Notes: a model not told the origin generated them from the sequence alone. A DNA stretch of 57,984 bases, filler included, from Ionaspis alba (GCA_964255285.1; 6 parts of 6 records of this genome joined end to end with filler, not necessarily neighbours in it); one strand, 5' to 3'. Counted from the whole stretch's first letter, positions 1-57,984 are shown. Numbers and translations are program-made.

Positions 1-215
1 ATATTAAAGTCGAGTAAAAATTAAAATAAATAATCAATATTTTAAAAATTTATAATATAATTTAAATACAAAATGTAAAAAAAATTTAAAAAATATAAAA
101 AAACGCCTGTTGATATAATATCTAATTATTCCCGGGTAATTTATTATATAATATTCCAAATTATTTACTATAACTTTCACCCGTATAATTTATTATAAAG
201 TAAAATGTTGAAGGT
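1..215. other. Very AT-rich scaffold end, probably a RIP-degraded repeat/transposon relic
   Basis: Runs of TA/AAA with few C/G, sharply unlike the balanced-GC genic DNA that follows; no ORF. Confidence 0.45.
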
Positions 216-407
216 TTAGATATTGACCGGCGCAACGTCCTCCCGGCTAAAATAAGGTTTTTCCGGGTATCGAGGTTCTCCCGGGGCCAAACCATGACAA
301 TTCTCTCCCAATTCCATTCCTAGTGACAACCCGACTGAAGACTTTTTTAAATCCAGTCAAAAGAACCATGCCATACTTTGCACCATCCGGGTGTCACTGT
401 CTATCGT

Positions 408-2307
408 CTAAATCTCAACTAGCACTTTTAGCTCGTTGTCCATCCATTCATTTGTACTTGCCGCATCCAAGGCTGCAGTCCATTGTCCATCCTCAACAAT
501 TTGGACGAGTCCCTGCGGCAATAAAACAGTGAATTGCCCCGGACGTACTTCGACCCCAGCACCCTTGACAGCAGGCTGCATACCTATACTAGCCAATAGT
601 ATAGTCAAGTCACTACCCTCGTTGATAGGAACATCTAGACGAGGTAGAATTCGTTTTCCTGCTTTTAGGAGATTGATATGAAGCCTTACGGAGTTGACCG
701 ATTTCACTTCTGTCGATAGATCTGTGTTTACGGGAAAACTTGACGGCAACAATGGCGATCTGTATACACCTGATGCAATCAACTTCTGGCCGGTGTCTGA
801 ATCCCTTGTGCCCTGATGTTCATGGGAAGGCGATCGGCTAAGACCTTCTCGTATGATGCGGAATAAGTTGTGGAGGAGAGGACGAAATCGATATGGCTGT
901 CAGCAGTTGCCTATGTATTACTGATGATTTCAGGGCTTACTGATGGCGCCTTTCGCTGATGGGTAAGCTCAGAGGGCTCTGTAGATCTGCACTGTCCAAA
1001 TAGCCTGTGCCCAAGATTCGATCAATAATTTCGTCTTCACATGATGTACTGCATTTGCTACCCTTGAGCTGTGCAGCACCATGAAACATCCTACAATGAT
1101 GATCGATGGTCGCTACCAAGCCGTTGTAAGCAGTTTGCGTTAGACCAGACTGTACACCGAGCTTGTCGAGCTGCATAATTAATTCTTTATCTTTATACGT
1201 CGTCGTCCACACCACATAGTCCTCCAGATCTGCGCCACAAACTTTGAGGAAGAACTCATGGTGATCTGGAGCTGGACTGTGAGGGTGTGGCTCAGAGCGT
1301 GGGTCTTGTTCCAGAATCTGCTGGCTTCGGTTGTTGAGCTTCCTCCGCTTGGTAACGCTTTCACCGCAGGAATCTTCTACCTTTCTAGTCTCAACGGCGT
1401 ATCGTCTCTGACGCTCATTCGTTACCATTCGCCTCAACAAGGGCATAACGGCACTGATGATATTGTTTTTGTGTGTAGGCCAAAACATAGTCCTCACAAT
1501 TCCTTCATCGCCTTGAACGTGCGATCCAAAGAAGAGATTCCCGTTACCCTCAGCCTCCAAGAATTCTTTCACACAGGTCCAGAGTCGTAGCTTAACGAGC
1601 TCCGAGTCACCTTTGCCACGCTGGCCAACCGTCTCTTTCCGATCTGGGTAGGCGTCATTGAGCATATAAGCTTTGGCCTTGGCTTGCAACTGCAAGAAGC
1701 CTTCTGGAGACAATTCCAGAGATGTAAAAAGTTTTGACATTGGAGGCCGGGTATACTTCTTGCTGGTGGTAGAAGTACGCCGGAAAAGTGCAGAGCCTGA
1801 CTGTAGAGTGCCCAAGGGTGCATCAAAGCCAGCCTCATCGCTCATCGCCAATGGATCTCTTGCCTGTAGATCTGTGGTTCCATCTGTCGACAAGTGCTTC
1901 CGTTTTCTAGCATTGCGAGCGTGTTGCATCAATGAATTGGAGTCACTTGAAAGCGTGTTGGTATGGCTCGGATTTTGCTCCCTCGAGTCTTGTTGCTCAT
2001 CTATACCCTGTGATTGTCTTGTAGTCCGCCTTAGTCCATGTGTTGTCTTGGTGGGTTCCGCATTATCTATATCATCTTGACTCGCTGCAGCTGTAGCGGC
2101 TTGGATAAGTCCCGCGAGGTGTCCGATCGAATCAGTTTGATGAACATGTAGAGCATCATCCGCTAAGGCATACATTCGATCGTCTGGCGCAGTTGATTGA
2201 CCTAGATCTGGGTAAATGCTTGTGGCCTCAGCTTGCTCATCCTGATTTTCATGATCATCCGTTGCCTGAGTGGACAAGGTATAGTATGGACCACTGCTCC
2301 GTGCCAT
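408..2307 (-). CDS. Conserved fungal hypothetical protein (spliced, >=2 exons), possibly nuclear
   Basis: 456-aa ORF 937-2307 ends at a GTAAG donor (~940) and the 408-782 ORF supplies a plausible C-terminus. Central block YTRPPMSKLFTSLELSPEGFLQLQAKAKAYML...LLRRMVTNERQRRYA, with basic NLS-like stretches (RKRKH, KRRK). Acceptor position uncertain. Confidence 0.7.
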
Positions 2308-2674
2308 ACTGTTCGATCAAAGATCATCAGAGAGTGATCGATCCTATTCCTATACTGGCTTTACGAGGATGACACTGTGACGCACGGTGAAGTGAATTGA
2401 TTAGCAAAGCCATTTCTAGTCCGCTCCCCCAGCCTCTCGCAACCCTGCGAGTAGTTTGTTGACAGAAGGCTTTCATAGTAGTGTAGAGTGTAGGCAATTG
2501 AAACACGCAACAGAAAGGCGTATTACGAACCTTTGCACATCCAACGCAAGAATGTTTGCAGCGTATGTCAGGTTTGGTTGACTAGGGTTGGCCTGGACGA
2601 CCACTCTTCAGCTTCAGAAGAATGGCTTTCACAATGCCGTAAAATACCCCATCAGAGACTATTAAAATTTAGGG

Positions 2675-3462
2675 ATGGCCTCGATCAAAGCCAATGCACG
2701 CAAAGTCGTGTGCATAGGTAGAAATTACGTGTAAGTAGTAGATCTTTAGGTTTCTTGGATTGACGGTTGCTAATGAAGTAGAGATCATGTCACAGAGCTA
2801 AATAACCCTCGTCCGAAGCAGCCATTTTTCTTTTTAAAACCGCCTTCCTCTATTCTACCACCTAAGAGCGGTCCTGTACTACAACCAAGGGGTGTGAAGC
2901 TTCATTACGAGGTTGAGCTGGCTCTGATAATACGAAAAGAGGTCCGGGATTTGGATGCGGATGATGAGGCTCGTGCATTCGACGCAATCGACGGTGTGTC
3001 GAGTTCCTCGAAGGAGAATGATGGCGGCTTATAAAAGCAGGGTACTGTTTGGCCATTGACATGACTGCTCGTAACGTCCAGGATGAAGCCAAAAAGAAGA
3101 GGCTTCCATGGTCCATCGCCAAAGGATTCGATACATTTCTCCCAATCAGCAATTATATCTCGAAAAATTTGATACCGGACCCTCATAAATTGGACTTGTA
3201 TCTGAACGTCAACAACGAGGTCAAACAAAGCGACAGTACAGAGTTGATGCTCTTCAAAATTCCCAGACAGTTGAGCGATATTTCCAAAGTCATGACTTTA
3301 GAAAAGGGCGACATCGTTTTGACTGGAACACCGAAAGGCGTGGGACCCGTGTCAGTCGGAGATGTCATAAAAGCAGGTATCCGAGTTGGAGAGACGGAGC
3401 TGGAGAGAGTTGAAGTCGAGGTAGCCGAAAAAGGAGGCTTGTATGAATATACTGAGACATGA
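2675..3462 (+). CDS. Fumarylacetoacetate hydrolase-family protein (FAHD1/Fmp41-like), 3 exons
   Basis: MASIKANARKVVCIGRNY | DHVTELNNPRPKQPFFFLKPPSS...LHYEVELAL | YCLAIDMTARNVQ...WSIAKGFDTF...TLEKGDIVLTGTPKGVG. Introns ~2731-2781 and ~2993-3040. Confidence 0.93.
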
Positions 3463-3498
3463 AAGATCAGCTTACCAGCATCAAATTATTTCCTCGGT

Positions 3499-4002
3499 CT
3501 AAGCCAGCAGAGTTCTTTTATCTCGAGCACGCCTTTCTGAATCTGCAATCATTTTCTGAGTCTCATCCTTCAGAATTTCCCAGGTCCAGCCACTCTTGTC
3601 TAGAGACGCTTCCAACGCCACTCGCTGATGCTTGCTGGTGATACCTTTCAGAAAACCTTTCACAAGCTCAGCCTCACGCTCAATTTTTAATGTTTCGCCC
3701 ATGTCTAGGTAATCCTGTAAACTATGCGTCCCTTGAGTGATCTGCAGCTCAAGACTGTCTTTGTTGTCTTGTTTCTTTGCCCGTACTGCAGCCAAATTGC
3801 TCGTTGCAATCTGCTCTTCATTTGCTTGTCGCTGGGTAGCTTCTCTGCCAGTTGTTATCCTGGTATTGGCGTTGGGCGGGCTTTGTTGTAGTGACTGGAG
3901 GTCGACCACAGCCTGCCGTAAGCCCTCGAACGTCACTTCCAGATCGTTGATCCGAGACAAGTGAGACTTATGCTGGTCGTGCGATCGTTTAGCCCACAAC
4001 AT
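3499..4002 (-). CDS. Hypothetical coiled-coil protein (last exon; upstream exon not resolved)
   Basis: 167-aa helical ORF preceded by a GCTAAC branch point and TAG acceptor (~4014-4038), implying a 5' exon. Confidence 0.55.
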   Translation of the reverse strand: MLWAKRSHDQHKSHLSRINDLEVTFEGLRQAVVDLQSLQQSPPNANTRITTGREATQRQANEEQIATSNLAAVRAKKQDNKDSLELQITQGTHSLQDYLDMGETLKIEREAELVKGFLKGITSKHQRVALEASLDKSGWTWEILKDETQKMIADSERRARDKRTLLA

Positions 4003-4740
4003 CCACTCTGGTTCTAGTGGTCCAATCTTTCGTTAGCGTCCGACTTCGAGAATCACTCTGAGTTCATTATGGTGTAAAATATACCCATATGTGCCCCTGC
4101 TTTGGTTGGATATATGAGCAGGCGTGATGAGATTTGATTGAGCTGGGTGAGTAGATGTGGAAGTAAGAAAGGCCTGCTCGTATAGAGGTTACTCGCCTAA
4201 ACGCTCTCATTTGAGTAGCATGCAGCAGCCGATATACACCAAGTCACCTACGTGTGACTACTTTTCATTGATAGGATATGATAGTATTATAGTCATTGGT
4301 GGTCTACACGGAAATCACCCCGTGTCAGACCAGAGTAGTTTGGTAAAATGCATTGCATGCGAACGATCTATCTAGTATGAATGGAAAATCATTAATGTCG
4401 CTATCGTTGTTCTCCAGTTCACCCCCGAAAGTAATATCGTCACACAACGTGACATGAAGCATGATACTTTTGAAGATGTGCACCCACCTTGCCAAGCACA
4501 AAGGACAGCAAACCCAGACATCATGAAAAGCAGTCAACTCAAAGCTTCGTGAGAAGGGAAGCGACTAATAGCACCAGAATTACCAAGGAGACAATACACT
4601 ACTTCCGCCTTATGTAAAGAGAAGAGTGTGATCCTTGAATGTGTAGTCGGAAGAAAACTGTTCGGACGAACTAGACCGGTTGTTGTAAAATCCCAATCCA
4701 TGGCCACTATCCGTCTGTTGACAGCCTGTCAAGGTTTCGA

Positions 4741-6260
4741 CTAGATAAGATCTAGAGGAATAAATTAGTTAAATTGTGGCAGAATTACGAAAGGGGACCA
4801 ACCTGCGACGTTCATAGGCATCTCTTCGATCTGCGTGCTGTAGAATTGCTCGATCTCTCTCATCATTCGTACATCATCTGCGGTAACAAAATTTATGGCC
4901 ACGCCTTTCCTTCCAAAACGACCACCGCGACCAATGCGATGGATGTAATTTTCACGATTTGCGGGCAGATCATAATTGATAACAAGGGAGACTTGCTGCA
5001 CATCAATTCCACGAGCCAAGAGATCGGTGGCAATTAAGACACGAGATGATCCGGATCGGAACTCTTTCATGATCAGGTCACGTTGACCTTGATCCATATC
5101 TCCGTGCATCGCCGAGACTGTAAAGTCACGAGCGGTGAGTTTGTCAGTGAGCCAGTCAACCTTCCTTCGAGTGTTGCAGAAAATCACAGCTTGGGTGATG
5201 GTCACGGTCTCGTAGAGATCAGAGAGCGTGTCGAGCTTCCAGTCCTCCTTCTCTACTGCAACATAGAATTGCTTGATACCTTCAAGGGTAAGTTCGGCCT
5301 TTTTGACCAAGATGCGGACCGGGTCTCGCATAAACTTAGTCGTGACCTCTAGGACGTCCTGAGGCATGGTTGCAGATAACAGAACAACCTGAGTCGACTG
5401 TGGCAGTAGTTGGAAGATATCGTAGATTTGTTCTGTGAACCCACGCTGCACAGCCATGTAAGTGAATAGACCTGTGATCTGGAAGCATTGTTCTTACGGA
5501 GAGCATCTCGTCAGCCTCATCTAAGACGAACATCTTCATGGAGTCGGTTTTGAGTACACGACGCTGAATCATGTCCTGGACACGACCTGGAGTGCCGACG
5601 ACGACCTGGGGCCCCTCCTGTAAAGCTTTCATATCGTCTCGGACGCTAGTTCCTCCAATACAAGCATGGCACTCGACGTTCATGAAATCACCAATTGCAA
5701 CAACAACCTTCTGGATCTGTTGTGCGAGTTCTCGGGTAGGCGCCAGAATAAGCGCCTGACAAGCTTTGACATTAGGATCCAATTTCTGTAAGACCGAAAT
5801 GGAGAATGTGGCAGTTTTCCCGGTGCCAGACTGCGCTTGGGCAATGACATCCGAACCTGCGAAGCCAAAGTTATGACACATTTTGGTAGCACCTGGGTAA
5901 TAATAGCGACCAACCTTTGATAACCGGCATGATCGCACGCGACTGAATCGCTGATGGACGTTCAAATCCATACGCATACACGCCTGCAGCTCAATTGTCA
6001 TCTTCTGCGAAGACCGTATCAGGCATACTTCATACCTCGCAGAAGCTCGCTCTTCAGGTTCATGGAATCGAACGAATCTGTAACTTCGTCGTAGTTGGAC
6101 TCGATCTGCCCTATCAACACCAGAATCGTTAGTACAATAAATTATGGCATTCCTAATCTCAATTTCCGTGAGTGCAAGTCATAGCTCTTTGCTTCTAAGT
6201 TATTGAGAAAAATAATATACCTTCTGGGATCTCTTCGAGACCCTTGTCGTTGGAAGCCAT
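4741..6260 (-). CDS. TIF1: Translation initiation factor eIF4A (DEAD-box RNA helicase), multi-exon
   Basis: [30 protein letters not shown] and HRIGRGGR motifs. Starts [13 protein letters not shown] at 6260 and ends ...MPMNVA|DLI* at 4741. Confidence 0.97.
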
Positions 6261-6874
6261 GATTGCGGTGTTTTAGAAAGACCACAGGCGTGTGCTGTGA
6301 TCCGTGTCGAACGACGGAATTTGTGTTGTGCGTGTTGTAGATCTGGTCCCAGGTCTGTCAGAAAGTCGCAGGTATCAAAGAGGCTTAGAAATCACTGATA
6401 TGAGTACCAGGCCGCTGTAATGTGAGCGCAGACTGGATATGTATTTTGAAGGATGGTGAGTGTTATTTGCAGTTGTGGTATCGGGAAGGCGATATCTTAT
6501 GTGAAAGTGAAAAAAGTTGATGGAGGCAAATCGGCTAGCATGGAAAAGTGTTACCCTATGGGAGCCTAGCGAATCGTCGGTGAATCATCCCGACAAGCGA
6601 TGCAGACTCCGCGGCCATCCCTGCATTCCACATGCTTTCTTTCTCAAAAACCTCCCTATCCACCAAACGACTTAGCATTTACTTTCACTCCAATACCATG
6701 ACTCATGCTATCTGTTTACTTATTCGGCCATCCATTTCCTAGATGAGGTACAGGCTCCGAAACAATACTGGCTACCACCCTCATCAAGGTGATACGACTT
6801 AATTGCTGCAGGTACTAGTAGAGGTGTCGGCCCTTGTCGATGCTCACGAAACTTTCAAAATAACCCTATCAGTT

Positions 6875-8630
6875 ATGGAGATTCACAACATGCATCGAAA
6901 GCGTCACCCTTTATATTCTCCTGTGATTGATATCGACAACTATGAGGGTACTCCCGAATATGCAGCATTGATGACCATCCCACGGCATCCTCTGGACGTT
7001 AAGCCCGTCGGCAACGCATACACGTCACCCACCAATCTCAAATTATCTGCGGGTCTCTTTGCTTTTCTGTCAGACGAGATTATCGTCCAAGTGCTTGAGC
7101 ACCTGCATGCTAAAAGTCTCGTTGCGGTGGGCTCGACCTGTAAAGCACTCTTCGCATTCAGTAGGATGGAGGAGCTATGGAGAACGCTCTTTATTCGGTA
7201 GGTTCTCTTCCTTGAGTTTCTTGTTCTTCTTGTTGTACCTGCGCCGAGTGCGGTCTGCCTTCGAGCAGATCCGCGGAGCCTTTGGCGTCTCAATGGCTGT
7301 TTGGTGCAATGAAGGGGGGCAGTCGGCTGAGCATGCGTTGGCGTCTATTGTTTTAAAGGATTTCGATGGTCGTTATTGGAGCTAAGTCGTTAACAGTAGA
7401 TTGCCTCCATTTTCTTTCAAATGGCGTGGGACTTGGTACTCAACTTTGACCGGGGTGTCAGACAAACTCACTGCGAAAATATCTTGTCAGCATCTATTCT
7501 CGGATGTAATTTATCGTCCTTTTCTTTGTGCGCATTCATCCCTGATACCATATACCACCAACATCCCGAAGCAGAATCAAATACCACGATTTGAAGACTT
7601 GTCAGCCACCACGTTTGCCAATCAGTGGGCGGACAAACCGTTCATCTTGACGAAGCCAGTGACTCAGTGGCCTATATATGGTGAGTGGACACTGGAAGCT
7701 TTGCTCAACAAGTATGGCACTGTCAGCTTTAGGGCGGAAGCCGTCGAGTGGCCACTATCCACCTACGCTGAATACATGGAAAACAATACAGACGAAAGCC
7801 CATTGTACCTATTTGACCGGGCTTTCGTGGAGAAGATGCAGCTTACCGTTGGCAAAGACGGACAGTATTGGGCTCCTAGGTGTTTCGGACAAGATCTGTT
7901 TGGACTTCTTGGGCGTGACAGGCCGGATAGTCGGTGGCTGATAGTTGGCCCGGAAAGAAGCGGTAGCACATTCCATAAAGATCCAAATGCTACCAGGTGA
8001 TTACTCCGTCGCGTAGTATGTTGACGGACTACTAAGGATGCGCACAGTGCCTGGAACGCGGTACTCCGAGGCTCGAAATACTGGATTATGTTTCCAGCAT
8101 CTTCTTCGGGCCCACCTCCGCCTGGGGTTTTCGTTTCCCGCGATCAGAGTGAAGTGACAAGCCCGTTGAGCATAGCGGAGTGGCTGATAGAGTTTCATGC
8201 CGTGGCAAGGAGCACAAAGGACTGCATCGAAGGCATATGCCAAGAAGGCGAAGTTCTACATGTTCCGTCCGGATGGTGGCATCTTGTTGTGAATCTTAGC
8301 CGTTGTATTGCAATCACACAAAATTTCGTCCCTATGGCACATTTGAGCGATGTATTGAGCTTTTTGAGAGACAAATCTGATCAAGTCTCCGGGTTTCACC
8401 CCAGCACTGAAGATCCATACAATCTCTTTGTCCAGAAGCTGGAGCAATGGAATTCAGCAACGTTGGACAAAGCTTTGAAAAGGCTGGCCCATAATCCCAG
8501 AGGTACGAAGAGAAAATGGAGAGAATTAGTTGCCAATGATAATGGTCAGGGAGCTGCGAAAGGTAGCCGACATGATTTCAGCTTTTCTTTTGGAGAGAGT
8601 GAGGCGTCACTTTCTCCAAAAGAGTCCTAG
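6875..8630 (+). CDS. F-box and JmjC domain protein (JMJD6-like hydroxylase family), 3 exons
   Basis: F-box-like LSDEIIVQVLEHL...W in exon 1; JmjC motifs DESPLYLFD, GSTFHKDPNAT|SAWNAVLRGSKYW and VPSGWWHLVVNL. Introns ~7198-7399 and ~7997-8047. Start codon uncertain. Confidence 0.88.
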
Positions 8631-8716
8631 GAGATGTCCACGAGATATTTGACAAATCTATGGCGAGAACGTGCTTTGCTTCATCAATCGACAATCTGTA
8701 CCAAGGCCACCGCCAT

Positions 8717-9386
8717 CTAGTGACATGCTACCGTCTTGGTAGCGGGCCCACTTCCAAATGCCAAATAGCCAACGAATGCCCCAGCTGCAACCGCTAGCAT
8801 CACCCAGCCATTGTAAGTCATAAATAACAGCCTGTGCTCCAAGTATTAGCCGAAGGACTACGATCGCTCACAATGATCCACTCTCACATGATGAAGAAGC
8901 TGTAAAACACCTGCACGGCGTACAGAGACGCCTTGATGATCTTTGCCTTTCGCTCTGCCTGACTGGCTTTACCCCCTAGCTGAAGGAATGAGCTCGAATC
9001 TACCCCATCGTCTAGACATGGCCTTAGTCGTGGGGATGACAACTCTCGAACCTGGACTAAAACCAGCATGTACGTACTAGGAAGACTGTTCATGTATTCT
9101 GCACTCGAAGCTTCGTAACGTCTACTTGCTTCACGAACCAGTTCGTAGCCAGCAGTCAACAGGGCGACAGCTAGCAATGACATTATAAGTCCAAAAGTCG
9201 ATGAGATATGCCACTGTCGGAAGATAATGCACAGATTGGTTGAATCCCAGGTGAAGAGCATCTACTGCTGGTCAGCGTTGTCTTCGTCTAGTGCGTATCC
9301 CTATACAGTATTACATTCATGTTGCACATGGGCCCCTCCAAGGGCATGTCTACACGACCGTAGCCCATAGTATGGTGACGATCCAT
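8717..9386 (-). CDS. Ctr-family copper transporter (Ctr2-like, low-affinity/vacuolar type), multi-exon
   Basis: His/Met-rich N-terminus (MDRHHTMG...MCNMN|MLFTW), MxxxM (FFIM|LLFMTYNGW), GxxxG and C-terminal ACH*. Confidence 0.88.
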
Positions 9387-9613
9387 AGCAATCTTATATA
9401 ATTGCACGAGAAGCTTATGATATAGTTCGAAGGAACCAGAGATGTAAAGATTAAGGCTTGACAGTCTTTCGAGAGGACTGGAGCATTGAAGTATATTCCA
9501 AAGGCACATGTAGTTGCTCGTGGTGGCGTGTTTCATTACTCCTCAAACACGAAGGTCTACGGAACCCCGGTGTGGCACAGACCACTGCTTAGTCATCATA
9601 TCATGACTACTTG

Positions 9614-9713
9614 NNNNNNNNNNNNNNNNNNNNNNNNNNNNNNNNNNNNNNNNNNNNTTAATTAATTAANNNNNNNNNNNNNNNNNNNNNNNNNNNNNNN
9701 NNNNNNNNNNNNN
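9614..9713. other. Artificial scaffold-joining linker (N44-TTAATTAATTAA-N44)
   Basis: Six-frame-stop spacer; the same linker recurs at 19322-19421, 29007-29106, 38692-38791 and 48339-48438. Confidence 0.97.
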
Positions 9714-10087
9714 TCGACAAACACACCCTCGAAATAGCCGCCGCAGACGATGAGACCTACTCCAGCATACAAGAGCTAGCGGACGAGCTGCCAGGACATT
9801 CGCCGAGATACATCCTACTGAGCTATCCTCTGACTTTGGTACGTCTCCGGAACACCTTCTGGACAAGACAGGAGCTCTAGGACTAATTAAAGTAGGCGTC
9901 TGGGCGTGTATCGGTGCCTTATGTCATGATCTACTACCTACCGGTGACGTGCAACGCAGAGCTACGAATGCTTTACGCGGGCGCGAAGGAGTTAATGCGG
10001 AACACAGCTGAGGTGGGAAGGGTGATTGAGATGACGGATGCGGAAGATTTGGAGGGGATTGAGGGAAAGCTTGCTGGGGAGTCGTGA
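9714..10087 (+). CDS. AIM7: Glia maturation factor (ADF-H family, Aim7-like), 5'-truncated by scaffold end
   Basis: ELADELPGHSPRYILLSYPLTL | ASGRVSVPYVMIYYLPVTCNAELRMLYAGAKELMRNTAEV...; intron ~9839-9895; TGA at 10085-10087. Not in the ORF track. Confidence 0.88.
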
Positions 10088-10343
10088 TAAAGCTCCAGAG
10101 GGACAAGGACGGTGTGAGGTATATGGGAAGCGGGCGTTGAGGAGCAAGGGTGACTAGTGTCAGCATGTGATATTCTAGACGAGGAATCGATGGTTCAAAT
10201 GCCACGCCGTGAAGCGCGGCTTTTAACGTCCTGCTATATTGCTATACGTCTATGTGATTGCAATGAGCACGAGAAATCTGGCTAAGTAGGCTTTTTGTAC
10301 AGAGCTCCGCCAGCACCGGCCTACATCTAGTTAGTCGGTCTCT

Positions 10344-11671
10344 TTAGGTCTTCTTGTGCATAACAGTCGCAGCGGCCTGGGCTCAAATCAGTACATTCAG
10401 ACTCCATGAGGGAGTTTTGGTATATGGAAGGGAGGTGTCCAATTGTAGTGCTCTAATCGATAAGGGGAAGGAGATCGGATTGCGAACTTACTTGGTGGTT
10501 CGGAAATATCAGGGTATCCTAGGGAGAGTCAGTCAGCTGGATGATGCCTGAAACAGTGATGGATGACGAGGTTATACGCACTGCAATGACAACATTTTCT
10601 CTCCGGCCGGCAATAAATACTACGAGCTGGATGTTGTCAGCCATTTGTCGCAGTAATCTAGTGGATATTCATGAGTTACCTCTGCAATATCATCTGGCGT
10701 GAGAGGCTCACAGCCACTGGCAAATGGTCAGCGTCCAGCCAAGGGAAGAGGTCAAGAAATGACCTACGCATACACGGCATCTGCCTTTGCCTTGTCACCG
10801 TAGAATCTTACAACAGAAAACTCCTATATCGATCATAAGCCGACCGTCTATGATGACAACTAGACAAGAACTGACAGTCTCGACCTGCCCAGGATCCACT
10901 TCCATAATTCTTATCCTCGTAGCTATCAACTCCCTCCGCAATGCATCTGTAAAGCTTCGAACTGAGGCTTTTGTAGCACAATATATACTACCACCCGGGT
11001 AGGATTCTCGTCCAGCCACGCTACCAATATTGATGATATCACCCTGGCCACCATCTGGCCGCTTCTTGAATATTGGGAGAACAGCTTGCGTCATATTGAT
11101 CAGACCTAGGACATTGGTATCGAACATGACTTTGATGTCTTCTTCAACTATCGAGGGAGCTTGTGCAGTTCCCTTGACTAAGCCGCTGGATCCGAAAACC
11201 AGTCAGCGCTTGCTTTGCTACCAATGGCGGAAGGACGCACGCATTGTTTACCAATACATCAACCTCTCTAAACTCCTCCGGCAAAGCCTCCACGAATCCT
11301 TTCACTTCCGCTTGGTTGCTAACATCCAATCTGAACGGTAAGACCTTGACACCGTCCCCCACCTCTTTCTTGATCTCCTCCGCAATCTGCTTCAGCGTAT
11401 CAATCCTTCGGGCTGTCAAGACAAGCTTGAGGTTCTTCGGCGACGTCCGCGCGAATTCCATTGCCGTGCTCTTGCCAATCCCGCTCGATGCCCCTGTCAC
11501 GACGATGGTTTTGCCCTCCAGGCGCTTTCCCATAGCTGTTGCCATTGTGCGTTGATAGAGCCTGCTAGGTAATGGGGAGTGGAGAAATGGTATCGGGAAC
11601 GTCAAGGATCTGGCAGGCTGGGGGATGTTCGACCCAAAATAGAGTCGTGTCAACGTTCTCAACGCCAGCAT
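10344..11671 (-). CDS. NADP-dependent short-chain dehydrogenase (YMR226C/YdfG-like 3-hydroxy-acid dehydrogenase), multi-exon
   Basis: TGASSGIG, NNAG (across an intron), NIGSVAG, YCATK and PGQVET; ends ...QAAATVMHKKT*. Second in-frame ATG at 11545. Confidence 0.9.
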
Positions 11672-12166
11672 AAAAGAGACAAGTTAGATGATTATGGATG
11701 ATGATCAATTAGTACAATTGCGAAAATTATGGACCATCCCGCCGCTTCTTCATGTTTGTCCAGTCCTTCACGTGTAGTTCAACTGCGGGATGACGTCGTA
11801 TGGATTCGAGGCAGGGGGACAAGAATCGTTGCCGGTTCATAATTAGCACAATACTTAGCCGAGAGACCCCCGGGGACACTTAATTATTAGAGGACACAGT
11901 GGATTTATAACAAGGGCCCACCCCCTAAGGATCCCCCGCTTGGGAGGAATTATGCTATTTGTGTTCCCCTTTCGATTGTTATACTATTAGATCGATTACA
12001 GAACGGAGGCATGTGAGAACGGATCGGCAGCATAGATCTTCCGTCGCCAGTCTGTCCCTTTTCTCCGCACAATCAACCTTCTTTCGCTCGTACTAAAACT
12101 ATTCATTCCCTATGTTTGTAAAAAGTAAGTGGGTGGAGACCCAATTACTAAAAAGTAAAAATCACA

Positions 12167-12280
12167 TGACAAGACAGGGATTCGAACCCTGGAGGTTTGC
12201 ACCAGAGCAATATGTAGCCATCTTTTGATGGTCAAGATGAAAACTTGAGTGCTCCGCCTTAACCACTCGGCCATCTTGCC
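12167..12280 (-). tRNA. tRNA-Leu(CAA) with 33-nt canonical intron (12211-12243)
   Basis: GGCAAGA/TCTTGTC acceptor stem, TGGCCGAGTGG A box, GAGCA-CTCAAG^T-TGCTC anticodon arm, GGT-GCAA-ACC variable arm, CAGGG-TTCGAAT-CCCTG T arm; downstream T runs. Confidence 0.95.
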
Positions 12281-12369
12281 CTTTAGGATAGTATTGGTGC
12301 TCTTTTTCATTGTAATGTCCTGAGACTAAACTTCTCTGACAATCTATTCCAAACTTCCAACTCTTTTAC

Positions 12370-12422
12370 TACTTATCTCAGACAATGGGACTTACACCTT
12401 CTGGTGATGTCTGAGATAAGTA
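12370..12422. repeat. Perfect 15-bp inverted repeat with 23-nt loop
   Basis: TACTTATCTCAGACA (12370-12384) and TGTCTGAGATAAGTA (12408-12422). Confidence 0.85.
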
Positions 12423-13347
12423 ATCAGTCTCTGAACTGACGAACCTAAACCAAAGTTTGCGTTTACTGACCTTACAGAGATAGTTCTATCCCACCTTGCT
12501 CTAGGAATGAGTCTCCAGACATCCTCCTGGCGAAGCTTACCTGGAGATGGAGATTGCCCTCTTTTGGGACCCGTGAATCAATGGAGGGCAACCCAGGGCA
12601 CTCATCGGTTTGATGAAGGCTTTCTTTTCGATTCAATCATATCTTTCAGGTCCCACAAATATCTTCAAGTCTACTTCCAAATGGAAATCGAAGTATGACC
12701 ATGTATGGCGGTGCTTTGAGTCATGCCTGGTAACACATATTGGAAGATGTGCCCGGTCCTGGGATTGTGATCTATCGCTAGTTAGCGCATCATGTTTGCT
12801 TCTATTTACAGTTTGTATATATGATTACTTCAATATATATTGGTCGCTGTCTTTTGCACCTCGGTCGAGTTGCGTTTCGTCTTTCTTGCCGGCATATGGA
12901 CCACGTGATTGGTGGTCAGATTGAATATCTTTCCTCATGCTCACCATAGTATATAGGCTCCGCAAATGGGAACGGACTATAAGTACGCGGAGGTCACCCA
13001 CTGGTAATGAAAACATACTGTCGGTAATTCTCCGCCAGTGGAAATTTTCTTCGCGGGCATGTCGTGCGGCTCGTTTGCTGTGTTGAGCTTGCAGAACCCC
13101 CTTCTGTCAACACACGAAGTCTTGGCGCGGTTTATGACTTGAGCAACACTTTTGGAGCCTGAGTCAGTAACCTTTTCCAACCTTTCTACGTCTTCCATCC
13201 ATCAAACACTCAACATACATTTTCACTTCTTTGTATCGTGGCTGTGCTCCTTTCGACAACAGCATCTATTGCTTCGTTCAAGTCCTGATACATCCAGAAT
13301 TCTGACACTGATCAGCTAACATAAAGTACACGTGCAACACATCGACA

Positions 13348-16300
13348 ATGTCTTGGATCGAGTTGTGCTATTGCACACTCCGAGCAAAGGTACGTAGCTA
13401 TGCTCTTCACTATCCTAAGTTCTATTATTTCAATGTCTATACAAGAACTGCTATCAAGCTCTGGCTGGCACTGTATTCAAAGCCAACCCCACTGTTTATG
13501 ATAACATGATCTGTCAGCCTTTGATACCCGGGAACCACCTCCTAACGTGAACTCCTCTAGGCCGAAAGAGAAGGAGAAGAAACGCTAGCCGGCTCCTCTT
13601 GCCAGATCACGGCAATGTCCAAGGTAAGCTGATCTAACATTATGGCTTGATCTAAGGCCTGAGCTGACTTGTACCAGACCGAAAGTGTTGAGAGCCCCGA
13701 GGACTCTGACAATCTCCTCTACACTATCGAGGCCGGACTGATCAACTTCGACCGGACATGCTCAGCCCAGGCGACCTTCGTGGTACCATGCGAGACACCA
13801 ACGCTGCCCATCTCCGGGTACAACGTGACTTTGGACGAAACAAGCGGGACATATCTTGTTACCATCAAAGTAGACGGGCGGAGTCCTTCAGGTTCATTGG
13901 TATTTGACACTCTATGCTGGCATTCAAAAGCAGTATGACTGACAATGGCTAGGCTACATCTAAAGCAGACGAGCCATTTCTACATCTAGCTGATAGAGCG
14001 GACGAGTGGTTTGATTGGGCAGACGACGTGGAAGAGATGATCGAACAAAAGCAACCTGCTGCAGATCAGGTTGCTGAAATAGAGAACGGCAGTGATACAC
14101 CGCCGACTGACTCCAGTGAGTCTTCAGAATCAGGAGATAGCTCTGAAGCAGTGACCCCAGGAACACCATCATCTATGCACTTCCCGGAAAATGACCCTAC
14201 TACCTGGGACTATCAGCCAAAGATGTCAAATCTAGTCGAATCGCTCGATCTGGCTTGTGCAAGTGACACAATTGTTTACCAGAAGGTCTTGATGTCCAAT
14301 GGTATTCTTGGTTGGCTCGATGCCAAAAATTGCAGCTTCGACCTCCTTACATGGTATTTTTTCGATGTTTTTAAGATTGATGATATCACGGAGGTCAAGT
14401 CAGTGAAGGCCAAGGATCTGGAGCACGTTGCAGAGAGTGCTGAGAAATCAGTACCCGTGAACTGCCCAAGCAATGTGGAGACATCAGGGAAGTCGGATTC
14501 TTTAAACACCTTGTATATGGGTCCACCTGTTCCATGCTCCAGAATAGAACTCGCTGAGGAGCCTTCCATCATCAATGACGATGGCCGGTTTCATCCTCCT
14601 CACCGCAGTCATGTGAAGCCACTTGTCGGCGTCTCACCACTATGGAAATATGAATCTGCAGATGGCGAAGTCAGCTGGCCGGGTCCTCCAAGATGCTACT
14701 TTACAGAACATACAGTCTATGAGGCTGCACACGTACTGTCGTATGTTAGGGACGCGGTTCGGACTTCCAGTTTCGAAATTGTTGAGAGCGTGGACTTCAC
14801 TATGAGTCAAAACGAGATGCTGGCACGTCAGAGCACTGTTAGAATTGACGAAGAGCAGGAAAGTCCTAAGGAGGCTATGGACCAAGAAGACACTTCGGGC
14901 ACTATGTCAAAGGTTGCTCACAAGTCAGATTCTTCAGAAGTGGGCTTGGTGCATGAGCCTGTTATCTTCAGGCCTCGAAATGCCTGTACGCAGACTCTTC
15001 CAAGCAACGACGCTGGAGACGTGGAGCTTTCAAGCTTGGCATCTGAGGATCTCGAGGAGCAGGAATTCTTAGACGCAGATGACGAGGACCCTAGGAAGCT
15101 ACAGCAACGCGAACGTCCGCAAAGCTACATCGGCCATCGAGATGACGGTTTCAATACTCCGGAACATCTTAAAGGGCAATATACGGTCATTGATGAGGAC
15201 TTTCGCTCTCCTGAACGTTCCCCTATCTTAGCAGGCGGAGTATTCAATAGGATCAGCCGTCGGAGACTCTCGATACCGAATCTAATGATCATTGAAGAGG
15301 CATCCGAGGCTGAGCGGGAATCAGATACGGAAGAGGATAAGCCAGAAAAGAATGATGAAGACTTCGATGAAGCAGGAGACGTAATTTCTGCAGTCGAGTC
15401 TCGTGAGGAATCATGGTCCAATGACGGCGCCTACGCATTTGGCCGTACTTTTGAATGCCAAACGTCGGTTGATGATCACAGCTCTGGCTTGTTAGCGCAA
15501 GAGGTGCCTGTCAAACATGAAATAAATGATGAAGACACGGATCTGGACGATACATATTTTTACACTTCCAGTCCGCAAAGTACAGCAGAAGAATTATTGT
15601 ATAGCTCATGCGATAAAGCTTCATGGGTTGATGAGGCAGTCAACGAGGCAGAACAACAGAACATGCATGCTGAAGACCAGCTTGAGCTAATCGAAAGAGC
15701 TGCTGAGATCCCGTCAATCGAATCAATCCTGGCACGCCTACGCTACACCTGCATCCCTAAGGTTGTGGTAACGTCTCCTGACTCCGAGGATGACGTGGGA
15801 AAGCAGCCGACCGGTTCCTTTGGCGTTGGGAGAACAGTGCCTGTTGCGCTCCGCACCTACGATGACTTCTTGACAGAGGCTTTACAGCAGATCGTTGCTG
15901 AAGATCTGGAACCAGATTCTGTTTCGTTGCCATCCACTGTTTCAGGCGAGCGAGATCCGACGCAGTACGCATTAGATGAGGTACAGAACTTCGAGCTTGG
16001 GGAGACCACCAACCGTCTTGCATCTTGTATGGTTGAGTTTGAATCTCCCACGGTCAAGCCAATACAAGACAGGACGACAGGTGCCCCTGTTAATGACATC
16101 GCTATTAAGGACATTGTTGAGGCCAAAACTTTCGACACTGCTGCTCTCAATCTACCCGGAAACAAGAAGGCTTTCAGGAGTCCGGACGAGTATCAGCCGG
16201 AAGAGGGCCTCAGCAACATCGAAGGAGAAACAAGTTGTTCCCTAGGTATAGATGCAGCACCCGTCTTCCTTAACAGTGAAGCAAAACATGACAACCATTT

Positions 16301-16439
16301 GCTTGAATACGACGAACCTACGGATCTCCCCTTGGAATTGAGCTTCAACGAGTTCTTCTTTGGCACCTCTACCATTGCTATCGGCCACAAAGCGATAGAG
16401 CTCGGGAGATCTGTATGGGAGAATTGCTTGAAGTGGTAG
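13348..16439 (+). CDS. Large acidic, probably disordered protein of unknown function, 4 exons
   Basis: Exons 13348-13389, 13561-13623 and ~13678-13899 splice in phase 0 (GTACGT, GTAAGC and GTATTT donors) into the 803-aa ORF ending at 16439. No recognisable domain. Confidence 0.7.
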
Positions 16440-16920
16440 AGGCGTCAGAGGTCCAGGAGGATTGGAGGTATGTGGAGCTAATTCGGGAATCGAAGATCCA
16501 TTGCAGAGATTATCTACAGATGGGACGGGTGCTAGCACCCTACACTGAATAGGTTGAGAGCAACTTGCGAAGGACGTTGCCTTCTTGAATAATAAGAATT
16601 TGATAGATACGTAGCGGAGTGCTCGCCACTATTTGTTGAGGATCATCTTTTAGTTGTATCGAGCTGGCGGCTTGGAGTTGGAAGATATGTTCCGAATGCG
16701 CTTCATACATCACCGGAGGTCGATCACGGCTCGCGTGATATGAGAGAGGGAAACCCCTGAAGTCATATATAACATTGAGACGACCATAAATGTCTTTTTT
16801 TCTTCTCTTGGTATTGTCTATTGCAAGCTGCCCTTGAATCGTAACAATCGCGAAGTGTTTTATTTGAGAATCGGGTGAAAGTCGGGCCTTTGAAAACACA
16901 AAGACGCGACAGTTGAAAGG

Positions 16921-16926
16921 AAAAAA
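16921..16926 (-). terminator. Pol III oligo-T terminator of tRNA-Gln
   Basis: TTTTTT on the minus strand starting 14 nt after the discriminator base. Confidence 0.7.
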
Positions 16927-16939
16927 GGGCAAAATTAAG

Positions 16940-17093
16940 AGGTCTCGCCGAGAGTCGAACTCAGGTTACTGGAAGATTTCGATATGGATATTGGATACCC
17001 CTTCAAAATCCAGTGTGATAACCACTCTAGAAAACGAGTTTTAGCTTGAGAATTGAGGTAAATCAAGTGGATGCGCTCACACACTACGAAACC
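16940..17093 (-). tRNA. tRNA-Gln(TTG) interrupted by a 54-nt GT-AG spliceosomal-type intron (17027-17080) and a 28-nt canonical tRNA intron (16975-17002)
   Basis: Spliced: GGTTTCG TA GTG T^AGTGGTTAT CAC A CTGGA TTTTGA^T TCCAG TAAC CTGAG TTCGACT CTCGG CGAGACC T. All four stems pair; T6 run follows at 16921-16926. Confidence 0.85.
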
Positions 17094-17442
17094 CACGTCT
17101 TCAATTTTGCGAGGTTCGTATTTCAAATAACAGAGGGAAAAAATGGAGGAAAATGTACAATTTGCTTTGAAAGATTTTGGCCGCCGAATCAGTGTTCACG
17201 AAATATAGTTCGACGAAAACATTATTCACTGCTTCCCTACGAAGCAAATCTAGTTCTCAGCCATATCCTATGGAGGTCATATGGAGGCTACCCCATTAAC
17301 TCCTTACTGTCTTGGCAAGCAGATATTGGTTGATATTGGTTCTACAATTTTGTACGATGTGCCAACAGGCATAGATCGACTCTAAATGACACCTACTGTT
17401 GTGGCAACCTCCCTTCCATCATCTGCGACAACTTCCAAGTCC

Positions 17443-18530
17443 TCAGGAACGGCTGATCGGAAACTTGTTGTTGATTCCTGCGTTACCAACCATTGCAGAA
17501 ATATTCATAAGCCTGGTCTTGTGAGTGCACTCTTGTGGCATCAGCTCACACTTAATAGTGCCATCTTCTTCTTTGACCGCGCTGTATGTTCTCCGAAACA
17601 GATATTCGCAGATGCTCCGTTCAGCGTGCGTACCATAAACAGTTTGCAAGATAGTACGCGCAGCTTTCAGATCTTTCTGATAAAAAATATAGCGCCATTC
17701 GTCCGGGAAACAAGGATGCTTAGGGTCTATATCCACGCCACGGTTCTCCACGTCGTCATAGTCGTCTCGTTCAGGTTTCACACTGGTCATAGTGCTTGAC
17801 CCACAGTGTGCCCACTATAGTTGTCTCCCAGGGCGGTAGGATCGTAGAAAACCAGGAGTCTGAAATGCAGATAATACCGCATAGTGTTGTCTCCCCACTG
17901 CTTCATAACTTGCCTGGGGAGACATATCAGGATAGGCCGATGGAGGCCCGGTGCTCATCCGTCTCTTGATGGAACATCCGATAGTAAGACATGAATAACA
18001 GACACATATGGATCTTCCTTAGACCGGTTTGGTCTACAACTATTCATTTTTGCACTGGAAGATGTTGCAACTGCTCTAAAGCTCTGGCTACCTCTGGTGA
18101 TTGGGGGACGAGCCCATTTGTGTCAGTCGTGAAAGGCTCGTCGTACACTATCGACGTCCATAGCGGCCAGACATTTGACCATGTCTCTCGAGGCAACTTA
18201 TTGGAACAGAGAACGTTTTCCATGTTCACAACGACAATAGCTTTTCAGTCTTTGATCTTCAGATCTGACAGCTCTGCAAAAGCGGCTATAGTGACTAGAA
18301 GCTGTACAGATCATCAGTAGATTTAGATGTCAAGAATATATAATCCAGATATGCTAGCAATCACAGGTGCAACAGGCAGGAGATGGTTGGCTATAGTCGC
18401 TCAGAGCCCAATGGCCCCTTCTCCACGAGCCAAACATTGAAGGTCGCCAGCGTGAACGCTGGATCTAAAACATGTAACCCCTTGGAGACTAGTTTCCGAA
18501 CATTGAACAGAGAATAGAGATCCATTGAGG
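17443..18530 (-). pseudogene. Possible decayed gene of unknown family
   Basis: Coding-like minus-strand segments broken by in-frame stops (...DLKIKD*KAIVVVNMENVL...PVQK*IVVDQ...), with a splice acceptor near 18295. Confidence 0.3.
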
Positions 18531-20489
18531 GCGTCACATATAGATGTATCGAACAGAAAGTACCTAAACGAGTATTGGAATGGAAGATTGTATCTTTACA
18601 GCGAAGCAGTATAACTGTCACGAACATGTGATGCATTGAAGATCTAGTTTGCGTGCTGGAGGTCGCTGCGTAAGAGTTACACGAGAGCCAAATATACAGG
18701 AAGAAGGAGCCCAGCCTTATTGGTAGAGTGGCCAGATACAGAGAGACTTCCGACAACACGTTAAAAGTGACAGACCATAGACGAACAGACCAAATGGAAA
18801 CTCAAGCTCTTTCACAGGGTGCTGTCTGTCACTGCAGAAGAAGGCACAGTGCTCACGGCTCTCGCTAAGCAGCCCAGATACATGAGATACGGCAATGCAG
18901 TAGATATGAATTTGGCTAAAGGTATGAGGATGCTCCCTCCAGAGATTCGTGGAGCTGTTGAAGGTCAAAAAATGTCGAAATCCTGGGCAAGCGAGGGTCC
19001 GAGTCCGAGATCAGGAAAATTTGCACGTAATATTTGTGTTTTCTTATCTGCTCCGACATCTGAATTTTGAAAAATCTCTGCTCAGCAAATCTGACAAAAT
19101 TCGAGAAGCTCCGTACCTGATAACACCAATCACATGCAGTCCAAGACCCATCGAGTACACCCCAAGCCTGGACTCCGACACTCTTCTCGCGACTTCTCCC
19201 TACACCTACTGAAATTCCCCAAATTCACCATCGTCGAATCCCAGTTCCGCCATTGATTTGCCCTCCAAGCTTACCTGACCACCAAAGCCATCTCTACTCC
19301 TCCTCTTCTCCTTCATATCTTNNNNNNNNNNNNNNNNNNNNNNNNNNNNNNNNNNNNNNNNNNNNTTAATTAATTAANNNNNNNNNNNNNNNNNNNNNNN
19401 NNNNNNNNNNNNNNNNNNNNNAGCATCGGTCACGTCACCACTGTAGCACATAGTGCACAATTGAGCAAGAATCGACGACAGTTCTGAGAAGCCCGCGAAC
19501 GGAAAGTTCTGTTCACTATCCCTGCGTCCACGTCATTTCATAAGAATAGAAGTCAGAAATCATGTTGTAGAAGTGCAAAAGCTACGGATTACTTTGGATC
19601 TTTCCTCGTTGACGCGGTGTAGCTCTACTCGCTCGTAAGTGTCTAGTAGGTGAAGCATATCTGCAGATACCTGACATATCACCATGAGTTTACGACATCC
19701 TCCGATTAGGGCTGCCTGAATACTCCCGGCAGTGTATACAGTCCTCGATAGCCATATATCTTTGTTTCCCATCCTCTGATTCCATTTTATTTCGTACTTT
19801 CCAAATCGACGTTCCCAGGCCGACATCCTCTTGCTGCTTCAGAACCATTCCGTCGTCTTACCATGACGGCATCTCCAAACCCCCAACCTTATCTCAGCTG
19901 TAGTTCCTTCAGAAATAGCATGCACCAGCATACTCATGACCAGTGTTCTTGACCTTCTACAGCTCTTCGTCCTCCTGGGCTTCCTCCCCCACCAAAGCCA
20001 GTGGCACCAGCCGCGGCTCCTCTCAATATGCCATAGTGGCGCACTCGTCGAAGAGAACTACCCTTTCCTAGTGGCCCTTAGCACCATGGTGTCCCGCACC
20101 GTCCACGACGGCCCCGCCCGGTGCAGTCCCATATCCATACTGCAAGCACATCGTCTGCTGCCCTAGTCGGTGGGACTCTATTAATATCTGTCTTTTCACC
20201 GATGTGGATGTTTCAGAGACGGGCGTTTCGCGCTTTCGGTGCCATGGAGGCATTGTAACGGCTCGTCAAATAAAAATGTCATGGTTGGTGGGGGCTGGCC
20301 TGTTCCGGTGAGTTATGGTCCGAAGGAGGGCGGAGTTCAGACGATCAATTCTGCGATGTGCGGTTGTCAACAATGTCTGTCTGAGGCATGGTGGGGACTC
20401 GAGAGAGCCACGGGAGAATTACAAATCGGGATCCCGGAATCGGAATTGAGGTGCGTCGTCAAGATATCTTGAAGAGTTATCCTCATGAA

Positions 20490-20760
20490 TTCTGTTCCCC
20501 TCCATGCATTAGAGTCCAACATGAAAAATCTTGGTCAACCTCAGTCATCTCCCATTGCAAGGGAACGGAGCTCTAGCATCAGGGTTTCCCCACGTACAAG
20601 AAATAGCTTCGTACTCCTACAGGTAGTTCCAGTCCACAATATATAGCAAGCACGCGACAGGATCCTTCCCTATTCCAGGTAGATGCAAAACCTTCTAAAC
20701 GATATCACGCTAGGCAGATCATCGTGCTGGTGTGGATCTAGGAGATGCTCAAATTCATTG
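20490..20760 (-). pseudogene. HET-domain (heterokaryon incompatibility, PF06985-type) pseudogene fragment
   Basis: DLPSVISFRR/(frameshift)HLPGIGKDPVACLLYIVDWNYL*EYEAISCTWGNPDARAPFPCNGR*LRLTKIFHVGL* resembles the HET N-terminal consensus (..YEALSYTWG..NG..L.IT.NL..AL). Stops at 20617, 20545 and 20509. Confidence 0.72.
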
Positions 20761-20996
20761 GGCATCCCAAGGATTCTATTTCGACCCGATATTGATAGTC
20801 CAGCAGATGTGCTCATGAATTATACCGCCATAGCCTGTTGTGTTGACCGACCATCCACGGCATAATGAAATGCTGTAGTATGAAGAAAGGTGTTTTGTAG
20901 TACTGCCCCCCGTCAAGGAGCGGGATCCTGACACTGATGCGATTGAGAACAGGAGAAGCCTCGGCGTAGATCCGACGATTCGTGCAAACAGTATAC

Positions 20997-21800
20997 TCAG
21001 TCTTCGTTCGTCAACCTCTCGTGAAGCCGCTCAAGGTATTTCGCAGGTATGTCGCCTTTCACAAGCACACTTCGAACCTTTCTAAGAGCCTGCAATCCTC
21101 GGAAAATGCCTTTCTCTTCCAAGATAGCAAGGAGGCCGCTATAAACTTCGTCATAATGCTTGACATTACCATATACTTTATTATGATGATCCAGGCTCAA
21201 GCAGAGCGATTTTCCGGAAGTCGTCCCGATGATATTTGAGCCACTCGCGTCTTTCTTGAGGATGGTGATCAAAGTCTTCAAAAAGGAAACAAGATAGCCT
21301 TCATCCCGCTCCAAGAACTTCCTAAAGTATCCTTGCCAGACAATCTCGATTTCGATATTCACAAGCCGCCTTAGTATACGCTCATGGATGATCCCTATTC
21401 TTCCCAGTGGATTGAATGACTGACCGCTCCGAAGCACAAGGTCGTGGCCAGGACCTTCGTCTCTTCTAACAATGTGGGGCCTACGGCGAGTATAGAAACC
21501 AGACGGAAAGGGGATGACCGCCTTGTTATGGGCGTAGAGAGAAACAATTGCTTCGTCGTGTATCTGATGGCTGACGCGTAGGATATTAGTCATGACAAAG
21601 CACTGGTGTTGCTGATATTGTTGGCCCCATATTTTGAGCTGCTTATCATCAGCCGAGATGAGGAGAAGGTTGTAGATCATTCGTCTCAGCTCCAGGGGTA
21701 ATTTGAGGAAGTCAAAGGTCGAACTTCGAGAGCTGGTAATGACCTTTGATGGACGATGCGTGGTAGTTCTACTCCGTTTCGATCCTCGACGAGTGGCCAT
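20997..21800 (-). CDS. F-box-like fungal hypothetical protein (paralogue 1)
   Basis: FDFLKLPLELRRMIYNLLL and TNILRVSHQIHDEAIVSLYAHN motifs; intronless 267-aa ORF. Confidence 0.75.
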   Translation of the reverse strand: MATRRGSKRSRTTTHRPSKVITSSRSSTFDFLKLPLELRRMIYNLLLISADDKQLKIWGQQYQQHQCFVMTNILRVSHQIHDEAIVSLYAHNKAVIPFPSGFYTRRRPHIVRRDEGPGHDLVLRSGQSFNPLGRIGIIHERILRRLVNIEIEIVWQGYFRKFLERDEGYLVSFLKTLITILKKDASGSNIIGTTSGKSLCLSLDHHNKVYGNVKHYDEVYSGLLAILEEKGIFRGLQALRKVRSVLVKGDIPAKYLERLHERLTNED

Positions 21801-22472
21801 TGTGGAGAATCAAGTCGCTCTAGGTGCCGCCGCTGGTCTAGCATTGCATTAGCTACAATGCTTGTCGAAACGGTCGGGTCAGCGACTAATCTTGAAGTGG
21901 GTGATTCGAAACAAGTAGAGGTAAGTGAATGTGTATGAACCAAACTAGCAGCGACAGCTCAGAAAAGTTACGCAAGCGCTCCAATGACGTGATGTGTGGT
22001 TCAAACAACATCTACTAGCGAGACGGGGGAAGATCCAGATGTGTACAGACGCCAGAGGACGGGAGGGATCAAATCCAAACGGCAGAGTATATCTGTACAC
22101 TAGGAGGTTACGATAGAAAGAGTTGAATGTCGAAGTGATTACAAGAGAGAGTTGGATATCATGAGCAACATAGAAAGATATATAGACGCTGAGGACGATC
22201 CTTAGGGCACAGGCAACAGCAAGCTCAGTATCGCCTAAGTCATCCTCTGGCAGACAAACGCTAACGGCAATAGGCCTAGCCCTCCCGGCTGCCTGCTTTG
22301 ATAGTCCAGATTCCAACGTCACGGCATGGATTGTGCCAGGGGTGGTCTTCAGCAAGACTGTCTTGACAGACGAAATTTGTCACAACCGGTGCTTCATGGT
22401 AGAGGGCAATGACTTTTACCAATCCCATGTGTAAAGTGCCGGAGCCTGGCAGACTAATCTCTAAATCTAAAG

Positions 22473-23177
22473 TTACTCCTCCAGAAGCATTGCATTGGCA
22501 GCTTCACGCAAATCAGATGAGAAGTCCCTGACTCTTGCTAGTCTCTTCAGAGACCTGATGATTCCTTTCTCAATCAAAGCAACCTCGATCACCTCTTCAA
22601 GTTCATCTTCCCGTCCCAACATGACTCTCCTGTAACACTCTTCAATGGTTAACAAGAAGCTCTTCGCAAGATCGCCATTCCCATTCCGGATTACCTCCTT
22701 GTCCTTTGCCAGCGCATTGATGAGCGCAATGAGATGGCGGATCAAGAACCCGCGAGCATAAACAACCCCTTTCTTCTCAACTCCATATACTCCAATCTTG
22801 AGTTCAATCCGAGTCAGACGTTGCAGCCCACCGAGGGATATGAGTTCAGAATCATCCAAAGTATCGATTTCGAAGCCGCTTCGCAACGTACGGATGCCAC
22901 CACTATTGGGCTTTCGGATGACCCTTGGTTTCTGAAAGGTGTGATGATAGAAGTAGAGCGGGATCTGGATGGCATTCTTCGAGTACAGGATGCGCGAGGC
23001 TTCGAGGCAGACTTGGCGATTGACCCGGAGAATGTTTGTCTGAATCCGGCAGAAGAGTTGCTTAGGGTAGGCGCTTGAGAGCTGCAAGCGTCGGCCTTTA
23101 CGAGCAACGAGAAGGTAGACATAGACCATCTCTCGCAGCTCGGGTGGGAGGCTCAAAAAGGGAAAGACCGGAGACAT
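22473..23177 (-). CDS. F-box-like fungal hypothetical protein (paralogue 2)
   Basis: FPFLSLPPELREMVYVYLL and TNILRVNRQVCLEASRILYSKN; collinear with paralogue 1. Confidence 0.75.
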   Translation of the reverse strand: MSPVFPFLSLPPELREMVYVYLLVARKGRRLQLSSAYPKQLFCRIQTNILRVNRQVCLEASRILYSKNAIQIPLYFYHHTFQKPRVIRKPNSGGIRTLRSGFEIDTLDDSELISLGGLQRLTRIELKIGVYGVEKKGVVYARGFLIRHLIALINALAKDKEVIRNGNGDLAKSFLLTIEECYRRVMLGREDELEEVIEVALIEKGIIRSLKRLARVRDFSSDLREAANAMLLEE

Positions 23178-24346
23178 CGCTGCAGTATGACTGGTACTAT
23201 TGAGGAAGACTTTAGTAAGCAGACGTGCTGAAATAGGGTGGAGTTACTTGCATTGAGTGCGAGGAAGCAGCAAATTTGACGCGAATGTGCTGACTCGTGA
23301 TGCAGAGACTTGTTATGATCAGCTCAACTATCGCCCGCGGAACAATCTGCAATGTGGGAGCGTTACCTACAATCTGCTGACTCGCTTTACACTTGCTATA
23401 CAAAACAGTGTTAGGGACCAAAGTCCTTGTGCCAGAAGTGTCAGGCTTTGGGAGTATCAAAATTGCAGTCTCGGTACGGTTGTAGTATTCAGCAACCTCG
23501 GAGTCAGACGGGAAGACAGCAAGAAGGACTTATAGCTTGATGACGGGAGTGCCGCCCACTAGTCTGGCTATTTCACATCGGAAGCGGGCAACATTGCATT
23601 AGCGTGGAAATGTTAATACGCTAGAATGGCATTGTGCTACCAATGTGAATCGGTACTTTCCGTTGCAACATATGGCATAGGCCACATCTCAGTCAGTCAT
23701 TTATAGCCTGAGCAGAGCCATTCAAGCCTGGGGCTAGAAACGAGAATCGAATTAGGTGCGTCATGACACAAATCAAGAAGATTGATTCAAGCTTCGCAAT
23801 AGACTAGGGCTTTAAAAGCGACATCGATAAAAGATGGATAAGCATGATCAGGGAAGATGAGTAGACACCTGAAGTTTGCTTTGTCAAACACTGGACTGCT
23901 TGCAAGTGTCAAAAACACCGCATCATTTTGCAAATCGTGATTGCGCACGAGAGTTTTGTCACTGAAGCCTCTGACTGCACTGTATCCGTGGAGCAGAGTC
24001 CGGGGCCAATCGCCGTCTACCCTGCCCAGACTCCATTTCCTCGTCCATAGGCCAACCAATCCATCAAGCAGAACAAGAGCAGGCCCATTGCCTGCTTTTC
24101 GAATGGGTAAAGTCGTCCTGAGAGCCCAAGCCTTTGGCTGGGGAAACTTTGAATGGCGAATGCGTCGCCGTTGGAGACATTGTGGCAGTCCCATTGTGAA
24201 CAATACCAAGGCCCACCCAAGGGGTGGCCTTACCGGTACTGCCAGATAGCAATGCCGGCTGCCTGAGCCATGATCTGTCTGATCAAGGGTTCCTTGAAGC
24301 TCGTTGTCTTCCGTCTAGTCGTCAATTCGTGGCAAGTCATAAGGAT

Positions 24347-25742
24347 CTACTGCTCAGTCGCAAGTATCATCTTTTCCCTTTCGCTTCTCCGCTTCACCAA
24401 ACCCTTCTTGCTATGCTTTCTCTCATTCTCCTGCTTTCTCTTGATACTCTTCAATTCCTCCGCCTTGATTTCCCCGGCCTTCTTGACTTGCTTAGGTAGA
24501 TGTCTGTGTCTCTTGATCCTCCGAATCTCAGGCATGTGTTTATATCTCTCTTTCAGAGCTTCGTCGTACTCAAGCTTCTGTCGGTGACTGGCAGACTTGA
24601 TGCCTTCACGCTTGGAAGCATGAGCACGCCAAAGCCTGATGTTGCCATCATCCGAGCCTGTAAGAAGGAAGTTCGAGTCAGGAGTAAACTTTGCGGAGAA
24701 AACTCTCTGCATTCTCTTAGTGTGGTAAATATCTCTCGAGTGTCCTCCAGATCGATCCCAAAGTCGCACGGTTCGATCATACGAAGCACTTACGAGCTCT
24801 TCCCCTGTGGGGCTGAACTCAACATCCATCACTGCGGCGACATGGTCCTTCAATACATTCAAAGCGCGATCGAGCTTCCTCATATCAAAGATGTAGATAT
24901 TGTGGTCCTCATTCGCTGCAGCGAAATTGAATGCTTCCATAGGGTTCCACGCAAGAGCATTGGATGCTAGAGCTAGGGTGACCTTTGACAGGGGTGACGA
25001 GGTGCGGAGATCATAGAGGACAATAGAGCGATCTGTTGCGGTGGAGACTAGTATCGAGGTTTCTACCTGGTTGAAGGACAAGGCATTGATAGTGTCCGCA
25101 GAGGTCGGCCAATGTAGGGTTTGCAGGGGTGCTGCAGTAGCCCTCGAGAGATCGTAGATTGATATCACACTCGAGGAAGCTGCAAAGTTCGGTAGCGAGC
25201 GGTGATGCGATAGCCCTGTGAAAGAGTTCTGTCCTAGATATGTCGCAACGGGAGTTGCCCCCGAAGCAGTGTCGTATGGATCGAACAGCTTGATGGTCTT
25301 GTCACTGGCACACGAAAGCAATTTCTTGTCCTTCGTCCAGCACATTCCCTTCACTATTCCTTCATGCGCTTGCGCATTCCAAATCTCTTCGCGGCTTGTC
25401 AGGTCCCAGACCTTCACGACCCCATCTCCGCTCCCGCTTGCGAATCGTTGCAGGGACTCCGGGTCCTTCGCCATCGTGTAGACGCCATCGACATGCCCCT
25501 TTCCTAGCTGCGCTATGAAGGGAGCGGCAAACATGCGCTCCAATTTCGTAGCATTGAGAGCACGAGTATATTCTCTGGCGCGCTCAAAGGGGTGGAGAGC
25601 AGAATCGAGATTACGAGGTTGTCGAGCTACATTTGAACCCGGAGTTTGGTGGGCAGCCGTAGGACGGCTTAGCACCTTTATTTTCTGCACAAGGTGTTAG
25701 ATAATTTGGTCCTGGCCATAAAAGGAACTTTTTCTATACCAT
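24347..25742 (-). CDS. SOF1: U3 snoRNP/SSU processome WD40 protein Sof1 (DCAF13)
   Basis: HPFERAREYTRALNATKLERMFA, WD repeats and C-terminal EIRRIKRHRHLPK. The ATG (25742-25740) is followed by a GTATAG...CAG intron (25685-25739). Confidence 0.96.
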
Positions 25743-25983
25743 GGCAGAAGATTTCCCCGTCTCATGAATGCTTCAGAGATTGGTTACCAAAGTTCACATG
25801 CGTTCATTATTATTGGGGAATTCTAGATTATATCGGCGTTCGCTTCAACTTTTACCCGCTTCGGACATGGCTCGGCGCGATCTGAAGCTCCAAGGCGTGT
25901 CAAGCGCTCCGCAACGCCATTTTCTCTGAAGTCCACAGCCATATTCCTCTAACCTGTTCGACTCCCGAACCCCAGCTTCCATC

Positions 25984-27360
25984 ATGGCGCCTCAGCCAGT
26001 GAGTACGAAGCGGATTGACGAGGCACAGAAATTGGCGAAAGATGAGCCCGCAAAAGCTGAAGCAATATACAAAGATATCCTCTCCAAGGGCCCAGGGTCA
26101 GGCGAAACAGCTCTTCGAGAATATGAGGTAGCGTTGATGGGCCTTGGGGAGATATATCGGGATGGCAAAAGACCAAACGAGCTTGCAGAGCTCGTACGAA
26201 CAAGTCGATCAACTCTCTCGTCATTCGCAAAGGCAAAGACGGCTAAGCTAGGTGAGCTCTCAAACCAGTCCCGTTTATACATGTCTCACGTTATCGCAGT
26301 GCGCCAGCTCCTCGATCTCTTCACCACTATCCCCAATACAGTTCCCATACAAATATCCGTCACCAAATCATGTATAGAATGGGCTATCTCAGAACGCCGC
26401 TCCTTCCTACGGCAAAACCTCGAAACCCGTCTCGTCACTCTCCACATGGCTCAGCAATCCTACTACGACGCCCTTACCCTCATCAATAGTCTTCTCAAGG
26501 AGCTCAAACGTCTTGATGACAAGCTCGTCCTCGTCGAAGTGCAGCTTCTCGAATCCCGCGTCTACCATGCTCTGGGGAATCAGCCGAAAGCGAAAGCTGC
26601 TCTGACCTCGGCGCGGACGTCCGCCGCCTCAGTATACACACCTCCGCTGCTGCAAGCCGGTCTGGATATGCAATCTGGCATGTTGCATGCGGAAGATCGT
26701 GACTTCAACACCGCTTTCTCCTACTTTATCGAAGCTCTCGAAGGTTACCATTCTCAAGAATCTACCACCCTCGCCACATCCGCCCTCCAATACATGCTCC
26801 TCTGCAAGATCATGCTTAACCTCTCCGATGATGTGAACCAGCTCATGACCTCGAAACAGGCCCAAAAATACTCTGGGAAGAATCTAGAAGCCATGAAAGC
26901 TGTTGCCCGCGCATACTCCAATCGATCTCTCGAGGACTACGAAAAGTCTCTGTCAGATTACCGGTACGAGCTTGGTTCTGATACGTTCATCCGAAACCAT
27001 CTGCGACGTCTTTATGACAATCTGCTAGAGCAGAATCTAATCAAAGTATGCTTCTCTCCCAAGTAGATGGGAATATTTTGTGCTAAATAGGTATATCAGG
27101 TCATCGAACCCTTCTCGCGCGTAGAAATTGACCACATCGCCAAAATGATCCGTCTGGACACAGTACAGGTGGAGCGCAAGCTCAGCCAGATGATCCTCGA
27201 CAAGGTCATCATCGGGGTATTAGATCAAGGTGCTGGGTGCTTGATTGTCTACGATGAAGCGGAACGGGATCAAGGATACGACGCGGCATTAGAGACTATC
27301 GAGAAGCTAGGCTCAGTAGTTGACGTGCTGTATAGTAATCAGGCGTCGATGTTGGAGTAA
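25984..27360 (+). CDS. RPN6: 26S proteasome lid subunit Rpn6, 3 exons
   Basis: [51 protein letters not shown]...[12 protein letters not shown] (PCI domain). Introns ~26252-26299 and 27046-27099. Confidence 0.96.
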
Positions 27361-27749
27361 AGGTTTAGACAAAATTAGCAGGGAATAATAAAAGGCTTAG
27401 AGCATCGCATCACGGCTGCATAAGTGCGCGGCGATGTTACGGATATCTAATGACAACTAGACCGCTGCGTGCTCGCCCCGTATAGGATCACGTGATTTGC
27501 GAACCCTACATTTGGAGATTCCGCTCGTAAACGGCGAATTTTTCCAAATATTCGATACCAAGAATGTCAATACATCCAGAACCAATTTTAATTGTTTGAC
27601 CCGTTTCCAGAATGGTTGCAATAATTAGCTTCACAACAACATGTAAGTGTTATACAGTTCACTTTATGCCTGGAGTGTGGTATAGTAGTGAGCGAGTCCC
27701 TTCTCACCATTACAGTATGGCTAGATGAACTGATGATCACGACAGAGGA

Positions 27750-28430
27750 TAGGTCATCAATGAACTTCCAACTAAGATCATGTGACAACTAAGCCAGGCA
27801 ATTATCCAGGCAAGGAACCTATAAATATCAGCAGTAGTAGTATTTATCGACGAATTCCCAATAAAGATCATGTGACAGCCGGACTTGGAAATCTTCCAAA
27901 CAGAGATCCAGAGGTAGTGCTGATAGTAGTTATCGACGGATGTCCAACAACAAACACGTGAGGCCCAGATCAAGCATTTTTCCAAGCGCAAAACCTGTAA
28001 GGTGATAATAATGGTTATCGACGAACTTTCCGACAAAGATCACGAGGCCGCCCACTCAGGTAATAGAAGAATCAGTATTTATTAATGGCAATCGTTGAAA
28101 GCCTGAGCTACTCATTTGGGACAGGAATGCAGGACCAGCGGATTGACTGTCCAATGAACCGAGCAATAGTTCATTGAACTTCGTATTAGAGGTTCATTGA
28201 ACCTCTAGCATTTTCCGACAAACATCACGTGACAATCGAAACAGGCAGTTTCACATTCAGCATTGATAGAAGAGGGAGGTATTTTTAGTTATCAATAGGA
28301 TATCCGGCGAAGATCACATGACAACCAGATCAAGCAATTTCAAAAAGTGGAGAAAATTGGGATGCAGATAGGTATATATCGATCGCAATTCCGACAAATA
28401 TCACGTGATCTTCGAATTCGGTAAGAAGAT
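27750..28430. repeat. Degenerate ~87-bp tandem array (about 7 units), each with an E-box-like core
   Basis: Recurring TATCGA(C/T)..TTCCGACAAAGATCA(C/T)GTGAC-like core at ~27776, 27866, 27952, 28038, 28223, 28312 and 28399. Confidence 0.75.
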
Positions 28431-29568
28431 GAAATCAACATGCGCGCAGGCTAGTGCGATTCTATTTCAGCAAGATTTACAATTCCGCTAGATATCCCAG
28501 TGACCTGTTTGAGCAGAGCGATGGCTGACGCAAAGCTGAGATGGCTGTGGCTCCCACGGTCTCGGTGACTGTCAGGGGTGTTAAAGGATCGGTCAGTGGG
28601 AGACGAGCACTGTTGGCACTTTACAAGATAATGCATTCCCAACCACAAACTCATAATTGGCAGATCTGTTGGCCGAGGTAGTGGCTTTAACAAATTTGCG
28701 GTAATGGAAGGTCTTCTCAGTGCTCACTCTGGAAATCCTAATAGAGGACACGGGACCGCCGCAAGGAGTACAGGATAGGCACCAATCCTAAGCAGAGCAG
28801 CTTAACGAACATGGTCATCAAAACCCTATTACAGCGTGGCGAGAAGTTTCCCTAATATTGATCGGAGAGAAGTGCCAAACAGAGGATCACGGGAATCATG
28901 CTCCTATGGCATAGGTTATCTCGTAAGATACCACGTCAGTGAGGCTGGCAAGTCAGAATATCTATTTCCATTCAGAGCTATGTACACACCATATGTACAA
29001 ACCACTNNNNNNNNNNNNNNNNNNNNNNNNNNNNNNNNNNNNNNNNNNNNTTAATTAATTAANNNNNNNNNNNNNNNNNNNNNNNNNNNNNNNNNNNNNN
29101 NNNNNNTGGAGCACGAACAGGGAAAAGGAGGAGCTAGTGCACGTGCGGGCCGCTTCAGCCCGTAGAAGCGTGGCTTTGGAAAGTTTAAGTTTGGTGGCTA
29201 GGCCGAAGAACGGAGCTGCTATTTATTATGTTTCTTACGAAAATCGAGTATCTATTGTGTCAAATCTTATGGGCGCATGCATTGCAGGTTCGCAGATTTG
29301 CGTTTATCGATTGCAATATATAGGCCAGTCTTTCTGCAATAACACGGACAATGGCTGAGCACTGCCTTGTAACCACTGTGCATTCTATTCAGAAAGGGCC
29401 GCCGATGAAAGAACAGCGCGGAGAAATGAAGAAAGAGTCTATGCCCGAATTCCCGTACTCCAGTCTGGTCCATAGACGCAAAGTACAGACACAACCTATT
29501 CCGGTAAAACCTGGAGCTATGCAGAAGTGAATGCTCACATCATGCCGCTAATCGGATTCGGAGCTCCC

Positions 29569-30649
29569 TTAGCAAGCGATATTAAATTTCGGCTTCCGCT
29601 CCGCATCCATAGCACCCCAATGTTTCTCATCCTTCGCCTGGCCATTATCACCGATGCTGTTGGGCTTTCCAGCCTCATCGAATGCCTCGAAATAGAACAC
29701 GTCGAAGCCCCAGTTGAGGACAGCGCAGACGCCGGTTTGGAAGAAGGTTTCGGCATTCTTGGTACCTGCGATCGCGGCTTCGTAGCTATCACCACCTACA
29801 TGGAAGAGTTAGAATGCTAGTAAAGAGTGATGATGTGTAGACGAACCGTCTCCAGGCCAGCCCGTCTCCCCTGTCCAGATCTCAATGTCTGTAGTTCCGG
29901 CTACGTCTTGGATGTGCATGTAAGTTCGGGACATGTCGTCGAAGAAGCTGTGGGAGGCATTCTTGATCTCCTGGCCTTGCCAGTACGAGAAAGCGTTTGC
30001 AAGACTATCATATGAATTAGAAAAGATATTGTGATACCCCCAATGTAATCAAACATACATGAGTTTGACACCGGCTTTAATCAGTGGATCTGCCGTTCCG
30101 TTCGAAAGCGGTACCCAAACGTCTGCGAATCCAACCTTGAAATTTGGAAATTGCTTCTCCACGTCCTGGATCTTCTCGAGGAGCTGTTCCGGCTTCAGAT
30201 CTCCTCTCCAAAGGACCTCCGAGCCAACAGTGATGGCATAGACAGCATCGGCGTTCTTAGAGTCGGATAATGCGCTTTTGAGAGCGGCTTTATCGTTCGA
30301 GAAGTCCGGCTCCACATCAGGCCTATCGGGCAATGATTAGCTCCAAATTAAATAATCGAATTGGTGACGGGTGCCGGGTGCCGGTGACGAACCAAACTCC
30401 CAGAATGACCTTGATTTGTTTGTTTGCTGCTGCAGGAAGTATCTCCTGAGCAGTGTTGCACCCAGCTGAGGTGTACGTCCGGACAATGCTGGTGTGGCCT
30501 TTTAGGGCATCGAAGTCGAGCTCATAATCGGCCTGTTTCTTGCAAGTTCCGTCCGCTCTGAGGTTTCCGAGGGAAAACCCAAGACGGCCGGACGCAGAGA
30601 CCGCCAAAGGAGCGACTGCCAACACAGCAGAGAGGAGGGAGACGCGCAT
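29569..30649 (-). CDS. Secreted GH17 beta-1,3-glucanase/glucanosyltransferase (Bgl2/Bgt1-like), multi-exon
   Basis: Signal peptide MRVSLLSAVLAVAPLAVSA; GTCKKQADYELDF, ITVGSEVLWRGD, GETGWPT-like region, FYFEAFDE and EKHWG; stop at 29569. Confidence 0.9.
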
Positions 30650-30938
30650 GTTTAGAGTCGTTATTCGGGATGATTAAGGAGAGTCGGGTGTTAGAAGAGA
30701 GCCGACGGTCACCGATGAGGAATGACTGGATAAGGTCTGGACGATACTAAAAGAAATCAGACGAGAACAATAGGCGCGATGAAAATGAGTGACGATGAAC
30801 AGATGGAGAAATGAATGATTTCGTTTTGAGGTTGCGCGAAAGAAAGTGAACAGCAGTGGCCAACCACGCCAACATTCGGCCACAGACGGGGCTTGGCGGC
30901 AGAAAGGGGAACTTGCATAAGGCGGGAACTAAAACATG

Positions 30939-31038
30939 NNNNNNNNNNNNNNNNNNNNNNNNNNNNNNNNNNNNNNNNNNNNNNNNNNNNNNNNNNNNNN
31001 NNNNNNNNNNNNNNNNNNNNNNNNNNNNNNNNNNNNNN
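30939..31038. other. Plain 100-N intra-scaffold gap (also 35897-35996 and 43887-43986)
   Basis: 100 Ns without the TTAATTAATTAA linker. Confidence 0.9.
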
Positions 31039-31198
31039 CTGAATGGTTGACCGATGAGAGCAACATCATCACCGTTAACAACCACAACCATTGCCATCAG
31101 TTCTTTCCAAGACCGTCTTGTATATCCAAATCTAAACTTCTATTTCAGAATATATACAAATAATCCACCCCCCAACTGCCCTCATACCTTTCCCTTCC

Positions 31199-34100
31199 TT
31201 ATCCAAACACCCAATTCATCCCTTCACAAGCAACAAGTATCCCCGCAGTCCTCCACATCGCCAGCCCAACGCCCCTGGTCACACTCGCCTCCGACGTAGC
31301 TGAGCTACTACTAGCCGCCGCTCCCATCGTCGAAGTCCCCCCTCCCCCTCCACTTACACTCGTCGCGACGCTTACACCGCTCCCCACCGCTGTACTAAAC
31401 CCAGCAATGATCACACTCCCTAATCCTCTCGACCCCGTCACAGTAGCAACAATCACACCCGTCCCTCCCAATCCAAAACTAACCACCGTCCCATCCACCG
31501 TAGCCACCTGGCCAGGTCTCAATGTCTGGCCGCCGATCACGAAATTCGAGGACGCATCGGCGGTGTAAGTTTTGCTGCCAACAGTGATAAGCTCGGGGAT
31601 CGCGGGCACCGAGGTCGGGATGACAAAAGTGGTTCCGGAGAGGGTAACTACATCGCCTGGATGGACAGTCTGGCCATTTACTACAAAGTTGGAGGAGGCG
31701 TCTGCAGTGAAGGTCTGACTGCCGAGGGTAATCACGCCTGGTGCAACTGGAGCTGGAGTCGGCACGACGAATGTGCTTCCTGAGAGGGTGACTGAGTCGC
31801 CTGGATGAACAGTCTGGCCATTGAAGACGAAGTTCGCTGATGCGTCGGCGGTGAAGGTCTGACCGCCAAGGGTGATGACGCGCGGAGCGGGAGTTGGTTG
31901 CTCTATGGGGACTGCGAATTTTGAACCGGAGATGGTGACGATGCCGCCCGGTGCTACGGTCTGGTCGTTGATAATGAATTTCGAGGAACTGTCGGCAGTA
32001 TATGTCTGTCCTGCGATAGTAACGACTTGAGGTGTGGGCGCTGTGGGAATATAGACGGGAGTACCGGAGATGGTGACCACAGAGCCTGGTTTTGCTGTTT
32101 GGCCGCCGATGATGAAATTGGAAGAGGCGTCGGCGGTGTAGGTCTTGCCTCCTAGGATGATACCTGGGACCGTGGGAGCTGGGGCCGGTGCTGGGGTTGG
32201 AACTTGAATGGGTGAGCCATTTATTGTTACTGTGTCGCCCGCTTTGACGGTTTGACCGTTAACGGTATATTCGGATGCAGCGTTTGCCGTGTACTTCTGG
32301 CCTCCCAGGGTCAGAACTTGAGGCGCGGGAGCAGGCGCCGGCTTAGAGCCAGTGTTTGGAGCTTGGGCGGGTGGTATGGGGATCACAACTGGATTGCCTT
32401 TTATCGTAACGGTATCTCCGGCCTTGACAGTCTGTCCGTTGACATTGTATTGTGATGCCGCATTAGGAGTGTAGCCCTGGCCGTCCAAGGTGACAGGTTG
32501 AGGCGCAGGATTCGGAGTCGGAGGCTGGTTTTGAGCTGGTGCTGGATTTTGACCGGAATTTGGATTTTGAGCTGGCGGTAGCGGAACGATCACCGGAGTC
32601 CCTGCGATTGTGACCACTTCTCCCGGCTTGACTGTCTGTCCTTCTATATTATACTGTGATGCTGCATTGGGCGTATAAGCCTGACCTGCCAATGTGATAA
32701 CTTTCGGAGCAGGGTTTAGGACCGGATTTGCAGCTGGATCGGTTGCTGGGTTTTGAGCAGGTGCCACAGAAATTACTATGGGGGTCGCCGTGACCGTGGG
32801 TATCCCACCGGGGTTTGGAACTGGAGTAGCAGCATTGGTGAAGATAGTTCGATCCGCGCCCGGACTCGCTCCTGGTGCCAGCGGATTACCGATGCTTTCT
32901 GGTGACGACGAACCGCCTCCCGGGGGTTTTGATTGTTGCGGAACAGGAGAGTTTGGAGCTGGAGCTGCTGGCTGGTTTGGATCTACTGGAGCAGGCTTGG
33001 CAGGTTGGTTTGGAGATTTTGGATCAGCAGGTGCAGGGTTTGGAGGCTGGTTTGGAGACTTTGGATCAGCGGGAGCGGGTGCCAGTGGCTGATTCGGAGA
33101 TTGCGGATCCGCTGGAGCAGGCGCAGGATTGTTCACAGGGTCAGCCGGTGCAGGAGTTGGTGCCGGTTTCGGAGCCACTGGCGGCTCCATAGCTGTGGCT
33201 GTTTGCAGCGGTCCTTTCACAGGAGTCGGACTCGGACTGGCTGGTGTCGCAGCGGGTAATGGTGCGGCCAGTGTCGTAGCAGGATCGAGATTCGAGGCGG
33301 GCTTCAAAGCGTGAGGAGGATCGTGGCCTTGAAAGTCGGCGGCTCTGCAGTTGCCGTTCCATTTCGGATCTATGCGGGTGAAGTCCGGGATCGCAGCGAT
33401 GATAGGGTTGTAGCCAATTTCCCCGATGAAGGAAGTGTAGTAATGTGGGTTGGCGAGCGATGAGGGTGGGCAAACAGCATCTGCGAAGTTGAAGGGGAAG
33501 GTTTTTGCAGAGCCGCTTTGTGCGAAGACTACGGTGGAGATTCTCTCAGGAGGGAAGGCCAGCGTGGTGGATGTGTGTATATCGCCTATGTTGCCGCACA
33601 TGTCGTAGGCGCTGATCGTGGGGAAAGCTATATAGACGGATGGAGATGTGCTAGTATTTTCGTTAGCATTGCTTTCCCATAATATTTGGAAGTCTTACAA
33701 AGTGAAGCCATTTTCCACCAAAATTGATTCTCCTGCGCGTTTTATCAAGCGTCGAGGCCGAGCAACCACGCCCGCAGACGACATGTTGAAATTAGATGAG
33801 GGTGCCCTAGACGCAGATGGGAGCGTAGTTGCTGTGCTCGCGTTCAGACATGCAGTGTTTTGCGATGCGACTGGCCAGTAGTAAACAGATACAGAAGGAT
33901 AGAAAAGCTGGCATTGGCCGCAGCTACCACCACAAATCTGATAGGGAGGATTTGGACTAGGATCACCACCCATGATAGGATGCAAAGGTTCGATCAGCGA
34001 AGTAATGGTAGCATAGACAATCGTTGGCCCGGTCAGAGTTTTCGTGACTGCGTTGAGACCAAAGTAGCCTTTCTGAAGACCATCCAGGTATGTGGTGGTT

Positions 34101-34771
34101 ATCGTTATTGGATCGTTCAGAATGGTTTTGAGCTCTCTGTAAGTCACAAGATGATCCGTATTCGTTGTCAGTGGATCATAGGAGCGACAATGGGGATCCT
34201 TGGGATCTGCAACAGGATATATGCCTCCTGGCCAATTGCCGACCACAGTCGCCGTTGCGATCCATGTGGTCGGTCCCGTCAGAGTAGTCGTTTGAAAAGC
34301 TGTCAAGTTGCGGTAACCCCATATCTGGGAACCTGTATCAACCGCTTTTGTGAAAGTTTCGAACGTTGTACTTGTGACATGAGTGGCCGGATTATCGGGA
34401 GTTATGGTAACTGTATAGGTTTCCGTCGAACTTGGCCCTGTGAAAGTATTGGTTTGAACATAAGGCGTGGTCGGTACTGTTGAAGAATAGGAGCTTCTCG
34501 TTGTTGTAGCATCAGAGGCGCCATCCGAGGTGGAGGTCGCCGCTCTGGTAGAGTTGTTGAGGTGCAAGGTAGCAGGAGGACCCAGTGGTTCGCCGGGGGT
34601 AAAGCTATGGGTTGCGAAAAATGAGAGAACTGTAGAACGTTAGCTCGTTGTACAACAGTGGCTCCGTGGAGAGACTGGGGGAATCTCAGAGCAGGACGGA
34701 CAATCTGATATAGCTGCTGCGACAATGGATAGATGAAGTAGGAACGTTGGAAATAGCCACCCGGCTCTCAT
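31199..34771 (-). CDS. Large secreted Pro/Thr-rich, repeat-containing cell-surface protein, probably GPI-anchored, 3 exons
   Basis: Signal peptide MRAGWLFPTFLLHLSIVAAA; Cys-containing domain (CGGSCGQCQLFYPSVSVYYWP); PAPADPKSPNQP repeats; about 8 beta-rich repeats; Ser/Gly-rich stalk and hydrophobic C-terminus. Confidence 0.8.
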
Positions 34772-36037
34772 GATGGGCAATCAATATGCAATGAATCTTG
34801 TGTACATGGATAAAGATCTTTTCCGGCGTGCGGATAAGATACGTAGAGACAGTCTCCCTTCTAAACGCCTAGGCCAATATGGAAAAACAACCACCTAAGC
34901 ACCGATATATGCAATGAGATATGAGACTGAGGATAGGAAAAGGAAACAGAGCTTACGCTCTCATCTTCACATCTCAGCAAAGAGCGACGACCTCCATGTA
35001 ATAACGAGGTTATCCCAAATCCTCGACATCTAGACGAGCTGATGGCGTGTGCGGCATCATGTCTAGCTAGTATAAGCCAGAGCAGGGGAGCATATGCAGT
35101 AGAGCAGAAGATCGAATCGAAATTAAATCACGAGCAGCGAATGACTGCTAAGAACGGCATTATTAGGGGATTCCAGCCCCTGCACGGTTCTGTGACGACG
35201 TTTCACATCCACACCTCTCGTTCACGCCGTGTTCCTGATGCCAAGGCACCGGTGATCGATGCGTGATTGATGTGCGCTGGGCGTGGAAGTTGAGTGGTCG
35301 AGAACCATGGTTCCGCCCCTTGGGAGGCCTGACGAAGCTGACTGACAGAGGCGAGGGCAGAAGGACTTGAACCATTTCCAAGGCAGTGACAAACATCTTT
35401 ACCTTACTACAGTTCTCCAGAACAGTTCATAGCACTTTTTGGATGAGACTTCTACGCTCTTGTGGAAGCTCGGAGGTCGTCGTAATAAACTACACGAACT
35501 GTTGGCTCTAGGGAAAATAAAGATACCAACATCTTCTGCCTTACAAGACATCCAACTGGTAAATGATCTTCTCGCCGAAGCAAAGTATCGCGTGGCCGTA
35601 AGGATTTCTGCCATGGGACACTTCCAGCAGTTCGCGCGGAACTCCTCTTTAGGGCTCACGGCAGTCTCCGTACGAGGGTAGCACATGGGCTTAGCACAGC
35701 CTTCCAACACTGCCTCAATATAGTAAGCCCCTTCATTGGTTGATTACTCGCAAGTTTGATGGAAGACCTAAGAGTTCAACGGCACGAATGGGTAAAGGCT
35801 TTGGGCTTGCGAGCGGTTCGTCGCCAAAGTTTTGCTCTAAATTAATTAGCTGCGAGTAGTAGCTTTACTTTGCGGCCCAATGAACAAGCAAGGTTTNNNN
35901 NNNNNNNNNNNNNNNNNNNNNNNNNNNNNNNNNNNNNNNNNNNNNNNNNNNNNNNNNNNNNNNNNNNNNNNNNNNNNNNNNNNNNNNNNNNNNNNNCGCT
36001 AATCAGGAAACATGCAAAGCGCAAAGTAGGAAACGAA

Positions 36038-37861
36038 CTATTTTTGCCTCTCACAGACTTCAATGACTTTACGCACCGCCTCCAGCTCTTCATCCAATCT
36101 CTTTCTCTCCTCCTCAAGTCTCGCCAATTTCGCACGCAGTCCTGCGCAGAGGCTGTCCGTTCCTCCTTCGTCGGTCACCAAGCCATCTCCCACTTCTTCC
36201 GCGAGTAAACTCTTGTCTAGATCTTCCGAAGCGCTGGAGTCCTCCGTGAGACTTGGCGTGAGTTGACGAATGTTGTGATTGGCCCGGGCGGAAGCGTGCC
36301 TTCTTCTGAAATGCTCAAGCATATTCCACTGTCTTCCAAATCCTCTCTTGTGGCGTGGGCAACTTGGCTCTGGGCAACGGAATCTCTTCGTCGGATTGCC
36401 ATGGAGATCTAGTTTGTGCACCTCCCGTCGGTGTCGAAGAAGTCCAGCTCTGTCACCAAAAGGAGGTGTCTGGCAATTCGATTCGGTGCAAATGAAGGGC
36501 CGCGTATGTTTGGCCATGTGACGTCTAGATCAATGAATAAAGGCTCTGACTCTATATAAAGTTCAATAAGAACACACCGTAGCTCTGATTCTCTTTGATA
36601 GACTTTGTCGTCATTACAGCCATCCACAAGACAACGTAAATTTTGCCGGCTGGTACGTCGTCTCGGTATATACTGGTCGAAGCTCGTGGATGCTCCATCA
36701 TTCTTGTCGAGCGTTGAATCGAGAGTCGTCGATAGTGGAGTAGACCTATCGCGTGAGCATGATTAGCTTTGCAATCCTGGCATGAATTGAAACTGGCTTC
36801 AAGAGTCGGCCTCCAGATCCGGGGGAAGAAAATGGATCGTCCAGGCAGTCTCCGTACTCTAAAGCCTGCCTCTTGCCGATTAGACATTGAGGGCAGCTCT
36901 CGGAGCAGCTCACCATTCTTGAGATCTCGTACTTCTCAAAGGTCTGGTTCGGTCAGCCCCGGCATGTATAGAAGGTCTTTGAGAGTTCAAAGCCCTGTAA
37001 TATGGAAGAGGAGAGATAGAACCCGGCACGAAAGAATCTAGGCCTGGGACAGAATCATGGAAAATGCTCGATTGACGGTCCAAGATCGGATATGGTGATT
37101 GAGCGCCGCTGGCAAACCCCGACTCGGAGGCTTGATGACTGTAGTTATCGTTGAACGGTCCAAAGGGCTCAGGAGCGGTCAATTCAACATGGTTTGGCCA
37201 GTTCATGGAACCAAACTCGAGGTCATTGAATTGTGTTATCGCTACCTCGTCAGCAAAAGTTTGCAGGGACCCATGAGCAGGACTTACAAGAACGTGCTGA
37301 GCTGTCAGCAAACTGGTGACTTGCCCTGTTCGTTGCATACTTGTTAGTGACTGATTCTGATGATGCTCGATTGGCCGGACCACGTATTCCAGATGAACCT
37401 GTGATTCGACATCGCATCCCGGGCCTTCGTGTATAATGGAGCGGTAAACCAATAAACCAAAATCGGACGCGCCTACCAATTGGCCTAAGTACCCAGAATC
37501 CAGTCTCCAACAGGCTCGTATCCCACTCAGTCGGTCGACGGGTACGATGGTGTCGAAGTGACTGCAGATCACATCGATAGTATCCAAAGACGTACGCATC
37601 ACCTTCTGTCCGGCATGTACAACCTCGATCGTGTCTAGGGACCTTGCCTCGTAGAAGGTGGACCATGGACTCGCTCAGGGATTTTGATTTTGAGGTGCTG
37701 GAATCGATCGATAACGTATCTCCAATGATGTCAAGTTCGACTAAAGCACCTGTTATCTTTTCTCATTCATCAAGCAAAGGGACATAGCCGCAACAAGCTT
37801 TAGTGCACTGGCCGAGAGCTCACCTTGAGCATTGTGCTTCCCAACCAAGGCTGGTAGCCAT
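36038..37861 (-). CDS. C2H2 zinc-finger protein (three fingers, C-terminal coiled coil), multi-exon
   Basis: CLVDGC...LR|RHMAKH, CTESNC...HRREVH and CPEPSC...HFRRRH; LRAKLARLEEERKRLDEEL coiled coil. 5' exon structure and start (37861) tentative. Confidence 0.75.
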
Positions 37862-38791
37862 TGACGCGGAGCACGAACGAGAACAATAGGGAGGGTACGT
37901 ACTCATCCAATTCTATGTTCCTATCCGACAGTCCAGGTACCTCGTTGCTGAGCTAGATATTAGTCTACCAGGGTACGAGTGACTTGGACGATACGCACGG
38001 ATGCTGAGGCGCTGGCTCGATATCACAATTGGCGGAGGTAGCCATATATGTCACTTGTAGAATGGCACATACACAGAGACAGCAGGATGATGCCAGTACA
38101 GGAAGATGTGTGAGGAAAGGTGATAAACAAATGTAGCACAGAGGGCAGGAAAGGAAATTGATATAGATAAAGAACTGGGCCGTTTAGGCATGAAATATTG
38201 GGCTGTAAGGCTCGCAGCCTTGCCAGCCAAAGTGCGCCGGAGGAGCCATACCTTGTCCTGTAAGCCAATGGCATTGAGTACAAGAACGATAATGGCTGCA
38301 GACAGGGTCGCAAGGCAGCAGGTCATTCAAGTCGGGCAAGACAGGGCAAACAAGGCAATATGAGCCGGCCACTATGTTGGAGGATCGAGCCTTGCGAGCC
38401 TCAGGGCTTGACAAGGACTCAACTCGAGCTCCCGAAAGTATAACAGAGCAACAGTGTGGTAGCTGAGGAGAATAGATTATTTTGGAGCTCAAAGCCCGTA
38501 GCATCAACAAAGTCAATGCTCGTCCCTTGTCAACTGGGGGACAGCATTAACCAGCACGAGAAGGATCACTCAGCATCCCAATTTGTCATGACGTCATTTG
38601 GAGCATCAGTAGGGCAAATATCATATCGTAGAAGATCCTCGGGACCATGAGAGCGACAATCTTCAAAGATGACTTGATAATAGTCAAGACANNNNNNNNN
38701 NNNNNNNNNNNNNNNNNNNNNNNNNNNNNNNNNNNTTAATTAATTAANNNNNNNNNNNNNNNNNNNNNNNNNNNNNNNNNNNNNNNNNNNN

Positions 38792-41020
38792 CTCTCCCTC
38801 CCCCTCCTCACAACCCTAAGCGGTACCTTCCCCTTGCGCAACTGAATCGTAATCATACTCTGCATCCCATACATCAACAAGTCCCTCGCTTTCGCACTCG
38901 CCTTCTTCCAAACCACTCGCCTCTCCTCCCTCCCCATCTTCTCCACCTCCTCATCACTCGCCCACTCATCGACCGCCAGCTCGACACTATACTGGCTGAA
39001 AATAACCGCCAGCACGGCCAGCGCCTCGACTTGCGCGAAGCGTCGACCTAGGCAGGAGCGGAAACCTTCGCTGAAGGGGATGTAGGAGCCTTTGTAGGGT
39101 TTATAAAGCGTGGCTGCGGTGTCGGGCGCGGTGTTCATGTGTAAATCGTCGGTGTCGGTTTCTTTGGACGCTTTGGTACCAGTGGGTAGGTGCCCGTTCG
39201 TGTGGCCATTGGCGTGGCCATTCTGTTTGTCGTTTAGGAGCCAGCGCTCTGGCTTGAATTCTTCGAGGTCGTTGTCTAGATTCGAGGTGGGGTGGACTGG
39301 GTTTTTGGGATCAGAAGGTGGGCCCGTAGGCCAGTACTTGGGATTCCGGTGGACGGATGCAGTCGTCAAGTTGATCATAACGTTGGCGGGTACAAGGCAC
39401 TTTCGTCCATTGACGGTCAGTGGCTGGGGAGTGTGGGTGAACTTTGGGATGTTGACGACCGGCGGGAGGACGCGGAGCTCTTCAGCCAAGACGGCTCCGG
39501 TATAGCCATTGAATAGCTTGGGCAGGTCACGCTCGTAGTCCCATTCGCTGATCGGCTTGCCATGAAAGACGTCGTCGAGGTCTTGCTGCAGGCGTCGCTG
39601 CGCGGCAATATGCGTTGCTAGATAGATGATTGCGTGATAAGTGGCTCCGGCGACCGTTTCGTGGCCTGCCAGAATGAACACGAAGGCATTTCCGAGGATC
39701 TCGTCGTCCGTGAGCTGTTGTTTAGGCGCTGCCTGGTCTTTTTCAGTCGGACGTGAGGAATGACCCGCACCAGCGCCTCGAACAAGGGCTCCCATGAGAT
39801 CCATGCCTCCATCCTGCTCGGTGCCAGAACTCAACTCGGTCTTCTTGGCTTCAAGCATTTCCCGCATGTACTTTCCCCATTCTAAGAAAGATTCTTGTGC
39901 AGCCCGGGCAGATTTAATGGGCAGACGTGCTGAAATGTTGTTAGTCATGGCGCGACTATCTGATGAATATCACTTACACAAGATGAACTGAGGGAAAATT
40001 ATCACCCAGGCTACAGTGTGGAGAAGAGTTTGCAAGGAATTCACAAAGGTCATAGTATGCCCTTTCGGTGGAACGTCGTCACCGGCGACGGTTAGTTCCT
40101 TTTCGTCCCGCTTAGGCTGTTTCTCCCCAGGCCAGCCTAGTTTTACGCCGAACCCTGCAGTGTGGAGTAAGACCTCCATGAACAATACTCGAAAAGATCA
40201 TGAGAATTTACCTGCAGCACCTATGACGTTGAGACTGAGACGCATCATATCATCCTGAATACTCGTAACGGTCCTAACCTCTTCTCCACTCTCTCCCACC
40301 CAGCTTCTCACCATTGACTGGGCACAAGCGAGCGACTCAGCCTATTGATGAGTTTAACCTTCGCTCTTTGTCGAACTTCGACAAAAGCAGGACTCACCCA
40401 AACCAAATGGTTGTTCTTCTCCGTGAACGGAGGACTTGTAATCCTCCTATGTTGTCGCCACAGAGCTCCCTCGCTCGAGACGACATTCTTCCCATAGATG
40501 TTGACGCTTCTGTAAAAATGGGACGGCTTCGGAAAGTCGTTTCGTCGTGTGCCCACCATCTCCGTAATGACATCTGCGTCTGCCGTGAACATCAATATCC
40601 CCCCAGGAGAGACCGTCATAAATGTGTCCGTTCCCATGTCCACGAAGACACTGTATGATTGTTCCCAGGAATGTTCGGGCCTAGACTCGTCAAATCTTGT
40701 TATTCAAAGGATTGCCCTGGCACGGAGCATCTCACTTCAAGACACCAAGCCATGGATATGTCCACCTCTTTGGCAACTTTTCTAGATATGGGACTATGAA
40801 CGAGTTTCCTACCATCCACACGAGCGAGAAGAAGTAGATTGGGACGACCACATAGTGTATGCCAGATGCTTTGGCAGCTGCCTGATGAAACCTATCAGTG
40901 CTTGGTTGCCATGTTCGGAGGCAACTCGCCACATACGATATTCTTGTGCAAGGCCCAGGCTGTCGAAAATGCATAGGCAAGGACGAGAAGAGCAACGGCT
41001 AATGCTATGAATTTCAACAT
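38792..41020 (-). CDS. Cytochrome P450 monooxygenase, multi-exon, stop codon lost at scaffold end
   Basis: Membrane anchor MLKFIALAVALLVLAYAF; I-helix FILAGHET, EELR (ExxR), FKPERW and heme motif PFSEGFRSCLG. Confidence 0.93.
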
Positions 41021-41887
41021 CGTGGCGACTCAAGCGTACGCTCTTCGAAGCTGGCGGAAGAGACAGGTATTGTGAGCTTCTTGCACAGGTCAAAGTCAGC
41101 TTCCTCTCCGTATGAACATAGCGAGCCCAGTAGGAGAGGGGCAAGAGGCAAGAGAAGCGTACAATGGCAGTCCTCAGCAGCGCAGGCGCATGCAACCGTC
41201 TCTCAAAGATTCGTAGTCAAGAAGGTAGAGTATAGCAGTTGATTGTCTACCGTTCGAGTCTTTCACGGAAGTACATAAAAGTGACGAACTGCCAATTCAA
41301 AGTCGAACGAAAAAACGAGTGAAAATATGGGCGTAATGTCCAAACATGGCGATCCGCATGCTTACCCGTAACCTAGATCTCCGCCGCCATCTCTCCCTGC
41401 GCTGCCTCGGCTTGCGCCTGAGCCGAATGACCCCCGTCATGACTTGGGCGATCCTTGGGAACCAGTGTCACATTGTTCAGTATCGGTTATGCTCGCATGG
41501 ATATATCCATACATTCCTGTTTAAGGATGGAGATGATGAGATTGTAGAGACTACAGAGGTTTCTTGAGGGATGCGGCAGATCGATCTTACGTGCATGTCA
41601 GACTGACCGTCGTAAGGCTCGCCCTGTCAGCGGACCCATGTAACGTTTTCGCTTCTATGAAGATTACTATGTGGCTGGCGAGTGATGAATATTGCTGAAT
41701 GAGCCACGAACACGTCAATGGTCTTGCAGGAACCGTCTGTGAGGGTGTCTAAGTGAGCTTCTCACACCATACAAAAAGATATGGATATTGCATGAACACG
41801 CGCTGCGGATGAGGACAATATTTACAAAGCGCAAATAGGGAAACCAAGCCAGCTATAGACAATGCAGGATATCAATGCACAAACGCT

Positions 41888-43571
41888 CTACAATCCACTG
41901 AAGAGCAGGCCAGCCACCAGGACCAATCCTCCCCATCCCCAAAGCCTCAGACTTCCCCACACATTCAACCTGCCAGCACCACTGCCACTTCCATTGCCAA
42001 TACCGAACGGCAGACCCTGATACCCGAACGTCAAGTTCTGTTTGATGGAAGCATTATAGCAATTCCCTCCCACGATATCCAAATTCTTCAAATCATCCTA
42101 GATGCCCGTTTATCAGCCACAATCCACAACAAACCAACCAAACCAACCAAAGGAACAAACTCACCGGAACATTGAAGAACATATAACTCTTCTGATTCAA
42201 ATCCTTGAACCCCTTCGTATCATACGGAAACTTATCCCCACTATCCGTCGAGCTGGTATTCCGCAAAAAGATACACTGCACCTGATTCGGGAATTCCGTG
42301 ACCATAGCAGGATAATCGCGCATCACGTCGCTGTTACTCGTATCAGCGACAAGGATGAACTTCCTCTCCGGAAAGGTCTGGAAGATCTTCTCGAGCAGGA
42401 ATTTGCGGATCGAGAGCGTGGCGGTGACGTCGGAGAAGTTGAGAGGTCGCGTGTCGAAGGATCCTCCGGGGTATGTCTTGTAGATGAAGTCCATGTAGTT
42501 GCGGGTTACCTGCTCGGGGGTTGTGGTCAGGTAGTGGAAGTGGAAGTCTGGGATCGATTTCGACCAATTGGCGTAGATCTCGGGCATGTTCATCCAAGGG
42601 GTGAAAGGGCGGGCGAAGGAATTCAGCAACCCTTCTTTCGGCTGGTAGATCTTGGTTATGCGCAGGATATCGTCGATGTCCGAGATGATGGTAAAGCCTT
42701 TGTTGGGAACGAGGAAGGAGGTGGCATTGCCGATCTCGACGCCTTGTGCGTAGACATTCAAACGTTGCAATTGCGTGGCTGTGTCGCCTGGTGTGAGGCC
42801 GTCGTTTTTGATCTGCACGAAACCGTCGATGTCGCCTTCGCTCGTGGAGGGGACAGGAAATTTGACGACTTGGTTGCCGCCGCTGGGTGTCACTGCTCCT
42901 CCTCCGCCCGACTCACCACTTGCGCCTTGAGTGGGTGCAGGGGCCAACGAGAAGGTTACGTTTTGGTTGCTTTGTTGGAGGACGTAGATTTCAGCCGTGA
43001 GATTTCGAGCTTGTGATGCTTGTGAGGGTGGCAGATCTTGGACTTTGGTGCCGATGAGGAAGCCATTTGCCAGGTCGTCTAGCTTGCTTTGTGGGATGTT
43101 GGGTTGTTTGTAGACATTGGCTCGGAATCGCATGTTCCATCCATCTTTGGTGTAGTTGGCGTAGCTCCTGCAAGAAAGGGTCAATGTGATATCCGGAGTG
43201 AGGGTGCTCGGGCAGACTTACGGTACGTTCAGTACCTGTGTTGGCAGCGCTGCTATCTGCGAATCATCCAATCCTAAGCTGCTCTTTACGTGATCTCCTG
43301 TTGGGAAATCCTGGAAGAAATTCGGAATGCCTGAAGCAACATAAGAAGGAATGTCACTGCCAAGCTCGCCGAGGATAGAGTGCACGTCTCCAGCGAGATC
43401 AGAGAGAATGTCTCGACGGTTTTTATATGTGCGAGTTGCATCTCGGATGACGGGAGAAGGAGTGACGAGCGGCAGTTCTGGAATTGCAGCAGCAGCCTTG
43501 GCCTGGATTTGAGTAGGTGAGGCAAACACTGATGGCAACAGTGCTGCTCCTAAGATAAGAGCTTGTAGCAT
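41888..43571 (-). CDS. Secreted, probably GPI-anchored App1-like (phosphatidate phosphatase domain) protein, 3 exons
   Basis: Signal peptide MLQALILGAALLPSVFA; IISDIDDILRITK, FHYLTTTP, FPERKFILVADT and IFLRN; hydrophobic tail WGWGGLVLVAGLLFSGL. Confidence 0.8.
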
Positions 43572-44215
43572 GTTGAGGAAGTTGGTGGGGTTTCTTGGAG
43601 AAGTGAAAGAAAATAGAAAGAGAGCCCGAATGCCAGCGGCCGCAGGAGAGCCAACGACCACTCAATAAATACACGCAACGATGAATATCGGGCGGTAGTT
43701 TACTGGCTCAAGTCGTGTAGAGAAGATGTGAGTAGAAGCACTGCATTCACCAAGGACTATTGAAGCAAACGAAGGACGATGTTAATCATGCGTGGGAGAA
43801 GGAAGTGATTCCGACCCTGTTTCGTGTAAACACCGAAATGCCGCTAATAACGTGTGCCCATGCAGAAGCGATGAATCGCATTCGATNNNNNNNNNNNNNN
43901 NNNNNNNNNNNNNNNNNNNNNNNNNNNNNNNNNNNNNNNNNNNNNNNNNNNNNNNNNNNNNNNNNNNNNNNNNNNNNNNNNNNNNNCCGAGAAGTCTAGC
44001 TACATATGCTGAGCAGATTAAAAAAGCTCACGTCTAGGAGCATATAGAAGCAATCTAGAAAATGCCCGCTTCGCAGCGTGGCCAGAGAGAATCAGATATA
44101 GCAAGCCAATATCCCCAACGCAACACTGCAAGCAGCTTGCTACAAGTTACTCGTATCCACCATACGGGTCTTGGTTATATCCAGCTCCCCAGTTGTACCA
44201 ATGCTATTGAGTCTA

Positions 44216-46173
44216 TCAGTATTGAAGAGAACCAGTGACGACCGTGTCCACACATACCTTGGTCTTGTGGGGCTTGTGGTGATGGTAGTAGTACTCTGAT
44301 GGCACGCTTTTTGTGACGGTGGTAAATGTCATCGGCGCTGATGAGCTGTACGTTGTCAATGAATCCGTGCTCAACGGAACCGATGAAGAGGTCAGGCTGA
44401 GAGGTCCATTGGTGCTGGATACTGTATAGTTGGATGAGGACGATGTCAAACTCAAAGGCCCACCAGTACTGCTTTCCGAGGTGGCTGTACTGGGCGTCGT
44501 GAATGAGCTCAGCACAACCGTCGAATATGTGTAATAGAAAGACGAGGTCGGTGTCAAAGTTGTGGTCGCTGGTAGAGGAGCCTCCGAAAATGTTACAGTC
44601 TCGGATAGTGTGCTGCTTGGTTTGGTTGTATTACTGTAGAGCACCGAACTACTTGAGCTGAAAGACAAAGGGCCGCCGGTAGAGAGTGGACCTCCAGTGG
44701 TCAATGGTCCTCCTGTGGATGATGCTGTTGGAGGTATTGGTGGAGTATATGTTGCGATACAACTACAAGCGCTGTAGAGGCGGTAAGGGTTGCACTCCAC
44801 CGGGACGTACTTGGGAGTCGGAACGACGATGCCCTGGGTGTAGATACTGCAGAAGATCTTTGCAGCGCCTAAGCGACCAGGTGTTTGAGTAGCTCGCAAT
44901 GCACGAAGACAATTATCTAGTATTTGTTAGCATTTAGCGTCGATATGGTTAAGCACTACATACCAGCGTAGCAATAGGTCGAGGTCGGGGTAGTGGTAAC
45001 TGGTAGTGGACCACCAGACGAGGTGATTGGGCCATGAGTAGGATGAGTGAAAGAGTAGGTAGAGTTTCCTGAGCTGATAGAAATTGGGCCTCCACTACCA
45101 GTTGCGCCGGTGCTCAAAGAGACAATGGTGGATGTCAACGTGGAGATGGTTTCCGTAATACTAACGATTGTGGTGACGGTAGTTTCGCTAGAAGAGGAGA
45201 CGCCAGTGCCAGCTGCGCTGCTCGAGGAGTAGACGAGGCTTCCAGAGGTCGTAAGCGAGCCTGGGCCAGCAGTAGTAGAATTTGCATATGGAGCGGATGA
45301 TTGGGACAGGCTCTGAGGTCCACCAGTGCCTGAAACTCCTGTCGTAAGGATTGACGAAGACACGCCAGTCCCGCCACCAGAGCCCGATATCGGGTATGGA
45401 TAGCTGTAATAGCTTCCAGTGCTGGCTACCGTCGGAGAGGTAGTCGCGGGGGTTGGACCGGCAGTAGAAGAATTCGCGTACGGAGCTGAAGAGCTGGAGA
45501 AGCTAAGTGGACCGCCACTGCTAGGCCCTCCTGTGGCAAAAGACGACGAAGATGAGGACGCAGGAGTGGCGCCGTTACTGCTTGAGATAGAAATTGAGGT
45601 ATAAACACTGCTGGCTGACGTGTAGTACGAGGGCTGGGAAGTGGTGCTCAAGAAAGTTGGACCAGCTGTAGAGTTTGGGTATAGTGGTGTCGAAGACTGA
45701 GTGTTACTCAGAGAGCCACCACTGCCACTTGAGCCTCCTGTAGCTGCCGAGGATATCGAAGAACTCGCAGCTGTGGGGCCGGCGGTACCACTTGTGGGCT
45801 TCGAGCGGTATGAAGGGCTGTGGTATGGATAGGTTGGACGATGGTAGTGTGAAGTTGAGGTCTCACATTCGCTATCGGTATCGTCTCTTTGATGGACTAA
45901 AAATGGATTAGCCGAAGTTGGGTTTCATGAAGCGATCTCTTGAGCCTCTCGCAGGGGATCAGAGTCTAGACTTAACAAGATACTAGGAGTGAAAGATAAT
46001 TGCGTTGTCAATGAACATGTAGATAGGAAGTGTCAATATTTCATGAAAGAGGTGTAAGCATGCCCTGTCAGACAAACACGTAGAGCAAGAAAGCGCGACA
46101 TACGTTCTGCCTGCACTCCGGTAACGAATGTAAGGGCTCCAGCAAGCTGGAGCAACAAGATTGAAACCTGCAT
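44216..46173 (-). CDS. Secreted Ser/Thr-rich mucin-like protein with GGPL(S/T) repeats and a small Cys-rich module, 3 exons
   Basis: Signal peptide MQVSILLLQLAGALTFVTGVQAE; CYA|DNCLRALR...FCSIYT...CNPYRLYSACSC; introns ~45897-46102 and ~44917-44963. Confidence 0.75.
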
Positions 46174-48083
46174 ATCGAAGAGCTTGCTATCCTGTCCGGT
46201 TAGTGCCAAAAAGAAAGACACCGCACAATGAAAGAACGGAGAGCGGAGAGCGTGCAGAAGTGGAAAAGAAAGACAGTCCGTTAGGGCAGGACCTTAGTTA
46301 TATGGATCGTCATTCGCCATCTCCACAGCGCTGGACGCTGCTCCTCTGAAACTCCTTATCTTGCAGAAGGGCTGTACAAACATTAACGCAGAGCTGCATA
46401 TGAGAAGGACCAATGCTGGTTGTCATGGTTTCTATCCGTCCACAGGGCCCTCACCGATATTGCCTTGTGGAGCTCTCTCGTTCTCTCAATGGAGATCCTA
46501 GTCTCTCAACTTACGCAAGCCCTTGAATGTTGCAGTCGTGGCTCGGTAAGCCATCGCTAAGGCTTGGATGCCTGCATCAGGGCTTCCTCTTTCGACGGGT
46601 GTAGTGATCGGACGAAGACGCTGCGACACTTTGATTCCAGCTAGACAGGTCAACCACCACGGACCCGAGCAAATTTTGAGTTGTGCAAAGACTCTTTTGT
46701 ACACCCGAAGTTCAGGGACAGGCCTAACACAGAGCAGGCAAGAATATACCGACAACGGTAGATGCATTCTAGCGAAACTATGATATGCGGGCCCGAGAGA
46801 AGATGATCTGCGAGGGCCGCTGTCTACTCGAGAGACATTTTCCCAGCTCCCAGGGCTCAACGACAGTGCAACTGCATTGAGGACCTGCAGGATCGACCGA
46901 GCTGCACGCAGTGACCAAGTCAAGGCATTCCCAATATGTATCGCATAAAATGATCAGCCTCCAAGATTTAAAGGAAGGTTCACGACGAAATAGCGGAACA
47001 CTCGGGAATTAAAATACGAGGAGGACCGCTTCATTGGCAGGAAAACGCGAGATAGGAAAGTAGTACAGCAGATAAGGCAATTGACTTATCTGGCCCCATG
47101 TCAGTGCGGGAAAAGATGAGGTGGGTGGAAAGTGTCGCAGTGAGGGAGGGGGGACATCGTCGATGATTTGGAAAACTGTTCATTGCGATGGAAACAGAGA
47201 TGTGGAGATTTCATCTCAGAAAAGAGATGTATCACAAGCAATGTTGGCTGCCTTCGCACCAAACGGTGAGACTCCACCGCGGCTGCTTCATGCATCCACG
47301 CGCGGTCAAGGTTGACCCAAACATCTGCCAAAGGAGGATCCAAGTCCCACAAACAACAAATGATCGAGTATCGCCGTCTGAGCCTCTTCGACTATCCGGG
47401 TTGTCCTTGACAGCCGAATAGATCTCATCGGAGTGGTACAGGCACCCTTCTGCAAGGTCCAGTCTGGTGTCCCCGGGAGGGGAAGGGTAGAGTCAGAGCC
47501 GGTCGAGCCGCCTGCGATGTGGGCGATCGGGTACCTCATCTAAAGTACTTGGTTCCTAAGCGACAAGTTGCGGATGGCTACCATTTGAGTCTTGTGCTGC
47601 TCGATCTGAGAGCAGAGATCCGAGCCCGGGTCTATGTCCTTGCTCCTTGCAAGGCCTGTCAATGGGAATGGACTCGAGACCTTCGTCTTCGTCGTTGCCG
47701 TCGTCGTTGTCGTTTTCCTCTACTGATTGACAACGACAACGATGTTGCGCTTTGATGGCGGCTTTTCAAGTCCGAGGACGGGCCTCAGCCTGATCGACGA
47801 CTCAAACAGCCGTTTGACTCGCAACGATCCGATCGTCAGCAAACGGATCTGAAACCGAAAACCCGTGGTTCTTCTAAGCCATAAATAGCTTTAGCATAAC
47901 GGCCCCGGCCTCAAGCGAACTGAAGCTTGAGTCAAGCCAAGTCAACAAACGTCATGAGCTCTGACCATTATCTCATGACGTTTGCTCGCCCCTCAATATA
48001 TTCTCGAACACTGCAATTGTCCATTCTACAACGGTGCTTTCAAACTCCCCCAGACTACTCCATATCACACTCAAATCGACATC

Positions 48084-48338
48084 ATGCAGAACACCGCCGA
48101 GGACATTAGCAATGCGGCATCAGGCCATAAGGCAAATCTGTCTAACCCCAGTATGCCTCCCTCATCCCTCCCACCTACCAGGTTCTCCTTCCCTCTCCCC
48201 TAGACTTCTTCATATCACATTGCAGCCTTCCCGGCCCGGCACTGACACTCGTCCTCCCTTAGACACATCCGAGGCATCCAAAGCCAACTCGCAGAAAGTC
48301 CTCGATTCCATGCCCGATCAGCCCCATTATGGAAAGGA
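48084..48338 (+). CDS. Conidiation protein Con-6-like hydrophilin, 3'-truncated
   Basis: MQNTAEDISNAASGHKANLSNP | NTSEASKANSQKVLD resembles the Con-6 repeat; GTATGC...ACTGAC...TAG intron ~48151-48262. Confidence 0.75.
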
Positions 48339-48438
48339 NNNNNNNNNNNNNNNNNNNNNNNNNNNNNNNNNNNNNNNNNNNNTTAATTAATTAANNNNNN
48401 NNNNNNNNNNNNNNNNNNNNNNNNNNNNNNNNNNNNNN

Positions 48439-51400
48439 ATTCAGAGAAGAGATGTCAGTCTTTCTGTCGATAGACACCGAAGACAGCACAATCCAGGTCG
48501 AGCATCGTGCTGAGCTCATGCCCGTGCTTCTTCGGATTCTCTATGGCAAGATCATTGCAGGATCCGGTTCTACAAGTGGCGCTAGAGGCCAAACAACTCG
48601 AAGGAAAGCTGTGTTCGAAGCACTTTCACGTCTTCCGGATAATGACCTGTTAGAATTTCTATTGATTGCACTCGGACCGTTACACAATCTTGTGCTCCGT
48701 GACGATGAAATATTCCCAACTATCCCCTTACACCAAATGAGAATCACGGTCCGAAAACAAGTTGGACTTCTCAACATGATGAAAGACATGATTGAAACCA
48801 TGGGTGTTAAGCTTGTCTTTCTTGTTCAGCCGATGGTCAATGCCATACTATATTGCATCACTCAAACTCCTCAGAGTAATCCTGTCGATGTAGAGAATGG
48901 CAGGCAGGATCCTATCGATGGTCAACAAGAATCGTTACGGAAAACAATTCGACATGTCGGATTACAATGTCTTACTCTATTGTTCAAGATCTGTCCTCCG
49001 GCCGATATGCAGTCATACTTACCTATGCTCTTCTCGAAAGTGCTCAATCCAAGGCTGGACAAATTCCCTGTCGAGACAGCACAGTCAGTCTCAGGGATGT
49101 TGCAGTTGTTTGCTGTTTGGGCATTCCGTCCCGACATGGCTTGCTATCTTTCAGAGTACAATTCTAGCCTACTGGCTATCATAATTGACTGTCTCGAAGT
49201 CCCGTCTGCAAAAGATGAGGTGAGACTGTTCATCCTCGACGACATCTTGAGGCAGCTCATTTCACTTGCTACATCACCGGACACGGATCAAGATATTCAT
49301 GCCCAGAGTATCCAGAGCGTCGTACTCGCTCCAAATACAACGCACATCCTCGAGCGGACTGGAACCTTATTGAGGAAGAGTCCAAGCAAAAATGTGTTAG
49401 AATCGGCTATTCATTTGATATCCATGACAGTTCCTATCGTTGACGGATCTTCCCAGGTTGGAAGTCTCCTGGATATTTCTGCATTCCTCCTGGATCAACC
49501 TTCTCAACGAGTAAGCCCAAAAGCCAAAGGCGATCTGCTGCAAATTGTGCAGCATTTTGTGCCTCTCATTAGTCTGCAGCGGACGGAAGCCTTACATCAG
49601 CGCCTATTTGTCACGATATCGTCTCTCTTTGGATACTTCAAAGACCGTAGCAACCGAGTCAAATTGTCTCAAGTACTTGGTGTCCTGGCTCAGAAAGATG
49701 AAGAACTCAACGAGGTTGCGGAACTGTGTATCGATCTTAATGCCTTCTCTGCAAGTCGTATGGACGAGCCGGATTTCGAGAAGCGTCTTAAGGCTTTCAA
49801 TAAGATTAATGAGACCACTTTCAAGTCGTTAACTCCTAAACAGTGGCGTCCAATCCTTTACAATATGCTTTATTATGTCAAGGACACAGAGGAGCTAGCG
49901 ATAAGATCAAATGCTTCGTTCGCACTACGCCGCTTCGTCGAGAGGAACCACTTCGAAGGCACCAAAGACACCGTGACCTGTTCCGAACTCCTGAAACAGG
50001 TGGTAGTGCCTGCGATACGGGCTGGAGCATCTGAGCGCTCAGAGTTAGTGCGGACTGAATACCTGTCGATTATGGCACAGATTGTACGACATAATTCCGA
50101 ATGGCCCGAGGTTTGCGATATGACTCGGTTGCTTGTCGAGGAAGATGAAGAAGCTTCGTTCTTCGGCAATGTGCTACACATACAACAGCATCGACGTCTC
50201 CGTGCATTACGACGGCTAGCTACCGAAGCTGGCTCTGGAAGGCTAAGAAGTACCAACGTTGCTCATTTCCTGGTACCTTTGCTAGAGCACTTCATATTCG
50301 ACAGGGGCGACGATGAAGGAGCGCACAACCTGGCTTCAGAGGCTGTTACCACAATCGGTGCGCTTGCCGAATGGATGGAATGGCCTCAACTGAGAGCAAT
50401 GTTCCGAAGATTCAGCAGTTATATTCAGAGTAAGCCGGAGCTTGAGAAAGGTATCATCAAGCTCATGGGGGTAATCATCGATGCTATTGGTCGTGCAGCT
50501 GTTTCCAAGGAACAGTTCCAGAACATGGATTCTGAAATTTCAAGCGACATTACGGAGGCAGCCCAAATTGATCCAAAACTAGCACAAAGTACGCTATCGA
50601 TCACTATGCCAGGACCGGAGAAGTTTGCAGAAGACCTAACGAAAAATCTATTACCTTCCTTATTGACGTATCTGCACAACAAGGACGAGTCAACTGTTAG
50701 CCTTCGAGTACCAGTCGCGGTGTCGGTTGTCAAGCTGCTGAAGCTTCTACCCGCGACTCTGCTTGCTGAGAGGCTTCCACCAGTACTTACTGATGTCTGT
50801 CACATCCTGCGAAGTCGTGCTCAGGAATCGAGAGATTTGACTCGCAAAACGCTGGTAGACATCTGTACGCTGGTCGGTCCGTCATATTTTGGATTTGTTT
50901 TAAAGGAGCTGCGTAGCTCTCTTGCTCGCGGCTATCAGCTACACGTGCTGTCATTTACAGTACATGCGATCCTGGTTGCAACTGCTACAATATTCAAGCC
51001 TGGAGATCTAGATTACTGCCTGTCCCAGGTGGTAGCCATAATCATGGATGACATCTTTGGGGTCACTGGACAAGAGAAAGATGCTGAGGAGTACATCAGC
51101 AAAATGAAGGAGGTGAAGAGCAGCAAGAGCTTCGATTCCATGGAACTTATCGCTAAGACTGCTACAATTGGTCATCTATCTCACCTTGTCAGACCATTAC
51201 AAACACTGCTGGAAGAGAAATTAGATCTGAAAATGGTGAAGAAGATCGACGAGCTACTCCGGCGCATCAGTGTCGGTCTACTGCGCAACGAAGCCATTGA
51301 GAGCCGCGAGACCCTCGTGTTCTGCTACGAGATAATTCAGGATGTCTACAAAGCCAATAATGTTAGCAAGGACAAGCTATCAAAAGAAGATTATCGGGTG

Positions 51401-53461
51401 AAGCGGTACCTAGTGGCCAGTAAAGGTAAAGCACGAAGCACACTCACCTACAGTTACAAGCTTTTTCGATTTTCTCTCGATGTGTTGCGAGCCGTCCTTC
51501 ATAAGTATGACTCTCTCCAGACTCCCTCTAACTTGTCTGGCTTCATGCCCGCTATCGGCGATGCACTCCTGCAGGCGCAGGAAGAAGTTCAGATCTCCGC
51601 CCTCCGGTTGCTTGCAACGACCATCAAAGTTCCGTTAAAAGAAATAGACGAAAATGCACCTACATACATTACCGAAGCCGTGAGGATGATCAAGAACACA
51701 GTTCCAACGAATTCTGAGCTTGCTCAAGCAGCGCTCAAGCTGATATCTACAGCTCTTCGAGAACGGAAAGATGTCCGTGTGAAGGAGCAAGATTTGGCTT
51801 ACCTATTGAAGCGCCTAATGCCAGATCTTGAGGAACCGGACCGGCAGGGTAACACTTTCAATTTTCTGAAAGCGGTCCTAACCCGGAAAGTCATCATTCC
51901 AGAAGTGTACGAGGTGATGGACACTATTGCCACAATGATGGTCACCAGCCAGTCTCAAGGCGCTCGTGACTTGGCTCGTGGTCTTTACTTTCAGTTCGTC
52001 CTGAACTACCCTCAAGGCAAAGATAGATTGTCGAAGCAATTGAGCTTTCTCGTCAAGAACCTGGACTACAAGCATGTCGAGGGCCGCCAGTCTGTGATGG
52101 AGGCTGTCCATCTGCTTCTCTCCAAGATCGGTGACAACCTTGTGCAAGAGCTTGCTGGGACTTTTTTCGTGCCATTGATTATGGTTACAATCAATGATGA
52201 TTCCGTTGATTGTAGGAAGATGGCTGGTGCGTTGCTCAAGGAACTCTTTGAGAGAGCAGACGAAGAGAGGACAAACAAAATTCTTGTCCTTCTTCGTACG
52301 TGGCTTGTTCAGGATGAACAGCCACTGCTCGTCAGGACTGCCATGCAAATCTATAGTATGTATTTAGATGTCCCTGGCAAACAAGCAGAAAAAGAAGTCG
52401 CACAACTTCAGACCCGTGTCTCTCAACTGCTCAAATCGAGAGTTGAAGAAACCTCTATCGCGGAGTGGGAGCTGGTCTACTCAACTCTCCAGATGGTTAT
52501 GAAGCTTTGTCAAATATTTCCCTCGAATATGTTCAGAACCACCTCCTTACCAATATGGGAATGTGTGCGGCAATGTCTTTATTTTCCTCACGCATGGGTA
52601 AAGTTCTCCGCATCGAAGCTTCTCGGAATATACTTCGCAGACTTTGCTAAGACCAACGCGGAAAAAGCGAACCCAAGTCTACCGTTGCGAGGCTCCGGCG
52701 GCCTCCAACTTGGTGAAGAGGAAATGATACAGATCACGAAAGCTTCTCTCGCTAGTCTGAGGGTTCCTGGCGTCGGTGAAGAGCTTGCAAACCAATGTGT
52801 CCGCAATTTGCTGTTCTTAGGTCGATTCATGGGTACGAACAGAGTCATATGGGGAAAAGGACGGCAACATTTGATCGTCGGACAAGATGATGATGACCAG
52901 GAGAACGAGAGCGTAGAGGAAGATGATTCGAATATGATTCTGGTGTCTCGACAAAACAAGTCTGCTCTTGAGCACATTTTCGAGCGGCTATCAGCTATTC
53001 TCCGACGCGAGCCACTGACGACAAGAGCCCCATCCTTGATTCCCAAGATAGCAGCACTACAACTGATTGCAGCGCTTTGCAACCATTTATCTGTCGAAGT
53101 GCTTTCCGAGTCCATGGAAACTATCTTGCTTCCCCTACACAATCTAACAGACCCGTCAATTGCTGCGCCGTACTCGCCTGATGAGGCATATCGTACAGCG
53201 TACAAGGCACTCGTTTCGACTAGCCAGGAGATCATGGCACTGCTGCAGAAGAAGCTTGGTACTACGGAGTACGTTACACAGCTCAGCAAAGTCAGAGGAG
53301 GTGTCAAGGAAAGGAGGGAAGGACGAAGAGTCAAACGGAGGCTGGAAGCTGTTGCCGAGCCGGAGAAGATGGAAAGAGAGAAGAAGCGGAAGGGTGAGAA
53401 GAAGAGGGAGAAGAGGAAGGAGAGAAGTGGTGACTACAGGGGCCGGCGACTGGGCTATTGA
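48439..53461 (+). CDS. UTP20: SSU processome HEAT-repeat protein Utp20, 5'-truncated
   Basis: >1669-aa helical-repeat ORF with DEEASFFGNVLHIQQHRRLRAL, LRSRAQESRD, RGYQLHVLSFT and KMKEVKSSKSFDS; basic C-terminus. Confidence 0.93.
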
Positions 53462-53870
53462 CCTCGCTCACCTCGTCATTTCTTACGTTGCTATGTCCTC
53501 CGCTCAGAGGATAGATAACATGAAACAGCACGTTTCATAAGAGATGATTTATGTATGCTATGATGTCTAATGTCGAATACTACGTATTGTATAGTACTCT
53601 GCACAGACTTGACCTTGACAGCACTCATCAATGCAACTTCATTGGTGAGAATAAACGTGGGAAAGTACGCGAGAGTGGTATACCCGTGCCCTGAAGATGA
53701 CGCCGCCCTAAATGCTTAGAATCATGTCCGCTCGTTCCATGACATAATCCAAATTCCTTGGTTGACTCTCAATCAACGTCCTCGGCCACCTTTAAACGTG
53801 CTCCACGATCCTGGGACAATAAAATCCAGAGAGCGTTCATGGTAGTTTCGACCGAAGCCACGAAACCACT

Positions 53871-54434
53871 CTAGTATCTTCGAGTCTCCGTGGGGTCATA
53901 CTCCTGCTTCACCCTGTCTGTCTGCGATCCATCGTCCCAAAACTCCACGTCGCCCTCTTCGCCCAGTGTGCCCATCTTAACCAGCTCGCCCTTATCCCGC
54001 ATCAGGTCCTCGATCGTAACAGTTTTGTCAGAGAAAATCTTTAGATGGTCGCTGATGACATGTCTGTTCTTGCACGAGGGACAAGTTACTAGTATCGAGC
54101 CTTTGTGGTAGCCCTGTTTGGAAATGCGGTGTGCTGAGCGGTGCAAGCACGGTTTGCAGGTGATGGTGACTTCGTAGGCAGGAACCTCCTCCCGCGGGCT
54201 AGGATCTATGGCTTGTGAAGGAGGTCTCGAAGGGTCGATCGGGGTTGAAGAGGTGCCGTTGTGACGCACCGAAAGCTGAGGAATGATACGGGCAGGAGGA
54301 GGCCGTGGAAGGAGAGGGCGGACACGACACAATGCGGGAGCATGTTGGGACAAAAAACGGCTGACTTTGTATGGTCGTATCATGTTGTAGAACTGTGGGC
54401 GCAATCGAAGCAGTGTATTGAGTGCGGGCTCCAT
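53871..54434 (-). CDS. ZIM17: Mitochondrial DNL zinc-finger Hsp70 escort protein Zim17/Tim15
   Basis: Arg-rich presequence; TCKPC..RSAHRISKQGYHKGSILVTCPSCKNRHVISDHLKIF. Confidence 0.93.
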   Translation of the reverse strand: MEPALNTLLRLRPQFYNMIRPYKVSRFLSQHAPALCRVRPLLPRPPPARIIPQLSVRHNGTSSTPIDPSRPPSQAIDPSPREEVPAYEVTITCKPCLHRSAHRISKQGYHKGSILVTCPSCKNRHVISDHLKIFSDKTVTIEDLMRDKGELVKMGTLGEEGDVEFWDDGSQTDRVKQEYDPTETRRY

Positions 54435-54842
54435 GACTGTTATCTGGAGAACTCAGAAACCTGAAGTTAGGGTGTAAACATCCTATCGGACCTGAAGAAA
54501 AAGTGACGTCTCGCTTGGCAATCGACGCTAGATGGTCGCCGCCTCGACGCCTAAAATAATCCTTGCACAACGTGGAGACGTGAATTTACTCCACCAACCA
54601 CAGTCTCGCTTCGTCGACGTTGATATTGAACTGCCCACTGGCTCCATGAACGACATAGTGACTCCGATTAAGTGTCTGTGAAGTCATGGATTGCTTCACT
54701 GCCCTCACTTCGTACTTAAAGACAAACGAATATGCACCGTTGCCCAGCTCCATCAGTTAGGCCCTCCTAGATGAGTATCGACTGTACTAACTTTCGCTGC
54801 TGCGTTATTCGGCGACGATTTTGAACTGGACATACTGCAAGA

Positions 54843-57641
54843 ATGTTGGCTGGTAGAGGCAGAGGAAAGATCAGGCCTCCAAGACGAGTGAGTATTATGG
54901 ACCTATTTCCCCTACCAGCCTCAGGTTGAACGAACGTTGTTATACCATCTCCTGCTTGACCCATCTCCTTTGCTCTGGCCGAGTGTGGACTCTCTGGACA
55001 GAGATATTGGCGAATGTTTGCTTCCAAACATGTGCCTCACTTCGGATCTCAAAATTGGCTAATAAGAGCTTCTCTGTCGTAGGGTCTCACCAGCAATGAT
55101 GATGTTGACTTTGACTCAACCTGGGAAACTCTGGCCTCCTCACTTCGCGAAATACAGACAAAGAACGCGTCAAATCTTTCGTTCGAACAGCTTTACCGTA
55201 ATGCATATAAGCTTGTCTTGAAAAAGAAGGGCGAGACGCTCTATAATCGGGTGAAGACATTCGAGGAGGACTGGCTGCTCAACAAGATCCGTCCTCAGAT
55301 CCTAGCGGTACTCTCTCCGAGCCTGTTGTTTGCGAATGCGGGCTCGAGCGTCACGACGAATGCGAATGAGAAAAGAGTTGCGGGTGAGAGACTCATGAGG
55401 GCGCTAAAACAAGCATGGGAGGATCACAACCTCAGCATGAACATGACGACGGATGTTCTAATGTACATGGTATGTACTCCCGAAGTTTGACTTGAAGCCG
55501 CTCAACTGGTTTTACTGACTGCGCCGTCCTCAATTTAGGACAGAGTCTATTGTGCAGATAACAGGAAGCCGTCGATATTCACAGCGTCCATGGGCCAGTT
55601 TCGCGACTTTGTATTAAGGACACCCATCCCTTCGCATAACGACTCGACTATTGCTTCCATTCTTTTCTCGATTATCCTCGACCAAGTGCAAATGGAGCGA
55701 GATGGCGACATCATAGACAGAGCGTTGATCCGTTCTTGCGTCTACATGTTGGAAGGCTTATATGAGACTGATGAGGAGGAGGAGTCCATGAAACTTTACC
55801 TAACAAGCTTTGAGCCTACTTTCCTGAGAGCCAGTCAGGAGTATTACACTGCTCAAGGGCAAGAAATGCTTAGACAAGGCGATGCAGCGGCCTTCTGCAG
55901 ACATGCTAAGAAAAGGATCAGCGAAGAATCGGATCGGTGCCGGTCGACTTTGTCTCCTCTTACCTTACCGAAGATAGCAGCTGTGATACATACACACATG
56001 ATCAAGGAGTGTATGAAGGAGGTCATATATCTTCCAGGTAGCGGAGTCGCATCCATGCTGGATAACAACCGAATTGGAGACCTTGAAATGGTCTATGATT
56101 TAGTTACGAAGGTAGACCCTAAGAAAGATGTGCTAAGGGAAGCGGTGCAAAAACGCATCGTTGAACAGGGTTCAGAGATCAATAATGCTGCCCTAGCCAG
56201 TTCTCAGGCTCAAGCTGCCAAGCCTTCTGCCACAGCTGATGAGAAACCTGAAAGCGAGAGCAAGACATCTTCGGACAAGCCGGCTAACCAGCTTACCATA
56301 GCTTCTAGCAAATGGGTTGATGACGTGCTTCAGCTCAAAGAAAAGTACGACAAGGTCTTGGATGAAGCATTCGAAAAAGACCAGGCTCTCCATACCGCTT
56401 GCACCCGGAGCTTTACGGAATTCATCAACGCTTTCGACCGTGGTCCCGAGCACCTCTCGTTGTTCTTCGACGAGAATATGAAGAAGGGCATCAAGGGCAA
56501 GACAGAGAATGAAGTCGATTCATTGTTGGATAGGGGAATCACACTACTTCGATATATTCAGGACAAGGACATGTTTGAGCGCTACTACAAGAAACACCTT
56601 TCGAAACGATTGCTTATGAAACGATCTGTGAGTATGGACGCTGAGCGCCAGATGATCTCAAAGATGAAGCTGGAAGTCGGCAACACCTTTACGCAAAAGA
56701 TCGAGTCGATGTTCAAGGATATGACCGTATCAGAAGATCTGAGTTCAAGCTTCAAGCAGCACGTTGCCAATCTAGGAGACTCGGATCCTAAGAGAGCCGA
56801 GCTTGACATTCATGTCCTGACTACTACGATGTGGCCGCTCGAGTCTATGGGCTCTGCGATGCGTGACGGTGAGACAAGATCTACATGCATCTTCCCACCA
56901 TCAATCGATGGTGTCAAACAAGGATTCGAGAAGTTCTACCTAGGGAAACATAGTGGAAGGCAGTTGACGTGGCTCGCACACATGGGCACCGCGGATGTTC
57001 GTGCATACTTCCCTGAGTCCAAGGGAAAAATTAAGACTCGAGAGCTCAACGTCTCCACCTACGCCATGGTGATTCTGCTCCTGTTCAACGATCTTCCTTC
57101 CGGACGTTTCTTAACTTGCGAAGAAATACTAGCTCAGACCAACATTCCGATACACGAGCTGACCCGAAATCTACAATCGCTGGCTGTGGCGCCTAAGACT
57201 CGGGTACTGATCAAGGAACCCATGAGCAAAGATGTGAAACTTACCGACAAATTCTACTTCAACGAATCATTCTACAGCCAGTTCAATAAGGTCAGGATAG
57301 GTGTCGTCTCTAGTGCGAACAAGGTCGAAGACCTGGATGAAAGGAAAGAGACTGAGAAAAAGAACAACGACACTAGAGGTGGGATAATCGAAGCAGCAAT
57401 CGTCAGAATCATGAAGTATATCTCTCATCCTCACTCAAGGTGATCATTGCTAACGCTTTGTTCCAGGCAACGCAAAGAGCTCAACCACCAAAAGCTCATC
57501 ACCGAAGTCATCCAGCAATTGAACTCGAGGTTCCTACCCGATGTCGCCATGGTCAAGAAGCGGATAGAGAGCCTCATCGAAAGGGAGTATTTGGAGCGGG
57601 TTGACAAGGCTGAAAGACCAGCTTATCGCTACTTGGCTTAG
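54843..57641 (+). CDS. CUL3: Cullin-3, 4 exons
   Basis: MLAGRGRGKIRPPRR, LSFEQLYRNAYKLVL, DVLMYM|DRVY, DKDMFERYYKKHLSKRLL and neddylation motif IEAAIVRIMK|QRK...KRIESLIEREYL. Introns ~54888-55082, 55470-55538 and 57416-57466. Confidence 0.95.
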
Positions 57642-57984
57642 TTGATGAATGCCTGTATGCATGTTATGAAGCAATGTGTTCTTTTCGGGATACCCATGGC
57701 GTTCGAGCATCGTGGAAAGGAGCATCGGTGGTGTGATGATTTTGCTAGCTCGGCGGGCAAGTGAGCCTTTCAGCGAGTTGAATTGAGCCTTGGAGTGTCT
57801 AATTTGTAGATGCTACGTTGTGGCTAGGGAGAATCTGTAAAAGAGAGGTGCCGCAGGTCAAATGCCATGCACATGCCAATCATAAGTCGTCTGATGGTGC
57901 ATCCGGGAACAAACAATTCATTGAGCCGTGACTACAGCCCTCTTGAGTGTCTTTGACGATTCTTAGTATATCCTGCACATGTTC

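Follow-up and report, generated by a model that had tools for sequence, protein, structure and literature searches.

Introduction

By the textbook account, the introns of nuclear tRNA genes lie between nucleotides 37 and 38, and their removal is the task of a protein endonuclease and a ligase, with no part for the spliceosome. In chloroplasts, the D stem of trnG-UCC is interrupted by a group II intron, an organellar element that is hundreds of nucleotides long, folds by itself and leaves through lariat chemistry. For the mRNA-type introns of U6 genes, an origin by reverse splicing into a component of the spliceosome has been proposed.

mRNA-type introns have been described in fungal U6 snRNA genes (Tani & Ohshima 1989, 1991; Canzler et al. 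2016; cited in PMC5855946), and spliceosomal introns in the rDNA of lichen-forming ascomycetes (Bhattacharya et al. 2000, cited in PMC8527467). According to PMC8527467, yeast spliced a lichen spliceosomal rDNA intron out of rRNA made by RNA polymerase I (Pol I); together with the U6 cases, this provides a precedent for spliceosomes acting on transcripts that are not made by Pol II. Ectopic and multiple nuclear tRNA introns have been reported from Cyanidioschyzon merolae (PMC3728597). A term search of a 2023 tRNA review (PMC10275265) returned the spliceosome once, named as a contrast. Our literature search yielded no description of a tRNA gene with a spliceosomal intron; most subscription journals lie outside its coverage, so absence is unproven. 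mRNA-type introns in non-coding RNA genes are thus already known, and it is the tRNA host that would be new.

Here we describe a tRNA-Gln(UUG) gene interrupted in its D arm, located in a stretch of 57,984 nucleotides that was analyzed as a whole (the window). As in U6, the insert resembles a short GT-AG intron in a critical conserved part of a small, presumably Pol III-transcribed non-coding RNA gene of fungi. Unlike in U6, the host is a tRNA rather than a spliceosomal snRNA, the same precursor also carries a classical tRNA intron, and the reverse-splicing origin is not obviously applicable to tRNA-Gln. With the lichen rDNA introns, it shares an ectopic spliceosomal type and a structural RNA gene that is apparently not read by Pol II, and the lineage of the window is lichen-forming too; the host here, however, is a tRNA gene rather than Pol I rRNA, and the insert also occurs in Pleosporales. 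The introns described for C. merolae, where the genes are nuclear, and for archaea likewise break tRNA genes outside 37/38, with more than one intron per gene. Whereas those introns are defined by a bulge-helix-bulge (BHB) and cut by the tRNA endonuclease, the present one shows no consistent BHB, and its boundaries and internal motifs are of the spliceosomal kind. The canonical 37/38 class is represented here by the second intron (16975-17002); the D-arm insert differs from it in its signals and in its position, 24 nt further upstream. The likeness to trnG-UCC lies in the interruption of the D arm and, if the spliceosome is the agent, in removal through a lariat, but the inserts described here are nuclear, 50-58 nt long and unstructured.

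Results

We confirmed that positions 16941-17093 of the window, on the minus strand, constitute a tRNA-Gln(UUG) gene split by a 54-nt GT..AG insert and by a 28-nt intron at 37/38. The features of the locus, in the order of transcription, are:

17119-17130, minus strand: AT-rich element TTATTTGAAATA, 26-37 nt upstream of nucleotide 1; a possible TATA-like element
17081-17093, minus strand: exon 1, nucleotides 1-13 (GGTTTCGTAGTGT); 5' strand of the acceptor stem, U8, A9 and 5' strand of the D stem
17027-17080, minus strand: 54-nt spliceosomal-type intron in the D arm, between nucleotides 13 and 14, identified by the exact restoration test and by splice signals
17075-17080, minus strand: 5' site of the insert, GTGAGC
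17040-17045, minus strand: branch-like GCTAAA of the insert, which also contains a T4 run
17027-17030, minus strand: 3' end of the insert, CTAG
17003-17026, minus strand: exon 2, nucleotides 14-37; D loop, 3' strand of the D stem, 5' strand of the anticodon stem and anticodon TTG
16975-17002, minus strand: canonical 28-nt tRNA intron at 37/38 (ARAGORN i(38,28)), pairing with the anticodon region in the fold
16941-16974, minus strand: exon 3, nucleotide 38 to the 3' end; 3' strand of the anticodon stem, variable loop, T arm with the B box GTTCGACTC, and 3' strand of the acceptor stem
16921-16940, minus strand: discriminator T (16940) and 3' trailer, with T4 at 16931-16934 and T6 at 16921-16926; putative terminators, as both runs resemble those of Pol III

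An earlier reading of the window, made from the sequence only, had proposed that nucleotides 1-13 are cut off from nucleotide 14 onward by 54 nt, that removal of the insert yields a 7-bp acceptor stem, and that the 28-nt intron pairs with the anticodon region. The layout that we read on the minus strand agrees with this: GGTTTCG of exon 1 pairs with CGAGACC (16941-16947) at 7 of 7 positions, and the pairing of the 28-nt intron was seen in the MFE fold. The 3' end of the insert reads TTTTCTAG, and exon 2 begins with AGTGGTTATCAC at 17026.

ARAGORN called no tRNA at this locus in the native window, also when introns were allowed. When 17027-17080 was deleted in a script, it called tRNA-Gln(ttg) with a 28-nt intron at position 38, so that removal of the insert yields the cloverleaf with anticodon of a functional nuclear tRNA gene. 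The Rfam tRNA model gave no match to the native locus at gathering level, reporting only 12167-12280 (45.7 bits) in the window. At a permissive threshold it returned 16.7 bits at 16940-17036 (threshold 29, E 1.6), a match that uses the 3' end of the insert as a false 5' strand. The last bases of the insert (CGTTTTCTAG, 17027-17036) look like exon 1 (GGTTTCGTAG).

A structural scan of both strands of the 58 kb, for a T arm with a TTCRA loop and G53-C61, a fully paired 7-bp acceptor stem and then T8, found two places, namely this gene and the known tRNA at 12167-12280, which appears twice in the output with two alternative 5' strands. This second tRNA of the window (minus strand, Rfam 45.7 bits) has an intron beside its anticodon and reads by eye as Leu(CAA); the label given by ARAGORN, Met(cat) with an intron of 33 nt, is probably wrong.

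We scanned metagenome contigs for TAGTGT followed by any 40-70 nt and then by exon 2 with some degeneracy, making no demand on signals within the insert. Eight loci (L001-L008) were recovered. Four of them (L002, L003, L005 and L007) are normal tRNA-Gln genes without an insert, matched through a TAGTGT that lies upstream by chance. In the other four (L001, L004, L006 and L008), which are tRNA-Gln(UUG) genes, the D arm holds an insert of 50 or 58 nt and site 37/38 an intron of 15-17 nt. Since L004 and L006 are 99.7% identical, the four insert-bearing loci represent three distinct sequences; with the window included, the insert is carried by only two lineages and four distinct sequences. The insert-bearing pattern had 0 matches in genome_contigs and 0 in viral_contigs. 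The sequence-only reading had suggested that related genomes would hold tRNA halves joined by inserts with conserved splice signals and divergent interiors. Inserts with GT, branch and YAG were indeed present in the tRNA-Gln(UUG) genes of other fungi, recovered by a pattern that did not require these signals. Divergence of the interior held for L001 against the others (identity 0.66) but not for L004 against L008 (0.91).

L001, L004/L006 and L008 are syntenic, with both flanking genes in common at 72-76% nucleotide identity, and are by this evidence orthologous loci of three fairly distant species. In a protein search of L004, the best named relatives of the ALG2-like gene beside the tRNA were from Pleosporales (~72-80% identity), the closest being Setomelanomma, Ophiobolus, Alternaria, Parastagonospora, Pyrenophora and others. 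Most Pleosporales are not lichen-forming, and the order includes well-studied species. The named proteins closest to the Cullin-3 exon of the window come from Xylographa, Schaereria, Lambiella and Lasallia (72-75% identity), and by these matches the lineage of the window is that of the lichen-forming Lecanoromycetes. Between the window and the L loci, blastn matched only the tRNA itself, and tblastx matched nothing. The contig end at L008:2548-2680 is a long inverted repeat in which several miRNA hairpin models score below their thresholds; it is likely an assembly fold-back.

The standard finders fared no better at these loci. On native sequence, ARAGORN made two false calls, Glu(ctc) (63-nt intron) and Arg(tct) (61-nt intron), and none at L008, and the Rfam tRNA model returned nothing on L001, L004 and L008 at E<=1. 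As a judge of insert boundaries, ARAGORN proved too lenient, calling Gln for 234 of 1215 trial deletions in L001 and behaving alike on the other genes. Because of this leniency, boundaries were instead set by exact identity to an uninterrupted D arm: a deletion was accepted only where it recovered every base of the 18-nt D-arm string found in uninterrupted tRNA-Gln genes (reference L003). For the window this left a single solution, a 54-nt deletion after nucleotide 13 with GT..AG ends. In L004, L006 and L008, four boundaries are equivalent because GTA is repeated at both ends of the insert, and only the one after nucleotide 11 is GT..AG (GTACGT or GTATGT ... AATCAG); L001 has five equivalent boundaries, two of which are GT..AG. 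Boundaries set without the use of splice signals thus allow GT..AG ends in the window, L001, L004, L006 and L008.

The inserts of L001, L004, L006 and L008 lie between direct repeats of 3-4 nt (GTA or GTAG), which could be a trace of intron gain; the window has no such repeat. We considered an origin by tandem duplication, as the start of the L004 insert resembles the start of exon 2, and rejected it as unproven, the likeness being absent in the window. No second copy of an insert, as a repeated mobile element would leave, was found in the window or the loci.

The insert of the window begins with GTGAG, has GCTAAA 13 nt before its TAG 3' end, and contains a T-rich tract and a YAG acceptor. An extended 5' site (GTRNGY, with G at +5) is present throughout, as GTGAGC in the window and as GTACGT, GTATGT and GTAGGT in the L loci. 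A CTRAY-like branch motif lies 10-30 nt upstream of the YAG in the window and the L loci alike, with CTAAC in L004 and L008 and CTTAAC in L001 each ~11 nt from the CAG end. The GCTAAA of the window insert is a degenerate branch motif, which counts against recognition by the spliceosome. GT..AG flanks occur in 0.38% of all 54-mers of the window, and the combination of GTRNG, a YTRAH motif 8-30 nt from the end and YAG in 7 of 113,412 (~6e-5), some of these being real introns.

We compared the insert with mRNA introns of the same window. The RPN6 intron at 27046-27099 is 54 nt long and has GCTAAA 12 nt from its acceptor. Five further introns, in Cullin (69 nt), DEAD-box (52 nt), SDR (55 nt), JmjC (51 nt) and APP1 (54 nt) genes, were inferred as frame-preserving GT..AG joins of adjacent ORFs sharing Pfam domains; the joins were chosen by their intron-like look, which makes the selection partly circular. 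The 5' sites of the six are GTATGT, GTAAGA, GTGCGT, GTGATT, GTAAGT and GTATGC. At 54 nt against 51-69 nt, the tRNA insert fits these mRNA introns in length, and it also fits them in the type of its 5' site and in its branch variant. Two claims of the sequence-only reading, that the insert is as long as the mRNA introns of the window and that the GCTAAA variant recurs in an RPN6 intron, were borne out in this way, the RPN6 motif having a like spacing. A third, that GTGAGC is shared with a C2H2 gene of the window, found no support, as a strict zinc-finger pattern located no such gene. In the L loci, the inserts (50-58 nt) are close in length to the intron of the neighboring caleosin-like gene (54-56 nt), whose 5' site in L004 is GTAGGT. 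A simple join of the caleosin-like intron in L001 (reverse orientation) gives a stop codon in frame (GLE*), and the joins of L004 and L008 stay open; the acceptor or boundary in L001 may differ.

We next consider selection on the exons and the insert. The exons of L001, L004 and L008 are identical at 70 of 70 positions, whereas 100-nt flanking blocks of the same loci share 0.49-0.63 identity, the level of shuffled sequence. The exons have therefore not decayed at the rate of their flanks (1.00 vs. 0.49-0.63), as those of a tRNA pseudogene would. Between the window and the L exons, 10 positions differ, all in ways that keep the structure: three two-sided compensatory pairs (6:67, 7:66 and 51:63), two GU/GC switches and two unpaired bases. 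In two of the compensatory pairs, a base of exon 1 faces a base of the 3' end, on the other side of the insert. By these comparisons the exons are under purifying selection, which makes a pseudogene unlikely.

These data bear on the possibility that the interrupted genes make no tRNA, being dead copies or having a different use (a TFIIIC/B-box site, for instance), with tRNA-Gln(UUG) supplied from elsewhere in the genome. Such a state would agree with the failure of standard finders on the interrupted genes and with the split A box (see below). We nevertheless regard it as unlikely. It would not explain exons that stay identical in three species while flanks and a neighboring mRNA intron are randomized, nor the preservation of exon 1, since only pairing with the 3' end would give exon 1 a reason to persist. 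The acceptor and T-stem changes between the lineages are compensatory, the T-run terminators are kept, and gene conversion from intact paralogues would erase the insert as well. The conserved exons and compensatory changes instead point to tRNA genes under selection, from which the insert has to be taken out, the spliceosome being the most likely agent.

The insert itself is also constrained in part of the family. The D-arm inserts of L004 (gene at 1950-2095, minus strand) and L008 (1994-2139, plus strand) are identical at 53 of 58 positions (0.91), compared with 29 of 56 (0.52) for the mRNA intron of the neighboring caleosin-like gene, which shows that a constraint beyond splice signals acts on the L004/L008 insert and counts against the reading as a plain spliceosomal intron. 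The insert of the window is 0.63-0.66 identical to the L inserts, where shuffles have means of ~0.53 and maxima of 0.62-0.66. Its start (GTGAGCGCATCC) resembles a stretch of the L001 insert from the fifth base (GTGACGCATTC). Common descent of the window and Pleosporales inserts, with sliding, is therefore possible. The site is 13/14 in the window and 11/12 in Pleosporales, or 15/16 in L001, and with these differing sites a single origin is not established.

If the insert is not removed by the spliceosome, the tRNA splicing endonuclease, or another endonuclease with a ligase, might remove it at an ectopic site, the GT..AG ends being coincidental. Ectopic nuclear tRNA introns are known, as PMC3728597 reports for C. 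merolae, and the higher identity of the L004/L008 interior (0.91) than of the mRNA intron (0.52) could reflect a structural need. We therefore looked at folding and at endonuclease-type signals. The D-arm inserts have folding energies of -1.4 to -4.2 kcal/mol, weaker than shuffle means; that of the window, at -4.2 kcal/mol against a shuffle mean of -6.0, is unstructured. The MFE folds computed for the precursors retain both the acceptor stem and the helix between anticodon and intron; the insert is mostly open, with no helix joining both insert junctions. In a crude test for a BHB, four pairs were sought between the opening bases of the insert and those of exon 2. The window reached at most 3 of 4 central pairs; some boundaries of the L loci permit 4 of 4, in wobble-rich form only, which is a point in favor of an endonuclease. 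Located in the D arm and, by this crude test, lacking a 4-bp central helix in the window, the insert does not resemble a BHB/TSEN intron, and the result argues weakly against an endonuclease route. The junctions are unjoined in the folds, the inserts are less structured than shuffles, and GT..AG ends, G at +5, branch distance and an mRNA-like length are kept in all four distinct sequences. Removal by an endonuclease is thus, in our estimate, improbable, and we retain the spliceosome as the likely agent.

The transcription signals are mixed. The B box and the T runs are present, and the A box is split by the insert in the DNA, which counts against a working gene. T runs follow all of the genes (7 in L004, 7 in L008, 5 in L001, T4 and T6 in the window), the longest T run inside the inserts is 2-4, and AT-rich blocks lie upstream of L001, L004 and L008 too. 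The T4 run in the window insert could stop some Pol III molecules, and exon 1, of only 11-13 nt behind a short uncapped leader, is an unusual setting for recognition of a 5' splice site; both count against the proposed route. The A-box consensus is T R G Y N N A N N N G G. The exon 1/insert junctions of L004 (TAGTGTACGTGG) and L008 (TAGTGTATGTGG) fit this consensus; the junction of L001 fits it in part and that of the window (TAGTGTGTGAGC, 17070-17086) poorly. One idea is that the start of the intron in L004 and L008 would rebuild the split A box, leaving the promoter at its normal place.

A match resembling snR90, an H/ACA snoRNA of S. pombe, lies at 17140-17248 on the minus strand, 47 nt upstream of the tRNA and on the same strand. 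Despite a 13-nt exact run (GAAUAAUGUUUUC), it scores 18.7 bits against a threshold of 80 (E 4), and we rejected it as probably noise.

The spliceosome might also act on a longer transcript of RNA polymerase II that includes the gene, with RNase P and RNase Z releasing the tRNA. Spliceosomal splicing is normally coupled to Pol II, and in the window an unannotated minus-strand ORF (17443-17814) ends ~350 nt upstream. This ORF, however, has no Pfam match. In L004 the gene is flanked by an ALG2-like gene in convergent and a caleosin-like gene in divergent orientation, with no visible same-strand host within 2 kb on each side, and runs of T5-T7 directly follow the L genes. We consider a Pol II host transcript to be a poor candidate on these grounds and favor transcription of the gene by Pol III.

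The insert could, finally, be an error of assembly or a private mutation of one sample. The window contains 13 N runs, and of the two samples (X1 and X2, from one study) that provided Logan contigs over the locus, X1 may be the source of the window, in which case only X2 adds support. The X1 contig (1686 nt, depth 132) spans the insert, and the X2 contig (239 nt, 16987-17225) bridges both insert junctions, each with 0 differences. Similar inserts are present in four independent metagenome records, and an artifact or private mutation is accordingly very hard to credit. No joint that skips the insert was found in the X1 and X2 contigs, a result that does not bear on insert-less paralogues.

At 16349-16856, X1 has two contig versions with depths of ~85 and 50-62, with 28 mismatched positions and one indel between them in a stretch of 311 nt (16546-16856); from 16827 to 17900, tRNA included, there is a single version with a summed depth of 132. 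The sample may therefore contain two haplotypes or strains. Among the N runs of the window, three are of 100 N, and five blocks of 44 N, 12 bases and 44 N recur with ~9.7 kb spacing (9614-9713, 19322-19421, 29007-29106, 38692-38791 and 48339-48438). These blocks look like masking or scaffolding rather than biology.

Discussion

Taken together, we consider it probable that the locus is a functioning nuclear gene for tRNA-Gln(UUG), that its two introns differ in kind, and that the one in the D arm is removed by the spliceosome. The gene would be transcribed most likely by RNA polymerase III, as suggested by its B box, T-run terminators and AT-rich upstream element. The nuclear spliceosome would then remove the 54-nt U2-type (GT-AG) intron at 13/14, rejoining the D stem and the D loop, after which the tRNA splicing endonuclease and ligase would remove the 28-nt intron at 37/38. 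The sequences themselves show how the gene is built, its splice signals, the conservation of these signals in other fungi and selection on the exons; which polymerase acts, that splicing occurs and which of the two steps comes first are our interpretation. That one precursor needs both the spliceosome and TSEN had been proposed in the sequence-only reading; the comparative evidence supports this proposal, and from it we infer the splicing itself.

A broader and rather doubtful scenario is that a single D-arm intron arose before the split of Dothideomycetes and Lecanoromycetes and has been kept since then, sliding by 2-4 nt, that this tRNA is the first known to need both systems, and that the sequence of the intron is itself selected. 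Possible reasons for such selection are an A-box-like element at the exon 1 junction or a tie between the supply of this tRNA and the capacity of the spliceosome.

If confirmed, the D-arm intron would add a third route of tRNA maturation and would extend the known substrates of spliceosomes, among Pol III transcripts, from U6 to others that are very short and uncapped. One tRNA would rely on two unrelated splicing systems. The finding would also expose a blind spot of tRNA finders, and Gln-UUG genes may be missing or mis-called in many fungal annotations.
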